Positions 1-64,000 of a DNA stretch of 64,000 nt are shown here, piece by piece. The position numbers and the translations under genes are program-made. The stretch covers positions 1,123 through 65,122 of the forward strand of contig JAAOZP010000019.1 of assembly GCA_011605725.1 (NCBI GenBank). The letters run 5' to 3'. The DNA is from Nitrososphaerota archaeon (lineage in GTDB: Archaea; Thermoproteota; EX4484-205; JAAOZP01). Within the stretch, counting starts at the first letter, position 1; each line of letters begins with the position of its first letter. The notes below the pieces were generated by a model, which saw nothing but the letters and a program-made list of their open reading frames with translations, ran no database searches and was not told where the DNA came from.

Positions 1-91
1 TCTTGAAAAAATCTCTCACAATTTTTCTTTTCATAAAAATTATTGGCAAGGAGGTGTTCCGAAACTCTATAGTTAAGTAATTAAAACAAAC

Positions 92-346
92 ATGGTAATG
101 CTAGATGTTTTCGCAGACGGCTACGTTCCTGAGGTAATTATCGATAGGGAAAAGGAGCAAGAAACGATCAAGTATTTTCTTCAAGATGTTATTAAGGGAG
201 TGAATAAGGTTCTCTGCATTTATGGTAAGCCAGGAGTTGGTAAGACTGTTGTAACTAAGTATGTTTTGAACCAGTTTGACGAGCTTGAAAATGCTTGTTC
301 AATTTATCTTAGTGCATCACACTTAACTCCAAATCTAGCATTAAAA
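92..346 (+). pseudogene. cdc6: Orc1/Cdc6 replication initiator, N-terminal fragment truncated at a chimeric junction
   Basis: DGYVPEVIIDREKE and the Walker A IYGKPGVGKT are typical of Orc1/Cdc6. Similarity ends at the GCGCGCGCGCG run at 347-357, where GC content jumps. Confidence 0.8.
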
Positions 347-416
347 GCGCGCGCGCGAGGGGGCGCCGGCGAGGAACTTAGAGGTTCGAGTCGCGCCGGC
401 TAGCGCCTTCCTCACC

Positions 417-2276
417 GTGCTGGGAGGCTCCCTCAGCAGGGAGGGGCTCGTGGGAGTGGGCGAACGGCTCGCCCTCCCGCTCAGCGTGATCGTCGACAGC
501 GCCGCTGGGGACAGCGTCGCGCTAACAGTCACCATCTCCTACGGGGATTTCGCCAGGAACCCCAGCACGCAGACCGAAACCGTCGGGTTCCAGACGGTTA
601 GAGCGAAAGGTCTCCCCTTCTTCGCCTGCAGCCTCTCGCCCAGTAGGGTTGTCTCGGGCCAGCGGTATCAGATGTACCTCTACCTCACTAACACGGGTCC
701 CAGCACAGCCAAGGACGTTAAAGTCTCCGTGGCGAGCCTTTCACCGGGTGTCGCGGTTCTTTCTGGCTCCTCCGCCTCCTTGGGCGATTTCGCTCCCGGC
801 GAGACTAAAGCTATGCCGCTGCTGGTTAGGGCTGACCGCACAGCCGTTGGGGTGGCACAGCTCCAGCTGACACTAACCTACTACGACGAGTACGGTGATA
901 CGAGAACGAGCTCCTTGAGCACCGGTTTTGAGGTGGCGAGGTCCCCATCACCCCTACTCTCGGTGCAGCTGCTCAACGGGACTCTGCCCTACGGCCTGAA
1001 CACCAGACTTGTAGTATCAATCGTGAATCTCGGCGACGCGGCAGCTGTAGATGTGTCGGTAGACGCGGCATCGGGAGCTGGAGTCTACGTGCTGGAGGCT
1101 ACGAGGGCTAGGGTTAGGCGCGTGGAGGCCGGTCGCAGCGTCGAGCTCCCCTTCACGGTAAGGGTTGTGCCGACCGAAAGCTCGGCTACGATCACCTTCA
1201 GGCTCGAGTACTACGACGAGCCCGGCGAGAGGTACGCCGACGCGCTCCAGGTTTCCTTCAACGTGACACGAGGCGACCCCAGCGTCACGCTGACCCCGCT
1301 CAACAGGACCCTTTACCCTAACCGTGTCAACCACGTCGTAGTCCTAATCCGCAATACAGGATCCGCAGAGGCTCGCAACGTCACAGTCGCGTTGACCTCG
1401 CAGAGCCCCGAGATCGGCGCAGTTGTCGGTCCCTCCACGGTCAACGTGGGCAGCTTAGCTGCTGGCGCCTCGGCAGAAGTCGTGTTTGACGTGTTCGTCC
1501 AACCGAAGGTTTATGGGGCTCTGCAGCTCGTCGCCGCCGCCTCCTACAACGCGATCGACGGGCGCGCGTTTAGGGACCTCTACGCGCTCGGTTTCGAGGT
1601 GCACGGTGACTGGGAGCTGAGTGTCGCCTCCGTCGTCGCCGTGCCTCCGGTCGTGTTCCCCGGCGACAAGCTGGTGAGGCTCGCGGTCACGCTCGTGAAC
1701 TCCGGCGACTATATGGCGAGGAACGTGGAGGCGAGATTCCTCGGCGGCGAGTGGGTGAAGCCCAGCATTGCCAGCGGGGCTGAAACATTCATCCCCTACC
1801 TGCCCGTCGGGCGCGCGCGCTTCAGTGTGCGCAACGTGACGAGCCTCGAGGTGGAGAGAGGTGGAAGGGGGTACAAGCTGGTGTATGAGATCGAGAACAC
1901 CTCGAATTCCACCGCCGAGGACGTGCGCGTTGAGGTTTTTTCGCCTTTCGTGACGGGGACTACGAGCGTTTACCTGGGCACACTCACCTCGCGCGAACGC
2001 AAGCCGGTGACTTTCGAAGTGAGCATCGATCAATCCGCACCTCTCGGCGAGTTGCCCATCGACATAAGAGTAAGCTGGACGCAGGAAAGCAGGAGCTTAA
2101 GCCAGTACATTAGAGGCTCGCTGCACGTGAAGGAGCCTCGAGGAGTCAGCTCCCTGACCGTCGCGATTGCACTCGCAGCCGCCGCTGCCGTGCTCGCGTA
2201 CTACAAGAGGGGCAGCCTCAAGAAGCTCGCCACCCGTTTGCGCGGAAGCGGGAAGAACGCTTCCTTCCGCGAGTAG
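417..2276 (+). CDS. COG1361-type S-layer/Ig-like repeat protein with C-terminal TM anchor (5'-truncated, probably internally chimeric at ~1811)
   Basis: Repeated LTNTGxxxAxDV / IxNxGxAxA Ig-like units, a C-terminal hydrophobic helix and a basic tail. The segment is high-GC. Confidence 0.7.
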   Translation: MLGGSLSREGLVGVGERLALPLSVIVDSAAGDSVALTVTISYGDFARNPSTQTETVGFQTVRAKGLPFFACSLSPSRVVSGQRYQMYLYLTNTGPSTAKDVKVSVASLSPGVAVLSGSSASLGDFAPGETKAMPLLVRADRTAVGVAQLQLTLTYYDEYGDTRTSSLSTGFEVARSPSPLLSVQLLNGTLPYGLNTRLVVSIVNLGDAAAVDVSVDAASGAGVYVLEATRARVRRVEAGRSVELPFTVRVVPTESSATITFRLEYYDEPGERYADALQVSFNVTRGDPSVTLTPLNRTLYPNRVNHVVVLIRNTGSAEARNVTVALTSQSPEIGAVVGPSTVNVGSLAAGASAEVVFDVFVQPKVYGALQLVAAASYNAIDGRAFRDLYALGFEVHGDWELSVASVVAVPPVVFPGDKLVRLAVTLVNSGDYMARNVEARFLGGEWVKPSIASGAETFIPYLPVGRARFSVRNVTSLEVERGGRGYKLVYEIENTSNSTAEDVRVEVFSPFVTGTTSVYLGTLTSRERKPVTFEVSIDQSAPLGELPIDIRVSWTQESRSLSQYIRGSLHVKEPRGVSSLTVAIALAAAAAVLAYYKRGSLKKLATRLRGSGKNASFRE

Positions 2277-2338
2277 GGCCTTGCTCGGTCCGTGCGTGCA
2301 GCTAAAACGATAAAAAGCGCAGGTGGCTCGCGCACATC

Positions 2339-2899
2339 GTGAGTTTCAAGCTGCACTTGGGCCGTTCGCTCTACCTGATCGTGCTGGGCCCAGCGGGTAG
2401 CGGGAAGACCACGCTGACGGCGGCTTTCGGCAGCTGGCTCTCCGAGGTCCAAGAAGCGCGGGTGGCGTACGTGAACTTGGACCCGGGTGCCGACTACCTG
2501 CCGTACAAGCCTGACGTTGACGCAAGAGATTACGTAACTGTCGAAGCGCTCATGAGGGAGAAAGGGTTGGGCCCGAACGGCGCGCTCGTGGAGAGCATGC
2601 AGGCGCTGTGCGAGAGGGAGACCGAGATCCTCGAAAAAGTCTCGCGCTTGGAAGCCGATATCGTTCTCGTGGACACACCAGGCCAGATGGAGCTCTTCCT
2701 CTTCCACGACGTTGGGCCGGCGTTCTCGCGTGAGCTAGCGAAGCGGGGCGCCACGGTGGCTCTCGTACTCTTCGACTCTGGCCTGGCGAAGAGCCCGTCG
2801 CACTTCGCAACCCTCAGGCTTATATCTCTTGTAGTGCAGTTGAGGCTGGATGTACCGACAGTTGCTGCCCTAAACAAGGGCGATAGCGCGCGACCTTGA
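2339..2899 (+). pseudogene. GPN-loop GTPase, C-terminally truncated at a junction
   Basis: GPAGSGKT, VNLDPG, GLGPNGA, DTPGQME and LNKxD motifs. Ends at TAGCGCGCG (2884-2892). Confidence 0.85.
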
Positions 2900-3582
2900 A
2901 GGCGAGCAGGGGTCATCGCGGAGCTCGCGGCGAAGCTTGTCGAGCTGATGAACCTACAGCGTAGCGGCTAGAATCCCCCTCATCTCAGCAAAGGAGCGCT
3001 GGGGCTTAGCGCGCGCGGCTAACCTAAACTGTTCAGTTGCTAGAAGGTAGGCTTTTCGCCCTCCGGAGATATTCGTCTAAGATCGCGTCGTCAACTTCAT
3101 CTCTTCTCATGATTAAGGGCCTCTTCTGAAAAACATTGTTTTCCAACGGAAATATTTAAGCTTACTTAATTTCAGTAGCATTCATGACCAAAAGGTTAAC
3201 CTTCTCTCTATGCAAGTCTCCAACCTCTTTCCTAATTAAATACCTTCCCTAGAAATCGTAATCAGTCAAGACCATGAAAGGCAGATCAGAATTCTTTCTA
3301 AACTTCCTATAAGGGCTATAAATCCTTTCAAATCCATTAATCGCTGGCTTAACAATGCCGATGACAATCTCTCATATAGCTTTGTTCTTCTCCTTATCTC
3401 CGTTTAAGACTCTGCAAGAGGATTTTCGAAATTCCTATATTGACATGGATAAAAGTTGCAGATTGAAGAAAAGGTTATTCAGGGTTCTTCAAAATAAACA
3501 TTTTCCCTGAACAGTACATACTAGAAAAGCTTAAAAACCCTAGGTTGCAGAAGATTACAGCAGTTAATCGAGGAATCCCTGG

Positions 3583-3622
3583 GGGATCACCTGGGGAAGC
3601 AGAGGCCCTAGAGGGTGATCCC
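3583..3622 (+). promoter_or_regulatory. Bulge-helix-bulge RNA element in the rtcB 5' leader (predicted 15-nt intron 3598-3612) sequestering the SD
   Basis: GGGATCACC-TGGG-GAA-GC-AGAG-GC-CCTA-GAG-GGTGATCCC: 9-bp outer helix, 4-bp central helix and two 3-nt bulges. ATG at 3628. Confidence 0.8.
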
Positions 3623-3627
3623 GAGAA

Positions 3628-6576
3628 ATGAGCTACAAGTTTGAAAAGGTTTCGGATGTAGAGTACCATGTAGACGTGGGCGCTAAGAAGGGGATGAGAG
3701 TACCGTTAAGAATCTTCGCTGATGAAACGTTGTTGCAGAAGATGACGCAGGATAAAACGATTGAGCAGGGATTAAACGTTGCAACGCTTCCAGGAATATA
3801 TAAATATTCAATTATTCTACCGGATGGCCACGAAGGCTATGGCTTTCCCATCGGGGGCGTAGGTGCTTTCGACGTTAAGGAGGGTGTTGTTTCACCCGGA
3901 GGCGTTGGCTACGATATCAACTGCCTATCCGGGGACAGCTTGATTCTGCATGAACATGGTTACAGACTTCCCATCAAAGAGTTCTTAAACAGTTGGAATC
4001 GTGAACGGGTTACATGCGTTAGCCCTGAGAGGGGCGCTAGGCCCACTGAGGTTATACGTTTTATCAGGATTCGCCCTAACTGCAGAGTTTTCAGGGTTGA
4101 AACAAGCTCAGGCATGAAGATAATAGCTACAGAGGACCATCCTTTTCTCACACGTAGGGGGATGGTGCCGTTGAGAGAGGTAGGCTACGAGGACGTCGCC
4201 GTCTACCCGTTCGAAGGAGTACCGTATGAAAATCCTGAGCCCATAACTATAGTGACGGAGGATGATTTAAAGCGTCTTAAGGTTCCCGGCCGGAAAGACC
4301 TGTTGATCTCTGAACTCAAAAGAAGAGGGCTTCTCCCATTGAAGAGTAATAACAGTAAGTTTCCATATCTTCTTAAGCTAATGGGTTTCATACTTGGTGA
4401 CGGGACGCTCCTGTACACCGAAAAGAGCCACGCAGCCTGGTTCTTCGCGAGGGTTGAAGACTTGCAGGAGATAAGGGACGATATTTTACGCTTAGGTTTT
4501 AGGCCTTCTAAAATCTATTCAAGAGCTAGGAGACGCAGGATTAAAACTAAATACAGCGAGTATGGCTTTACAATGCTTGAGCACAGCATTAAGGTTTGTT
4601 CTAGGAGCTTTATCTCGCTTATGGCTGCGATGGGTGTCCCTCTGGGAAACAAGGCTTCGCAAAACTATACGTTGCCTAAATGGTTGTTCAGGCTTCCCCT
4701 TTGGCAGAAGAGACTTTTCCTTGCCGCGTTCTTCGGAGCTGAGCTTTCCAAGCCGAAAACGGTAACAGGGCATCCCTTTAATTTCTATATGCCTGTCTTG
4801 AGCCAGAATAAGAAGAAGGGCTATGAGGAGGCTGGTGTAAAGTTTCTTAGGCAAATCGCCTTGCTCCTAGGAGAGTTCGGCATTAAAGTTAAGAAAATAA
4901 CTATGGAGCCTGAAGCGGTTGTGGGGAAAGGAAATGTTCCTTCCACTAGGCTCCGCCTCATACTATCTGGTTCCCCAGAGAATTTGACTAAACTGTGGAG
5001 CACGGTGGGGTTTGAATATAACAGGGAGAAGAAGCATCTCGCAAATGTTGCTGCTCACTACTTGAAGCTGAAGACACGCGTAGTAAAAACTAGAAAGAAG
5101 GTGGAGCTCGTAGCTCTCGCTATGAGGAACAAAGGCCTGTCAAATACAACGATATATGAAAGTCTGGAATCTGAATACGTAAATCGAAGGTTTATTGAAA
5201 GGTCTCTGTACGGGGAGAGGAAGAGTCTTCCAAGAGTACCGTTAAGCTTTCTGCCATTCGAGGATTTTCTAGGGTCAGCGACGGAGGGTCTTGGTAAAAC
5301 AGGTACTGTTTGGGATAGGGTTGTGAAAAAGGAGGAAATACTGTTCAACGAGGAGGTTTATGATTTTACTGTTAAAGACGATGTTCATAATTTCATAGCC
5401 AATGGCTTCGTGGTTTCAAACTGCGGCGTGCGCCTTCTCTTGACGAATCTTAATGTGGGGGATGTTAAGCCTGTTTTGAGGGATCTGCTCGACGAGATTT
5501 TCCGGAACGTTCCCTCCGGCTTAGGCTCTGAAGGGAAGCTTAGGATGAGCTTCGACGAGCTGGATAATGCTGTTAGGGAGGGTGTTGGCTGGGCTGTTAA
5601 GCGGGGATATGGATGGAAAGAGGATGCTGAGTTCATTGAGGAGAATGGTTGTCTTCAGGGTGCTGACCCGAGTAAGGTCAGTGTTACCGCTAAGAGGCGT
5701 GGCTTGCCGCAGCTCGGCAGCCTTGGAAGCGGAAACCATTTCCTTGAAATTGATTTCGTGGAGAGGATTTTGAATAAAGAGGTTGCTGAAGGGTTTGGAA
5801 TCGAAAGGGTTGGGCAGATCGTGGTACTTATTCATACGGGGAGCCGTGGATACGGGCATCAGATTTGCAGCGATTATCTTAAAACCATGGAGGCAGCCAG
5901 CAGGAAGTATAACATTTGGCTGCCGGATAGAGAGCTTGCAGCCGTGCCTGTTGAAAGCCAGGAGGCAAAGGATTACTTTGCTGCAATGGCCTGTGCAGTC
6001 AACTATGCTTTCTTAAACAGGCAGGTTATTACTCACTGGGTTAGGGAGAGCTTCACGAAGGTTTTGAAAAAAGACGCTTCAGAACTTGGCTTGAATGTTC
6101 TCTACGATGTTGCGCATAACATTGCTAAGATTGAGGATCACAGGGTTAACGGGGAGAAGAAGAGGGTTGTTGTCCATAGAAAAGGCGCTACCAGGTCGTT
6201 CCCGCCGGGGAGCAATCATATTCCACAAAAATACAGGCAGTATGGTCAACCGGTTCTAATACCTGGTTCAATGGGATCGGCAAGCTGGGTTCTGGTTGGA
6301 ACCGAGACTGCGATGGAGGCGAGCTTCGGCTCAACCGCGCACGGCGCTGGAAGAATGCTGAGCAGGCATGAGGCGATGCGGAGGTTTACGAGTAGACAGA
6401 TCAGAGGAATGCTTGAGGAGAGAGGTGTCTACCTTAGGGTTGCGGATATGAACCTGGTTGCTGAGGAGGCGCCTGGAGCCTACAAGGATCCCGACCAGGT
6501 GGTTGAAGTGACCCATAGGGCTGGGATTTCGCTTAAGGTTGCTAGGCTAGTGCCTCTTGGCGTGGTTAAAGGATAG
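3628..6576 (+). CDS. rtcB: RNA-splicing ligase RtcB containing an intein
   Basis: PDGHEGYGFPIGGV, GGVGYDIN/CGVR, GSLGSGNHF, HTGSRG, HRKGAT, HGAGR and EEAPGAYKD motifs. Confidence 0.97.
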   Translation: MSYKFEKVSDVEYHVDVGAKKGMRVPLRIFADETLLQKMTQDKTIEQGLNVATLPGIYKYSIILPDGHEGYGFPIGGVGAFDVKEGVVSPGGVGYDINCLSGDSLILHEHGYRLPIKEFLNSWNRERVTCVSPERGARPTEVIRFIRIRPNCRVFRVETSSGMKIIATEDHPFLTRRGMVPLREVGYEDVAVYPFEGVPYENPEPITIVTEDDLKRLKVPGRKDLLISELKRRGLLPLKSNNSKFPYLLKLMGFILGDGTLLYTEKSHAAWFFARVEDLQEIRDDILRLGFRPSKIYSRARRRRIKTKYSEYGFTMLEHSIKVCSRSFISLMAAMGVPLGNKASQNYTLPKWLFRLPLWQKRLFLAAFFGAELSKPKTVTGHPFNFYMPVLSQNKKKGYEEAGVKFLRQIALLLGEFGIKVKKITMEPEAVVGKGNVPSTRLRLILSGSPENLTKLWSTVGFEYNREKKHLANVAAHYLKLKTRVVKTRKKVELVALAMRNKGLSNTTIYESLESEYVNRRFIERSLYGERKSLPRVPLSFLPFEDFLGSATEGLGKTGTVWDRVVKKEEILFNEEVYDFTVKDDVHNFIANGFVVSNCGVRLLLTNLNVGDVKPVLRDLLDEIFRNVPSGLGSEGKLRMSFDELDNAVREGVGWAVKRGYGWKEDAEFIEENGCLQGADPSKVSVTAKRRGLPQLGSLGSGNHFLEIDFVERILNKEVAEGFGIERVGQIVVLIHTGSRGYGHQICSDYLKTMEAASRKYNIWLPDRELAAVPVESQEAKDYFAAMACAVNYAFLNRQVITHWVRESFTKVLKKDASELGLNVLYDVAHNIAKIEDHRVNGEKKRVVVHRKGATRSFPPGSNHIPQKYRQYGQPVLIPGSMGSASWVLVGTETAMEASFGSTAHGAGRMLSRHEAMRRFTSRQIRGMLEERGVYLRVADMNLVAEEAPGAYKDPDQVVEVTHRAGISLKVARLVPLGVVKG
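3922..5421 (+). mobile_element. Intein (500 aa) with LAGLIDADG homing endonuclease in RtcB
   Basis: Starts CLSGDS; block B ATEDHPF; LMGFILGDG and FLAAFFGAE; ends VYDFTV...HNFIANGFVVSN followed by +1 Cys. Confidence 0.95.
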
Positions 6577-6663
6577 CTTGGAAGCATAGTTCTACGTTAA
6601 CCCGTTTTTCTTCTCCGAAGCGTGTGCTAAGCTTAAAAAAGGTTAAACCAGTTTATAATCCTC

Positions 6664-8364
6664 ATGGAGAAGAGCCTCTTCAAAGTTTTAAGCCTCATCA
6701 TACTGGGCTTCTTGCTCGCGTCAAGACCCCTTTGTTCAAGCTACGGTTGGAGCAACGGGGGCTATAGTGATGATCCTTCAAGCCCCAAGTATGGGACTCA
6801 CGACTGGATTGCTCAGCACGCTTTAGACTGGCTTCCGGACGAGGAGAAGAGTTTCATCGTAAGTAATCTCGCAACCTATCTTTACGGGACTGAGCTTCCG
6901 GATAACAATAGGGCTCCTGACGGCATAGGCGACACTAGGATGCATCATGTTTACTATCGTGCTGACCGCTCGTTGCAGGATGATGCTTCAGCTAAACGTG
7001 CTCAGGAGGAGTTTGAACTAGCGGTTTCCCTATATCTTTCCGGGGATGTTTCAGGAGCTGTTAAAAGGCTTGGAGCCATGACGCATTATGTTTCAGACAT
7101 GGCTGTTTTCGCCCACGTGATGGGGTCTTTAACCGACTGGGGTAGTGAGGAGCACCATAGCGATTACGAGGACTATGTGAACCGGAAGACAAGTAGCTAC
7201 AGCAGCGAGTTTAACGTTTTCCTAAGCTTCGACGGTACTCTGGACACGGTTTCGGCTTACGACGCTACTCTCAAGCTTGCTTTCGACACGACTTTCGACG
7301 CTGATGCTGGTCTCACATGCGTATGGATGGATAGGAACTACGATTGGAGCAACCCTGTTTTCAGAAAAAGATGTGGAGAATCGCTCAACCTTGCAGTAAA
7401 CCTTTTAACTGATGTTTTACACACTTTTTATCTGAGGGTTTCACCCCATCCGCTTACAGTGAAAATCGCTTTCTCTGCAAACGGTCTTGAAAACGATGCT
7501 TCAGGCACTGTTCTAATCGTTGACGGAGTAGGCTACTCCTATACTTGTTTACCGAGGAGCTTTACATGGGAAGCTGGTTCAACGCATACTTTCGAGTGGA
7601 CGAGTAATGTTGATGCTGGAGACGGGAAAAGGTATGTTTGGTCGTCAACCCATGGTCTTTCAACCCGTAGAAACGGTTCAATAATGGTCCAGCCGGATGG
7701 GGGTTTCATTTCCGCAAACTACTGCACGGAATACTTTTTGACGATGCTTGTCAACCCGAGTGGCGGAGGCTCGGCTTCCCCATGCTCAGGATGGTATCGC
7801 GCAGGATCCTTGCTTCAGATAAACGTTACAACGGCGCCTGGATACAGGTTTGTAAACTGGACTGGGCTTGGAGCAGGCTCCTACACTGGTTCGAGTAGAA
7901 GTGTTTTCATAACTGTGAACAGCCCTATTCTCCAGACGGCAAACCTTGAAGCCTTCGACTTCACTGTTTCAATCCTTCCTGGAAACGGGACAGCCTTAGC
8001 GGGGGAAACCTTGACGGCAACCGTTAACGTAATGCTTTCAAGCGGCTCACCGTTAGTCGTGTCTCTCTCCGCGTCAACTCTTCCCAACGGGGTTTCCATC
8101 ACATTTACTCCGGAAAGCCAAAATCCTCCGTTTACAAGCGAATTGAAGATAAAAATTGCCAGCGGCACGCCGGCTGGAACCTACGCGATAAACATATTTG
8201 GACAAGGCGGTAACCTGACTAGGGCTGCTACGTACGTGCTGACAGTGAAGGCTTCCAGCCTCCTTGAGTCAAATACTGGAATTATAGTGTCAATAATTAT
8301 TGTCTCCCTTATTATTATTCTAATGCTGGCCCGGAAATTTTTAGCTAAGCACAGTACGCGCTGA
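6664..8364 (+). CDS. Secreted, membrane-anchored Zn-dependent phospholipase C / S1-P1 nuclease-fold protein with Ig-like stalk
   Basis: Signal peptide followed by W-SNGG...THDWIA, ELPD, HYVSD and HSDYE Zn ligands; beta-rich repeats; C-terminal TM helix. Confidence 0.75.
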   Translation: MEKSLFKVLSLIILGFLLASRPLCSSYGWSNGGYSDDPSSPKYGTHDWIAQHALDWLPDEEKSFIVSNLATYLYGTELPDNNRAPDGIGDTRMHHVYYRADRSLQDDASAKRAQEEFELAVSLYLSGDVSGAVKRLGAMTHYVSDMAVFAHVMGSLTDWGSEEHHSDYEDYVNRKTSSYSSEFNVFLSFDGTLDTVSAYDATLKLAFDTTFDADAGLTCVWMDRNYDWSNPVFRKRCGESLNLAVNLLTDVLHTFYLRVSPHPLTVKIAFSANGLENDASGTVLIVDGVGYSYTCLPRSFTWEAGSTHTFEWTSNVDAGDGKRYVWSSTHGLSTRRNGSIMVQPDGGFISANYCTEYFLTMLVNPSGGGSASPCSGWYRAGSLLQINVTTAPGYRFVNWTGLGAGSYTGSSRSVFITVNSPILQTANLEAFDFTVSILPGNGTALAGETLTATVNVMLSSGSPLVVSLSASTLPNGVSITFTPESQNPPFTSELKIKIASGTPAGTYAINIFGQGGNLTRAATYVLTVKASSLLESNTGIIVSIIIVSLIIILMLARKFLAKHSTR

Positions 8365-8449
8365 AACACGGTGTGCAGGTTTTCAACGCAAAACGCTTAG
8401 CCCCCGCATGAGGGCAGCGCATCTAGATTAAAAGCCTAGTGGAATATGC

Positions 8450-9361
8450 TTAGGCTTCGAACAGTCCTGTGCTTAAATACTTCTCTCCTCCGTCTGGAAG
8501 AACTGCAACTATCGTCCTATCCTTTCCCAGCTCCCTTGCCTTTCTAAGAGCTATAAGCATTATGGCGCCGGAGCTCATTCCGATGAGCAGCCCCTCTTTT
8601 CTAGCTGCTTCCCTAGCGATTCTAAAAGCCTCCTGCTTCTCCTTCTCATCGATCTCAACAATCTCGTCGAACCATTCTCTTCTAAAAAGCTGAGTTGGAT
8701 ATGGTTCGCTTGGGTTCCTTATTCCCTGAATACTCACGCCCAGCCTAGGGGTTACTCCAACCATCTTAATACTTGGGTTGAACTTTTTAACGCGCATCGA
8801 TATGCCCACCCCGGTTCCCGCCGTCCCTATTCCCACCACAACCATGTCCAGTTTCCCACCAGTCTGCTCCAGGATTTCTCGGCCAGTCGTCTGGTAGTGC
8901 GCCAGAATGTTTGCAGGATCCTTAAACTGGTCTAAGTCAACATACTTGTCAGGATTCTCCCTTAGTATTTTTTGTTTCAGCTCTATTGCTCCGCCTGTCC
9001 CCTTCTCTCCTGGGGAGAGAATGAGCTCGGCACCGTAAGCCCTTATTATCTTCATCCTCTCAACGCTTACTGACTCAGGCATAACTATTGTAATCCTGTA
9101 TCCTTTGGCTGCTGCCAGCATAGCCAGAGCTATTCCAGTGTTTCCAGATGTTGCTTCAAGAATAGTCTTGCCTCTACTAAGCCTTCCCGAAGCCTCTGCA
9201 TACTCTATAATGTAGAGCGCCATCCTGTCTTTAACGGATCCTCCGATGTTGTACCATTCTAGCTTAGCGTAGAGGGTTGCGTCCCCGGGCTGAGCAAGCC
9301 TGTTTATTTTAACCATGGGAGTCATTCCTATTAGACCGGTGATGTCGCTTGCAACTTTCAT
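8450..9361 (-). CDS. cysK: Cysteine synthase (PLP-dependent, CysK/CysM family)
   Basis: KLEWYNIGGSVKDR, EATSGNTG, GIGTAGT and PDGGEKYLST motifs. Confidence 0.9.
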   Translation of the reverse strand: MKVASDITGLIGMTPMVKINRLAQPGDATLYAKLEWYNIGGSVKDRMALYIIEYAEASGRLSRGKTILEATSGNTGIALAMLAAAKGYRITIVMPESVSVERMKIIRAYGAELILSPGEKGTGGAIELKQKILRENPDKYVDLDQFKDPANILAHYQTTGREILEQTGGKLDMVVVGIGTAGTGVGISMRVKKFNPSIKMVGVTPRLGVSIQGIRNPSEPYPTQLFRREWFDEIVEIDEKEKQEAFRIAREAARKEGLLIGMSSGAIMLIALRKARELGKDRTIVAVLPDGGEKYLSTGLFEA

Positions 9362-9450
9362 TTCCAGGGCGTTTTTATAACAGGGTTATATTAAGCTTTC
9401 TTAAGCCTCAACAGCGGATTATAAAAGAAAACGAATAGGAATGAACATCT

Positions 9451-10655
9451 CTAATCTACAGTTCCCCAAAGCTTTATCAACTCCTTGTAGAACTCGCCTG
9501 TCGTGGAGAACTCGCCAGCAATAATTTTCTCAACGGCTTCCCTGTTCACCCGTTCGCTTAATTCGCTATACGGCAATCGAGCAGTGTTCCAAGTGTAGTC
9601 GACGTATGTGAAAAAATATATGCTCCAGAATGGTGAGAAATACTCCACCCCGTTTGCTCTCGCAGATTTCGCTAGCACAGCTAGAAACTGTTGGTCTAAG
9701 GGAGCCCAGAAGCTGAAGGCGTCTAGGCGAAACACTTCTTCAGCGGCAGCGATGTTCGGCACAGGCCTGTCAACCTTGTAGAGCCAAGCCTCATTCACAA
9801 CAATGTTCTTGCCGTGGCGCCTCGCTGTTTCAGATATGGCGTCTATGTTGTAAAGTAGTCTTCCGAAAACAGGATACACGTGTATAGTGATGAAATCTAG
9901 GCTGGTTTCGCTGCAGAAATACTCGACATACTTCAAATCCCCCCAGTTGCCTATTCCTGCGCCAATCTCAGTATCGCCTTTTTCAAGGCCGTTTAAAACA
10001 TGGTTTATAAGCTCCGTGTATTTCTCAGGATTGTTCAGCTCGCTTAACCCCAGTAAACTGGCTTCAGTATCTGGCTCTGCATCGATCGTAAGATAATCCG
10101 GTTTCAAGTCCCTAATAATGTTGAGAACCATCTGTCTTTTTTCAACCTTATACTTTTCGAAAGTAAGCCCAGAGTAGTTTAAACTTAACTTTGAAAAAGC
10201 AGTTCCGGAGAAAACGACGCCAACCTCCACATCCAGCTTCATTCCTCTAGCCCTAACTTCCCCAGCAACCTTCCTGTAGAACTCGACGTACTCCTGATAG
10301 GGATCAAAGCTGCTTAAGTATAACGGGTAGTCTATGGATACTGTTACTCCTTTGACGCCGAGTTCTTTAAGACGGTCAAGATATATTTTCACTCCTTCGA
10401 CAGCGCTCGGCTTAAGAAGGTCTAGTCCACGGTAGCGTTCGCCGGCAGCAGTTCAGCGCCGAATAATACTCGACGCGTCTCACTGATATTTTTAGAGCTC
10501 AAGTATTTTTCGTAATCATCTAGGCTGGACTTAAGACTTGAATACAGCGAACGGTATTCGCGTGGCACATTCACGCTAACAATCCTTATGATCAGAAGTG
10601 TTGCGAGAAACAATGCGAAAGCCGTTGAGAGGAAGATGATCAGGGAGCGTTTCAC
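9451..10655 (-). pseudogene. Frameshifted secreted TIM-barrel glycoside-hydrolase-like gene (ORFs 10422-10655 and 9451-10392)
   Basis: The signal-anchor ORF ends LPANATVD*, while the second frame reads RGLDLLKPSAVEGVKIYLD across the gap. One missing base near 10432 would fuse them. AEP and NE motifs are clan-A-like. Confidence 0.65.
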
Positions 10656-10676
10656 GGTTCATCCTGCTTAAAACAA

Positions 10677-12707
10677 TCATATAAGGTTTTTAAACAGGCT
10701 TCTGTTTCTCGTTAAGCGTGCTGTGAAGCCTAGCTTGAAAGCTGGGGATTCTGGTTTTAAGCTGAAATCATACTTGTCGGGCGCGTTGAACAATGGGTCT
10801 GCAATGAGAGAATTCCTATCCATTCCCCGCTTCCGCCATTCCTCCCATGAGAATTCTCCGAAAAGGATTTCTCCATCTCCCTCCTTCCAATACAGGTTAT
10901 GGTCGAAGACAAACCCAAGATCACCTATTCTACCCGTTAGCAAGCTTCCTTCCCGCCAGTAGACGATGTTACGTTCGAAAACGAAGCTGACATGCTGCTC
11001 TGGACGCGTACGCTGTATCTGCGCTTCCCGTCCGAAAGCAAAAATATTGTTACGGATAATGTTTTCCCTACCGTAGTGCTGGTGAAAGCCTCCGTGGGAA
11101 GTGTTGTAAACAATGTTTTCCTCAGCAATAATGTTGGTGCTTCCCTCGTCGAAATAAATCCCCCAGCCACCGTAGCGGAGGCCTGCGACGTCGTGGATCA
11201 GATTTAGCCTGACGACTGTTCCCGGTTGAACCCCCAGCGTGTAAACCCCGCCCATGTCGCTTAAAATCGGACCCTCCCCGTTTGATAGGACACCGATATG
11301 GTGAATATGGTTCGACTCCACGATGTTCCCTTTCGCAAGTGATCTCCCGTATCCCCATGTCCAGCCGATTGAAACACCAGTGTAGTAGAAATCGTGAATA
11401 TGATTACGAGTGACACGGTTGTTGTAGCTCTGGCCAATAAGTATTGCGACAGCGCTGTGGAAGAAACGTCCCCCCTCGTATATGTGGCAACCAGTAACCT
11501 CATTGCCGTAGGTCTGCTCGTTTTCAGCTTCACGTATCAGGGTTTCCCCTATTTTAACGCCTCCAGCCCCCAGGTCGAAAAACCTGCATCCGGCTACACG
11601 GTTGTTTTGACACCCGCGTGCCAGTTCTAAAGCATAGTTTCCAAGATGGGTGAATGTGCAGTCTTCGAATATACAGTTTCGAACACCGTCTCCGTGAATA
11701 GAGCCGGGGACGCCGATGGCTGCCTGCGGGAACCCTCCGATACTCGGCTTTCCAGAGTCCGGGTTCTCCTTGAAGAACCATTCAGCATGTGCAAAAGCTA
11801 GACCTTGAAAAAACAGGTTTTCAACAAAAAGGTCTTCCTCAGGCTTGCCTTCAAACCGGATGAGTTCACTAAGCACTGGAGCTACAGCCTCAACTTTAGA
11901 AGGCTCTTCGCCGGGTAAAGGAATATAGTAGAGCATTGAACTATTACGGTCTAGAAACCATTCTCCCGGGGAATCCAGCAGCTCGTAAACATGCTCCACG
12001 TAATAAAGGTCTCCGGGTTCCAGCCGGAAAACGCTTCTTCTACTCGAACACACCGTATGCTCCTCTTCTTCCACACGGGTTATTGGCAGGCGTGATTCAA
12101 CCCAGCGGTTCATAACCACGATCTCTCCCTCGTCCACCGTGCTCCAAGCCTTCAAGTCTCCCTCGAAGAACCTGAAGCAGTTTTGGCCTTCATTCCACTT
12201 CGTCTCAGGAGTCACGTCTGGGACGCCTGCGATTTTAAAGTAGCCCTTGTTAGGGCTGCGGGCACGAGTGCAACGGTGCCCGTTTACCCAGAGATTTCTG
12301 AAAAACCATTTTCCCCCTGATGTTTCAGGAATCTCAGCCACCCATAGTTTTCTCCCATTCACAACTGTTTGCTTCCAGCCCGTTAACAGTCTCCCACCGC
12401 TGACAACTGGTTTCTCACCAGGGTATGCTGCGAAGCATACTGGATGATTCAGGGTTCCAGAATCCTCCGGTTTGAAGATTAATGGCTCGTTTAAAAAGTA
12501 GGTGCCGCCGCGGATTAGAACAGTAACAGGCTGTTTAAGCGTTCCATCCTGCTGACGCTTCAGCTCTCGAACTACTTCTAAGGCGTGGCGAAGCGTGGCA
12601 AGAGGCCCGTCTGTTTTAAACCGGTTTGGCGTAGGCGTTCTTCCCGACCAGGAATCACTACCGTCAGGAGCAACATAGAGAAAGACAGCGTCTCCACTAT
12701 TTTTCAT
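10677..12707 (-). CDS. Right-handed parallel beta-helix protein (GH141-like / pectin lyase fold)
   Basis: YVAPDGSDSWSG...GPLATL, IRGGTYFL, DMGGVYTLG and GIYFDEGS repeats. Likely start MKNSG at 12707 (the ORF extends to 12839). Confidence 0.75.
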   Translation of the reverse strand: MKNSGDAVFLYVAPDGSDSWSGRTPTPNRFKTDGPLATLRHALEVVRELKRQQDGTLKQPVTVLIRGGTYFLNEPLIFKPEDSGTLNHPVCFAAYPGEKPVVSGGRLLTGWKQTVVNGRKLWVAEIPETSGGKWFFRNLWVNGHRCTRARSPNKGYFKIAGVPDVTPETKWNEGQNCFRFFEGDLKAWSTVDEGEIVVMNRWVESRLPITRVEEEEHTVCSSRRSVFRLEPGDLYYVEHVYELLDSPGEWFLDRNSSMLYYIPLPGEEPSKVEAVAPVLSELIRFEGKPEEDLFVENLFFQGLAFAHAEWFFKENPDSGKPSIGGFPQAAIGVPGSIHGDGVRNCIFEDCTFTHLGNYALELARGCQNNRVAGCRFFDLGAGGVKIGETLIREAENEQTYGNEVTGCHIYEGGRFFHSAVAILIGQSYNNRVTRNHIHDFYYTGVSIGWTWGYGRSLAKGNIVESNHIHHIGVLSNGEGPILSDMGGVYTLGVQPGTVVRLNLIHDVAGLRYGGWGIYFDEGSTNIIAEENIVYNTSHGGFHQHYGRENIIRNNIFAFGREAQIQRTRPEQHVSFVFERNIVYWREGSLLTGRIGDLGFVFDHNLYWKEGDGEILFGEFSWEEWRKRGMDRNSLIADPLFNAPDKYDFSLKPESPAFKLGFTARLTRNRSLFKNLI

Positions 12708-12888
12708 CCTGAGTGGAAGAGTGTTTTTACTGTTTAAAAATGTGACATACTGGTCAAGCAGGCTTCTAAGCTGGAAATCGTGAAGAATATTTGAACCGTG
12801 AATACTGCTCTCACGGATGCGGCGCCGGGCGTTCGACACGCGTGTTTTTAATGAAAACTTTCCTCACACGCTTATTGTCCTAGGCTTT

Positions 12889-13383
12889 TTAACATAACTC
12901 TGTCGGAACCTTTCTGTCTGCAACTGTTTCAAGATACAGCTGGAGGAATCTGGGTATTGTTCTGCCAGTAAACTCCAGCGACGGTTCCCCGAGAACTATG
13001 CCTCGACAATTTTTCTCAAGATACACGTGAAAAGCCTCGCCGCCGTATTTGAAAAACGAGAGTTCATCGTAGCCGTATTTCGCCGTCCTTGAAATCCTGA
13101 ACGGGAATATCCTGCAAGCATACGGTTTCTCATTATGGATCCTGCAGACGAAGAGTTTCCCCTTCTTCCTCAGGAAGAAGCAGTTGCCGTTGGGAAGGAT
13201 TCTCAGGTAAAACTCTTTCTCACCTGGTTCGACTGACCTAGGCCCGTACTTAGGCTCTATCCTGGCGTACTCTTTGAAAAGGAGTGGAACCCTATGGTTT
13301 ATACAGCATTTTCCGCATAAGACACACTTCCAGTTTTCGACAAGCCTCCAAGGTACGAGGCTTTCACCCTGCGCGTTGAACAA
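12889..13383 (-). CDS. YkgJ-family cysteine-cluster (putative Fe-S/Zn) protein
   Basis: CxxCGKCC...CFFL...CRIHNEKPYACRIFPF pattern. Confidence 0.85.
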   Translation of the reverse strand: MFNAQGESLVPWRLVENWKCVLCGKCCINHRVPLLFKEYARIEPKYGPRSVEPGEKEFYLRILPNGNCFFLRKKGKLFVCRIHNEKPYACRIFPFRISRTAKYGYDELSFFKYGGEAFHVYLEKNCRGIVLGEPSLEFTGRTIPRFLQLYLETVADRKVPTELC

Positions 13384-13500
13384 GCCTTGTTTTTTCCACT
13401 CTTGTTTCCAGGCTAAAAGTTTTCGCTTTTAAAGCGCGTTGGAAAACGTTCCCAACTGCTTTAGAACAAGCCTTTTAAGACCCGGGTGCGTGCTAAACCT

Positions 13501-13704
13501 ATGCCTATTGTCCACGTGTACGTCTGGACTGGTTTCTCAAACGAGGCTAAGAAGAAAATAGTATCAGGAATAACCAGGGTCTTCGCTGAAAGCGGTGTCC
13601 CCCCGGAGGCTGTTGAAATAATAATTCACGAGATTCCTAAGGAAAACTGGGGAGTCGGCGGGGAGCAGGCGAGTGAGAAGCTCAGCCACGTAAAACCGCC
13701 GTGA
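13501..13704 (+). CDS. 4-oxalocrotonate tautomerase family protein
   Basis: Met followed by catalytic Pro1 (MPIVHV), IIHEIPKENWGVGG; 67 aa. Confidence 0.85.
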   Translation: MPIVHVYVWTGFSNEAKKKIVSGITRVFAESGVPPEAVEIIIHEIPKENWGVGGEQASEKLSHVKPP

Positions 13705-14002
13705 GCCTCCTCTAGAAGAACAGTCTGGCTCGTGCGCCGGGCTTAGAACATGCTTACCCACTGGTAATGTTGGAAACAGGTGAAGGCTATTAATCTTCGA
13801 TGAAGGAGGAAGCGTTTTAAGCGGGGTGATGCGCTCAGGGGCTGCTAACACGGGTTGCGATTCTGTGTTTAAAGTATTGCATGTTTCAAAAGCAGGGTGG
13901 AAACAGGGAATTATATTGCTATACATTATGACCAGTATAAACTATTTTTTTTCTCGCGTTGAATCAAGATTTATAAAAGTCGCGCGTGAGCCTAGTTTAA
14001 AA

Positions 14003-14839
14003 ATGGCTGGAAAACACGTCGGCCCCCTGGTACTGTCAGTAAGCGGGGCAATACTGATTCTTACGAGCGTTCTTATCCTTGCCTTCAGCAGTCACTACCT
14101 GTCTCTTCAACCGGTTCTCTATCTTGCCACACTTATTCTCGCAGCAATCATTCTGGCGGGAGCACTGTTAACCAGCCGTGACAACGAGAAGAAGACTGCA
14201 GTGGGTTCAGCGATAGTTCTAGGTTTCTCAACGATTGTCTTCTGCTTCTCCCTACTGCCTGTTTTCCTAGTGTACGCTGGAAGATTCATACCTATGCCGC
14301 GCAGCCTTGGCGTGTCGAGCCTAGTAGATTTCCTAGGGGGCTTTATACCGTCCGCCATAGGTATGGCTGGTTTTATACTCTGCGTTGCCGGAGGCATACT
14401 TGGATTAAGGAGGAAGACCTTACTCTCCCCATCCTCCCCACCTGGAGCACAGGTTAGCGAAGCCGAGGAATCGACGATCTGCCCGGAGTGCGGAGCAGTG
14501 AACAGTGCGGGCTACAAGTTCTGCTTCAAATGCGGAGCCAGGCTGAAACCCGTGCAACCGAGGAAGACCGGGGAGGCAGCGACGGTTGTTTGCCCCGTAT
14601 GCGGTAAAACATTATCCGGAGGCTCCAGGTTCTGCAGCCAGTGTGGCGCACCACTCTCCGAGGAGATGCAGCTTCCTCCCCCGCCTCCAGACATAGAGAG
14701 CAGGCTTGAAAAACTGGAGGAAAGGGTTGAAAGGCTGGAGAAAAACCTTGGGAAGGCTGAGCAAACCGGAGGAGGGGAGGAACGCCGTGAGGAGGGCGAA
14801 GCCGGTGAAAGCATATTTGAGGACTATACTCCTGAATAG
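14003..14839 (+). CDS. Membrane protein with tandem double zinc ribbons and an acidic coiled-coil tail
   Basis: Four TM segments, then CPECG..FCFKCG and CPVCG..FCSQCG, a poly-Pro stretch and a heptad repeat. Likely start MAGKHV. Confidence 0.75.
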   Translation: MAGKHVGPLVLSVSGAILILTSVLILAFSSHYLSLQPVLYLATLILAAIILAGALLTSRDNEKKTAVGSAIVLGFSTIVFCFSLLPVFLVYAGRFIPMPRSLGVSSLVDFLGGFIPSAIGMAGFILCVAGGILGLRRKTLLSPSSPPGAQVSEAEESTICPECGAVNSAGYKFCFKCGARLKPVQPRKTGEAATVVCPVCGKTLSGGSRFCSQCGAPLSEEMQLPPPPPDIESRLEKLEERVERLEKNLGKAEQTGGGEERREEGEAGESIFEDYTPE

Positions 14840-14889
14840 CATCTCTAATTCCCCGTTAAAAAGGATATGGTTGCTTGCTGAGGGCAGGC

Positions 14890-16272
14890 TTACGCTTTAA
14901 TCCTCTCCGAGATCACGTGTCCAACGTAGAGGCCTGAGGCAGCTGCTTGAGACAGCCCCCTTGTGATGCCTGCACCGTCTCCAGCTGCAAACAGGTTTTT
15001 AACAGGGGTCTCGCCATGCTCGTTGACCTCGACTCTCGACGAGTAGAACTTGGCTTCGACACCGTAGAGAAGAGTGTCATGCTTCGAGAAGATTCCTGGG
15101 ATTAGACGGTCCATAGCCCTGAGCATTTCAACAATGTTTGAAAGAATCCTGTAGGGCAGGATGAAACTGAGGTCTCCCGGGGTCGCGTCGGGCAGCGTTG
15201 GGGTTATCAGGCTCCTGCTTAGACGCTCATGCGTAGACCTTCTTCCCTGAAGAAGGTCGCCTAGTCTTTGAACAACAACCCCGTTTGAAATAAGGTTTGC
15301 AAGCTTAGCTATTGACATACCGTATTCAATCGGCTCTTTAAAGGGTTCTGTGAAATCGGTTGAAACAAGAATCGCGAAATTAGTGTTGTCAGTCCTGTAA
15401 CTGTTGTAGCTGTGACCGTTCACAGTTACGATTCCCTCGTAGAACTCCGTTAAAACCTCCCCATGCGGGTTAACGCAGAAAGTCCTCACGTTGTCGTCAA
15501 ACCTTTTTGAAACATATTTCAGCTTCGGCTCATACAGGTCGCGAGTAATATCGTCCATTGTCTCCGCCGGAACCTCAACTCTGACACCGAGGTCCACAGG
15601 GTTACGTTTCATAGGGATATTGAGCTTCGTAAACTCTTTTCTTAACCATCCTGCTCCAGACCTGCCTGGGGCGACTACGATGAACCGGCCAAAAATGTTC
15701 TCGCCATCCTTAGTCTTAACGCCTTTAGCAACCCCGTTTTCAACGATGAAGCTTTCAACCTCAGTCATAACCTTTACTTCAACACTCTTCTCAATATCCT
15801 TCTTCATTCGGCTCAATATTTTAAACGAGAGGTCTGACCCCATGTGTCTAACAGGGTTCCTCTGAAGCTTCAAGCCTGCTAGGCTAGCTTTTCTCCTCCA
15901 TTCTTCGAAAGAATCCTCGTCTTCACCGTAAACCTTCTCCGGCGCCCCATACCTTAGGAAAATATCGTCAACCTTCTTTATGTATTGACGGGTCTTCTCT
16001 GAAGACAGGACTTGCGGAAGCCAGCCTCCAACCTCAGGGTCGAGAGTTATCTTCCCGTCTGAAAAAGCTCCTGCACCGCCCCAGCCGCTGTAAACATTGC
16101 AGACCCCGCATCTTACACAGAGCTTGCTGAGTCTTCTTGCCGGACACGTTCTATCGCTAATGTCACGTCCTTTTTCAAGGATCAGGATAGATGCGTCTGG
16201 AAGTTTCTCAAGAATGCTTAACGTGCAAAATATTCCGGCCGGACCTCCTCCCACTATTATCACGTCATGCAA
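14890..16272 (-). CDS. FAD-dependent oxidoreductase (COG2509-like)
   Basis: VGGGPAG, GAGAFSDGK, VRTFCVNPHG and AGDGAGITRG motifs. Confidence 0.85.
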   Translation of the reverse strand: MHDVIIVGGGPAGIFCTLSILEKLPDASILILEKGRDISDRTCPARRLSKLCVRCGVCNVYSGWGGAGAFSDGKITLDPEVGGWLPQVLSSEKTRQYIKKVDDIFLRYGAPEKVYGEDEDSFEEWRRKASLAGLKLQRNPVRHMGSDLSFKILSRMKKDIEKSVEVKVMTEVESFIVENGVAKGVKTKDGENIFGRFIVVAPGRSGAGWLRKEFTKLNIPMKRNPVDLGVRVEVPAETMDDITRDLYEPKLKYVSKRFDDNVRTFCVNPHGEVLTEFYEGIVTVNGHSYNSYRTDNTNFAILVSTDFTEPFKEPIEYGMSIAKLANLISNGVVVQRLGDLLQGRRSTHERLSRSLITPTLPDATPGDLSFILPYRILSNIVEMLRAMDRLIPGIFSKHDTLLYGVEAKFYSSRVEVNEHGETPVKNLFAAGDGAGITRGLSQAAASGLYVGHVISERIKA

Positions 16273-16342
16273 TACTTGCTTCCTTTTCCAAACCCTCTTA
16301 AACTGATACTTTTAAGTTTACCGTTTACGTGAAGCATCAGCC

Positions 16343-17248
16343 TTGAGGAGAATAGGGATAATAGGCTCCGGGAAAGTCGGGTGCTCAGCAGCCTCGTTCC
16401 TACTGGCTGAGGCTGATGAAATACTGCTTTACGACATAGTGCCAAGGCTTCCAGTCGGAGAAGCCCTTGACCTGCAGAACGCGGCTGAAGCCCTTGGTTT
16501 AAACGTTCAGGTTAAGGGGACTAGCGACCTCTCGCTGCTTCACGGTCTAGACGTCGTTATAGTGACGGCGGGGTTTGGAAGAACCCCGGGAATGAGCAGG
16601 ATGGATCTTTTGAACAGGAACCTGCCGATAATAGAGGGCATAGCTAGGGAATACGCCGGCGGAGAAGACGGTGGAACAGTCTTCATAATAGTTACTAACC
16701 CTGTTGACGTTTTAACCTATGTTTTCTGGAGGAGAACCGGTGTTGAGAGGCATAGGGTGGCGGGCTTAAGCGGCGTCCTTGATTCAAGCCGTTTAAAAAC
16801 GATAATGAGGAGTAGGGGGATTAGGGTGAGCGGCCTCAGCTCGTTCGTCCTCGGGGAGCATGGTGAGAACATGGTGATCCTTAGGGACAGGATGCGCAGG
16901 GAATACGGGTTGAGCGACGCGGAGCTGGACACGGTTCAAAGCGAGACTGTTAAGGCAGCAGCCGAGATAATAAGCATGAAGGGAGCCACTGTTCACGGGC
17001 CTGGCGCGTCAATAGCCAGAATGGTTAAGGCAGTGTTGTCCGACAGCAGGGAGGTCCTGCCTGCTTCAGCCGTTTTAAACGGCGAGTACGGGATTAGGAA
17101 CGTCTGCCTAGGCGTCCCTGTTGAAGCTGGAAGGAACGGTTTTAGAATCGTTCAGGAGAAGCTCAGCGAGAACGAGGAATCCATGCTGAGGAAGGCTGCG
17201 GAAAACGTTTCGAAGGTTTTGGGGCAAATAGGGTATGGGGCTGGTTGA
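16343..17248 (+). CDS. mdh: LDH-like malate dehydrogenase
   Basis: IGSGKVG, TAGFGRTPGMSRMDL (Arg at the specificity position), TNPVD, LDSSR and GEHG. Confidence 0.85.
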   Translation: MRRIGIIGSGKVGCSAASFLLAEADEILLYDIVPRLPVGEALDLQNAAEALGLNVQVKGTSDLSLLHGLDVVIVTAGFGRTPGMSRMDLLNRNLPIIEGIAREYAGGEDGGTVFIIVTNPVDVLTYVFWRRTGVERHRVAGLSGVLDSSRLKTIMRSRGIRVSGLSSFVLGEHGENMVILRDRMRREYGLSDAELDTVQSETVKAAAEIISMKGATVHGPGASIARMVKAVLSDSREVLPASAVLNGEYGIRNVCLGVPVEAGRNGFRIVQEKLSENEESMLRKAAENVSKVLGQIGYGAG

Positions 17249-17437
17249 ACCGGAGAATGTTTTAAGCCTTGAAAAACAGGATGGGAGACCTGGGAAAAGA
17301 CTGGAGTAGCACGCCGCACCGTTTTTGCTTCAAGCGATAAGCCACGTATTCTCTCAAGTAAGCCAGTATGGGGTTGCTGGAGGACCCGCCTATGCCAGTA
17401 ACCCTGTCTTTTTAAGCTGCCGATCATGAGTAGCGAT

Positions 17438-18172
17438 TCAAAAGTTTATGTAGTGATGCCGCTGCTGGTTTTCCCAATACTGCTGCGCTATTTCAAAGAA
17501 GTTTTCAAGAATCCTCCTCCCGTCAGGATACTCATCGTTGAAGATTTGCGGGTGAAACTGAACCCCGTAGAGTGGGCGCATCCTGTGCTTCATAGCCTGA
17601 ATACGGCATTCGTCCGTGGAGGCTAGGAGGTCGAAGCCATGGGGAAGCTCCTTAACCTCACAGTAATGGTTCTCGTCAACATAAATAATGTCTCCAAGCC
17701 TGTTGAAAAGAGGGTCTTTCTTAACAATTCTAACCGGCAGGAAGCCTTTCTCAACGAAATACCCTTCAAGATGCGTGCCCACGTTCTCATCCTTCTCACC
17801 CGGTTTAAGGCGGCGAATAGGTGAACAACCCAGTTCGCGACGCGGATGCCAGTATGCCATTCCAATCACCTGATGCCCGCCGCATATTCCTAGAATAGGG
17901 ACTTCAGCCTCCCTAATTATTTCAAACTCACCCGTCCAATCGTTCTTCACAAACTGCTCCCACGGGGTTCCGCTGCCGCTTAGAATAACCGCCAACGGCT
18001 CCAGCTTCTGAACCTCTTTCAGCGAACACCTGCTGTAGTGCCTCACGACACAGGGACCCGTGTATACACGTTGAATCTCTCTACGCATGTTTTCGTAACG
18101 TTTCTCCGCCTCCACGCTGTCAGGATCAATATCGCTGTTGTCAATATAGTAGACAAGGCTATGTTCACTCAT
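17438..18172 (-). CDS. Class I glutamine amidotransferase-like protein (GMP synthase A-like)
   Basis: ILSGS, PILGICGGHQ and YGVQFHPQ motifs. Confidence 0.8.
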   Translation of the reverse strand: MSEHSLVYYIDNSDIDPDSVEAEKRYENMRREIQRVYTGPCVVRHYSRCSLKEVQKLEPLAVILSGSGTPWEQFVKNDWTGEFEIIREAEVPILGICGGHQVIGMAYWHPRRELGCSPIRRLKPGEKDENVGTHLEGYFVEKGFLPVRIVKKDPLFNRLGDIIYVDENHYCEVKELPHGFDLLASTDECRIQAMKHRMRPLYGVQFHPQIFNDEYPDGRRILENFFEIAQQYWENQQRHHYINF

Positions 18173-18342
18173 CCTTAATCAGCAGCCCTCTGTGGAAAAC
18201 TGAAACCCGTATAATAATAAACATTATTTTTGCCTAAGGATTAAAAAGATAGGCCGGTGGCCCGTAAATTGCTGCTCACCAGGGCCTTACGCATCCCGCC
18301 GGAAAATGTCTGCTTAAATCCTGGAAAGTATGAGAAATAATC

Positions 18343-19443
18343 GTGTTGAAGAAGGGGAGATGCGGGGCTGACTGTGGAAAGTGTCCTTATTTCAGGAAAC
18401 TATGCATCGGCTGCGTGATTGAAACTTGTCTGGTGGATAAGTGTATTAAGGGTACTTCCTACACTGGGATAACGCATCCCCGGAGTTTCTGCAGGCTGAG
18501 GCCGTATTGCCCAATCGGTGGAAAGGATAGGCCTCCTCCAATACCGATTCCCCCTTTAGCAGGGAGGAAGATGGCGAAGGTGGGATTTCCCAGGTTTGTG
18601 CCTGAGATCGATGTTGCTGATGAAAGATCCTGGTTTTGGAGGGATGGTTTTCAAGCATCAGCGGTTTTCGCACCCCTCTGGCAGCTTCTAACAAACGAAA
18701 AAATACTGGCTCACGCTTCCAGCAAGGGTCTTCACGACTACCTCGGCTTCGACGGAAAGATACTCTTGTCAACGGTTATGCCTGACGAGCTTATCGACAG
18801 GCTTGAAACCAAGGACTACTTCAGGCTGATCAATGACTTGAAGCCGGATGCCACGATGATCCCCGACAACTATACCTATACTGACGCCCCACTCTACCAA
18901 TCCTGGTCCCAAAACATACGCCTCGTCTCCCTCGCGAACGACTTTCTCAAGCTTGATACTCCTTTGATAGGTCTGGTTAAGGGTGCTAACCTGCGTCAGA
19001 TGGATTGGGCCCTCAGGAAACAGGTTGAAATGGGCTATGCTTCCTTCGCGATGCCCGCCAGAGAGCTTTTCGAGGAGGAGAGGCTTGACGAGTTCCTCCC
19101 GTACGTCCTAATCTCCCTGAAGAGAAGCTATAGGGTTAGAGAAGATTTCGAGCTCCTTCTCTACGGCGTCGGCCAGAAGCTTCGGAATTATAAAGACATT
19201 AGTTATAGCAGCCTCTCCTGGTTCCTGAGGGCTAAGCACGGGGAGTATTACTGGGACGGGTTGTTCTACGACCTTAGGGATCCGGTGATAAGGTTCGAGG
19301 AGTGTTATTGTGAAGCATGCGGGGGAATGATGCCGCAGGACATTATCGACCTCTGGTTTGAGGATAAGGAGCGCGCGATGAAGACGCTGGCTGCCCACAA
19401 CCTCTTAGACCTGAGCCGGCTAAAGCGGAGAAAGAGGAGATAG
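18343..19443 (+). CDS. Divergent tRNA-guanine-transglycosylase-like / DUF4417-like TIM barrel with N-terminal Cys-rich domain
   Basis: GLHDYLGFDGKILL resembles TGT GLHxFxGWDGPILT; PDNYTYTDAP; C-terminal CxCxxC...LAAHNL Zn site; N-terminal CGxxCxxC..CIGC. Confidence 0.65.
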   Translation: MLKKGRCGADCGKCPYFRKLCIGCVIETCLVDKCIKGTSYTGITHPRSFCRLRPYCPIGGKDRPPPIPIPPLAGRKMAKVGFPRFVPEIDVADERSWFWRDGFQASAVFAPLWQLLTNEKILAHASSKGLHDYLGFDGKILLSTVMPDELIDRLETKDYFRLINDLKPDATMIPDNYTYTDAPLYQSWSQNIRLVSLANDFLKLDTPLIGLVKGANLRQMDWALRKQVEMGYASFAMPARELFEEERLDEFLPYVLISLKRSYRVREDFELLLYGVGQKLRNYKDISYSSLSWFLRAKHGEYYWDGLFYDLRDPVIRFEECYCEACGGMMPQDIIDLWFEDKERAMKTLAAHNLLDLSRLKRRKRR

Positions 19444-19447
19444 GGGA

Positions 19448-20359
19448 ATGGGCGGAGGCTCAGCCGTAAAACAGCATGAGAGAAGATTCCTCCAGGGGGA
19501 GAGAGAAGACACTGGAAAGAAGAAGGAGTGCGGAGAAGCCTACTGGTCGGTTAAAACATTCGGGGAATACGAGGTGCGTGAAACAAAGGGGGGCGAATAC
19601 GGGCTTTTCAAGAAGGGAAACCTCGTCGGCATGTTCGTCAAAGCCACCGTGGAGGAGGAGAGAATATTGTTTCCTCTTAGCCGAGGATTTATGCTTGAAG
19701 TATCTAGGAGAGGGGTTAGAGAAATAACTATCCCGGAGAAAGCACTACTTATGGGGATGGTTGCTGCGGATGGGAGCAACAGGTCTAGGAGGGAACCAAG
19801 GCGGAGGGGAGGGTACCGCACGGACTACTTGACCGCGTTCTACTCTGACGACTTGGAGCTTATAAGAATGTTCGATGAATCTGCCAATAGGGTGTACAAC
19901 TTGGCTTCACATCACTACGTCAGGAAGAGGAATGGGTTGATTACTGCAGCAATATACAGTAAGGGGATCTACTATGATTTGAGCGATTTGAATTTAAAAC
20001 CTGGGCCATATGAATTCCATGCGCCCAGAGAACACCTTGACGATGAGGGTAAAAGGGCTTTTCTAAAGGGGTTTTTCTCTGGGGATGGAAACGTTTCAGT
20101 ATCTGGAGGTGAGATTACGATACGTTTTTACTCAAGGTGTAGGGAAGGTCTAGAAGAGTTGCGGCAGACTCTCATGGACCTAGGTTTTCATCCACGTGGG
20201 ATCAGAGAGGATAGAGAGCCAAAAGGCAAATCTACATATAGCTTTTTAATTCCCAGAAGCGAGCATATAAAGTTCATAAATGAGATAGGAAGTTATAGGC
20301 CAAAGCATGTACGCATATTTGAAGAGATGAAGAGAAGAGGCGAGGGTCGTGAGGAATAA
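19448..20359 (+). CDS. Free-standing double-motif LAGLIDADG endonuclease-family protein
   Basis: ALLMGMVAADGS and AFLKGFFSGDGN motifs; no Hint/intein termini visible. Confidence 0.8.
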   Translation: MGGGSAVKQHERRFLQGEREDTGKKKECGEAYWSVKTFGEYEVRETKGGEYGLFKKGNLVGMFVKATVEEERILFPLSRGFMLEVSRRGVREITIPEKALLMGMVAADGSNRSRREPRRRGGYRTDYLTAFYSDDLELIRMFDESANRVYNLASHHYVRKRNGLITAAIYSKGIYYDLSDLNLKPGPYEFHAPREHLDDEGKRAFLKGFFSGDGNVSVSGGEITIRFYSRCREGLEELRQTLMDLGFHPRGIREDREPKGKSTYSFLIPRSEHIKFINEIGSYRPKHVRIFEEMKRRGEGREE

Positions 20360-21031
20360 ATGAGTAAAGCTATGATCTGGGGATGGGGTGACGAACCCGA
20401 GCTAGCTGGAGAGAATGCTGAAAAATACGTAAGCAAGCGATGGAAGGATACGACAAGAGAGTGCTCTATTGCACTTACAGGCAGGATCACTGATGAAGAT
20501 GTGCTTTTCAGTATTACTGCATACGTAAGTGATAAGTCTGGTTTAAAGGATCTTGTGGATGATCTGCTTGACGTGGGTTTGACTGGAAAAAGCAAGATTT
20601 ACTCTATCACGGTCAGCCTTTATGATGATAAAGTTTCAGATGAAGAGAGGTATAGAGAGAGCCTAAATATTGTCCAGGAAGCTTGCAAAAGACGAGAACA
20701 AACACTTACAAAAATGTTTAGGGAAAATCCTGAAGTCAAAGCGTTGCTTGAAGGGGGGAAGCCACTAATAGTAATTCCAGTGACAACATTGTTCTGCGAA
20801 TTGGAATCGGAGCGGGTTAATAAGGTAATCGTTAAAGCCGGGAATTACAATTTAGAAGATATTCTGAGCATACTTCACCTTCTCATCAATAGGCTTATTG
20901 AACGTAATGTCGCTAAGAACATTCTCGGATATGGTTTAAGGGAGGGCATTGAAGAATTAGAAATCGATGATCTTTACGTTAAGGAAGGGAAAGTATACAT
21001 ATGGCTCGGGCACCCAGCGGTTAAACACTGA
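20360..21031 (+). CDS. Hypothetical acidic protein, translationally coupled to the LAGLIDADG gene
   Basis: 223-aa ORF whose ATG directly follows the upstream TAA (TAAATG). Confidence 0.7.
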   Translation: MSKAMIWGWGDEPELAGENAEKYVSKRWKDTTRECSIALTGRITDEDVLFSITAYVSDKSGLKDLVDDLLDVGLTGKSKIYSITVSLYDDKVSDEERYRESLNIVQEACKRREQTLTKMFRENPEVKALLEGGKPLIVIPVTTLFCELESERVNKVIVKAGNYNLEDILSILHLLINRLIERNVAKNILGYGLREGIEELEIDDLYVKEGKVYIWLGHPAVKH

Positions 21032-21037
21032 GGAAAA

Positions 21038-21129
21038 TGGACCGGGTGGGACTCGAACCCACGACCCCCCGCACTTTGGCCTTTTTTCGGGGTCGCCAAG
21101 CGGGTATTCTACCACTGAACTACCGGCCC
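21038..21129 (-). tRNA. tRNA-Ala(GGC) with a 20-nt canonical 37/38 intron (21074-21093)
   Basis: GGGCCGG/CCGGTCC acceptor stem with G3:U70, TTCGAGT T-loop, BHB TTGG-CGA...CCAA-AGT. Confidence 0.95.
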
Positions 21130-21296
21130 TGTTTATGGGTTTGTTTCTGAACGATATATAAGTTTTCTCTGAAGCATATTGGTTGATAGAGGAGCCTCTT
21201 CCTAATCCCGTTCTAAAACCTGTTTTTAAACTATTTCCGCAGGCTCTCAACCTGAAGAAAACCCATAAAAACCCTTTCGAAGCGTCTAACGCGTAG

Positions 21297-21608
21297 TTGG
21301 TGAACAGGGCGAGGATAAAGATAGTGAGCAACGAGCTGAGCGACCTTCAAACAGTAGTGGACCAAATACTTAAGATAGCTAAGGAGAACAATGTTAAGGT
21401 TTCAGGCCCGATTCCTCTTCCAAGAAAGGTTTTGAAGGTTACTACTCAGAAGAACCCCAGTGGGCAGGGCACTATAACCTGGGACAAGTTTGAAATGCGT
21501 TTCTACAGGAGGTTGATTTACCTTGGGCTTAACGACAAGGCTCTTAGGGCTTTAACCACGATACGGATACCGCAGAGCGTCATAATTACTCTCGACCTAA
21601 TCTCTTGA
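21297..21608 (+). CDS. rps10: 30S ribosomal protein S10 (uS10)
   Basis: RARIKI, SGPIPLP and NPSGQGTITWDKFEMR motifs. Confidence 0.95.
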   Translation: MVNRARIKIVSNELSDLQTVVDQILKIAKENNVKVSGPIPLPRKVLKVTTQKNPSGQGTITWDKFEMRFYRRLIYLGLNDKALRALTTIRIPQSVIITLDLIS

Positions 21609-22277
21609 GAAACCTATTCTCCTCCTAATCATGAACAGGAGTATTTTAAAGCCGTCTTTAAGCGGGTTTAGTTTTGAAACACCTATCCTGCTGTAGTATC
21701 TTATTCTCACCTCTACTATTCTAAGGCCTTTCCTGCAGGCTTCAGTTAAAACTTCTGTTGAGAATGGCATTCCGTTCTCCCTCAGCCTCATCTTCAAATA
21801 GGCTTCTCTCGAGAAAACCTTCATCCCTGTCTGGGTATCCATGATTTTTTTAAGGAAAAGCATTGAGAAAACAGTGTTCACCATGAAGTTCCCCACGTAT
21901 CTCGCGGTGCTCATGCCTGCCGGCTTGCTGCTGAACCTTAAGCCCGTAGCCACATCTGTCTCTCCCTTCTTAACAATATCGACAAGCCTCTTTAAGTCAG
22001 CCGGGTCGTAGGTTCCGTCTCCATCCATGAAGGCAAGTATTCTGCCCCTGGCTGTCTCCAACCCTTTTCTTACAGCCGCCCCATATCCTTTCCTCTCCTG
22101 CTTTACTACGAGCGCTCCTAGTGATGAGGCTATTTCAGCGGTTTTATCATTGCTGGAATCCACGACTATGATTTCTGCTCCGGGGAGGAATCTCTTAACG
22201 CGCTCTATAACTAGCCCTATTGATTTCTCCTCGTTCAGGGTTGGAATGATTACGGATACGTCGCTTTGATCCTGCAC
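21597..22277 (-). CDS. GT2 glycosyltransferase (Dol-P-sugar synthase-like)
   Basis: VIIPTLNEE, KGYGAA, MDGDGTYDP, DTQTG and RIGVSKL motifs. Confidence 0.9.
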   Translation of the reverse strand: MQDQSDVSVIIPTLNEEKSIGLVIERVKRFLPGAEIIVVDSSNDKTAEIASSLGALVVKQERKGYGAAVRKGLETARGRILAFMDGDGTYDPADLKRLVDIVKKGETDVATGLRFSSKPAGMSTARYVGNFMVNTVFSMLFLKKIMDTQTGMKVFSREAYLKMRLRENGMPFSTEVLTEACRKGLRIVEVRIRYYSRIGVSKLNPLKDGFKILLFMIRRRIGFSRD

Positions 22278-22408
22278 TGCGAAGGTTTTTCCTGTTCATC
22301 GGGCAAAATGTGTTTATCACGTGGATTGATTTCAGCCTTAAAGTTTCCTTGAGAAAGTTTCTTTTAAAAAAATTCTCCTATTTTCAATTCACTTTTTAAA
22401 AAATCTTC

Positions 22409-24043
22409 TTAAAAAATCTTTTTCAAATCATTTTCGGAGATATTCAACTCCTTTAATGTTAAATCTCTTATTTTTGGTATGTAAAGGAGTATTATCGGAA
22501 TATTTTCCAGTCCAATGTCCAAAACGTATTCTCTAACAGACTCGTAAAGCGTCTGCACACTGCTGTCAGGGGTGAGAGAGATTGAGCCACGGTTTCCGAT
22601 TGAGAAGAAGAGTCCAGACTCCCTGCAAGACTTAAGGTATTTCAGGATAAAGGAGTTGACAAAGTTCTGAGCTGTACGCCTGCTCCATTTCATTCGGAAA
22701 TGCGGGTGGTTGGAAACCAGGAACCCGGCTAGGTCCTTCTGCTGAACGGTTTTCCCGCTTGCTGAATCAGGGTTCTGAAGCTCCAGGAACGTCATGCAGA
22801 CCATTATGAACAGCGGGATCGGAGAGATGTTTTCCAGGTCGACTGCCCTCCTGCTGCCAGCCGGCATCGGCCTGGGGCCCAGTATGAAGCCTGCTAAATC
22901 GCCCAGTGGAAAATCCTTATGGTTCTCCCATAGTTTAAGGATTTCTTCGGCAAGCCTTTTCGAAAAAGATGTGTTTAGGCTGCTGATTGTCTGCGACGGC
23001 CGGATGTTTTTAAGCTCTCTTCTCAATTCTTCAATCGCCCCGCTGCTTGAAACAGTCATTCTCTCGATTATTCTAGTCAAGACTTTTATCGCGTTATCCT
23101 GCTTCTCAATAGTCTTCTTGCTTACGTCAACATCCCTCCTAATCCCTTCTAGAATGCTAAGCAGGTTGTCCATCGTCGCCTCTTCCTCGCTCCTGGTTTC
23201 AAACTGGCCTAGGGAGAACTGTTTAAGCCTAGAGTCCATAAGCTGAGCGTTTATGCTGAGCAGGAAAACTCCGGTGACTATCTTGGGGAAAACAGTATCG
23301 TACTCAGTGTAGCTCAGCCGGATTATTTCAGCACCCCCGGTTAATGAGAAGAATACTACAGCAATATACGTTAGAAACATCATTATGTATACGCTAGCCC
23401 TATAGTTTAGAGCCACCTCGGCGGACAGGTAGAGAAATATCAGCTCAAGGAAGAAGATAAAGGTCTCGTACATGAACCATTGCGTCAGGTAGCGTGGGAG
23501 AAGTACATCGGACAGTACGAATGAAATTATGCTTGAGAAGCATATTACTAGTGTTCCAGCATAGAGCATGTATCTTACGCTCTTCCTGTTTTCAAAAGGC
23601 GAAACAAGTATCTGAATCTGGAATATGAATATTTTAGCGAGCACTGAGAGTATTAGGAATATGATGAGCATCGAGATCACGCCCCTAAGGTTTTGAAAGT
23701 ATAGGAAGCTTGGCTTACCAAGGTAGAAAAGAACAGTGACGAAAATCATGAGAATAGGCAGAATAGTGTAGGACGTAACCCGGAGGCTTTCAACAAGTAT
23801 TAGGAAGGGGTTGGACTTGCTTCTTTCAAGCCTAAGCTTGTCCGCCCCGCCCACTATGAGGGTTGCGGCCAGGACAACTGTACCAGCCTGAAGCATCGGA
23901 ACAGCTAGGAAGAACTTGGCGACATCAAGCAGGATTGAGATTGAGAAAAGGTTTATCGTGATTAGAAGCAGTATTATGTAGAGCTTGCTGAAGCCACGCG
24001 CGCGCATCCTGTAAAACTCCACTATCTCCCTTGGGCTAATCAA
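22409..24043 (-). CDS. Hypothetical polytopic membrane protein with cytoplasmic coiled coil and C-terminal soluble domain
   Basis: 544-aa ORF with about 8 hydrophobic segments in the N-terminal half and a heptad region after them. Confidence 0.7.
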   Translation of the reverse strand: MISPREIVEFYRMRARGFSKLYIILLLITINLFSISILLDVAKFFLAVPMLQAGTVVLAATLIVGGADKLRLERSKSNPFLILVESLRVTSYTILPILMIFVTVLFYLGKPSFLYFQNLRGVISMLIIFLILSVLAKIFIFQIQILVSPFENRKSVRYMLYAGTLVICFSSIISFVLSDVLLPRYLTQWFMYETFIFFLELIFLYLSAEVALNYRASVYIMMFLTYIAVVFFSLTGGAEIIRLSYTEYDTVFPKIVTGVFLLSINAQLMDSRLKQFSLGQFETRSEEEATMDNLLSILEGIRRDVDVSKKTIEKQDNAIKVLTRIIERMTVSSSGAIEELRRELKNIRPSQTISSLNTSFSKRLAEEILKLWENHKDFPLGDLAGFILGPRPMPAGSRRAVDLENISPIPLFIMVCMTFLELQNPDSASGKTVQQKDLAGFLVSNHPHFRMKWSRRTAQNFVNSFILKYLKSCRESGLFFSIGNRGSISLTPDSSVQTLYESVREYVLDIGLENIPIILLYIPKIRDLTLKELNISENDLKKIF

Positions 24044-24150
24044 CTCGGGCGTACCCTGCTGGTTAAGTATTTGTTTAAACGCTTATTTATTTTTCCACCC
24101 GCGCTGTCAAGCCGGTAAAGCTTATTTAACAGCCCTTTGAAGAACCTTTC

Positions 24151-24999
24151 ATGCCTAAGATGAAGGAGGTTAAAATAGGGATAATAGGAGGATCCGGGCT
24201 TTACACTCTTCTCGAGACGGCTGGACACCGGATTGTTGAAACACCGTTCGGAAAAACGCCGAGAATAGAGCTTGGGTATATTGGCGGTAAGGCTGTTGCC
24301 TTCCTGCCGAGGCATGCTAAGCCGGGAAGCCTGAAGGTTTCACATGCTGTTCCACCTTCAGAGATAAACTATAGGGCGAACATTTATGGTCTTAAGAAGC
24401 TTGGTGTTGAAAGAATATTCACAACCCAGGCGGCTGGCTCAATAAACCCAAACATTAAACCGGGAGAATTCGTCATCGTCGACCAAGTTATAGATGCGAC
24501 TAAGAGAAGAATACCTACTTTTTTCAACGGCAAGACAAAGATTAAAATCTTCAAGGATAAGCCTCCGGTCGGCGGAGTGGTGCACATCGATTTTACGAGT
24601 CCTTACTGCCCGGAGCTCAGGGAGGTTTTAAGAAAATCCTGTGAAGAGGAGAATATATTCTGCCATCCGAGGGGCACTTACATATGTACTGAGGGCCCTA
24701 GGTTTGAGTCTCCGGCTGAAATAGCGGCTTACAGGAGTTGGGGTGCGGACGTAGTCGGGATGACTGGTTATCCGGAGGTGGCTTTGGCGAGGGAGCTTGG
24801 AATATGCTACGCTAGCATAGTTATGTCGACCAACTATGCTGCGGGCACGGGGCCGGTGAAGATTACGCATGAAGAGGTTAAAGAGATCTTTAACAGGAAC
24901 ATAGATAACGTTAAGAGGCTGCTTGCAAGAGCCGTTAAAAACACGCCGGACGAGAGGAAGTGCGAGTGCGCCAAGTCGCTTGAGGGAGCGACTGCCTAG
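24151..24999 (+). CDS. mtnP: S-methyl-5'-thioadenosine/inosine phosphorylase
   Basis: IGIIGGSG, FLPRH, INYRANI, EGPRFES, VVGMT and TNYAAG motifs. Confidence 0.9.
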   Translation: MPKMKEVKIGIIGGSGLYTLLETAGHRIVETPFGKTPRIELGYIGGKAVAFLPRHAKPGSLKVSHAVPPSEINYRANIYGLKKLGVERIFTTQAAGSINPNIKPGEFVIVDQVIDATKRRIPTFFNGKTKIKIFKDKPPVGGVVHIDFTSPYCPELREVLRKSCEEENIFCHPRGTYICTEGPRFESPAEIAAYRSWGADVVGMTGYPEVALARELGICYASIVMSTNYAAGTGPVKITHEEVKEIFNRNIDNVKRLLARAVKNTPDERKCECAKSLEGATA

Positions 25000-25005
25000 A
25001 ACTGT

Positions 25006-26940
25006 TCAACTCTGTTCCCCCATCCAGTCCTCTTTCTCCAGGTTTTCAGGAGAAACATAGTTTCCAAACTTTCTCTGTACTTTCGTCAAACGGTTTCTCT
25101 GCTCCTCAAGGATTTCGAATAATTCTTTCGGAGTGTCTTTAGTGTTCTCCTTGAAGAACCTTTCCACACGGTTTATTTTAGCCAGATTTTCACGGACGCG
25201 TGTCGTAAACTGTTTCACGTAATCCGCCTTAGAATACTCTACGCCACGCACCTCTCGGAAAAGCCTTCTTAAATCCTCGTATTTAGGAATCCAGCCTGTG
25301 GGGGTTTTTATGGCGTCAACTTCCCTGTGAACCCTCAGCTCCATCCATTTCATCCAAACCTGTTTATCCCGCCTATCGTTCAGAAACTCTCCAGTCTTCA
25401 AGTCTCTCAGAAAATAGTTAACCCCGAAGACAAGAGGCTGCTTCCTGAGCCTCCTGCCGAATTCAAGATTGTTGCGCACATACTCTCCAAACGGGATTGA
25501 AATGAAATCCTGTATGCTCATGATGTTTATCTCATACTTGCCCTCGTCTTCAACAAGCGTGAAAGTAGTTTCGGTTTCAAGCGCAGCCCCGTACGCGATA
25601 ATGCCGTGTTCCCAGCTGAAGCTCTGTTGAACAGGCACGTAGCCCCGTGCGTCGCGACACCCGTATATGATTCCGCCGAGCTCCACACCCATCGGGTTGT
25701 CAAGCTCAGGGTCACAGTTCCCCAGTGCTTTAAGCGAAACCGTGTAACGGGCATTCTTATGGGCAGGCGGGATTTCCTCACCATTCTCATCCTTCTTACC
25801 CTCCCACCAGTAGCCAGTATAGTTCTCCCCGTCCTTCGGAATCTCGCAGCCCATGCCCAGCCAATAAGGCTTACCATTTTTCACGAGCACGTTTGAAAAA
25901 ATCACTTCACCCGGCTTCGTAAGAACATCCCAGATTACAGGGTCGTCGACAGGGTTGATATCTTTAAGAATGCCGAAGATCCCGGCTTCAGCGTTAACTG
26001 CACGGCAGACACCGTCGATGTTTCTAAGGTAAGCAATGTCGTCGGCGAGAATAGTGTTTCCCGGCATCATTGCGGTAGAGGTTTTTCCGCACCCGCTTGG
26101 AAAAGCTCCTGCAAAATAGGTTTTACGCCCACTTGGGCCAATTACTCCTGTTATCATCATGTGTTCTGCCAGCCATCCTTCCCGGTGTGCTTTACGGATC
26201 GTTAAGCGTAGAGCAAGCTTCTTGAAGCCAATACTGTTGCCACCGTACTGAGTGTTAACACTGTAAACAGTGTTTTCAACATAGTCTATGTAGATACGCT
26301 TCTTATCCGGCTCCATGCTGATCATTCTTTCATCCAGCTTACCGGCTGAGTGGAGGACGAGGAAAAGGTCGTCCGGGACATTTCCACGGCGAAACATTTC
26401 ATACGCCGGGCGGTAGAGCAGGTCTACGGAGTGAGCAACATACCATGAGTCGGTGCACTCCATGCAGGGGATGCTGAATACTGAGCCGATTGGACCGAGC
26501 GAGAGGAAGCGGACGATCATCGTGCGTCCAAGCATAGTGTTTCTCAAAAGGCTCTTTATCTCTGCTAGGCCCTCCTCCCGTTCAACCTGGTTAAGAGCCT
26601 TGTCCAGAGAATCCCACTTGGGCACCAGGTATTTAGTGGACTCCCGGTCCCTACCCTGGTCACGCGGGCCGTCGAAGTGATAAGTGTGCCCCGGTGTCGC
26701 TAACGGTTTCTCCTCGCCTGAGGCAACTGCCTGACGCCTAACGTATGCAATGTCCTCCGGAGAATCGGAGCAGATGAAGACTCGACTCGGGTTGCAGAGC
26801 TCCACGGATTCGGAGATGAAACGGTGAACCCTGGGGACAGGTATGGCGGCAAGCTTCAAATAGTCAGACTGGCTCATCCTTATTCTCAAAGCTTCAAGGT
26901 ACTGTTGCATTCCTCTCACCCAAGCATCCTTGGTAAGCAC
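25006..26940 (-). CDS. pckG: GTP-dependent phosphoenolpyruvate carboxykinase
   Basis: YGGNSIGFKK, WLAEHM, AFPSGCGKTS, ADDIAY and AHKNARYT motifs. Confidence 0.95.
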   Translation of the reverse strand: MLTKDAWVRGMQQYLEALRIRMSQSDYLKLAAIPVPRVHRFISESVELCNPSRVFICSDSPEDIAYVRRQAVASGEEKPLATPGHTYHFDGPRDQGRDRESTKYLVPKWDSLDKALNQVEREEGLAEIKSLLRNTMLGRTMIVRFLSLGPIGSVFSIPCMECTDSWYVAHSVDLLYRPAYEMFRRGNVPDDLFLVLHSAGKLDERMISMEPDKKRIYIDYVENTVYSVNTQYGGNSIGFKKLALRLTIRKAHREGWLAEHMMITGVIGPSGRKTYFAGAFPSGCGKTSTAMMPGNTILADDIAYLRNIDGVCRAVNAEAGIFGILKDINPVDDPVIWDVLTKPGEVIFSNVLVKNGKPYWLGMGCEIPKDGENYTGYWWEGKKDENGEEIPPAHKNARYTVSLKALGNCDPELDNPMGVELGGIIYGCRDARGYVPVQQSFSWEHGIIAYGAALETETTFTLVEDEGKYEINIMSIQDFISIPFGEYVRNNLEFGRRLRKQPLVFGVNYFLRDLKTGEFLNDRRDKQVWMKWMELRVHREVDAIKTPTGWIPKYEDLRRLFREVRGVEYSKADYVKQFTTRVRENLAKINRVERFFKENTKDTPKELFEILEEQRNRLTKVQRKFGNYVSPENLEKEDWMGEQS

Positions 26941-27282
26941 CCGGCCTAACAGTTCTACATGTTTTTAGACGCATGTCCTCAGCCGATCTAGCAACCATGC
27001 TTGCCGCGGCCTCGTGTAGGTGATGCTTAAAAAGTTTCTCTGGAACAGGAGTCTATTTATTACGGATTCTGATTAATGCTTTAAACGCTGAAGACTGGCA
27101 CATGTTTAAACCAGTGAAGCAATCATCCTTCCAAGCGGCGCTCAGCCCCTTCTTCTCGTGTTGAATTCTCCAAACCTGGTTAAAAGGCAGTGAGCAGGTT
27201 GACTGAATCCCTTCGCAACCCGTAGAGAAAGGTTAATAAAGCCTCTTGCGAAAAGGCTTCGCCAGCCGCCCGTGGGGACGGC

Positions 27283-27336
27283 TAGGAGATGGAGCTCTCC
27301 TCCAACCGCCTTTAAACGAGGCTGATAGCTCCTACC
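27283..27336 (+). promoter_or_regulatory. Fluoride riboswitch (crcB motif)
   Basis: TAGGAGATGGAGCTCTCC...AACCGCC...GGCTGATAGCTCCTAC matches the GGNGATGG..P1..AAC..GCTGAT..CCTAC consensus, with GGAGCT/AGCTCC pseudoknot pairing. Confidence 0.88.
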
Positions 27337-27345
27337 CTGTAACGT

Positions 27346-28236
27346 ATGGAGGATGGTGCATTGGGAACAGAGGCGGTTAGGATCGGGAGAAGAATTCTCC
27401 TGTGGAAAACAGTGCAATATATTACTGCGAGGCAGAATGAGGATGGGGGTTATACGTCTGTCCAGTACACTGACTCAACCCTCTACGATACTTATCTTGC
27501 GTTAGAGACCCTTAGAATGCTTAAAGCAAGGCCTCCCAGGGTTGACGACACTATCTCGTGGGTTAAAAACTATAATGCTTTGAACATTAGGGATTACTAC
27601 CTGATCAATAAGATACTCAATATTCTCAACCAGCCTATGGTGGATGTTTCCAGCATGGTTCTCGAACTCATGGATTCTACTGGAAGATTTGGAGCGGAAG
27701 ATGTTGATGTTGAGTCGGTTTCCGAGCTTGAAACAACATTCATGTGCGTAGAGCTCATGAACATGCTTAACCTTAAGCAGAACCGTGAGAAGATAATTGG
27801 CTACATCCTCTCCCTCAAGAATCCTGACGGTGGTTTTGGCACTGTAGAATCAAGTTTAAACTCGACATTCTACGCCCTTAAAACCCTTTCAGAGCTGAAT
27901 CATCCTGTCGGGAAGGCTGAGGACACGCTTCGCTTCGTCAGGCTTCACGAGAATCCGGAGGGAGGCTTCTCCCTTAAGCCTGGAGTCAAGCCCTCCTTCA
28001 TGGAGCCAACCTTCATGGGGTTGATATGCCTCCAAATCCTAGGGGAGGAGCCCCTTTACTCTGAAGAGACCATAAGCTTCATCCTGGGTTGTCAAAACAC
28101 TAACGGCGGCTTCAGGAGAAGCCTGGAACACGGCATCTCTTCATTCGAATACACTTTTCAAGCAGTTTCCTCGCTAAGAATGCTGGGCATTGAGGTGGAA
28201 GCATTTGAGCAGCAATTCACTCGACAGGAAGCATGA
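27346..28236 (+). CDS. Prenyltransferase/squalene-oxidase repeat (alpha-alpha toroid) protein
   Basis: Repeated QNEDGGY, KNPDGGF, ENPEGGF and QNTNGGF motifs, each followed by TxxA. Confidence 0.85.
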   Translation: MEDGALGTEAVRIGRRILLWKTVQYITARQNEDGGYTSVQYTDSTLYDTYLALETLRMLKARPPRVDDTISWVKNYNALNIRDYYLINKILNILNQPMVDVSSMVLELMDSTGRFGAEDVDVESVSELETTFMCVELMNMLNLKQNREKIIGYILSLKNPDGGFGTVESSLNSTFYALKTLSELNHPVGKAEDTLRFVRLHENPEGGFSLKPGVKPSFMEPTFMGLICLQILGEEPLYSEETISFILGCQNTNGGFRRSLEHGISSFEYTFQAVSSLRMLGIEVEAFEQQFTRQEA

Positions 28237-28675
28237 AAGGTTTGTTTTCTCCGCTGCCCTAGCACTCCGGAAATACGTTAAAGATCTGAAGAAAATCGTT
28301 TTAGAGGGCGAGGCTCCGGAAGCATCTGGAATAGCTGGGAGTCCGGCGCCGCTTCCACGCGAGGAGGCTGAGAAGCTTATTGGAAGACTAAGTGAAGTCG
28401 AGAAGATAGTTGACGAGTTCATTGAAAAGTTCAATCCAGGCGTCAGGAGTGAGCCGAGCCTAAGCCTGACATACATATGGATCAGCATAATGCTTGGAAA
28501 GATGGAGGGCATAGTTGAGAGCATGGAGCCGCGGAGCCTCAGTAAAACCAGAGGAGAGATGCCGCGTGATCTTGAAACATATCTCGATAAGCAGGTTAAG
28601 AATCTCCTAAGCATTATCAGGGATCTGAGGTCAACCTACACGACTGCTAAGAGGAAAACACAGTCGCTTGAGTAA
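28190..28675 (+). CDS. Hypothetical helical protein overlapping the upstream gene
   Basis: 161-aa ORF with helical-bundle-like composition in operon position. Confidence 0.6.
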   Translation: MRWKHLSSNSLDRKHERFVFSAALALRKYVKDLKKIVLEGEAPEASGIAGSPAPLPREEAEKLIGRLSEVEKIVDEFIEKFNPGVRSEPSLSLTYIWISIMLGKMEGIVESMEPRSLSKTRGEMPRDLETYLDKQVKNLLSIIRDLRSTYTTAKRKTQSLE

Positions 28676-28913
28676 GCATTATGTTTATCGCCTGGCCTAG
28701 TTTAAAGTGCTGTTGGCGATATCTATTCTACAACTCCACTCTACTATTTAACGAGGACTAAGAAAAGGACCCTGGGGATGCAGGAAACTTAAGAAATAGG
28801 CTGGCAACGCTGCTCGTAGTGAAAACCTGTCGCGCGCTGCAGGATTACGTGTGTTGAAAGTTTTTAAACAACCGGTTTAGCGGAAGCATCATGTTAAGTC
28901 GAGGTAAAGATAA

Positions 28914-29972
28914 ATGGTATTAATAAGAAGGATTTTTATTCTGCCTGTTCTCATCATTATCGCATTGACAATTATCTTCATATTCAGCCGTCTGAATCAG
29001 CCTGAGGTAGAGGTAATAAAACCCGCGGATTCTCCTGAAAATCCTGATCGAGGCTTCTTCATGGGGGTTCTACCTGTTCCGGGCGATGGCCAGTCTTTTG
29101 AAGAGGCTTATTCTCAAGCGGCACAATACTGCGAGTTCACACCTGTTTGGGGAAGACCAACACCATTCTACAGTCTTGCTGGAGAACTGTCTGGAAGCTG
29201 GGGACGAGAATTTTTAGATAGGAATATACGTGGAAACGGGATGTTTCCATTAATCCATGTTTCCTTCATCGGACCTAACGTTACGCTCGTGGCTCCGCCG
29301 AGTATGAAGAATGCTACTCTAAACAGTCCAGCATGGAGAGAAGCCTATAAGCAGGCTGTTCTTGACGTGGTGAAGTCTTCAAGACCCTTATATCTTTCGA
29401 TTGGCAACGAGGTTAACCGCTGGTATGAGAATCACGGTAAGGCGGATAATAATCCTAATGGTTTTCAACACTTTGTCAGCCTTTATGAAGAAATATATGA
29501 TGCTGTAAAGAGGCTTTCCCCTGAAACCAAAGTTTTCTGTACTTTTGCCCGCGAGATAGTGTCTGAGAATCGGGAAGCAGACCTAACTGTTCTATCCATG
29601 TTCAACCCTGGGAAAATGGATCTCCTCGTCTTCACGAGCTATCCCTACGCTGTCCATGGGATAAACAGGCCTTCTGACATTCCTGACGACTATTATTCTG
29701 AAGCATTAAGATACATGCCGGGCAAGCTATTCGGCTTCAGCGAACTAGGATGGCCTTCAATGGAGGCTTTCGGCGGCGAACAGGCGCAGGCCGACTTCAT
29801 AATTCAAATAGTGGGGCGGCTCACTAGGGAGCGGGGAATAAACCTGCACCTGCTTGGTTGGGCGTGGCTGCACGATTTGAATGAGAACGACTATATTGGT
29901 CTAATAAAGAGAAACGGGGAGGAGAAGCTTGCCTACGCGACGTGGAAAAACATTTCGGGATTAATCAGGTAA
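28914..29972 (+). CDS. Secreted TIM-barrel glycoside-hydrolase-like protein (clan GH-A-like)
   Basis: N-terminal signal anchor; SIGNEVN and FSELGWPS as putative acid/base and nucleophile motifs. Confidence 0.7.
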   Translation: MVLIRRIFILPVLIIIALTIIFIFSRLNQPEVEVIKPADSPENPDRGFFMGVLPVPGDGQSFEEAYSQAAQYCEFTPVWGRPTPFYSLAGELSGSWGREFLDRNIRGNGMFPLIHVSFIGPNVTLVAPPSMKNATLNSPAWREAYKQAVLDVVKSSRPLYLSIGNEVNRWYENHGKADNNPNGFQHFVSLYEEIYDAVKRLSPETKVFCTFAREIVSENREADLTVLSMFNPGKMDLLVFTSYPYAVHGINRPSDIPDDYYSEALRYMPGKLFGFSELGWPSMEAFGGEQAQADFIIQIVGRLTRERGINLHLLGWAWLHDLNENDYIGLIKRNGEEKLAYATWKNISGLIR

Positions 29973-30016
29973 CGTGAGTCAAAATTTAAATAAAAGGTTG
30001 AAGCTCTCAACGGGAG

Positions 30017-30982
30017 ATGATTAAAACAGCTTTGTTTACAGTGACATATTGCGGTCTTTGGTATAAGGGGGATGCTTTACCATTGAAGGAACAGATTAGG
30101 AAGGCTAGGGAACTGGGTTTCGAAGGAATAACCGTAGAGACTAAAAGGCCAGTGGCATTACCCTGCGACCTAGACTTGCCTGTGAGGAAAGAAGTGGTAG
30201 AGCTGGCTTGCTCTCATGATATTAGGATTGCTGCTGTCGAAACCATGTCGAACTTCGTCAGCCCGATTATTGAGGAACGGGAAAACAATCTGTGCATGGT
30301 GAAAGAATCCATAAGGCTTGCGGCGGACTTAAACACGAACATAGTGAAGGTTTTCGCAGCCTGGCCAGGCACCTCTAGGTACGATGACATGGGGACTTAC
30401 GATTTCGGATATAGGCTTTTCGACTTTAAGAGCATGTTTGCAACTAGAGATAAAATGTGGAGATGGGCTGTACAGGGGATTCGGGGAGCAGCCAAATGGG
30501 CCGGTGACTATGGGATTGTGATCGCGCTGCAAAACCATCCGCCAGTAATAAGGCTCGGGTATGAGGACGCGCTGCAAATGGTTAGGGAAGCCGGCATGGA
30601 TAATGTGAAACTGTGTCTGGACGCTCCTCTATTAACTGATCAGAGTGACAAGTATATTCGGGAGGCTGTGGATTCATGTAAAGAGATCGGTATAGTCCTC
30701 TCCCACTACAGCTCATCCTCGTTCGACGAATCTCCCTCCGGGGAAATCATTATGAAGCGCAGCCAACTTATTGGAGACCAGTATGTAAACTACCCCACGT
30801 TCATAAGGGAGCTTAAGAGAATAGGCTACGACGGGTTCCTTTCCTCCGAGGAGTGTTCACCCGTGTTAGAGAACCATGAGTATCAAGGGATCGAAGTGGT
30901 TGATAGGCATGTCAAAGCAGCATTGAAATACGTGAAGAAACTGATTGCTGACGGCATGGAGCCGAAGGTGGTTAAACGCTAA
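30017..30982 (+). CDS. Sugar phosphate isomerase/epimerase (xylose-isomerase-like TIM barrel)
   Basis: ARELGFEGI, ALQNH, LCLDAP and LKRIGYDGFLSSE motifs. Confidence 0.8.
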   Translation: MIKTALFTVTYCGLWYKGDALPLKEQIRKARELGFEGITVETKRPVALPCDLDLPVRKEVVELACSHDIRIAAVETMSNFVSPIIEERENNLCMVKESIRLAADLNTNIVKVFAAWPGTSRYDDMGTYDFGYRLFDFKSMFATRDKMWRWAVQGIRGAAKWAGDYGIVIALQNHPPVIRLGYEDALQMVREAGMDNVKLCLDAPLLTDQSDKYIREAVDSCKEIGIVLSHYSSSSFDESPSGEIIMKRSQLIGDQYVNYPTFIRELKRIGYDGFLSSEECSPVLENHEYQGIEVVDRHVKAALKYVKKLIADGMEPKVVKR

Positions 30983-31580
30983 GCAGGCTTAGCGCAGCGT
31001 TAAGGAGAAAAACTGTTCCGAACAGTATGAAGACTACTCCGCTTACAAGCTTAACAAGCCTTAGGGGTATGGGCCTCAGGAGCCGGCTGCCGATTAGAAC
31101 CCCGAGTCCAGTTATGACTGTGAAGGCCATGGCTGTTCCGGCGTAAACCAAGAGGGGCATGTTACACTCTGCTGCAAGCGCTATCACGGCCAGCTGCGTC
31201 TTATCCCCAAGCTCCATCAAGGCGACAATGAAGAAGACGGACAGGGCAACAGACTTTGACCCGAACTTCTCAGTCTGCTCCGTCTCCTCTTTCCTAGAGG
31301 ATAGAATAGTGTATGCTCCGAAAACCAGGAATAGGGTTGCTGACGCGACACGTATTATGAGCATGGGGATAATCATGGTTAACGCTTCCCCGATAACCAC
31401 ACCTAACCCTGAAACCAGTAGTAAAGCCAAAATCCCCCCTGTGAAGACGGGAAGAGCATCGCGATGAGACGATAAGGCTATGACTGCAAGCTGAGTCTTA
31501 TCGCCCAGCTCTGCAGCCATCACCATCAGGAAAGAGGCTAAGAGTGGCGTTAAATCCATCAGCCGGAGAATAAATCCCAA
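30972..31580 (-). CDS. TMEM165/GDT1 (UPF0016) Ca2+/Mn2+ transporter
   Basis: Two copies of ELGDKTQL. Confidence 0.92.
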   Translation of the reverse strand: MGFILRLMDLTPLLASFLMVMAAELGDKTQLAVIALSSHRDALPVFTGGILALLLVSGLGVVIGEALTMIIPMLIIRVASATLFLVFGAYTILSSRKEETEQTEKFGSKSVALSVFFIVALMELGDKTQLAVIALAAECNMPLLVYAGTAMAFTVITGLGVLIGSRLLRPIPLRLVKLVSGVVFILFGTVFLLNAALSLLSV

Positions 31581-31643
31581 CTATATAAGCCTAAGGTTTT
31601 CCTGGTCTTAGTGTGGAAAACGGGTGAGGAGCCTCGTAAAGCC

Positions 31644-31919
31644 TTACTCAAGCCTTTTTATTATATGCCAGCCGAACCTTGTCTTCACAGGCTGGGAAAC
31701 CTCGCCTTTTTTCAATGCGAAGGCGGCTGTTTCAAACTCGCGCACCATCTGTCCCCTGCCGAAGAACCCTAAGTCTCCCCCTCTTCTCCTAGATGGGCAC
31801 AGCGATTTCTCGGAGGCCAGCTTAGAGAAGCTCACGCCCTTCTTCAACTGTTCAAGGACATCCTTAGCCTCCTGCTCCGTCTTAACTAGGATATGGGCGC
31901 AATGTATTTTATCGGGCAT
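31644..31919 (-). CDS. ppiC: Parvulin-type peptidyl-prolyl isomerase
   Basis: HILVK, SLCPS, GGDLGFFGRGQMV and TRFGWHII motifs. Confidence 0.92.
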   Translation of the reverse strand: MPDKIHCAHILVKTEQEAKDVLEQLKKGVSFSKLASEKSLCPSRRRGGDLGFFGRGQMVREFETAAFALKKGEVSQPVKTRFGWHIIKRLE

Positions 31920-32207
31920 GCTTCAGCCAAGCCCCTGCCCTTATAAGCGTTTTAGCGTGATTCGGCATGCTAACAAATTCACTTGGTGCACTGGAGATGG
32001 AAATTCCACCGTCGAAACTCAAGTAATAAGGTAGTCTCTGCAAACAAGCCCTGTTTGAGCAGTTGCCTTAATATGTCGGGTTCTTCTTGCTTCAATATGC
32101 GAGTTATCTCTTGATTAGGAGCCACAGCAAATCATAAAAAAGGTAAGCGCGCGCTAAATTTTTGAAATAAAACTTTTTATTCACCTCCTCTATTTACCTC
32201 TTTATCA

Positions 32208-32296
32208 GCGGCGTTCGTCTAGTCTGGCCAGGACATCAGCCTGCCATCGACATCGGCGGACCGCTGGTAACCCGGGTTCAAATCCCGGACGCCGCA
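32208..32296 (+). tRNA. tRNA-Gly(GCC) with a 15-nt canonical 37/38 intron (32247-32261)
   Basis: GCGGCGT/ACGCCGC acceptor stem, TTCAAAT T-loop, BHB CTGC-CAT...GCGG-ACC. Confidence 0.95.
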
Positions 32297-32363
32297 TCCG
32301 TTTTTATCAGGCTTCAGACAATGATTTATGTTTCATAAATAAGTTAGCAATGCTTATTAACAT

Positions 32364-32384
32364 GTTACTATTAGCAATAGTAAC
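32364..32384. promoter_or_regulatory. Palindromic operator upstream of htrA (BlaI-type)
   Basis: GTTACTATT-AGC-AATAGTAAC is a perfect inverted repeat with the same TTACTAY-N5-RTAGTAA pattern as 36938-36993. Confidence 0.6.
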
Positions 32385-32390
32385 TTAAAA

Positions 32391-33629
32391 ATGAAACTAG
32401 TGGAAGGCCCTTCAAGCAATTCGGATGCCGGCAGATCTACTGTAGCCCCAGTCGTAGCGTTTCTAATAGTAGGGATTCTCATCGGCGGGTTGATAGGTTA
32501 TGCTTTAAGCAGCCTGTTTATCGTAAGCAGGATGGACGAGCTTCAAACCAGGCTTTCAAACCTTGAAAACCGTGTTTCTGCCCTGCAGCAGGCGCAGAAC
32601 TCTTCAGGCGCCGTAACGTATGTTTTCGAAGGTAACTTTTCCCTATCGCAGCTTTATGAGAAAGCCAGGGATTCGATCGTCCTGATAATGGGCACTGTTG
32701 TCAATTATGATATTTTCTACCGTCCCTATTACAGTAGTGTCCAAGGCTCGGGCTTTGTCTATAAGTTTAGAGACCAGTTTGTGATAGTGACGAACTACCA
32801 TGTCGTTTATAATGCGCGTGACATAATTGTCAGGTTTAAGAGTGGAAACGCTTATCCTGCTGTTGTAAAGGGTGCTGACCCCTATGCTGACCTAGCAGTC
32901 CTTTCAGTGAATGCTTCCATCGATGAATTCAAGCCTCTTAAAATCGTAAGCTCGTCTACACTTAGGGTCGGAGATACTGTAGTGGCCATAGGAAACCCGT
33001 ATGGGTTAGCGGGATCAATGAGTTCAGGAATAGTGAGTGCTCTCGGCAGGACAATCTCTGAAGACATTACGGGAGGATATTCAATAGCGAACTGCATTCA
33101 GACAACAGCCCCCATAAACCCAGGCAACTCGGGAGGACCTCTTCTAAATCTTAGAGGTGAAGTCGTTGGAATAACCACCGCTATAGTGAGTGATTCGCAG
33201 GGACTTGGCTTCGCTATCCCCTCCAACACAATACTGCGCGAAATAGAATCCCTAGTTACGAAGGGATCTTATGATCAGCATCCTTGGCTTGGAGTAACGG
33301 GAGTGGACATGACGTACGACATAGCTTCAGCAATGGGTGTGAACGTGACGTACGGATGGCTGATCGTGAGTGTTACGGCAAACGGGCCTGCTGCTAAAGC
33401 CGGCTTACAGGGTGGAAGCAAGCAAGTGCTGATTAAGGGAAGCAGGATTACAGTGGGTGGAGACATTATAATAGGGGTAAACGGTACAAGGATTACGAAT
33501 GGAGACGATCTCCTATCCTTCTTAGAGGAATACACGCTTCCAAATCAGACAATTTTATTGACAATAGTTAGAAACAATCGAATAATAGATGTTCCCGTTA
33601 CGCTTGGAGCAAGGCCTCCACTAACATGA
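32391..33629 (+). CDS. htrA: HtrA/DegP-family serine protease with PDZ domain
   Basis: TM anchor, GSGF, TNYHVV, DLAVL, INPGNSGGPL and a C-terminal PDZ. Confidence 0.92.
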   Translation: MKLVEGPSSNSDAGRSTVAPVVAFLIVGILIGGLIGYALSSLFIVSRMDELQTRLSNLENRVSALQQAQNSSGAVTYVFEGNFSLSQLYEKARDSIVLIMGTVVNYDIFYRPYYSSVQGSGFVYKFRDQFVIVTNYHVVYNARDIIVRFKSGNAYPAVVKGADPYADLAVLSVNASIDEFKPLKIVSSSTLRVGDTVVAIGNPYGLAGSMSSGIVSALGRTISEDITGGYSIANCIQTTAPINPGNSGGPLLNLRGEVVGITTAIVSDSQGLGFAIPSNTILREIESLVTKGSYDQHPWLGVTGVDMTYDIASAMGVNVTYGWLIVSVTANGPAAKAGLQGGSKQVLIKGSRITVGGDIIIGVNGTRITNGDDLLSFLEEYTLPNQTILLTIVRNNRIIDVPVTLGARPPLT

Positions 33630-33781
33630 TTTAATATAAAAATATAAGGATTTAAAAAGCAAATCGGAAGTAGTTTTACCGTTAGAGTTAATTAAGCTAG
33701 TCCTAAATATTTTCTCCTGACGAATTCCACTCCTTAATTAGTTACCCTTAGCTGCTGAAGGAAACTAACGCCTTTAAGCTA

Positions 33782-34894
33782 CTAAGGCTTGGTTTTACTC
33801 AGGGTTTCTCTATAAACATCTTCTATCTTTTCAACTATTATGTTCCAATCATATTTCCACACTTCTCTGAATGCGTTTGAAGATATTCTTTCGGAAAGTC
33901 CTTTGTCTTCGAGCAGGATTAAGATATCTTTTGCCAACTCCTCTATCCTATTTCTTTTTATCAACAAGCCTGTTTCCATATGCTTTACTATTTCGCGTGC
34001 TCCGCCTTGAGCCGTTGTTACTACTGGAGTTCTAGAAGCCATGGCCTCCAAGAGAACAATTCCGAAGGACTCTCCAAAGATGGATGGTAGTACAAAGACG
34101 TTGGCCGTTTGATAAAGTTTGACGAGCTCACTCTTACTCAAGCCTTCTCTCAGGAAAACGTTATTATGAAGACCTGATGTCTTTACCGCTGCTCTTAAAA
34201 CAGGACTTAGGTAACCGGAGCCCGCTATCGTTAGCTCTACGTCTCTTTTTTCGTTGACCACTTGCTTCATGGCTTCCAGAAGCAGGTGTAAACCCTTCCT
34301 ATATACGAGCCTGCCGACGAAAAGCACGCTTTTTCCATCAAATGTCTTAACCTTTGGAGAGAACTCTTCAACATTTACTCCGTTAGGTATGACACTTACC
34401 TCTTTATCTGTGAAATGGGAGATGAAGGTGGCTGCTGCTTTGCTTACAGCTATTATTCTGTCAGCATTGTTAATATATTGCTTAAACGGAAACAGCACGA
34501 AGGAAGACGGTCTCCAGAGATAGTTGAAATCATAAAGGAACTGTATTGAATGGTTAGTTAACACAGTCTTTATTCCTAATCTTTTCCCTGCAGATAGAGA
34601 AAACAGGGAAATCGGAGAGAAAGCGTGGTGAGCATGTATAATGTCCGGTTTCTCTTTTCTAAGAGCTCCCTCCAGCTCATCTATATGGGGAATGTCCAGC
34701 GTCTGCGAGCTATGGAACAGGGATTTAATCCTCACGACATTTAAACCGTGGGCCTCATCGTTGAAATCTGCAATTTTAGTGATTATAATTACTTCATGAC
34801 CTCTCCTCTCTAGTGCTCTCGCTAGGTTTTCTATATGTGTCGTTATGCCGCCTGTTTTAGGATAAAAGTAGTCGCTGCATAAGGCAATCTTCAA
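33782..34894 (-). CDS. GT4 glycosyltransferase, PIG-A-like
   Basis: SDYFYPKTGGITTHI, IIHAH and ESFGIVLLEAMA motifs. Confidence 0.85.
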   Translation of the reverse strand: MKIALCSDYFYPKTGGITTHIENLARALERRGHEVIIITKIADFNDEAHGLNVVRIKSLFHSSQTLDIPHIDELEGALRKEKPDIIHAHHAFSPISLFSLSAGKRLGIKTVLTNHSIQFLYDFNYLWRPSSFVLFPFKQYINNADRIIAVSKAAATFISHFTDKEVSVIPNGVNVEEFSPKVKTFDGKSVLFVGRLVYRKGLHLLLEAMKQVVNEKRDVELTIAGSGYLSPVLRAAVKTSGLHNNVFLREGLSKSELVKLYQTANVFVLPSIFGESFGIVLLEAMASRTPVVTTAQGGAREIVKHMETGLLIKRNRIEELAKDILILLEDKGLSERISSNAFREVWKYDWNIIVEKIEDVYRETLSKTKP

Positions 34895-35086
34895 GAGTTT
34901 CCACCCGGTTGGAAGATGGTTGTGTTGAATTCTCTAATAAGAATTAAGACGCGCGCGCTATAGCCATGCCTATGTACGCTCTCCATTCAAGAATCCTAGA
35001 ATTACGATAGTAGGAGACCAGGCGTGATGCAAAAGAGTTTGAGACAATTTTTGAAAGCATTAAAGACACCTTTTTCTAGGCTTGTT

Positions 35087-36448
35087 TTAAGCTTTTAAAG
35101 GGAAACATTGAAAGGGGGTTTGGCAGCGTGGTGAGGATCCACCGTCCTCCTCTATCTTTAAAACCATCATTCCTGGGCGCAATTCGTTGAGGCCATTGGG
35201 GGAAATATTCCTGAGTCTAGAGAAGTTGGATATGCGTATTCTCTTCATGCTGTCCAAACTGTACGCTGGAATAAATCCTTTTTCCTCCAGGGGTGTCTTG
35301 AAGACCATTGTTAGAAGATACTGTCTTATGAAGGACCTTTGAATGGAAGCAAGATAATACGTGCTGATTATTCCTGCTGCGATTATTAGGATGGATATTG
35401 TTATCGATAATAATGGGTTGGCAGGAGTAGGCTCTTTCCCATCATTCAGTCTCCTAATAGTCTCAACCCTTTGGTCCAGCCTCGGATGGGTTGAAAGCAT
35501 GCTTCTTAGAGAAGTCGGGGAAGACAGGAATAGGCCGGTTGCTAAGCGGGTTATAATGCCCTCTTTAGGGAATGCGCGGGAGGCTTCGTATATCTTTACG
35601 AGTGTCTTTGCCAAAAGCCTCGGCTGCCCCAGGATTCGAGCACCCTCCTCGTCTGCAAGGATTTCCCTTTCTCTTTGTGCTGTCGCAGACGCAAAGTATG
35701 CGAACGGGTTGAAGAAGGATAGTAACGCTAGTGCAACAGATGCTGTCTTAAACAGGAAATCATTGTTTTTCACGTGAGCCAGCTCATGGGCTGCGACTGC
35801 AGCCAGCTCTCTTTCTTCCAGAGTCTTGAGCATGCCTAAGGAGAATATTAGCATCGTTCTCTCCCCATACCCTATTGTGAAGGCGTTTGGCCTTAAATCC
35901 TCCACGAGCCCAATCCTAGGAGGATTAATCCCGAGCCTCCTGGACAATTCTCCAACTCTTCTCTGTAAAGACTCGTATTCCTCGGGCTCAAGCTCAACTA
36001 CGTGGAAAACTCTTTTAGCAGCTCTGCCATTCAAGACTACTGTTGCAAGCAGGTAGGATACTGATAGTGTCAACCCGGCTGCAAGAAGCATGTTTGCCAC
36101 AGGGGGGTTGTTAAGCAGCTTAACATGGTTGAAAACTATCTGGGGAGGAAGCGTAGAAATATGGGGATCTAGACGTAGAGCTGGTGGGGTGTTATGCAGA
36201 CCGTAGCTTGATATCTTAGCTTCTAAAAACAGCCTCATTATCAGCCAAGAGGAGGCGAACGGTATGAGTAAAACAGGGATTGTGAGAGGGAACAGGTAGC
36301 ATAGGCTCTTCACCCTCGCCGTCAGCAGCCGATTATATTTCGCAAGAGCCTTGACGCAAATGAATGAAACTGCGAGCAGGATAGTGGAATAGTAGAAGTA
36401 CGGTTGGAAAAACTGGATAAGAATATAGTTAGGATCTATAGTTAGCAT
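35087..36448 (-). CDS. Membrane zinc metalloprotease M48/M56 (BlaR1-like partner)
   Basis: PNAFTIG, HELAH, REILADE and THP motifs with TM helices; lies directly downstream of the BlaI-like gene. Confidence 0.88.
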   Translation of the reverse strand: MLTIDPNYILIQFFQPYFYYSTILLAVSFICVKALAKYNRLLTARVKSLCYLFPLTIPVLLIPFASSWLIMRLFLEAKISSYGLHNTPPALRLDPHISTLPPQIVFNHVKLLNNPPVANMLLAAGLTLSVSYLLATVVLNGRAAKRVFHVVELEPEEYESLQRRVGELSRRLGINPPRIGLVEDLRPNAFTIGYGERTMLIFSLGMLKTLEERELAAVAAHELAHVKNNDFLFKTASVALALLSFFNPFAYFASATAQREREILADEEGARILGQPRLLAKTLVKIYEASRAFPKEGIITRLATGLFLSSPTSLRSMLSTHPRLDQRVETIRRLNDGKEPTPANPLLSITISILIIAAGIISTYYLASIQRSFIRQYLLTMVFKTPLEEKGFIPAYSLDSMKRIRISNFSRLRNISPNGLNELRPGMMVLKIEEDGGSSPRCQTPFQCFPLKA

Positions 36449-36453
36449 TCTCG

Positions 36454-36900
36454 TCAGCCTCCTTTTCCCTTTAAGGCTTTCTCCAGCTTCTCCTTCAATT
36501 CTTTAAACTCTTTTTCATCGGAGGAGAGCCTCTCAACCAAGTAGCTTGCAACTATGTCTCCAAAATTCTCCACAAGGCTGTTTAAAACCTCATGGACGGC
36601 GGATTTTTTAAAACTGTGTTCTTCAAACTTTGGCCAATACACGTAGAGGACTCCTCCTCTCCCCTTCTCCATCCGCCTGTCGAGCAGCCCCTTCTCGTAA
36701 AGCCTGTCCATCGTCGTCATAACGGTGGTATACGCGATTCTCTTTCTCCGCCTAAGCTTCTCGTAAACATCCCTAACAGTGAGGGGCTGCTTAGAGCTCC
36801 ACATAACCTCTATTATGCTTGTCTCTAATGGACCCAGGAAGGCCTGAAGCTCCTTCCCTTCAATGTTATACTGGGATATTTTTGCGGTTCCTCGACGCAT
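36454..36900 (-). CDS. BlaI/MecI/CopY family transcriptional repressor
   Basis: LGPLETSIIEVMW, TVRDV and IAYTTVMTTMDRLYEKGLL. Start is either 36900 or 36924. Confidence 0.92.
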   Translation of the reverse strand: MRRGTAKISQYNIEGKELQAFLGPLETSIIEVMWSSKQPLTVRDVYEKLRRRKRIAYTTVMTTMDRLYEKGLLDRRMEKGRGGVLYVYWPKFEEHSFKKSAVHEVLNSLVENFGDIVASYLVERLSSDEKEFKELKEKLEKALKGKGG

Positions 36901-36937
36901 TCTTCTTACTATTGTTCTAAGCATGATTATTTAACCA

Positions 36938-36993
36938 TTACTACACTGGGTAGTAACGTTTATAAAGGGATGTTACTATCTGTTGTAGTAACA
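36938..36993. promoter_or_regulatory. Two BlaI-type operators flanking a TATA box in the divergent promoter
   Basis: TTACTAC-ACTGG-GTAGTAA (36938-36956) and TGTTACTAT-CTGTT-GTAGTAACA (36971-36993) around TTTATAAA (36959-36966). Confidence 0.8.
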
Positions 36994-38766
36994 ATGAAAA
37001 CAGAGGACGTTAGGGGAAAAAGCACCGCCAAGGCTGAAACAAGTATTAGACGCCAAATTCAGCTTATAACCCTAATAATAATAATGTTAGCGTCCTATCA
37101 ATTAATCCCTATTTTTGGAGAATCGTATATGATTCTCGGCTCCGTGAAGGATGTTAACGGTAATCCTTTAAGCAACGTGGCTGTCACGATTTACGACTAC
37201 TCTGGGGCATTCATAACTAGAATCTGGACGCTTGCCAACGGGGGGTTTGCAATCAGTCTTGACCGTGGCACATATAGAGTTCAGCTGGAGAAGAAAGGTT
37301 ATGAGTGTAAAACTATAACTGTCAGTCTAAACAGGCCTTCTGTAGATCTTGGAGAGCTCATTCTAGACTTTTCGCCAAAGGTTTCAATATCTCAAACCTA
37401 TTTGAAGGTTGAGTCTTTCTCGGAAGTCAGTATTCCCGTATCAATAGAGAACAGTGGGTCGGAGGAGGAGACTGTGAGAATCCTAGTTGAAGCTCCAGAA
37501 GGATGGGAGGCGGGAGTGTATTCGGGCTCTGTTGAAATATTGAACCTGACGTTGAGCCGGGGGAGTGTTCAAAACCTTAATTTAAAGATGAAGATTCCAT
37601 ACAACGCGCAGGGATTCTACAATGTGAAAATAATAGTTTTAGGCTCGATAATTCAAGAGAAAACCGTCTCCCTATATGTTGAGAGGAAGAATCTTCAAAT
37701 CTTAGCTTCAACCTACCCGGTTGCTCAGGCTCAACCCGGCTCAACAGTGACATTCGATTTAACACTTAGAAACGTTTTATCAGAAAGGTTGACTGGAGCA
37801 ATATCTCTAAGTTCTCCAGCTGGCTGGACGGGCACTGTTGTTAAAAGCGACGGCACTGTTCTCTATGGCGTCTCATTAGGATCAGGCGAATCAGTTAATA
37901 TTAAAGTTAAGATAGACGTGCCTTTAGACACTGTTCCTGGAAGTTACGAAGCCACTGTTCTCTTTAAAACAAAAGATTTCGACTCAACTTTTCCCCTCAC
38001 CATAATGGTTGTTAAGGGTTCTCCTAGGTTGAGGCTTCGGACAGACACGCCTTACGTTGATGCTTACGCTGGAGGTATTGCTAATTATCCCATAGAGGTT
38101 GAAAACACGGGAGATTCAGAGGGGGTTGTAAGCATTAACCTGATAGGTGTTCCCTCCGGCTATAACTGGATAATGAAGGATTCTTCTGGAAGTGTTATAT
38201 CTAAGCTTTACGTGAAGGCTGGTGAAACCAAGAAGCTTAACGTGATCATAAGCATTCCTCCGTTGGCTGAGCCTGACGTGCTGTCAATAGTTTTGGAAGC
38301 CAGTGTGAACGGGTTTGTCGGCAGGCTGAACCTTGGATTGGGAATACTGGGTTGGTATAGCGTCACGTATGTAACACAGAATTTCTACTGTGAGTCGACA
38401 GCCGGCGAGACGATTGTTTTCCAGGTTGAGGTTAAGAACACTGGTTACAGTTCACTTTCAAATCTTAAGCTCGACGTGTCCGACATACCAAGCGGGTTCA
38501 GCATTAAGGTTGAACCGAGTCTCGTATCGTTGCTTAAGCCTCAGGAAAACGCTGTTTTCTCGCTTACTATCACGAGTGATGCTGACATAAGCGCTGGCGA
38601 CTACTACGTTACTTTAAGTCTTAAAGCAGACCAGAGTCAAGCAGCTACCAGAAGCCTCCATATATATGTTAAGCAGAGGGGAGAGGTTATGCTGATAGGA
38701 GCGTTAATCGTGGTTATCATGGTTGGAGCAATGCTCCTGATCTACCGTAGGTATGGGAGGAGGTGA
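36994..38766 (+). CDS. Membrane-anchored NEW3/NPCBM-associated repeat protein with carboxypeptidase-regulatory-like domain
   Basis: GSVKDVNGNPL..., repeated APEGW / SPAGW / AGDYYV units, N- and C-terminal TM helices. Likely start 36994. Confidence 0.8.
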   Translation: MKTEDVRGKSTAKAETSIRRQIQLITLIIIMLASYQLIPIFGESYMILGSVKDVNGNPLSNVAVTIYDYSGAFITRIWTLANGGFAISLDRGTYRVQLEKKGYECKTITVSLNRPSVDLGELILDFSPKVSISQTYLKVESFSEVSIPVSIENSGSEEETVRILVEAPEGWEAGVYSGSVEILNLTLSRGSVQNLNLKMKIPYNAQGFYNVKIIVLGSIIQEKTVSLYVERKNLQILASTYPVAQAQPGSTVTFDLTLRNVLSERLTGAISLSSPAGWTGTVVKSDGTVLYGVSLGSGESVNIKVKIDVPLDTVPGSYEATVLFKTKDFDSTFPLTIMVVKGSPRLRLRTDTPYVDAYAGGIANYPIEVENTGDSEGVVSINLIGVPSGYNWIMKDSSGSVISKLYVKAGETKKLNVIISIPPLAEPDVLSIVLEASVNGFVGRLNLGLGILGWYSVTYVTQNFYCESTAGETIVFQVEVKNTGYSSLSNLKLDVSDIPSGFSIKVEPSLVSLLKPQENAVFSLTITSDADISAGDYYVTLSLKADQSQAATRSLHIYVKQRGEVMLIGALIVVIMVGAMLLIYRRYGRR

Positions 38767-38770
38767 GAAC

Positions 38771-39718
38771 ATGAGTCTAGCCGTGGAGACTGAGAAACTG
38801 GTTAAGGTTTATGGAAACGGGAAGACCATGGTGAAGGCGCTCGACGGCATCGATATGAAGGTGCCTAAGGCAAGCGTCTTTGGATTATTTGGCCCAAACG
38901 GCTCTGGAAAGACGACTCTAATATCAATCTTAGTCGGATTATTACTGCCTACGAGTGGAAGCGCTAAAGTGCTGGGCTTCGACGTTACTAGAGAGTCGGT
39001 GGAGATAAGGAGGAGAGTCGGCCTGCTTCCAGAGGGCTTCGGCTTCTATGACCATATGACTGCTCTTGAAAACCTGGTTTTCCTCGCGACTCTTGACGGT
39101 GTCCCGTCTAGTCAGAGGGAGAAAAGAGCGTTGGAGGCGCTTGAAGCAGTTGGTTTGAAAGACAGGGCTGATGCTAAGGTTTCAACCTTCTCGCGTGGCA
39201 TGAAGCAGAGGTTGGGGGTAGCTCAATCCTTGCTGAAGGATCCTGAGCTTTTAATATTTGACGAGCCGACGGTTGGAATAGACCCGGAGGGAGCTGCTGA
39301 ATTCAGAAACCTGGTTAGGAAAATGAATAGAGATGGGAAAACAATCCTATTGTCTACACACCTCTTGTATGAGGTGGGCATGATATGCACTCATGCTGCA
39401 ATAATACGTGAAGGAAGACTACTTGTGCAGGGAAGCGTGGATGAACTATACCGGTCAGTTAGGGAGGCTAAAGGTTTTCGCTACGAGATTCGCGTGAAAC
39501 CTGGGAGCGATATGCCGTTGCAGGAGATAAGATCTATTCCCAGCGTTATAGAGATAGCGCAGAGCGATAACCGTGTAACAGTCTTGTCGAAGAACGACAT
39601 TGGGAGTATTCTCTTCTCACTGGTAACGAAAAACCCGTATAAGGATATTGTTGAATCTTTAACACCTGTAGAGCCATCTTGGGAAGAGATATATCGGTTC
39701 TACCAGGAGGGGGGATGA
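38771..39718 (+). CDS. ABC transporter ATP-binding protein
   Basis: GPNGSGKT, FSRGMKQR, IFDEPT and STH motifs. Confidence 0.93.
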   Translation: MSLAVETEKLVKVYGNGKTMVKALDGIDMKVPKASVFGLFGPNGSGKTTLISILVGLLLPTSGSAKVLGFDVTRESVEIRRRVGLLPEGFGFYDHMTALENLVFLATLDGVPSSQREKRALEALEAVGLKDRADAKVSTFSRGMKQRLGVAQSLLKDPELLIFDEPTVGIDPEGAAEFRNLVRKMNRDGKTILLSTHLLYEVGMICTHAAIIREGRLLVQGSVDELYRSVREAKGFRYEIRVKPGSDMPLQEIRSIPSVIEIAQSDNRVTVLSKNDIGSILFSLVTKNPYKDIVESLTPVEPSWEEIYRFYQEGG

Positions 39719-40698
39719 GAATGTTGAAAAACGCTTTATCAATCGCGCGTAAAGAGTTCGCTGACGCTGTAACCAGTAAAAGACTCTGGCTTATTGCAGG
39801 CATCTTCCTACTGTTTTCAATAGCCAGTACTTATTCAACATCCTTCGGCTTCAGAATTGGCGCTCGGCAAACAACTAGGCCGATGGTTCAGATAGCCTCG
39901 TCAATAGCTTCAGCAACAGCATACATGGCTCCGTTACTAGGTATAGCGCTCGCCTTTGACGCCATATCTGGAGAGAGGGAGCGTGGAACCCTTAGGATCC
40001 TGCTTTCAAGACCAATATACAGGGAGGATGTGATAAACGGCAAGATAATGTCGGCGCTCGCTGTAACAGGCTTAACCATAACCATATCCTCCTTAGCAGC
40101 GGTATCCGTCTCAATATTGCTGCACAATATTTCAGTGACTGTTGACGACGTATCTAGGATTGGGCTCTTCATACTTTTCTCAGTAGTTTTCTCGTTCGCG
40201 TACTACGCACTCTCGCTCTTCGTCTCAACGTTCTCAAGCAAGTCAAGCCACTCGCTTGTAATCAGCGTAGGTATATGGATTTTCTTCGCGTTCATATTAT
40301 CCATAATGAGTAGTTTTATCGCGACCGCCATACTTGGTCCTCCCCCGACTAGGGCTCTCACTCTTTTTAACATGAGTAGGAGGCAGTTTGGAAACTTCAC
40401 GACTCCGGGAGGCGCTACACCCCAGGAATTAGAGGAATACTTAAACTATGTTAGAAAAGTATCGGAGATCTCGGGCACAATACAGGCTTTTTCAATAAAT
40501 TATCATTATACGCAGATCACGAGTTCGCTTTTCAGCTTTGTTGCAGGGCCTCTTGGATTTGGACGGGGGGAAATCACGATAGCCAGTATCCCTACAATAC
40601 TTTCAACACGGTTGATAGACATTATAATACTCATAGTTTTCCCAATAGTTTTCCTAGTAGCTTCATACATGGTGTTCACAAGAAGACAGGAAAAATAG
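39715..40698 (+). CDS. ABC-2 type permease
   Basis: IARKEF and FDAISGERERGTLRILLSRPI motifs; multiple TM helices. Confidence 0.9.
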   Translation: MRMLKNALSIARKEFADAVTSKRLWLIAGIFLLFSIASTYSTSFGFRIGARQTTRPMVQIASSIASATAYMAPLLGIALAFDAISGERERGTLRILLSRPIYREDVINGKIMSALAVTGLTITISSLAAVSVSILLHNISVTVDDVSRIGLFILFSVVFSFAYYALSLFVSTFSSKSSHSLVISVGIWIFFAFILSIMSSFIATAILGPPPTRALTLFNMSRRQFGNFTTPGGATPQELEEYLNYVRKVSEISGTIQAFSINYHYTQITSSLFSFVAGPLGFGRGEITIASIPTILSTRLIDIIILIVFPIVFLVASYMVFTRRQEK

Positions 40699-40721
40699 TT
40701 TAAAGTTTCACTTAAACAATA

Positions 40722-41603
40722 TTAAAATGCTTTTTTCTCATACTCCATTATTAATGCTCCTGTTCTGCCTGTTAAAGGCAGTTTACTAGCTACAGGGTCT
40801 CCATCATAAGTCTTAACATATACTTCTCCGATTGATAACAAGTGGTTAATCATGCTGGCCAAGTCCAGCGGCCTAGGCTCCAGGTAGAAAGGGTTCAGCT
40901 CAACAATTCTTCTCGCCAAGCCTATGCCACACAGTTTCCTAACTATGTGATCGTTGAAAGTATAGAGGCGATCTCCAACAGTTACTTCATAAGAATACTC
41001 GATGACTCCTATAACGCTGCCGCATCTTAAGATCTTATTGTTGGCTCTTAGTTCTTCAAATGTTTTTTCCATTATCTTAACGGGATAGTGACCGATGTTG
41101 ACAACCCCGTTTCTCTCTTTAAAACCTATGCTCTCTTTTAAATGGAGCCATTCGCAGCCACTAGTTATTCCTTGGCTTAAAGAAGCCCTGTTTAACGGGG
41201 TTGAAACAATATAGCGGCATCCTTTATAGATGCTTTTAAAACCTGTTTTCTCAACAAGTCTCAACGCTGCGATATTCTTCTCCTCAACAAGAAGGTAAAC
41301 GTGCCTCGTATTCAAACTGTTTAATGCTGCACCCAGCAGTCTCCCGCCGACTCCTTTACTCCTGAAATCTTTATGGACTAGAAGCCCACCGATATATCCG
41401 CAGTCGTAAATATAGCTTAGAGAATAGATGCAGCCAACTGTTTCGCCATCAGCCTCCGCTACAAATATTTTGAATGATTCCAGTTGGCTCAGTATTTTCA
41501 CAAGCGGAATGTTTGTTAAGTATGTGAACGGGCTGTCCTTATGCTGCTCGAACAGCCTGACAACCTTATCTATGTCCCGGCTCTCTTTAACAGCAATATT
41601 CAA
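40722..41603 (-). CDS. GNAT acetyltransferase
   Basis: LVHKDFRSKGVGGRLL and NIAALRLVEKTGF motifs. Confidence 0.85.
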   Translation of the reverse strand: MNIAVKESRDIDKVVRLFEQHKDSPFTYLTNIPLVKILSQLESFKIFVAEADGETVGCIYSLSYIYDCGYIGGLLVHKDFRSKGVGGRLLGAALNSLNTRHVYLLVEEKNIAALRLVEKTGFKSIYKGCRYIVSTPLNRASLSQGITSGCEWLHLKESIGFKERNGVVNIGHYPVKIMEKTFEELRANNKILRCGSVIGVIEYSYEVTVGDRLYTFNDHIVRKLCGIGLARRIVELNPFYLEPRPLDLASMINHLLSIGEVYVKTYDGDPVASKLPLTGRTGALIMEYEKKAF

Positions 41604-41633
41604 CGTGGTGCAAACCGTTTAAACACCCGTTTA

Positions 41634-43238
41634 TTAATATTCTTCCAGAACTCCTTTTCTCTTCCTCTGACTCTCGTAGAGTTCTCTAACCCTTTTTAAA
41701 GTATCTGCTTCAGACGGAGCCTTGTCACTTCTTATTCTGGTTATTCTTGCAAACCTTAGTGCGAAGCCAGACTTATACTTCGGGCTCCTCTGGATTTCGC
41801 TGTAGGCTACTTCAACAACTATCTCCGGCTTAACCCATACTGTATTATCCTCCTCTCTTATCTTAAGCTCCAGCAGCCTCCTGGTCATTTCCTCGAATTC
41901 CTCGTCAGTCAAGCCTTTGAAGGTTTTGCCCACTATCTCGTAGCCCCCGGTTTCCTCATCCAGCGCCGCGAGGAAATAGTCGCTTAACCAGCCTGTTCTC
42001 CTTCCATAACCCCATTGAGCCCCGATTATAACTAGGTCAAGGTAGTCTGCTGCCTTCAGCTTAAGCCACAGCCTGCCTCTGGTACCCGGCACGTAAGGAC
42101 TGTTAAGAGCCTTAGCAACAACTCCTTCATGACCCTCCTCCAAGGCTTTCTTCACGAACTCCTCGGCCTCTCTGATGCTTGACGTTACTATCCTCGGGGC
42201 AAGGTTCACTTTCTTCCCAATCTGTTCAAGCATGCTCCATCTCTGTGAGTACGCTTCATCTATCAACTGCTTACCGTTCAAGTAGATCACGTCGAAAACA
42301 TATAGTTTAAGAGGTATTTTCTTCATCTCCTCTTCAATATTCTTAACCTTCGTGAATCTTCTCATCAAATCCTGAAAGGGCAGCGGCCTGCCGTTTACAC
42401 CTACAGCTATAACCTCCCCGTCGAGTATAACCTCTTCAGCGTCAACCCCGTTTACAGCCTCGTCAACTATTTCAGGTATGCTGGCAGTAACGTCTGTCAA
42501 ACGCCTGCTGAAAATCCTGACAGAACCATTCTTCTTATGAATCTGAACACGAGCCCCGTCAAACTTGTATTCGAAAGCAACATACTTATGATACTTAAAG
42601 ACTTCTTCCACGCTATACACCATCTGTGCGAGCATGGGTTTCACCGGGTTGAAGAGCGTTAAGCCTATTCTTCTTAAGCCCTCTTCGCCGGAGGTTAAGG
42701 CGGTCTCAGCGACCTTTCCCAAGTTGCCGGAGAACATTAGGGCTCTTCTCACAAGGTCCAGACTGCTTCCCGAGGCTCTTGCAATAGCTTCAAGCATAAC
42801 TCCCTCTCCGACTCCATGCTGCATTTCGCCGAAAATGTTCTTAACAATGTATTTTGCTTCAAGCTCAGAAGCTCTTTCAAGCATGGATCTTAAGATGAGC
42901 TCCTTATTCTCCCTCGATTTTAAGCCGCTGGCTCTCGCAATCTTTTCAAAATATTCTGCAACGTTCAGGATTGTCAGAGGCTTCTTGAAGAGGGGTGTCT
43001 GGGAGGGTGTTTCAAGGATTCTGCTTATCGTAGCGTATCCTATTTCAAGAGTCTTGGAAGAGGCTTCTGGGAATACTTCTCCAACAATCAGCAGCACGGC
43101 TGGACTTATCTCCTCTTTTCTCAGGCTCTTCAAGAACTCCCCTATCATTCTAATCTTCTCCAGTCTCCTAGTAGTCTCTGAAAGCTTTTCGCAAAGCTTA
43201 GCGAGCTCGATGAACAGCGTTTCCCCGTTTTCCCTCAT
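41634..43238 (-). CDS. lig: ATP-dependent DNA ligase
   Basis: EYKFDGARVQIH, LDGE, EGVVAK, WLKLK and LRFAR motifs. Confidence 0.96.
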   Translation of the reverse strand: MRENGETLFIELAKLCEKLSETTRRLEKIRMIGEFLKSLRKEEISPAVLLIVGEVFPEASSKTLEIGYATISRILETPSQTPLFKKPLTILNVAEYFEKIARASGLKSRENKELILRSMLERASELEAKYIVKNIFGEMQHGVGEGVMLEAIARASGSSLDLVRRALMFSGNLGKVAETALTSGEEGLRRIGLTLFNPVKPMLAQMVYSVEEVFKYHKYVAFEYKFDGARVQIHKKNGSVRIFSRRLTDVTASIPEIVDEAVNGVDAEEVILDGEVIAVGVNGRPLPFQDLMRRFTKVKNIEEEMKKIPLKLYVFDVIYLNGKQLIDEAYSQRWSMLEQIGKKVNLAPRIVTSSIREAEEFVKKALEEGHEGVVAKALNSPYVPGTRGRLWLKLKAADYLDLVIIGAQWGYGRRTGWLSDYFLAALDEETGGYEIVGKTFKGLTDEEFEEMTRRLLELKIREEDNTVWVKPEIVVEVAYSEIQRSPKYKSGFALRFARITRIRSDKAPSEADTLKRVRELYESQRKRKGVLEEY

Positions 43239-43270
43239 TTCCCTCTTCGAGTTCCTTTTTAAATCGTTCT

Positions 43271-44317
43271 TCAGGCTGATAAACCTTTTAGACCAAGCGC
43301 CTCATGATAGTTCTTAAGCGACCCGCCGTTCAACAGGGTTTTCAAAGCGGAAGCTAGTTTTAAAGCCATTCTTCTCTCCCAATCCCTCCCAAACCTCTTT
43401 TCCAGTTTTATCGCAGCACGTCTAAGAGCCTCCGCATTATTCCAGTTTCCGCTAAGAAGGTTAAAGACTTCTCCAACCTGTTTTGGAATGTCCAGTACGC
43501 TGGCTTCCTCACTATAATTATCCAGTAGGAGTGTCAAGTATTCGCCTACAGTAACATGTTTCCCCCTCCAGTAGAGCCTTGCAGCAGCCCCCATGCGTGC
43601 AGCCTCATCCCGTGTTTCAAGATAGGCTTCATGCGGCAAGTCGTTGCAGGGATCTCTACCGTTTCTCCAAGCTAACGCAAGGATTCTAAGTATGGTCATT
43701 ACACTACAAACATAAGGTGGAATATTGCTGTCGCAAACTCTGAGTTCAAGCGTTGAAGGTTTATGCTTGTTCTCAGGATTGAAATTCATCTCTCTGTAAT
43801 GATTCTGGTTTAAATCACCTTTAGCAACAGGAATACAATACCTACTGCCGCCGCGCATCAGCCTGTTAGAAGAGTATTCTGTTATCCTCCTTCTCCAGAT
43901 AGGCGAGTTAGCGGAAACCGCTATGATGAAGGGAATGTGATCATGAATGTAGCTTGCAAGACTTGCAGCCTCTTCTCTTCTAAAACCCTTATCCTTAAAA
44001 CCTAGGTGGAAATGGGTGCCTGCAAACCTGTCGTTCCATCCTCCTACTGGTAGTGGAAGAGCATTATCGGCAAGAGGTGAATCAGCATACTTCTCGAGCC
44101 CGCTGCTTATTGCTTGCAAAGCATCTTTCACGCTTTCAAAAGGCTTAGAAACGTATTCTATGCCTATGCTTTTATCAACGGTAAACCTCTCCCCTGTTTT
44201 CGAAGGCTTTATACCCGGCGTGATAATGCGTCTCGATATTTTTCCATCTTTACTTAAAATAGTATAGCATTCTATTTCAACCCCTATTGTAATAGCCTCT
44301 TCCTCCTCAACCGACAC
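43271..44317 (-). CDS. Glutamate-cysteine ligase (GCS2) / carboxylate-amine ligase family protein
   Basis: TIGVEIE, GTHFHLG, SANSP and TLELRVCD motifs. Confidence 0.8.
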   Translation of the reverse strand: MSVEEEEAITIGVEIECYTILSKDGKISRRIITPGIKPSKTGERFTVDKSIGIEYVSKPFESVKDALQAISSGLEKYADSPLADNALPLPVGGWNDRFAGTHFHLGFKDKGFRREEAASLASYIHDHIPFIIAVSANSPIWRRRITEYSSNRLMRGGSRYCIPVAKGDLNQNHYREMNFNPENKHKPSTLELRVCDSNIPPYVCSVMTILRILALAWRNGRDPCNDLPHEAYLETRDEAARMGAAARLYWRGKHVTVGEYLTLLLDNYSEEASVLDIPKQVGEVFNLLSGNWNNAEALRRAAIKLEKRFGRDWERRMALKLASALKTLLNGGSLKNYHEALGLKGLSA

Positions 44318-45108
44318 GTAGCAGGTGCTCTTCGTCTTCAGTACGGCTGGAAAAAGGCAAAATATAAATTTTATGCTATAATTAAATCTATTTTACTGTT
44401 TAAAAAGGAGCCCTTCCTTCACCATATTGATGATTTAAAAAGCTTTCTCTTTTTAAAGAGAATACGCGTACTCTGGCCATTATTCCTCCTCAAAAACAAT
44501 GCTTGCTTTTCCTCATCCTCATTGACGGTAATTTTCACGGAAATACTCTGAGAAAAATCAAGAAGTTACACATTTCTTTAAAGAATAAAAGTTGCCCATG
44601 GAATAGGCTGCGAATCAAGCCTGATTGGCAACGACTAACCTGGAATGAGCTGTTTTTAGAAAACGTTTTTACCATGGAACAGTTAATTTTTAAAACACTT
44701 GGTGAAGATAATGCTTGTTTTTAAAGCAACACTGCACCATGTTTTTCAAGCAATGCTGAATCAAAGAGACTATTCAGGTTTAACAAGTTTTTAGACCAAC
44801 AGTTTAAATCAGGCTCTTTCCTCCAGAATCATTGTTTGAAACAATAAAAGTTCACTGTTTATGGAGAAATTCTTTTAGAAAAACGGTTGTTACAAGTTAG
44901 CAACCCTTATTTTAACCGTCTACACGTTTTACTCTTAGTAATCACGCCTAGGTTTCCCGGGTTTCTAACTGCGGCTTCATGAAGGTAGCCTTTTTAACCT
45001 TTAGCAGGTAGGTGAAACTCCTTGAAAACGCGTTTAAAAAGCCTTCAGAACCAGATGCACCAGGCAAGGGTTCCATCAGCTTCAATCCATGGATTTTAGA
45101 AACCAGTG

Positions 45109-45657
45109 TTAATGGGTTATGCCTATTTTAGTGTAGAGTTCTCTCGGGCTCTTCGCCTCCACCACCAGGTTCACGAAATCAGCCCTGTTTACAAGCTCAG
45201 GAGGCACGTATCTGCCTGTTAAAACAATGTCTGTTTCCTCAGGGGCTTCGTCTAACAGCTTCAAAACATCTTCAACTGAAACAAGGCCTATAAAGGCAGC
45301 TAGACCAATCTCGTCCAACACCAGTAGAGCCGGCTTCTCCTTTAGTTTTTCCCTAGCCAGGTCAATGCCTCTTCTAGCCATCTCCTTATCCTCCTCAGAA
45401 GGATTTTTGAGGTCCACCCACTCTTCTCTTCCAACCAGATGTATCTCGTACTCCGGCTGTAAACGTTCAGCTATCAAGTATTCTCCAGTATTTCTCCATC
45501 CCTTCATGAACTGTATTATCACGGCTTTCAAACCGTGGCCAACAGCCCTGACGGCTAAACCTATAGCGTTAGTCGTCTTACCTGCTCCCGTACCGGTGTA
45601 GAGGAATACCTTACCCAAGGGCCACACCTCCTTCAGGAAACGGGGCACACGCTCCAA
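45109..45657 (-). CDS. cobO: Cob(I)alamin adenosyltransferase
   Basis: YTGTGAGKTT, IQFMKG, VLDEI and LTGR motifs. Confidence 0.92.
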   Translation of the reverse strand: MERVPRFLKEVWPLGKVFLYTGTGAGKTTNAIGLAVRAVGHGLKAVIIQFMKGWRNTGEYLIAERLQPEYEIHLVGREEWVDLKNPSEEDKEMARRGIDLAREKLKEKPALLVLDEIGLAAFIGLVSVEDVLKLLDEAPEETDIVLTGRYVPPELVNRADFVNLVVEAKSPRELYTKIGITH

Positions 45658-48600
45658 CCGCAGTCAATGCAGGTTAAACACCCTCCCTCTTTAACCAGTC
45701 TTTTACTACCGCAGCTCGGGCATTCAGCATACTCGTCATTATTCTTGTTAATAATTACAACAGGTTTCTCCGAGGCAGTTGCTGTCTTTGAGGAAGCATC
45801 TTTAGATTCTTCCCCGAAACCCTTTATATCTATTCCCAGGGTTCTCGCGATTTCAATGGTTGAGTTGTCCACGATCTTCGCGTACTTCCCTAGTTTCGAT
45901 GAAGGTGTTACTAAGACTTGGTAGGGAAGGGAGCCGTCACGGTAAACGGTAACCCCCTTTACTCCCATTGCACGTGCCAGAGTGAAAGCTTTCTGAACAT
46001 CCTCCACAGTAACCCAGTTCGGCATGTTTATGGTTTTACTGACCGCGGCGCAAATCCACTTCGTAAACTCCGCCTGCGCTCTCACATGGTCCCACCAAGG
46101 TATGTCGTACGCGGTTAGAAATACGCGGCGCAGCTCCTCAGGTAAGTCGAGGCCCATAAGCGAGCCGCCGTTGTCTGAAATCAGCTTAAGCGTCTTCTCA
46201 TCGTAAAGCCCATTCTCCCTAAGCGCGTTCTCAAACTCAACATCAACGTAGTAGAAGGTTCCTACACTAACCCTCTTCTCATATATTAGGGCGAACTGCG
46301 GCTCTATCCCGGAGGATACGTCGACCAGCATTGAGATGGAGCCGGTTGGCGCTATAGTGGTTACCTCAGCATTCCTTATTCCAAACCTCATTATCTCCTG
46401 CTGAAGCTCAACCCAGGGCAGCGTCTGCCAGTCCTTATGGTAGAAGCCTTCTATAGGCATCTCGCCGTCAGGATAGGATGAATCCTTATACAGCGGGAAG
46501 GCGCCGCGCTCCTTGGAAAGCCTGCAGGACTCTTTCATAGCGTAGAAAGTCAGGTGCTCAGCTATCCTGCTCATCATCCTAAAGCCCTCCTCGCTATTGT
46601 AAGGTATTCTCAGGGCGAAGAGCAAGTCAGCCAAGCCCATGACGCCTAAACCAACCTTCCTGGTGAGCTTAGTCGCGCGGTCTATCTCGCTTAAAGGAAG
46701 CTTGTTCACATCTATCACGTTGTCTAGAAACCTTAAGGCAATTCCAACTACACGGCTAAACTCTTCCCAGTCGAAGAAGACCCCTCCTCTACTCTTCTTC
46801 AAAAAAGCATAAAGGTTTATCGAACCCAGGTTACATGACTCATAGGGATATAAAGGCTCCTCACCGCAGTTGTGGTTGACGAGGCCGTTCCCCAAGAAGT
46901 TATGATAGATCGGAACTGTAAAATCATAGAAGTCTACCAACCCAGCGTCTTTGATAGAGGATACAGTAGCCCATAAAGAATCCCTCTTAGTTTTCTCTAG
47001 GGAGAGTTTCTCTAACTTGCTTACGCTTTCAAACCCTACAAGTTCCTTGAATATCTTCCTGCTATATCCGTTTATAACTAGCTCATAATAGCCAGAGGTT
47101 TTGTAACTTTTTTCATCGCCATCATTAGTGGTATAGAGGAATTCTCTAATGTATGGTCTCTTATAGATTTTTGATGCTATGCCGAGGGTTGCCAAGAGTA
47201 GTTGAACTTCCTTGAGCAACTGCAGGCTGGCACTAGCCAGCCTCACGGCACTGTCGTTATCTACATAACCGTCAGCGGTGAAGAGGCCTCTGAGGAAAGA
47301 TACTAAAGATCTTTGGCTTAGCTTCCAAACAACCTCTGGAAGTCTTCTGTCTCTGCTTCTCTCCATGAAAGCCCCCGTAAGATTCATAATGTTCTTGTAT
47401 ACTGTTGTTCCCTCGTTATACTGTATCTTATGCTCGCTTTCACTCAGAACGTAAGTATGGGATAAGGGATTTCCTCCAATCTTCTCTATACTCCTCCTCA
47501 AGCGTTCCTCAGCCGCTTTATCATCTTTGCTGAAAAACCAGGAAACGTAGTGTCTGTTAAGCGAGCCGTTTCCAACTAGCCATCCTAACGCGAATGACAC
47601 ATCCTCATCGACATCATAACTCCCCCTGTAAACATGCTCCAGGAACCATGGATGCAATCTTCCTATTAGTACTTTATCGTTTGGCGCAAGATCCTTAGCT
47701 TTTTTCCATCCTTCCGAGGTTAGTAATTTATGATCATGAGTAACGGTCAATTCATACCCTTCCTCCGTCCTCACAGTTAAACCAGGCTTCTTACCTACGT
47801 GCCAGACCCATGCTTCTACTTCCTTGGGAATAAGAAGATTCAGCTCTTTCTCGTGAATAGTCCTGTACACCACCTCTTTTCCTTCTATAGTTATTAGCTT
47901 CGTCCTGTAGGCTTGAGGCTCGCCCCCTTCACCTAATAACTTTTCATCGACAGCCACAGCTTTAACCGGGCTGGAGACCTTAACCTTGTGGAATAGCTCA
48001 TCCGCTCTAATCCATCCGTCGGGAGTAAGAACCCTCGTATTGCCGGAAACGCAAGGGTTAGTGGATTTTATAGGACCCTTATGCTTCGCCATTACGTTTC
48101 TCCTGTTAATGTTCTCGAGAAAGAGGACCCCAGGATCACCTGTCCTCCAAGCCATTTCAGCTATTTTCCAAAAAACGTCTTTGGCACGAACCGTCTTCCA
48201 AACCTTTCCGTCCCTCGGGTTTACGAGTGGATAGGGCACGTCCTTCTCCAAGTAATCCCAGAAATCATCCTTTATGAGGACAGATATGTTGAAGTTTTCG
48301 AGTTTCCCGCGTTCAGACTTGGCTGTTATGAACGCCTCTATATCCGGATGGTTAATCTCCAGAATACCCATGTTTGCACCCCTCCTCTTACCCCCTTGTT
48401 TAACCACATCCGTAACAGTGTCTATTATTCGCATGAAGGAAACCGGGCCGCTGGCCACTCCAGAAGTGCTGGAAACAATGTCTCCAGCAGGCCTCAGCTT
48501 AGAATAGTTTATCCCTATTCCACCACCCGATTTAAAGATGATCGCCGCCTGGGTTGCAGCGTTCATGATTGATTCGATATTGTCTTCAACGTCAAGCACG

Positions 48601-49430
48601 AAGCATGCTGACAGCTGGCCAAGCCTTGTTCCAGCGTTAAACAGCGTCGGAGAATTCGGCATGAATTTTTTAGAAACCATAATATCGTAATAGGCTTTAA
48701 AATTCTCATAGTATTTTTCAAACTCGCCTGAAATAAGCATTCCGAGAAAACCACTCCACGAAACCTTCATCCTGCCCTGGGAATTAAGCTCATCGTAAAG
48801 AGCCTTCATGCGCTCTAAATGATGCTCATTCCAGGTGACGGCATACCCGTTTCCACTCTTCCCTAAGCCAAGCTTGTTAGCATAGTGGCTGGCGTTAAAC
48901 TCCTCCTTCGGAAACACTGGTAACCCTCCTTCCTTAAAGAATATTCTCTGGTCATGAAGAATATCCGGTATTACAACGGCTAAGGCAACTCTTTGAAACA
49001 ACTGTTTAGGAGACTCCACAAGCTTACCGTTCTCATCCTTAAGAAGATAACGGCTTACAAGCAGCCTGATCGCGTTAACAGAAAACTCCTTGTCAACCTC
49101 ATCCACAAAGCTTTTCTGGAGAAGAGCCTTCTTCTCCTCCCTTATTCTCTCCCTCTCCTTCCTGTATAGGATATAGGCTTTAGCAACATCGTAAAGATCG
49201 AACTTCATGAGGGCTAGCTCAACCACGTCCTGAATATCCTCGACATGCGGAGTCTCTCCTCCCTCATACTTCCTGTTTAAAACGTTTAAAACATAGTTGA
49301 CAACCTTCTCCAAAGCCTTCTCATCATACTGTTTCACGCTCACCATGGCCTTCGCGATAGCGTTCCTAATCCTGTCAGGGTCGAAATCCACGATCCTACC
49401 GTCCCTCTTAACAACCTTCCTTTTCTCCAT
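45633..49430 (-). CDS. nrdJ: Class II (AdoCbl-dependent) ribonucleotide reductase with ATP cone and an intein
   Basis: VVKRDG ATP cone, PNSPTLFNAG, SACFV, TNP/CGE, APTGSIS, SKTIN and a C-terminal Zn ribbon; adjacent to cobO. Confidence 0.95.
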   Translation of the reverse strand: MEKRKVVKRDGRIVDFDPDRIRNAIAKAMVSVKQYDEKALEKVVNYVLNVLNRKYEGGETPHVEDIQDVVELALMKFDLYDVAKAYILYRKERERIREEKKALLQKSFVDEVDKEFSVNAIRLLVSRYLLKDENGKLVESPKQLFQRVALAVVIPDILHDQRIFFKEGGLPVFPKEEFNASHYANKLGLGKSGNGYAVTWNEHHLERMKALYDELNSQGRMKVSWSGFLGMLISGEFEKYYENFKAYYDIMVSKKFMPNSPTLFNAGTRLGQLSACFVLDVEDNIESIMNAATQAAIIFKSGGGIGINYSKLRPAGDIVSSTSGVASGPVSFMRIIDTVTDVVKQGGKRRGANMGILEINHPDIEAFITAKSERGKLENFNISVLIKDDFWDYLEKDVPYPLVNPRDGKVWKTVRAKDVFWKIAEMAWRTGDPGVLFLENINRRNVMAKHKGPIKSTNPCVSGNTRVLTPDGWIRADELFHKVKVSSPVKAVAVDEKLLGEGGEPQAYRTKLITIEGKEVVYRTIHEKELNLLIPKEVEAWVWHVGKKPGLTVRTEEGYELTVTHDHKLLTSEGWKKAKDLAPNDKVLIGRLHPWFLEHVYRGSYDVDEDVSFALGWLVGNGSLNRHYVSWFFSKDDKAAEERLRRSIEKIGGNPLSHTYVLSESEHKIQYNEGTTVYKNIMNLTGAFMERSRDRRLPEVVWKLSQRSLVSFLRGLFTADGYVDNDSAVRLASASLQLLKEVQLLLATLGIASKIYKRPYIREFLYTTNDGDEKSYKTSGYYELVINGYSRKIFKELVGFESVSKLEKLSLEKTKRDSLWATVSSIKDAGLVDFYDFTVPIYHNFLGNGLVNHNCGEEPLYPYESCNLGSINLYAFLKKSRGGVFFDWEEFSRVVGIALRFLDNVIDVNKLPLSEIDRATKLTRKVGLGVMGLADLLFALRIPYNSEEGFRMMSRIAEHLTFYAMKESCRLSKERGAFPLYKDSSYPDGEMPIEGFYHKDWQTLPWVELQQEIMRFGIRNAEVTTIAPTGSISMLVDVSSGIEPQFALIYEKRVSVGTFYYVDVEFENALRENGLYDEKTLKLISDNGGSLMGLDLPEELRRVFLTAYDIPWWDHVRAQAEFTKWICAAVSKTINMPNWVTVEDVQKAFTLARAMGVKGVTVYRDGSLPYQVLVTPSSKLGKYAKIVDNSTIEIARTLGIDIKGFGEESKDASSKTATASEKPVVIINKNNDEYAECPSCGSKRLVKEGGCLTCIDCGWSVCPVS
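46869..48053 (-). mobile_element. Intein (395 aa) with LAGLIDADG-type domain in RNR
   Basis: Starts CVSGNT; block B VTHDHKL; LGWLVGNG and FLRGLFTADG; ends YDFTV...NGLVNHN with +1 Cys. Confidence 0.95.
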
Positions 49431-49564
49431 CGGAGCTTAAGCTCGGCTACGAGTATTAAAACATTAAACGATTTTTTCCGTGCTTAATTAATCGGGGAAT
49501 AATAGTGAAACAATTATTCTTCAAAGTTAACCCGCTGATCACCCTGTTTAAAAAGGTTGAAAAG

Positions 49565-49673
49565 CGTCGGGGGCGGGATTTGAACCCGCACGGCCCACAG
49601 GGGCCACGAGCTTAGCAGGCTCGCGGTGTATCATTATACATCTCGCGCCTTAACCAGGTTTGGCTACCCCGAC
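49565..49673 (-). tRNA. tRNA-Ser(GCT) with a 22-nt non-canonical intron at about 30/31 (49620-49641)
   Basis: GTCGGGG/CCCCGAC acceptor stem, long variable arm and G73. Removing ATGTATAATGATACACCGCGAG restores CGAGC-CT-GCT-AA-GCTCG. Confidence 0.92.
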
Positions 49674-49824
49674 GTCTAAAATAGTTTAACATACAGGGTC
49701 AAATAAAGCTTTTACTCTTGATACGCTGCCGGTGCCCGTTATTCCAGTATATGTTGAAGATCGCGTCGCGCAGTGTTGCCCGAGCCTCGACCACTAGTTC
49801 CATGTTTAAGCCGGTAGGGTTGGC

Positions 49825-52266
49825 TTACTGTTCTTCTAAACGTATTTCCCAGCGTAAAGGATGCTCTGTGGAAACCATCGGGATTATTATGGAACCGTTT
49901 GCCCCATGCTGCACAGACGCTGGACGATTGTCAACAGTGGCTTCAACCCTCTTCGTAGAAATGCCTGTTGCGACGATAAAGCCTAGTTGACCCACCGGCC
50001 GCTGCAACTCTCCTTTCAACACTTTTCCCGTCTCGTCCCAAGTTACGTTACGCAGCTCGCCGCCGCTTGTTAAATGGAAGCTTGTTCCAACAATCCAAGG
50101 GTGTTGACGCTTTTCCCGGATTGCTAACACTCTGACTGCAGGACCGAAGAACGTAACCTGCAGAGTCTCTTCCGTAGCGCTCCATAGGAGTTTCCCAGCA
50201 TCCCCCGGATGCGTATAACTGTTCCGCAGACGTTTCGAAGGAGCTTCCCCTAGAAACTGGCTTGACCAGAATTCGTAGACCCAGTATCTCCTGTCCGGGT
50301 TTAAACCTAGCAAGCTCCAGGGAATGTTGAACCTTGTTATCAGGTGCTCTCTGCCCTCCCTGGTTTTAGGAGGATCCCATGCGAATAGGCTAACGATAAT
50401 CCAGCTGTCCCATTCAGTATCCACCCGTTGCACCCAGATGTTTCCCCCTTCCTCCTCAATGTTTCCTGCTGAGGCCTCCCTGCCGCTGCGACTCATTTCC
50501 TCGTATGACAATTGTTCAACAGTAACTGGTTCGAAAAGGTCTACTGGTTTAGCTGAGAACCCGGCTGGCGGCAGTATTGAGAGCAGGACTTGCCACCTCT
50601 CTTCAGGCAGAGTAGTAAGATCATCGCTAATACTGATCTCACCCCCTGACAAGAATGCTACGGTGGCGCGGATCCTTGCCTCCTCAAGCGTGCCGGGTGG
50701 GCCGACGCAGAGGCAGGAAGGCTCGATTATCCCCAGCCTATGGTTCTTCCATAAATGGGATGCGACAGCCCTATAGTTTTCCTTCATGAACTGCCAAGTA
50801 ACGTATCCGGTGTTACCAGTGTCGTTACAAGTGTAGAGTAGCTGGAAATACCCTAGGCCGCATGGCTCATAGGGGTTGCAGTTTAAAACTAAGCACTCCG
50901 GGTCAATGCTTCTCAAGGTTTCAGCGATTATCCTGCATCCTAGGCGTGCAGCCTCAACACCTCCCCCGGCTACGATTCTCCTGTTATACCTGTTGCGTAG
51001 ACGCGGGTTGCACGGGCCATTCATAAAGTCGAGCTTGAAGTATTTGACTCCTTTTTTAGCCAGTGAAGCCATTTTTTCACGAAGATAGTTTTGCGCCTCA
51101 GGATGCGTAAGATCCAAGGCGTAAACCTTCCCATACGGTTTCCAGAACCATGTCCAGTACGGAGCCGGCTTCTCCTTCTCGTCTCCGAGAAGCCACTCTG
51201 GATGTTGAGCAGCAACAGGGTCATGCTCGCTGATTACGAAAGGCGCTTTCCAAACCCCAAGGTTGAAACCCATTTTTCCAAGCTGTTCCGACAGCCATTT
51301 CAACCCGTGTAGGAACTGCTTGTTCTCGTCGTATGAGCTTGGCAAATAGTCCTTCTCCCAGCCTAGGTCAACCTGAATATTCTTAAGACCTAGGCTCTTC
51401 AAACGCTCAGCCCCAATCCTCGCATTTTCTAAAACGTGCTCCTCGTTGACGCTTAGGCGGAAAGGGTACCAGCTGCACCAGCTTACCGGAGGGTTTTTCA
51501 AGGGCATGATACCGTGTTTCCTCCTGATCAAGTCTCCAAACTCCTCGAGAAGAAGCCAAGGATCCTCCCCAATCATCAGTATAACGTCCTCCAGCTTAAC
51601 GGTCTCCCCTGGGTCCACTGTTAAGTCGCCAGCGTCAAAACCCATTTTCCAACCAGTAACCCCTAGGGACGCGTTGAACCCTGCTTCAACCATGCCGAGC
51701 CATCTTTCAAACGTTAGGAAACCCGCTAGGAAAGCCATTCTGTCAAAAGGATTATAGACTTCCCAGCATAGCTGTGAAGACCCTTGGATTTCTCTTGAAA
51801 CCTGCTCCACCGCCTCACTGCTAGGCTTCGGGCTTCGGCTTAGTTTTCGAACATGCCCCCAGTATCCGCCGTCCTCGTAAACCCGGGCCTCCTCCTGTCT
51901 TGTTCCGAACGAGGCTTCACCCAGCCCTGTGGTTTCAAGAAGAGACAGCTCGTTGAGACATGTAGACTCGTTCGTCAGGTTTTGAAAGAGGCTGTTTATT
52001 TCCAGAAAGTTCTGATGGTTAATGATCTCCTGAACTATTTTCGCACCAGCGTTTTTAAAAACCCAAATCATTCTTAAGCCATCCCTGTTCTCCAGCCTCT
52101 CTACTCTAAGCTCTTCCGGGTAATGTTTCCGCCCGCTTAAGCAGACGTGACACTTTAGCGAACCGATTTTAAACCCTGGCCAGTGCGTTGAGGAAAGACG
52201 CCAAGCCGATTCTCCCGTTTCAACCTCGAATAGTCCGGTTGAAAACGCGGTTTCCATGCTCACCAC
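49825..52266 (-). CDS. Alpha-galactosidase-like glycoside hydrolase (GH36/GH27 clan D)
   Basis: WCSWY, QVDLGW, LDLTHPEA and YFKLDF motifs. Confidence 0.85.
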   Translation of the reverse strand: MVSMETAFSTGLFEVETGESAWRLSSTHWPGFKIGSLKCHVCLSGRKHYPEELRVERLENRDGLRMIWVFKNAGAKIVQEIINHQNFLEINSLFQNLTNESTCLNELSLLETTGLGEASFGTRQEEARVYEDGGYWGHVRKLSRSPKPSSEAVEQVSREIQGSSQLCWEVYNPFDRMAFLAGFLTFERWLGMVEAGFNASLGVTGWKMGFDAGDLTVDPGETVKLEDVILMIGEDPWLLLEEFGDLIRRKHGIMPLKNPPVSWCSWYPFRLSVNEEHVLENARIGAERLKSLGLKNIQVDLGWEKDYLPSSYDENKQFLHGLKWLSEQLGKMGFNLGVWKAPFVISEHDPVAAQHPEWLLGDEKEKPAPYWTWFWKPYGKVYALDLTHPEAQNYLREKMASLAKKGVKYFKLDFMNGPCNPRLRNRYNRRIVAGGGVEAARLGCRIIAETLRSIDPECLVLNCNPYEPCGLGYFQLLYTCNDTGNTGYVTWQFMKENYRAVASHLWKNHRLGIIEPSCLCVGPPGTLEEARIRATVAFLSGGEISISDDLTTLPEERWQVLLSILPPAGFSAKPVDLFEPVTVEQLSYEEMSRSGREASAGNIEEEGGNIWVQRVDTEWDSWIIVSLFAWDPPKTREGREHLITRFNIPWSLLGLNPDRRYWVYEFWSSQFLGEAPSKRLRNSYTHPGDAGKLLWSATEETLQVTFFGPAVRVLAIREKRQHPWIVGTSFHLTSGGELRNVTWDETGKVLKGELQRPVGQLGFIVATGISTKRVEATVDNRPASVQHGANGSIIIPMVSTEHPLRWEIRLEEQ

Positions 52267-52367
52267 GCTTCAACAGTCTACGTGAAAAACAGTAGTTAAG
52301 CATTGTGCCCCGGTTTCTCGATTCAGACACGCGTTTAAAACAAGCGTCACGCGTGCTCCATGTTTAA

Positions 52368-53471
52368 TCATGATTTTCCACCAATATCCTTCAACACTTT
52401 CCTAAGCGAGTTTAGAAAATACTCTATTTCAACTCTCCCCTCATAGCCCACGTTACCTATTCTAGTTGTTTCATTCCTCAGCTTACCCATTCCTCTTGCT
52501 ATAAGTATTCCGTGCTCCTCGTAAAGCCTTCTGATCATTTCTTCAGCATTAATCCCCTTGTTTCTAAAGACTATTACTGACGTAGACCAGTATTCCTTAT
52601 CGCGTGGAAAAACCTCAATGTTTTCAGACTCTAAGAATTCATATATCATTCTGGCGTTCTCAGCGTGTCTCTTCACCCGCTCCTCATATCCTTCTTCCTT
52701 CAATATTTCAAGCGCCTCAGCCATGCCGTATATCAGTGGCACCGCAGGCGTGAACGGAGTCTCTCGCCTGAGATGAAACCGGTGGATCTTTTCAAAATCC
52801 AGGTAGAAGCTTCTTCTCCTAGGGTTTTTCAAACCTTTTTCTAATGCTCTCCCGCTTACTGAGACAAAGGATAAGCCTGGGGGCCCGCCAAGCCCCTTCT
52901 GGCTTGCAGCCACACAAATGTCAACACCCAGCTCATCCGTGTAGAAAGGCTCAACACCCAAGTCTGAAACCGTGTCCACGAAAACCAGGATGCCTCTTTT
53001 CCTAGCAATACTGGCAACTTCATCAATCAATCTGAAAGTTACTCCAGTAGAGGTCTCATTATGCACTATGAAAATGCTTTCTACGTCATTGTTCTCAACC
53101 GCACTCATTATGCTTCCGAGACTAGGTATGCATCCCCATTCTGATTTAACGACAACAGGCTCAGCACCAATCTTCAAAGCGTTCTCCACGATCCTTCCGG
53201 TGAATTCTCCGAAATCCGGTATAAGTATCTTCTCACCCTCGTACACGAAGTTCTGGAAAACCATGTCCACGCCAGCGGTCCCGGAGCCACTTATGATGTA
53301 GACGTTGTTCTCAGTTTTGAAAACGCTTTTCAAACCTTCCTCAACCTTCTCGTAAAGAGTGTGGAACTCTTCTCCTCTATGGTTTATGATGGGTTTAGCC
53401 ATTGCCTTCAAAACTCTTTCAGGCAGGGTTATCGGACCCGGTATTAGCAGCATAGGGGCTTTCTGAACCAT
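52368..53471 (-). CDS. Class V aminotransferase (alanine-glyoxylate / serine-pyruvate family)
   Basis: LLIPGP, HNETSTG, VDTVS, ASQKGLGGPPG and RIGNVG motifs. Confidence 0.9.
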   Translation of the reverse strand: MVQKAPMLLIPGPITLPERVLKAMAKPIINHRGEEFHTLYEKVEEGLKSVFKTENNVYIISGSGTAGVDMVFQNFVYEGEKILIPDFGEFTGRIVENALKIGAEPVVVKSEWGCIPSLGSIMSAVENNDVESIFIVHNETSTGVTFRLIDEVASIARKRGILVFVDTVSDLGVEPFYTDELGVDICVAASQKGLGGPPGLSFVSVSGRALEKGLKNPRRRSFYLDFEKIHRFHLRRETPFTPAVPLIYGMAEALEILKEEGYEERVKRHAENARMIYEFLESENIEVFPRDKEYWSTSVIVFRNKGINAEEMIRRLYEEHGILIARGMGKLRNETTRIGNVGYEGRVEIEYFLNSLRKVLKDIGGKS

Positions 53472-53513
53472 CTCTCGAAGAATGCTGAAACTGTTTTTTA
53501 ACCCTTTCCCAAG

Positions 53514-54965
53514 CTAGGTGGGTGATCTAAGCCAACTGGTAAAACGGGTTTCACTCTCATAGGCATAGGCTAACCTTAGCAAGGTTGCTTCTTCAAAATG
53601 GTTCCCGATTAGTTGAAGTCCTACTGGAAGCGAGTTGACGAAGCCTGCTGGAACACTCACTGCAGGAAGCCCAGCCAGGTTGACGGCGACTGTTTCAAAA
53701 TCCATCATGTACATTTCAAGCGGCGACACTATTTCCCCTATTCTCCAAGGGAGGACGGGCATTGTTGGCATTGCTAAAGCGTTGAAGTCTTTAAAAAGGA
53801 GCTTAAAATCATCATGTATCTTCCTCCTGACTCTACAGGCCTTCATGTAGAAATCCTCCTTGTAGCCTGCGGAAAGCACGAAGGTTCCTAGGAATATTCT
53901 TCTCTTAACCTCCTCTCCGAAGCCTTCCGTCCTAATCTTGACGACTCTTTCTTCCCACTTGCCTTCGACACTCCTTCCCCCATAACGGATCCCGTCGAAT
54001 CTTGCAAGGTTGCTTGAACACTCAGCCATGGCTATGATGTAGTAGGCTGGTAGAGCGTATTTTAAGAAGTGAAAAGACGCTTCTTCAACCAAGCATCCGG
54101 TTTTCTCAAGAACACCTATAGCATCGTAAACCTTTCCAGAAATTTTTTCATCAATATTCATGAAACCCTCTTTAACAATACCGATTCTCAACCCCTTGGC
54201 TCCACTTGTTGCTTCTTCAACATAGTCCGGGGGGTCTCGGGTTGAAGTTGTTAAATCCCTTGGGTCGCCTCCCGCTATTACTTTAAGCAGCAGGGCTGTT
54301 GACAACGTGTCTCTAGCCATCGGCCCTATTTGGTCAAGACTACTAGCATAGGCTATTAAGCCGTAGCGTGAAACCCTGCCGTAGGTCGGCTTCAACCCAA
54401 CGATCGAGTTGAAGGCTGCAGGATTCCTTATTGATCCTCCTGTATCGCTTCCGAGAGCAATCTCCACGGCTCCGGTTGCGAGGGAAACCGCGCTTCCACC
54501 GCTGCTTCCTCCGGAAACCCTGGAATGATCAAAAAAGTTTTTCGTCGGGCCGAAGAAAGAGGTTTCGGTGCTTGAGCCCATCGCGAACTCATCCATGTTT
54601 GTCTTCCCGATTATAATGCCATCCTCCCTCCTTATTCTCTCAATAACAGTGGCGTCATAAACCGGAACATAGTTTTCAAGCATTCTTGAAGCGCACGTCG
54701 TCCTTAAACCCTTCGTGGAAATATTGTCCTTAACCGCGACTAGAAGACCAGCTAGCCTGCCTGTTTTCCCGCCCATCCTGATTCTACGCTTAAGCTCCTC
54801 TGCGCTTCTGAGAGCACCTTCCTTATCAACCGTTATGAAAGCATTCAACCCTTTTGCTTCCTCAATTTTTTCAAGAGCCCTATAGACTCTTTCAACCGGG
54901 TCGACGGAACCTAAGACTTGTTCCGGAAGACTATCTATCCCAACACCTGTCCTGACACAAACCAT
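53514..54965 (-). CDS. gatA: Asp/Glu-tRNA amidotransferase subunit A
   Basis: VKDNI, GKTNMDEFAMGSS, GGSSGGSA, SDTGGSIR and EVKRRIFLG motifs. Confidence 0.95.
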   Translation of the reverse strand: MVCVRTGVGIDSLPEQVLGSVDPVERVYRALEKIEEAKGLNAFITVDKEGALRSAEELKRRIRMGGKTGRLAGLLVAVKDNISTKGLRTTCASRMLENYVPVYDATVIERIRREDGIIIGKTNMDEFAMGSSTETSFFGPTKNFFDHSRVSGGSSGGSAVSLATGAVEIALGSDTGGSIRNPAAFNSIVGLKPTYGRVSRYGLIAYASSLDQIGPMARDTLSTALLLKVIAGGDPRDLTTSTRDPPDYVEEATSGAKGLRIGIVKEGFMNIDEKISGKVYDAIGVLEKTGCLVEEASFHFLKYALPAYYIIAMAECSSNLARFDGIRYGGRSVEGKWEERVVKIRTEGFGEEVKRRIFLGTFVLSAGYKEDFYMKACRVRRKIHDDFKLLFKDFNALAMPTMPVLPWRIGEIVSPLEMYMMDFETVAVNLAGLPAVSVPAGFVNSLPVGLQLIGNHFEEATLLRLAYAYESETRFTSWLRSPT

Positions 54966-55231
54966 TTCTCATCTTTCTCTCCGGCATTTTTAAAAACATC
55001 ATCTTCTGAAAGGGTTTCCGCCGGCTCGTCCTCCCTGAGAACTTCGCTGAAGCCTGACACGTAAGCCATCGGCTCAACGTCCAGCTGCAGGCTTCTCACA
55101 GTGTTGAAATACTCCAGTATCTCGTTAACATCCTTCTGAAGCTTTTCCACTTCAGCCTCGCTCAGAGAGATTTTGCAAAGCTTAGCGTAATGCAGAATCT
55201 CCTCCCTTGAAACAACTACTTTTCCACTCAT
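54935..55231 (-). CDS. gatC: Asp/Glu-tRNA amidotransferase subunit C
   Basis: 98 aa with EEILHYAKL...ILEYF...LRED; directly upstream of gatA. Confidence 0.85.
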   Translation of the reverse strand: MSGKVVVSREEILHYAKLCKISLSEAEVEKLQKDVNEILEYFNTVRSLQLDVEPMAYVSGFSEVLREDEPAETLSEDDVFKNAGEKDEKWFVSGQVLG

Positions 55232-55425
55232 TTGAATGACCTATTTTCTCCCGGGCATGTCTATTTATCGGTTTCCTCGGCAGCAACCCTCTTATTAGGA
55301 AACCGGTGTGTCGAATATTCCAGTATTTAAGCTTCTTGAGCTGGTTGATAGTTAAGTTTTAGAAAAAACTCTCTCTAAGCCCCTGTGGGGGCTGGCTTAA
55401 AGAGTCAATGTGTAAACCCTTGAGC

Positions 55426-56046
55426 CTACTGAGTCTGGGAACCGGTTTCCTCCACGTGTTGTCTAACGGCTTCAGGTATTTCTGGGAAGCTCGATTTCAT
55501 TTTCTGAGAAGCCAGTATAGATGCTTCCTTCAAAATCTGGTCTGCCTCGCTGTCGGGTGCAATATATGTCTCGTACCCTGTGACCTCGCCTGCTTGTATA
55601 AGCACCCTGTTCATCATATCTTCAACCTGTCTGAGGCTGTCAGCAACTTGCGGTGCAACATTCCTTATCTCGTTTCCAACCCTGTTTACTACGTTGACGA
55701 CTGGCCCAAGGATTTTCAGAGTCTCCTTAAAATCTATCGTGTCTTCAAGCCTAAGTATAACTCTTTCAAGCGCAAGCCTGTTGCTAAGAATTATCTTACC
55801 CATCTTCCTTACTTGGGCAACTTCGTTAGCGTAAACTTGTGCACGGGAATTGTCGCGTTCAACAAGAGCCTTTTCAACCTCTTTGAAAAGCTGCTCGTCC
55901 CTCATCTTGATCCTATGGTATATTCTGTCAAGATTCTGCTCCTGAATCTTAAGCATTGCGACTGCTTCTCTCAACGCGTCTTGAAACGCATGCTGATCCA
56001 CTGGTTGCGGAGGCGGTTGAGGCTTCCTTCCGAATAACGGGCTCAT
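55426..56046 (-). CDS. cdvB: ESCRT-III / CdvB (Snf7 family) protein
   Basis: RAQVYANEVAQVRK, LERVILRLE, EADQILKEA and a C-terminal FPEIP (MIM2-like). Confidence 0.85.
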   Translation of the reverse strand: MSPLFGRKPQPPPQPVDQHAFQDALREAVAMLKIQEQNLDRIYHRIKMRDEQLFKEVEKALVERDNSRAQVYANEVAQVRKMGKIILSNRLALERVILRLEDTIDFKETLKILGPVVNVVNRVGNEIRNVAPQVADSLRQVEDMMNRVLIQAGEVTGYETYIAPDSEADQILKEASILASQKMKSSFPEIPEAVRQHVEETGSQTQ

Positions 56047-56152
56047 CTTTATCAGTATCCGCCTTATGTCGTGGCTTAAATATTTTTAGGAGTACAATAA
56101 ATCTTTACATTAAGGTAGATAAAACTTAATAGGAATCCTTTATTGATGCCAA

Positions 56153-57322
56153 GTGAGAAAGGAAGTGTCCAGCTTGGGCTGGAGGAGTGAGCTTGAGAAA
56201 ACTGCGATAAGAAGGGCGCATGAGGCAGTCACAATGGATAGTCAGGGAGACTACAGGTCTGCTCTGAAGCTTTACAGGGAGACTATTGAAATACTCATGC
56301 AGCTTTACACGCTTACTGATAACGACAGTATGAAAAGAGTCTATTTGGATAGGATAAGAGAGTATCAGAAGAGGGTTGAGAAACTTGAAGGATTAATGAA
56401 GAGGAAGGAGGAAGTTGTTTACATTAATAAAACTGAAAACAGGGAAGCAGAGGACAAGTGGCTTCAAGACGTAGTCCTGATAGAAAAACCCTCCGTCAGG
56501 TGGGAAGACATCATAGACCTAGAGGAGGCTAAGAAGAAGCTGTATGTCAACGTGATTTTTCCAACCATTCGCCCTGATGTCTACAAGCTGCCATGGTCCA
56601 CGGGGATACTTTTCTACGGGCCACCGGGATGTGGAAAAACACTTTTGGCAGCAGCCCTGGCAAACAGCATTAGGGCAACTTTCTACCTGGTTAAAGCATC
56701 TTCAGTTCTTTCTAAATGGCTGGGCGAGTCTGAGAAGAATATCGCTAGGCTTTTTGAACACGCTAGGAGAAACAGTAGCTCCAGCGAGCCTGCTATACTT
56801 TTCATAGATGAGGTTGAAAGCATCGTTGGAACCCATATTTATGAAACAGGAGGAGAGTCGAGAGCTAGACTGCAGCTCCAGCAGGAGATGGATGGTCTTG
56901 CAAGCAAAGGTCGTGTTGAACATGTTTACGTGATAGCTGCAACTAATAATCCGTGGCTTCTACCCGATTCCTTTCTAAGAAGGTTTGAGGAACGCCTTTA
57001 CGTGCCTCCTCCGGACATCACGGCTAGGAAAAAGCTTTTCATGTACTTCACATCTAAGCTTAACCTTAAGCCGCCAATATACTATGATGAGCTGGCGCGT
57101 TTGACTGAAGGATATTCTGCTCACGATATTGAAAACATATGTAAAGACGCTTTCAAAATGACGATTGAAGAATTCTTCGAGCAGGGCGACCCGATGAAGG
57201 GTGATCCTAGACCCGTTAGCATGGAGGATCTTGTTAAAGCCATTAGAAACAGGGGCAGCAGCATAAGCAGGGAGAGCCTAGCTAAGATGGAGGAATGGAG
57301 AAGGGAAAGAGGTTCTGCTTAA
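56153..57322 (+). CDS. cdvC: Vps4/CdvC AAA+ ATPase with MIT domain
   Basis: N-terminal MIT (AVTMD...YRETIEIL...RIREYQKR), GPPGCGKT, SKWLGESEK, FIDE and ATNNPW..LRRF. Confidence 0.92.
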   Translation: MRKEVSSLGWRSELEKTAIRRAHEAVTMDSQGDYRSALKLYRETIEILMQLYTLTDNDSMKRVYLDRIREYQKRVEKLEGLMKRKEEVVYINKTENREAEDKWLQDVVLIEKPSVRWEDIIDLEEAKKKLYVNVIFPTIRPDVYKLPWSTGILFYGPPGCGKTLLAAALANSIRATFYLVKASSVLSKWLGESEKNIARLFEHARRNSSSSEPAILFIDEVESIVGTHIYETGGESRARLQLQQEMDGLASKGRVEHVYVIAATNNPWLLPDSFLRRFEERLYVPPPDITARKKLFMYFTSKLNLKPPIYYDELARLTEGYSAHDIENICKDAFKMTIEEFFEQGDPMKGDPRPVSMEDLVKAIRNRGSSISRESLAKMEEWRRERGSA

Positions 57323-58044
57323 ACAAGCTCCTCTTCGCGTTTTACAATAACCTTCTTCTCCTTAATAAGTTCGTTTAAAAGGTTTTCAACATCATTCTTC
57401 TCCATCGCGAGATCTTTCGCGCACTTCTCTATGTTGAAGGAATCCGTGTTCGCCTTAAGATATTCTAAAACTTTCTGCTTAGCCTCCTCCCTCAGATCAT
57501 AACTAGGTACTTTTGGAAACGTTGTTTCAAGCTTCAACGAAGCAAGCCTCTCAGCCTCCTTAATCACTCTCTCGGCTTCAACATCAACTGTTTCAGCCTT
57601 AATGTCCGTCGACCTAGTTATTATTGAGGCTGCTTCCTCAAGCTTAGTCTTAACCCCGGCGAATTCCTTCTCGAGATTCGGCAGCGGGTTTGTCTCACTT
57701 ATTCTAGAAAGCAGCCTCGCCAGTTGTGGAAGCATACCGTACAGCTCCTCTGACTCCACCATCGTTTCAAGCCTAAGCTTAATTGTTAAAACCAGCAGGC
57801 TGGACTGGTAGATAAGCTTAGCAACCTTTCTCAGCATAGCTATCTCCTCAGCATACGCCTTAGCCCTGTCATGATCATTATTTTCAAGAAGAAGACTTAT
57901 CTTCTCAAGATACTCGCTGTCCTTCCTCCTCAGATTCCTAACGATCTTTTCAAGGTCGTAGGATACTAGCTCTATGTCGGTCAAAGACTCCCTGAGCAGA
58001 AGCCTCACTCTCTCCATGCTGCCTGCCTGCTCCATCCTCATCAT
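57319..58044 (-). CDS. cdvB: ESCRT-III / CdvB with C-terminal winged-helix-like extension
   Basis: RAKAYAEEIAMLRK, LRLET, EAERVIKEA and FPKVP, followed by a wHTH-like tail. Confidence 0.85.
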   Translation of the reverse strand: MMRMEQAGSMERVRLLLRESLTDIELVSYDLEKIVRNLRRKDSEYLEKISLLLENNDHDRAKAYAEEIAMLRKVAKLIYQSSLLVLTIKLRLETMVESEELYGMLPQLARLLSRISETNPLPNLEKEFAGVKTKLEEAASIITRSTDIKAETVDVEAERVIKEAERLASLKLETTFPKVPSYDLREEAKQKVLEYLKANTDSFNIEKCAKDLAMEKNDVENLLNELIKEKKVIVKREEELV

Positions 58045-58748
58045 CTTCTCCCCTTCAACTCTAATACTCCGCTGCTCGTACCTACATAAGCATAGCTTAC
58101 GACGCCTTTAAAGATACCGTTCTCCAGAATACCCGGGGTGTTTTTGAAGAAATCATCCATCCAGTCTAGACTACGGTTCTCAGGCAGAGGCACATCGATA
58201 ATAGCGTTTCCAGAATCCGTTATCACTGGCCCCACCTTACCGCTTCCAGTCCTGATTTTCACGTTCACTCCAAGAGCTTTTTCAACCCTTTTTTTAACTA
58301 GTAGAGCCAGGTTTTGAAGAACCTCCACTGGTATTGGGAACCCCGGGGGAACCTTATCAACAATCTTCCTCTCATCCAGAACCAGAATCATCTTTCTCGA
58401 AACCGAGCTCAAAACCTTCTCGAGAAGCATTGCACCTCCCCCGCCTTTTATTGCAGTCAACGATTCTCTTTCCAGAATGTCTGCACTATCTATAGTAACA
58501 TCCACATACTCTATCTGGTTGAAACTGGCGGCTTCCAACCCCTCCTCGAGAATCTTAAACTCTATCTGGCGGGAAGACGGGACGAGACGCACATCCTTAA
58601 TGACACCAGTCCTGATCCTCTCAGCTAGAAGGGGAAAGAAAACATCCCCCATGGTGCTTCCGGAGCCAAGCCCGATAATCATCCCGGATTCAACATGGGT
58701 CAGAGCCTTCTCAGCAGCCTGTCTCCTCAGATCAGTGAGGCTTCTCAT
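58041..58748 (-). CDS. rpiA: Ribose-5-phosphate isomerase A
   Basis: IGLGSGST, IDSAD, IKGGGGAMLLEK and GPVITDSGN motifs. Confidence 0.93.
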   Translation of the reverse strand: MRSLTDLRRQAAEKALTHVESGMIIGLGSGSTMGDVFFPLLAERIRTGVIKDVRLVPSSRQIEFKILEEGLEAASFNQIEYVDVTIDSADILERESLTAIKGGGGAMLLEKVLSSVSRKMILVLDERKIVDKVPPGFPIPVEVLQNLALLVKKRVEKALGVNVKIRTGSGKVGPVITDSGNAIIDVPLPENRSLDWMDDFFKNTPGILENGIFKGVVSYAYVGTSSGVLELKGRR

Positions 58749-58752
58749 TTCT

Positions 58753-59160
58753 TCAAACCAACCGACTCAGATTGTTCAGAGTTTCCCTAGCAACGCGGTA
58801 AGCCCTGTTCAATTCCTCCTCAAGCTTCGAAAAGTCGTCGAGGACGAAGTCAGACCCTCCGGGAGCATGCCTACCGCCACCGTTTAAAACAGCAGGAACC
58901 GTTGGAGGCTTAAAATCTAAACCGTGTTTCTGAGCAAGAATAATGCTCCTCTTAACCATTTCAAGCCTAAGCGTTTTAAGAAGACTCTCCAGCTTCTCAA
59001 CACTAGTATCTGGATTACTGCCGCCATCGTTTTCCAGCTCGCCAATCCTCTTCCTAACGGTTTTAATCATCTCCATTATTTCGAGAACTTCGGCGACAAG
59101 GGTCTCAGACTCCTGAGCCTCTTCGCCCTTTGCATCTTGTACAAGCATTTTTAGCATCAT
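58753..59160 (-). CDS. Hypothetical coiled-coil protein heading the rpiA-cdvB operon
   Basis: 135-aa ORF with heptad repeats, 4 bp upstream of rpiA. Confidence 0.6.
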   Translation of the reverse strand: MMLKMLVQDAKGEEAQESETLVAEVLEIMEMIKTVRKRIGELENDGGSNPDTSVEKLESLLKTLRLEMVKRSIILAQKHGLDFKPPTVPAVLNGGGRHAPGGSDFVLDDFSKLEEELNRAYRVARETLNNLSRLV

Positions 59161-59435
59161 TTCTACTGCAGAGACTGACTTATATGGCTTTTTATATTGG
59201 TTTCAATACAATCTTCTTTACTAGCTTATTCAGAAAACTTTTAAAGTACCGTTAAGGGATGGTAAAAAGTAAAAACCCATTACGTTGAAAAGCCCCCGGA
59301 GGCAGTGGCTCAGCAAAATAAGCAAACATGATGTCTATGAGGGCTGAACCCTGAAAAAGCTTAAAACAGCTTGAAAACAAGATTATTACGGCGTGCCAAA
59401 AGCTTAAAATCCATATAATAAGTAAAATCTTGCGC

Positions 59436-59525
59436 GCCCTAGTAGCTCAGTGGTTAGAGCGCCTCCTTGGTAATGTGGAAGAACGCCGATGGAGGAGGCC
59501 GTGGGTTCAAATCCCACCTAGGGCT
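59436..59525 (+). tRNA. tRNA-Thr(GGT) with a 17-nt intron (38/39 at 59474-59490, or 37/38)
   Basis: GCCCTAG/CTAGGGC acceptor stem, CCTCC/GGAGG anticodon stem, TTCAAAT T-loop. Confidence 0.93.
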
Positions 59526-59789
59526 TTTCAACCGGTTTAAGCTCGAACTATAGCGCGCGGACCTCGTCAAAATGTTACTCGCAAAAAGTCTGGCAAATAA
59601 AGATTCTATCTACATCATATGTAATCTGGAAAAGAGGTTTGAGGAATTATTGGAGAAGATTATTTGCGCGCGCTAAATGTCTACCTCTCCAACTTTAAGC
59701 TCGTCAACACTTCTCCCCAACTTATAGCCCGTGATGCGTTTCAGCGCGCGCTACCTCCGACAGGCGTGCCAAACCATTCTAAATATGTT

Positions 59790-60319
59790 GTGCGTGGGCT
59801 GAAGATGGTACCATATACTTTTTCAGTAGCGATAAATCAAGTATCAGCCATTATTTTTACGCTTTAAATCCGGATGGAACGTTGAAATGGGGATTCAAAA
59901 TCGAAAACAAGAATACGACCAGTATTAAAACTCCAGTTTTCTCTAACGACACGATATACGTCGCATTCTACGAGATGGTGTTTAATGAAAGCATTATCCA
60001 AGCCTTAACCCGCAACGGAGATTTAAAATGGAGCTTCAGGTTGGAGGGCAGGATAGAAACAAGTCCAACCATTGGTTACGATGGAACACTATACTTTACA
60101 TGCAGCGATTCCCACCTTTACGCATTAGGCATCGATGGAAACCTGAAGTGGAAATTCAAGGCGGAGGGAAGGATCGTAATAAGCCCCGTGATAATAGACG
60201 CGGATGGAACAATATACCTGCAAACCATCGAGCATCTCCCAGGTCTCCCCACAGTCTTCACGAATCACTGTAAATCTCGACGGAAGCCTAAAATGGAGAA
60301 GAGAACAAGGAAAGTATGA
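59790..60319 (+). pseudogene. PQQ-like beta-propeller repeat protein fragment (frameshifted/truncated)
   Basis: YALNPDGTLKW, NGDLKWSF, DGTLYF and DGNLKWKF repeats between junctions. Confidence 0.7.
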
Positions 60320-60364
60320 ACTTATAAGTGTGAAAGAGGGCTTCTTGGTCTAAAGCGCACGCTA

Positions 60365-60514
60365 TTTTTATTAATCGAAGCTTCTTATGGTATTGGCGAC
60401 ATGGTAGTGGGTGGTAGAGTGGAGCCAGGTGACTACGTTGTTGACAGAGAAACTTTAGAGATAGTAGAAAGAAAGATCGGAAGCAAAAAAATAATGACTG
60501 CTATCGAGGGCGAA
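60365..60514 (+). pseudogene. PEP synthase / PPDK nucleotide-binding domain fragment
   Basis: IEASYGIGDMVVGGRVEPGDYVVD...RKIGSKK, bounded by GCGC junctions. Confidence 0.7.
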
Positions 60515-60537
60515 GTGCGCGCTAAAGGTGGTATAGA

Positions 60538-60890
60538 GTGAATGGAATGGTTGTGAAATTCTTGGATGAAATAAAAGGATCAGAGGTTCCAGAACTTGAA
60601 AGTAAGAATTCTCCTGAAGATGAAAATATGCACATCCCTGTACTTGAAGTAAAAAATGTCCATAAAAGATTTGGAAGACTTTATGTCTTGAAAGGCGTTG
60701 ATTTTAAAGTTAATAGAGGAGAAGTTGTTGGCATAACAGGAGAAAATGGCTCAGGGAAGAGTACTTTGCTCAAAATTATTGTAGGTCTACTTTCCTGCGA
60801 TCAAGGTAAGGTGCGTTTGCGTGGAGCCTTCGGTTATTGTCCTCAAGATCTCTTGCTTTTCGATGACCTTACTATGGAAGAGAACATCGC
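60538..60890 (+). pseudogene. ABC ATPase N-terminal fragment
   Basis: GENGSGKST and the Q-loop YCPQ; cut at CGCGCGCGCTA (60888). Confidence 0.8.
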
Positions 60891-60972
60891 GCGCGCTAGG
60901 GATAGAGAAACGAAGAGGAGGAAAATCAGGAGGGGGGGAAGACTTGGGTTTAGTCGTATTCATTCTTTTTCC

Positions 60973-61444
60973 CTATGCAGGCCCGGATATGAATTTAATG
61001 TTGAACGCGTTTGCTGGAGAAATGATGTCCCCGTTCTTTAAGGGTCGTCTACCCCTACCCCTAATATCCTCACCATTCAGGTATGTTCCATTGGTGCTGC
61101 CATCATCCCATATAACGAAGGTACCTTGCGCGTAATCGTAGCCGATTGTGAATTGCGCTTTAGCCCCTGGTCCCTCTCTCCTACTTATTGTTGCAAGCAG
61201 GTCGCTCGAAACGATTCCAACAAAGTCCTCTCTCCCAAACCTTTGAGGAAGAGTGCTGACGGGTATCGTCTTGGAAGGAGTTTGGAGCATTGCTGTTACA
61301 ACTCTTGTTTCTCCGCCCGGGCCTCTAATCATTATGGTTCCTTCTCCCCGCGGTATTACTTGCGTACCTTCTCCCGGAGGAGGTACACGTGGCTGGAGAA
61401 ACAGTGGAAGCTTCGCTTTCATCGGCAGTCCGATGAATACTCTT
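60973..61444 (-). CDS. FHA-domain protein, 5'-truncated
   Basis: FGRED, ISRR and DDGSTNGTYLNG...LKNGDII FHA motifs. Confidence 0.8.
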
Positions 61445-61460
61445 ATAGCGCGCGCGCTAT
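61445..61460. repeat. Full palindromic copy of the recurring junction motif ATAGCGCGCGCGCTAT
   Basis: Partial copies at 347, 1811, 2884, 3007, 32147, 34950, 59551, 59666, 59744, 60355, 60515, 60888, 61705 and 63460. Confidence 0.85.
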
Positions 61461-61712
61461 CTGGCTTTCTTTTTGGTGAGGATCACTAGTAATGGGCGCC
61501 TATACTCTAGTATATACTTGGTGACTTTTTCGGCGGTTTCAATGATGTTGCTCATTTTTCAAACCTCCTTTCGTCCTTTTTAAGAGTTAGTCTCTTTACT
61601 CCCATACAAGGGCATCCTCTTTCTTTTTCACCTTGAGTAACAATTTTCTCTATAATACCCTCTTTTAATGAACTACTTCCATAAGAAAATATGAAATGTA
61701 TTGCAGCGCGCG

Positions 61713-62048
61713 CTAATAAGATAGATGATAAGCTTCAGCAACATCTTTTGCTGCTTCTTTTCTAACGCCAGGGGCCATCTTAGGTGGAGGTATGTACACC
61801 GCGTCAGAAAGCGGGTTTGAAATATCATCCCCACCTATTTCCACATCCCCCATATTAAGGCTTTGATAATTGTTCACGAGCTTTACGAGGAACTGATGAT
61901 AAGCGTGGCTATAAACAAGATTCCGAAATTCTCCAGACTTTTCTCCAGCTTCTTTAGGGTCTAGTAACATCATGTAGAGTGGGACAATTTTCTCTCCTGC
62001 ACAAAAGATAAGCCCCTCTTTACTTAAAGCATGCTCTTCGTCATACAT
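61713..62048 (-). CDS. Hypothetical protein fragment
   Basis: 111-aa ORF ending at the 61705-61715 junction. Confidence 0.4.
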   Translation of the reverse strand: MYDEEHALSKEGLIFCAGEKIVPLYMMLLDPKEAGEKSGEFRNLVYSHAYHQFLVKLVNNYQSLNMGDVEIGGDDISNPLSDAVYIPPPKMAPGVRKEAAKDVAEAYHLSY

Positions 62049-62096
62049 GCCCTGGTTACTCTACTGAAGATGACTTTTAAACTTTTTTTGAAAAAT

Positions 62097-62411
62097 TTAG
62101 CGCTCGTCCTTCCTTACGTACTTTAGGTACATTCTTCTGAAGACGTGCGAAACCAAGGGGCCGAATTCGTCGGGCCAAGCCATTGCGAAAACCTCGCTTA
62201 GAATCTTAGCGTGCGACTCAGGGTTCCCATCGTGTTCGAGTAGGTTTATCCGGGTGTTCTCAGGGTCTAGAACCACCGCGTTAAAGTCTTCAACGTACTC
62301 TCCGTGCCTGTCGAAAACCATTGCGAGGCCCCCGAGCTTCAGGTAGTTTCTCAAAAGGTTTTTGACTAGGGTTGTCTTTCCGGAGTAAGCTTTTAATAAC
62401 ATCGGTATCAT
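62097..62411 (-). pseudogene. HerA/VirB4-like (DUF87) ATPase fragment
   Basis: SGKTTLVKNLL and VFDRHGEY; Walker A is incomplete and the ORF is truncated. Confidence 0.7.
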
Positions 62412-62434
62412 GCATTCTTTCTATAAAATAAGCT

Positions 62435-62809
62435 CTAATATTTCTCTATTATCCTTATGCGTCTATGAGTTACTATTATGAGTTTACCCATATGCTTCGA
62501 TAGATCAAGTTCTCGGATAAATTTGTTCATCGTTTCAGTTAGTTTAATCGGCTTAGGTGGCTTAACACGTAGAATAATTACTGTAAGCCTTCCTTTATAC
62601 AGTTTGTGATAGAGGTATCCGAAGTCTTTGTCAAGCGTCACCAGAATAAGCTTATTGTTCGACGCATACTCGGCTACAACGCTATCTTTAACTCCTTTAA
62701 GCCCGACATCGCTAAGCCTGTAGGCAATAAATCCGGCAAGTCTTATCGTATTTCTAAGTGATACTGGAAGGTTTTCATCAATCAGGAAGGCAATTTTATT
62801 CGGGTGCAA
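62435..62809 (-). CDS. DUF5615 PIN-like toxin (VapC45-like)
   Basis: FLIDENLP, KDSVV, LVTLDKDF and IILR motifs. Confidence 0.88.
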   Translation of the reverse strand: MHPNKIAFLIDENLPVSLRNTIRLAGFIAYRLSDVGLKGVKDSVVAEYASNNKLILVTLDKDFGYLYHKLYKGRLTVIILRVKPPKPIKLTETMNKFIRELDLSKHMGKLIIVTHRRIRIIEKY

Positions 62810-63029
62810 ACAATATCTCTTTCTCCGTCAGCCTCGCCGCGTAGAACAGGGCAGCCTTAATATCCTCTGGGGAGAGCTCAGGATACTCTCTAATTATTTC
62901 CTCTGGCTCCATGCCGCTTGCTAAAAGCTCGAGTATCAGGGCTACTGGAATCCTAGTACCCTTAATAACGGGTTTCCCACCCAGCTTCTCAGCATCAACC
63001 TCAATCCTGTCTAAGAAGGATTCAGCCAT
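62796..63029 (-). CDS. DUF433 antitoxin (VapB45-like)
   Basis: LGGKPVIKGTRIPV...EYPELSPEDIKAAL; overlaps the toxin gene. Confidence 0.92.
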   Translation of the reverse strand: MAESFLDRIEVDAEKLGGKPVIKGTRIPVALILELLASGMEPEEIIREYPELSPEDIKAALFYAARLTEKEILFAPE

Positions 63030-63129
63030 CTTCCATATCCTCTAACAGACAGGAAATACTTAAGCCTTTTAACCAAAAAGGTGTCTAATAGAGCGATAAT
63101 AACCCTATGTGATTAAAAGAAGATTTAGC

Positions 63130-63330
63130 GTCCTGTATGAACCATAACAGGTATCGCTGTCTTCATCCCCGGCAAAAGGACGATTGCTTCCCCTGGTCTA
63201 GCTCCTGCAGCTTTAAGGCCTGCTCCCTGTTCAGGTGCATCGTGTCGATAACCTTTCAACGTCGCTTGAGTACTATGGTCTGAGGTAGACTATTGTTTCG
63301 AAGGAAGGACTTGCCAACCCGCAAATCCCA
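63130..63330 (-). pseudogene. Degraded C-terminal fragment of a HerA/VirB4-like ATPase
   Basis: Broken frame reading MHLNREQALKLQEL / RPGEAIVLLPG. Confidence 0.4.
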
Positions 63331-63736
63331 TTAAGAAATGGTAGCAGTAGACGGTTAAGATCTGGACGGTGTTTAAGATTACTGCTTTTTTAAGGAGAAA
63401 ATGGCATAAATGAGAGGTTTAGCCTGAAATAGTCAGTGAAAAAACCTATTTTTCGTTTTTAGCGCGCGCGGATTTCCTAGTATTCCATAAAAGAGGCTTA
63501 ATCGTAATAGTGGACGTTAAGAGCACTAGGAAGTCTGACGAGTTTCCAGGAGGTTGTTTTGATAGAGCAAGAGATGAATCTTTTTATAAGAAATACTTCC
63601 CCGGGGACTATAGGAATGTTAAATACGGACTGCCGGTCGCTGTATTCATAGATATCAATATCCCTGAGCCGACCGATCCTGAAGAAATCATCAAGGCGGA
63701 GATCGGAGACTTAATTGAGAATCCCTACTACTCTCC

Positions 63737-63970
63737 TTAACTAAGCTTCCATCCCCTTTCTTTCCTCAGCTTCTCCGCCTCCTCACGCGTAAACACGAAG
63801 AAATTAAACTGATCACTAAGACCGTATGAGTAATACTGGTACCCCGTGTCCCTTATTAGCTCGTTTATCTTCCGCACAGCAGGCTCTATGTTGAGAAAAT
63901 CTCCGTCGCAGTAAAAGTCGACGTAGTGCTCCTCCCCCCTGAACTTGAAGAAGACTGTGCAGCGGTCCAC
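63737..63970 (-). CDS. Hypothetical protein, probably 5'-truncated
   Basis: 77-aa ORF near the window edge. Confidence 0.4.
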   Translation of the reverse strand: MDRCTVFFKFRGEEHYVDFYCDGDFLNIEPAVRKINELIRDTGYQYYSYGLSDQFNFFVFTREEAEKLRKERGWKLS

Positions 63971-64000
63971 CTTACCCTCCCCTATGGCGTAATAGCGAAG

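What the first reader, a model, noticed from the sequence alone, without database searches (positions are those of the whole stretch)
3583..3630. Bulge-helix-bulge mini-intron in the rtcB 5' leader: candidate splicing-based autoregulation of the tRNA ligase
Seen: GGGATCACC (3583-91) pairs with GGTGATCCC (3614-22). Inside it lie a 4-bp helix TGGG/CCTA (one G-U), 3-nt bulges GAA (3596-98) and GAG (3611-13), and an inner GC/GC hairpin. This is the same geometry as the tRNA-Ala and tRNA-Gly BHBs in this window. The predicted intron is AGCAGAGGCCCTAGA (3598-3612, 15 nt), and its removal leaves a 9-bp stem with a 7-nt loop, like an anticodon arm. Established: archaeal EndA cuts BHBs after the second bulge nucleotide and RtcB seals the ends; BHB mRNA introns are known for cbf5. 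Inference: rtcB mRNA is a substrate of its own product. Cut but unligated mRNA (low RtcB) yields a 3' fragment starting GGGTGATCCCGAGAA-ATG whose SD can be freed, while ligation (high RtcB) restores the hairpin. This would be a negative-feedback sensor of ligase activity. The opposite sign, where splicing exposes GGGGAG in the loop, is also possible. I am not aware of this being described.
Basis: partly seen in the sequence, partly recalled or inferred. Interest (0 to 1): 0.95.

Follow-up and report, generated by a model that had tools for sequence, protein, structure and literature searches.

The report
Splice-site hairpin guarding rtcB translation
Just before the start codon of the archaeal tRNA ligase gene rtcB lies a conserved RNA hairpin that hides the ribosome-binding site and has the shape cut by the tRNA-splicing nuclease, so the ligase may tune its own synthesis by resealing its own message.

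Summary
It is conserved directly upstream of rtcB in 16 of 16 loci of one archaeal genus, and one locus of a sister family carries an analogue with compensating base changes.

The conserved form is a 10-bp stem, a 3-nt bulge on the 3' strand, exactly 4 bp, then a variable 9-14 nt loop. This is a bulge-helix-loop (relaxed BHB). The conserved register predicts a 13-nt intron, window 3599-3611.

Three further findings:
- The stem's 3' strand is an extended Shine-Dalgarno, and its 5' strand copies the 16S rRNA tail.
- A conserved upstream hairpin (P1) competes with the main hairpin in 16 of 16 loci.
- The same genome's cbf5 gene has a 13-nt intron of identical geometry. Removing it joins the two reading frames at the catalytic Asp codon.

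The genome encodes a two-subunit EndA that keeps the lysine loop needed to cut relaxed motifs.

No RNA data cover the leader, so cleavage and the direction of regulation remain inferred. In a single genome the motif is not statistically unusual.

Best reading (about 0.45): EndA cutting frees the ribosome site, and RtcB resealing hides it again.

The parts
3524..3537 (+). BRE/TATA-like promoter element (GAAAAGC TTAAAAA). It predicts a transcription start near 3560 and a leader of about 68 nt that contains the whole element.
   Evidence: Read. A homologous A/T box with a purine-rich upstream flank lies 98-114 nt before the ATG in 16 of 16 loci, while the stretch between it and the hairpin varies in sequence and length. 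The start site itself is inferred, not observed.
3576..3597 (+). Alternative 5' hairpin P1. 3576-3583 (UCCCUGGG) pairs with 3590-3597 (CCUGGGGA), with loop 3584-3589. It excludes both the outer and the central helix of P2.
   Evidence: When folded alone, the 5' part ending at GGGGAA adopts P1 in 16 of 16 loci, at -11.0 to -18.2 kcal/mol at 37 C. CCCTGGG is invariant, and length changes fall in the P1 loop. L016 has an 8-bp, 5-nt-loop equivalent in which 2 pairs changed on both sides.
3583..3592 (+). 5' strand of the outer helix of P2. It is a 10-nt copy of the 16S rRNA 3' tail (an anti-Shine-Dalgarno mimic).
   Evidence: The 16S 3' end of the same genome was read.
3593..3596 (+). 5' strand of the central 4-bp helix H (GGGG). 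It is shared between P1 and P2.
   Evidence: Invariant in 16 of 16 loci.
3597..3605 (+). Loop (9 nt here, 9-14 nt in the genus). It starts with conserved A then A/G. The predicted 5' cut lies after 3598.
   Evidence: The cut rule (two nucleotides past H) was calibrated on the cbf5 intron of the same genome.
3599..3611 (+). Predicted 13-nt mini-intron in the conserved register.
   Evidence: It has the same length and layout as the cbf5 intron at G000:C19:62122-62134.
3606..3609 (+). 3' strand of helix H (CCCT).
   Evidence: L012 has CCTC, which keeps all four pairs.
3610..3612 (+). 3-nt bulge (AGA here; AAA, AGA or ATA in the genus). The predicted 3' cut lies after 3611.
   Evidence: Its length is 3 nt in 16 of 16 genus loci and in L016.
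3610..3622 (+). Extended Shine-Dalgarno. 12 of 13 positions can pair with the 16S tail. 3613-3622 is also the 3' strand of the P2 outer helix.
   Evidence: 16S tail read. This is the only one of 1600 long ORFs preceded by this 9-mer. The pairing count is my own reading.
3628..6576 (+). rtcB (982 aa), interrupted by an intein at residues 106-598.
   Evidence: Pfam RtcB E 6.7e-166 and Intein_splicing E 2.4e-17.

Best explanation
The rtcB mRNA of this genus has a two-state leader.

The stable state (P2) is a 14-bp hairpin. Its lower 10 bp lock the Shine-Dalgarno against a copy of the 16S tail. Its top is a bulge-helix-loop motif of the kind cut by the archaeal splicing endonuclease EndA.

Proposed mechanism (inferred):
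1. EndA cuts after the second loop nucleotide and after the second bulge nucleotide. This removes a 13-18 nt piece that carries one strand of the 4-bp helix.
2. The freed GGGG lets the 5' fragment refold into the conserved hairpin P1. P1 strips the anti-SD strand off the 3' fragment, which now starts at the Shine-Dalgarno and can be translated.
3. If RtcB seals the two ends first, a 10-bp stem with a 7-nt loop results. The ribosome site stays hidden and the RNA cannot be cut again.

RtcB output would therefore rise with EndA activity and fall with ligase activity.

Shown here: the structures, their conservation, the SD identity, EndA competence by sequence, and an isosteric intron in cbf5 that must be spliced.
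Inferred: transcription of the whole leader, cleavage, ligation, and the effect on translation.
For: 1. Conservation. 15 of 15 genus loci carry it, plus L065. Covariance model hits with E at or below 1.5e-16 occur once per genome, each abutting rtcB, in 15 of 26 class genomes. RNAalifold gives the same P2.

2. Geometry. The outer helix is at least 10 bp, the central helix exactly 4 bp and the bulge exactly 3 nt in 16 of 16 loci, while the loop varies from 9 to 14 nt.

3. Internal calibrator. The rank-5 hit of the genome scan lies in cbf5. It has a 9-bp outer helix, CCCU/GGGG central helix, 9-nt loop and AGA bulge. Removing 13 nt by the same cut rule joins the DKCLD exon to the TruB_N/PUA exon and restores GHAGTLDPGVSGVLPV. 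The same intron is present in 16 of 16 genus loci and 7 of 7 other class loci. Its boundary lies in the catalytic Asp codon, as published (PMC2738675, passages).

4. Enzyme. The genome has two PF01974 genes. The alpha subunit aligns without a gap to chain 3p1z_B through the Crenarchaea-specific loop; its K42 and K44 sit at the chain's K44 and R46. That lysine is needed to cut the loop side of BHL mini-helices, and A. pernix EndA cuts such mini-helices without a tRNA body (PMC3241643 and PMC5829648, passages).

5. The same genome's tRNA-Glu, tRNA-Ser and tRNA-Thr introns have an inner helix of only 0-1 bp.

6. SD identity.

7. P1 forms in 16 of 16 loci. Cut halves minus P1 gives -6.4 to -14.3 kcal/mol, which corresponds to a Kd of 3e-5 to 8e-11 M at 37 C.

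8. L016, from another family, keeps P1, P2, the 3-nt AGA bulge and SD sequestration. One stem pair changed A-U to G-C, which weakens pairing to its own 16S tail.

9. Precedent: a 5' UTR BHB intron cut in vitro in Haloferax (PMC7714728).
Against: - No RNA evidence. One metatranscriptome run held 0.04 of the words, and its single contig lay at 4075-4256.
- Within the genus no pair changes on both sides (0 of 14). The shuffle control is uninformative (500 of 500).
- In one genome the motif is not beyond chance.
- The 5' cut site sits in a loop. The inner helix is 0 bp in 5 loci, 1 bp in 8 and 2 bp in 3 of the 16. BHL cleavage was slower than BHB cleavage in vitro (PMC3241643).
- The spliced product stays folded, at -19.9 to -29.2 kcal/mol. 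Activation therefore relies on an unligated intermediate, which is unusual.
- For 3 of 16 loci the cut halves are predicted to stay together (Kd about 1e-10 M).
- L016's central helix has only 3 pairs plus a G-A mismatch.
- The element is confined to one genus plus one locus. 93 other rtcB upstream regions show nothing comparable.
- A second TATA-like box (TTTTAAGG) about 62 nt before the ATG in 7 of 16 loci could start transcription inside the hairpin.
Confidence: 0.45

Rival explanations
1. The leader is a two-state Shine-Dalgarno-sequestering switch that EndA does not touch. P1 forms first on the nascent RNA and leaves the ribosome site open for a short window. P2 then closes it. Alternatively, temperature or a binding protein shifts the balance. 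Under this view the bulge and the 4-bp helix only tune stability.
For: SD identity and sequestration. Mutually exclusive P1 and P2, both conserved. The 16S rRNA is 62.1% G+C against 46.4% for the genome, which suggests a thermophile in which hairpin stability depends on temperature. This reading needs no unobserved cleavage.
Against: It does not explain why the bulge stays at 3 nt and the helix at 4 bp while both loops gain and lose bases. It does not explain why the geometry equals that of the cbf5 intron the same cell must cut. It does not explain why the gene is rtcB. At equilibrium P1 is 8 to 19 kcal/mol weaker than the full fold, so only kinetics could give it a role.
Confidence: 0.3
2. 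The motif is cut and resealed constitutively, as a neutral or selfish mini-intron like the one in cbf5. The hairpin merely dampens rtcB translation and gives no feedback.
For: Same cleavage-competence evidence as the best explanation. The published cbf5 intron has no proven function (PMC7714728 and PMC2738675, passages). The spliced leader keeps the SD paired.
Against: Conservation of P1 and the exact overlap of the 3' cut with the start of the SD look designed. The position in front of the ligase gene would be a coincidence of about 1 in 2000 genes. None of the 16 loci has lost the piece.
Confidence: 0.15
3. It is not an RNA element of the sense transcript. It could instead be a DNA inverted repeat bound by a regulator, a leader peptide (uORF 3545-3631), or a chance palindrome.
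For: The arms form a 9-10 bp inverted repeat. In the window a 28-codon uORF ends in ATGA, overlapping the rtcB start.
Against: All 5 variable pairs change by G-U wobble, which keeps + strand RNA pairing but breaks DNA symmetry and minus-strand pairing. The uORF frame is open with a start codon in only 4 of 16 loci, and loop lengths differ by non-multiples of 3. Conservation rules out chance.
Confidence: 0.05

Closest known systems
cbf5 pre-mRNA intron of Crenarchaeota (Watanabe 2002, recalled; Yokobori 2009, PMC2738675, passages read)
   Same: It is a relaxed BHB/BHL motif in a non-tRNA context, cut by the heterotetrameric EndA. It is very short, its interior is variable, and the part that pairs with the exon is conserved. 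The same genome holds one with identical geometry: 4-bp CCCU/GGGG helix, 9-nt loop, AGA bulge, 13 nt.
   Different: The cbf5 intron lies inside the coding sequence and must be removed to restore the frame. The rtcB element lies in the 5' leader, is part of an SD-sequestering stem, has a competing hairpin, and removing it changes no codon.
BHB intron in the 5' UTR of HVO_1309, Haloferax volcanii (PMC7714728, abstract and passages read)
   Same: It is an EndA substrate in an mRNA leader. It was confirmed by circRNA-seq and in vitro cleavage, and expression fell when EndA was depleted.
   Different: It is a 46-nt intron in a 192-nt leader, in a euryarchaeon with a different EndA type. No link to the ribosome-binding site or to a splicing enzyme gene was reported in what I read. 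No sequence relation was tested.
BHL and hBH mini-helix substrates of A. pernix EndA (PMC3241643, PMC5829648, passages read)
   Same: The layout is outer helix, 3-nt bulge at the 3' site, 4-bp helix, and the 5' site in a loop. They are cut without a tRNA body by enzymes that carry the Crenarchaea-specific loop lysine, which this genome's alpha subunit keeps.
   Different: Those substrates derive from pre-tRNAs and were tested in vitro. This one is in an mRNA and is untested.
HAC1/XBP1 unconventional mRNA splicing by Ire1 plus tRNA ligase (recalled; abstracts of PMC6456296 and PMC8899846 seen in the listing)
   Same: Translation of an mRNA is controlled by protein-only endonuclease cleavage at stem-loops and resealing by the tRNA ligase (RtcB in animals).
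   Different: The nuclease and the signal differ, and the intron is in the coding region. The ligase does not regulate its own mRNA there. This is an analogy only.
Autoregulatory leaders of RNA enzymes and SD-sequestering switches (E. coli rnc and thrS leaders, RNA thermometers; recalled, not tested here)
   Same: A structured leader that mimics the enzyme's substrate or hides the Shine-Dalgarno sets the enzyme's own level.
   Different: Those are bacterial. They work by binding or degradative cleavage, not by a cut-and-reseal cycle.

Membership tests
Archaeal EndA substrate (BHB / relaxed BHL motif) | Two cut sites on opposite strands separated by exactly 4 bp, each in a 3-nt bulge (strict) or one of them in a loop (BHL) | tested here: met
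The BHL form is present in 16 of 16 genus loci. L016 has 3 bp plus a G-A mismatch.
Archaeal EndA substrate (BHB / relaxed BHL motif) | A flanking outer helix that holds the exons together | tested here: met
   10-11 bp, with 100% of cells paired.
Archaeal EndA substrate (BHB / relaxed BHL motif) | The host encodes an EndA type able to cut relaxed motifs: two subunits, with the specific loop and its conserved lysine | tested here: met
   Two PF01974 genes. The best solved relatives are two-subunit-type chains. The loop aligns without a gap, with K42 and K44 at K44 and R46 of chain 3p1z_B. That 3p1z is the A. pernix enzyme is recalled; the numbering agrees with PMC3241643.
Archaeal EndA substrate (BHB / relaxed BHL motif) | The same cell processes this geometry in an mRNA | tested here: met
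   A 13-nt cbf5 intron. The two frames join only when exactly these 13 nt are removed; trial removals of 11 and 15 nt fail. Exon domains confirmed. This is inference from sequence, not from RNA.
Archaeal EndA substrate (BHB / relaxed BHL motif) | Observed cleavage products, a ligated junction or a circular intron | not testable with these tools
   Only one run was offered, and it did not cover the leader.
Shine-Dalgarno-sequestering translational switch | The sequestered strand is complementary to the organism's own 16S 3' end at a working distance from the start codon | tested here: met
   The 16S tail ends GGGATCACCTCCT. A 9-nt perfect match ends 5 nt before the ATG. 134 of 1600 ORFs have a match of at least 6 nt, so the organism uses SDs.
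Shine-Dalgarno-sequestering translational switch | A mutually exclusive alternative structure that frees the SD | tested here: met
   P1 forms in 16 of 16 loci and in L016.
Shine-Dalgarno-sequestering translational switch | A demonstrated change of translation with the trigger | not testable with these tools
   Needs reporters or toeprinting.
K-turn / L7Ae-binding leader | A 3-nt bulge followed on the bulged strand by tandem sheared G-A pairs | tested here: not met
   The bulge is followed by GGG, and the opposite strand has no GA (by inspection). The K-turn rule itself is recalled.
Any described RNA family (Rfam 15) | A match to a curated covariance model | tested here: not met
   No family reached the gathering score in the window at this place. 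Only chance-level microRNA and lncRNA hits, E 0.33 to 8.3, at 3480-3680.

The most novel reading that the evidence does not exclude
The leader is a cut-and-reseal homeostat for tRNA splicing. EndA cleavage of the rtcB leader, followed by P1-driven release of the anti-SD strand, switches RtcB synthesis on. RtcB's own ligation of the same two ends switches it off for good. The cell would thus measure the balance of endonuclease and ligase activity on the ligase's own message. This would be the first archaeal case of translational control by protein-only mRNA splicing, and a prokaryotic counterpart of HAC1/XBP1 logic.
Probability: 0.35. Interest if true: 0.9.

Novelty: new variant of a known kind. 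Interest (0 to 1): 0.8.

Why it matters
Few cis-regulatory RNAs are known in archaea. From what I read, only two mRNA targets of the tRNA-splicing endonuclease have been described: cbf5 and HVO_1309.

If confirmed, this element would show that the cut-and-ligate machinery of tRNA splicing also works as a translational switch, and that the ligase senses its own activity through its own message. It gives a compact (about 50 nt), experimentally tractable system, with a built-in positive control (the cbf5 mini-intron) in the same cell. It also makes a clear prediction about what each conserved piece does: bulge, 4-bp helix, P1 and SD.

It also shows that gene callers will miss 11-21 nt introns in cbf5 across this phylum.

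Tried and rejected
RNA evidence. The look-up of sequencing runs returned one metatranscriptome run, kept as contigs, holding 0.04 of the words. Read laying placed one 182-nt contig at 4075-4256 only. Nothing can be said about the leader, its start site or any junction.

Wider homologues.
- The class holds only 26 genomes.
- The metagenome scan kept 80 loci, of which 1 carried the element.
- The two other genomes of L016's genus gave no match to its leader (they are 88% and 85% complete).
- A MAFFT alignment that included L016 misaligned it, so I did not use it for pair counts.

Weak covariance-model hits (E 0.005 to 0.7) lie inside coding regions or before no ORF. I rejected them as paralogues.

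Other genes of the pathway. No similar hairpin lies upstream of endA alpha, the endA beta-like gene, archease or cbf5.

Other candidate mRNA introns. Of the top 120 scan hits, only cbf5 truly joins two frames. A flagged hit in contig C17 is a false positive, because the unspliced frame reads through a normal flavoprotein-like sequence. An in-frame 12-nt candidate in a radical SAM gene (C11:121981-122017) was not followed up.

Leader peptide: rejected. K-turn: rejected by inspection. Rfam: nothing.

The energy rank of the hairpin as a statistic: rejected after shuffles gave similar extremes.

Supplementary files of the papers were not opened. The intron-size table of PMC2738675 and the tables of PMC7714728 may bear on the comparisons.

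Not in print, as far as these searches go: searches listed no paper describing a BHB or BHL motif in an rtcB leader.


Full report
What is there.

Window 3628-6576 (+) encodes RtcB interrupted by an intein (Pfam RtcB E 6.7e-166, Intein_splicing E 2.4e-17). RNAfold gives one dominant hairpin:
- outer helix 3583-3592 with 3613-3622
- GGGG 3593-96 with CCCT 3606-09
- 3-nt bulge 3610-12
- 9-nt loop

On its own this fold is not remarkable. The z-score is -1.54, and 16 of 200 shuffles fold as well.

Conservation.

The window is G000:C9:1123-65122. With the first 105 residues of RtcB as query, 35 of 41 related genomes gave a match. All 15 loci of the window's genus carry the same hairpin ending 5-6 nt before the ATG.

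Of the 15 more distant loci fetched, only L016 (another family of the same order, 67-68% protein identity) has an analogous hairpin. Most of the others look leaderless or have short leaders.

A covariance model built from the 15 sequences finds one strong match per genome, with E at or below 1.5e-16, in 15 of the 26 genomes of the class. All of these are in the genus and all lie at rtcB. Nothing better than E 0.005 appears elsewhere. Those weak hits are coding or orphan sequence. The two genus genomes without the element also lack an rtcB match and are 70% and 82% complete.

A metagenome scan kept 80 rtcB loci, of which one (L065, 91% identity) has the element. A geometric scan of all 110 upstream regions found GC-rich instances only in these 16. 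Rfam has no family for it.

Structure and which register.

RNAalifold independently returns the 10 bp + 3-nt bulge + 4 bp structure. All 210 pair cells are paired. Five pairs vary, each on one side only, always through G-U. No pair changes on both sides, and the shuffle control is uninformative. These wobble changes keep pairing only in the + strand RNA. That argues against a DNA palindrome or an antisense RNA.

Length changes occur in the top loop (9-14 nt), in the loop of the upstream hairpin, and once in the spacer before the ATG. They never occur in the bulge or the 4-bp helix.

In most of the other genomes a C-A mismatch breaks it. The shifted register holds in 16 of 16 loci, with predicted introns of 13-18 nt. 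The inner helix is 0 bp in 5 loci, 1 bp in 8 and 2 bp in 3. The conserved object is therefore a bulge-helix-loop (hBH plus loop): the 3' site is in a bulge and the 5' site in a loop. This is the orientation of the BHL mini-helices described in PMC3241643 (passages).

The stem is the ribosome-binding site.

The genome's 16S rRNA ends GGGATCACCTCCT. The 5' strand of the stem repeats its first 10 letters. The 3' strand plus bulge (3610-3622) can pair with 12 of the 13 tail positions, and 9 of these are perfect and contiguous, ending 5 nt before the ATG.

The organism uses Shine-Dalgarno sequences. 134 of 1600 long ORFs have a match of at least 6 nt. Only rtcB has this 9-mer, which is shifted toward the inner part of the tail. 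The outer helix is therefore an SD/anti-SD-mimic duplex.

In L016 one stem pair changed from A-U to G-C. That genome's 16S tail is unchanged. The change keeps the hairpin at the cost of a mismatch to the ribosome, so the hairpin itself appears to be under selection.

A competing hairpin.

The invariant UCCCUGGG just upstream pairs with CC(C/U)GGGGA, that is, with the top of the outer helix plus GGGG. Folded alone, the 5' part up to GGGGAA forms this hairpin (P1) in 16 of 16 loci, at -11.0 to -18.2 kcal/mol at 37 C.

L016 has an 8-bp, 5-nt-loop equivalent at -12.0 kcal/mol. Compared with the genus, two of its pairs changed on both sides (C-G to G-C, and G-C to A-U). P1 and P2 exclude each other. 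In the intact RNA the full fold is 8 to 19 kcal/mol more stable than P1 alone.

Promoter.

A conserved BRE/TATA-like box lies 98-114 nt before the ATG in 16 of 16 loci, followed by a poorly conserved stretch of variable length. This predicts a leader of about 65-85 nt that contains P1 and P2. This is inference. A second TATA-like box about 62 nt before the ATG in 7 of 16 loci could place a start inside the hairpin.

Can the cell cut it?

The genome has two endonuclease-family genes. The 187-aa one is closest to crenarchaeal catalytic subunits, and the 200-aa one is a diverged paralogue. The catalytic subunit aligns without a gap through the Crenarchaea-specific loop, with K42 and K44 at the positions of K44 and R46 of chain 3p1z_B.

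According to PMC3241643 and PMC5829648 (passages read), that lysine is what allows cutting at the loop side of BHL motifs, and the A. pernix enzyme cuts BHL and hBH mini-helices that lack a tRNA body. The cognate tRNAs also need this ability. Of 17 ARAGORN intron calls, my strict search fitted 5. The inner helices were 2 bp (Ala, Gly), 1 bp (Glu, Ser) and 0 bp (Thr). The other 12 did not fit near ARAGORN's boundaries.

The internal control.

A genome-wide scan for this geometry (outer helix at least 8 bp) is dominated by chance: 1456 hits against 1241-1338 in shuffles, and shuffles reach -21.7 and -19.6 kcal/mol. The leader nevertheless ranks first at -21.6 kcal/mol, and the fifth hit, at -19.8 kcal/mol, lies in cbf5.

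The cbf5 hit has a 9-bp outer helix, a CCCU/GGGG central helix, a 9-nt loop and an AGA bulge. Removing the 13 nt defined by the same cut rule (C19:62122-62134) joins a DKCLD-domain exon to a TruB_N/TruB_C_2/PUA exon and restores GHAGTLDPGVSGVLPV. Removing 11 or 15 nt does not.

This intron is present in 16 of 16 genus loci (13 nt), in 7 of 7 other class loci (13-16 nt), and in 4 of 7 loci from other classes of the phylum (11-21 nt). The remaining three look intronless. [quoted passage not shown]

The cell must therefore cut and reseal an mRNA mini-helix that is isosteric with the rtcB leader.

Mechanism proposed.

P2 hides the SD. EndA should cut after 3598 and after 3611. The excised piece carries CCCU, so GGGG becomes free and P1 can nucleate and invade both ends of the remaining 10-bp duplex.

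Predicted free energy of the cut halves minus P1 is -6.4 to -14.3 kcal/mol, which corresponds to a Kd from 3e-5 to 8e-11 M at 37 C and weaker at 60 C. The 16S G+C of 62.1% against 46.4% for the genome suggests a thermophile. At single-molecule concentrations most leaders would fall apart, although three of the 16 might not. The released 3' fragment begins at the SD.

If RtcB seals first, a 10-bp stem with a GGGGAAA loop forms, at -19.9 to -29.2 kcal/mol for the whole spliced leader. This form is closed and can no longer be cut. The logic is feed-forward from EndA and feedback from RtcB. Every step after the structures themselves is inferred.

Rivals.

1. The same two-state leader acts by co-transcriptional timing, temperature or a protein, without cleavage. 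This is simpler, but it leaves the exact geometry and the gene association unexplained.
2. The piece is spliced constitutively and is neutral.
3. A DNA operator, a leader peptide or chance. The wobble pattern, the non-conserved uORF (start codon in 4 of 16) and the conservation argue against these.

Comparison and novelty.

mRNA substrates of EndA are known: cbf5, and the 5' UTR of HVO_1309, whose 46-nt intron is cut in vitro (PMC7714728). SD-sequestering leaders are common in bacteria.

What I did not find in five literature searches is such a motif in an rtcB leader, fused to the ribosome site and paired with a release hairpin. I file it as a new variant of a known kind. It meets the structural and enzymatic criteria for an EndA substrate, but the defining criterion, observed cleavage, could not be tested.

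Limits.

- There are no transcript data for the leader.
- Diversity is narrow: one genus plus one locus.
- Covariation rests on a single outgroup that I aligned by hand.
- Supplementary files of the papers were not read.

Noticed in passing
G000:C19:62107-62144 (outside the window); loci L154-L183: cbf5 is split by an 11-21 nt BHL-type mini-intron at the catalytic Asp codon. It is present in all 16 genus loci, in 7 of 7 other class loci and in 4 of 7 loci from other classes of the phylum. The genus intron is 13 nt, shorter than the 16-44 bp range quoted in PMC2738675, and lies in lineages beyond those the paper credits with the intron. Gene callers would report a truncated or frameshifted cbf5.
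   Followed up: yes
window 3943-5421 (RtcB residues 106-598): An intein interrupts RtcB in the window. Judging by open-frame lengths (975-985 aa against 485-506 aa), only 4 of the 15 genus loci have it.
   Followed up: partly
window 27276-27341 (+): A fluoride riboswitch (crcB motif, 52.6 bits, E 1e-11) sits in this archaeal window.
   Followed up: no
window 401-3000: This block is 60-64% G+C, against about 46% for the genome. It ends in a GPN-loop GTPase ORF that stops at profile position 168 of 240 (2339-2899). An AT-rich gap of about 700 nt with no ORF over 51 aa follows, up to rtcB. It could be foreign DNA, a broken gene or an assembly join.
   Followed up: partly
window 21038-21129 (-), 32208-32296 (+), 59436-59525 (+): Three intron-containing tRNA genes. 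ARAGORN names them differently with and without intron mode (Val/Ala/Thr against Ala-GGC/Gly-GCC/Thr-GGT). Many of its genome-wide intron calls did not fit a strict 4-bp BHB (12 of 17).
   Followed up: partly
G000:C12:30846-32752 (locus L146 1207-3113): The diverged second endonuclease-family gene overlaps by 4 nt a histidyl-tRNA synthetase gene (Pfam tRNA-synt_His E 1.1e-56). This recalls the endA-trpS1 operon of Haloferax (PMC7714728).
   Followed up: partly
G000:C6:37275-37337 (+), locus L184: The rank-3 hairpin of the scan starts with CCCTGGG and sits about 25 nt after a BRE/TATA-like box, which looks like the start of a non-coding RNA. There is no Rfam match at E up to 0.01.
   Followed up: partly
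G000:C11:121981-122017 (+), locus L152: The rank-2 hairpin of the scan (-21.0 kcal/mol) lies in a radical SAM / HMPTM-like gene. By the same cut rule it would define an in-frame 12-nt piece. Whether homologues lack those 4 residues was not checked.
   Followed up: no
window 3545-3631 (+): A 28-codon uORF runs through the hairpin and ends in ATGA, overlapping the rtcB start. It is not conserved in the genus.
   Followed up: yes
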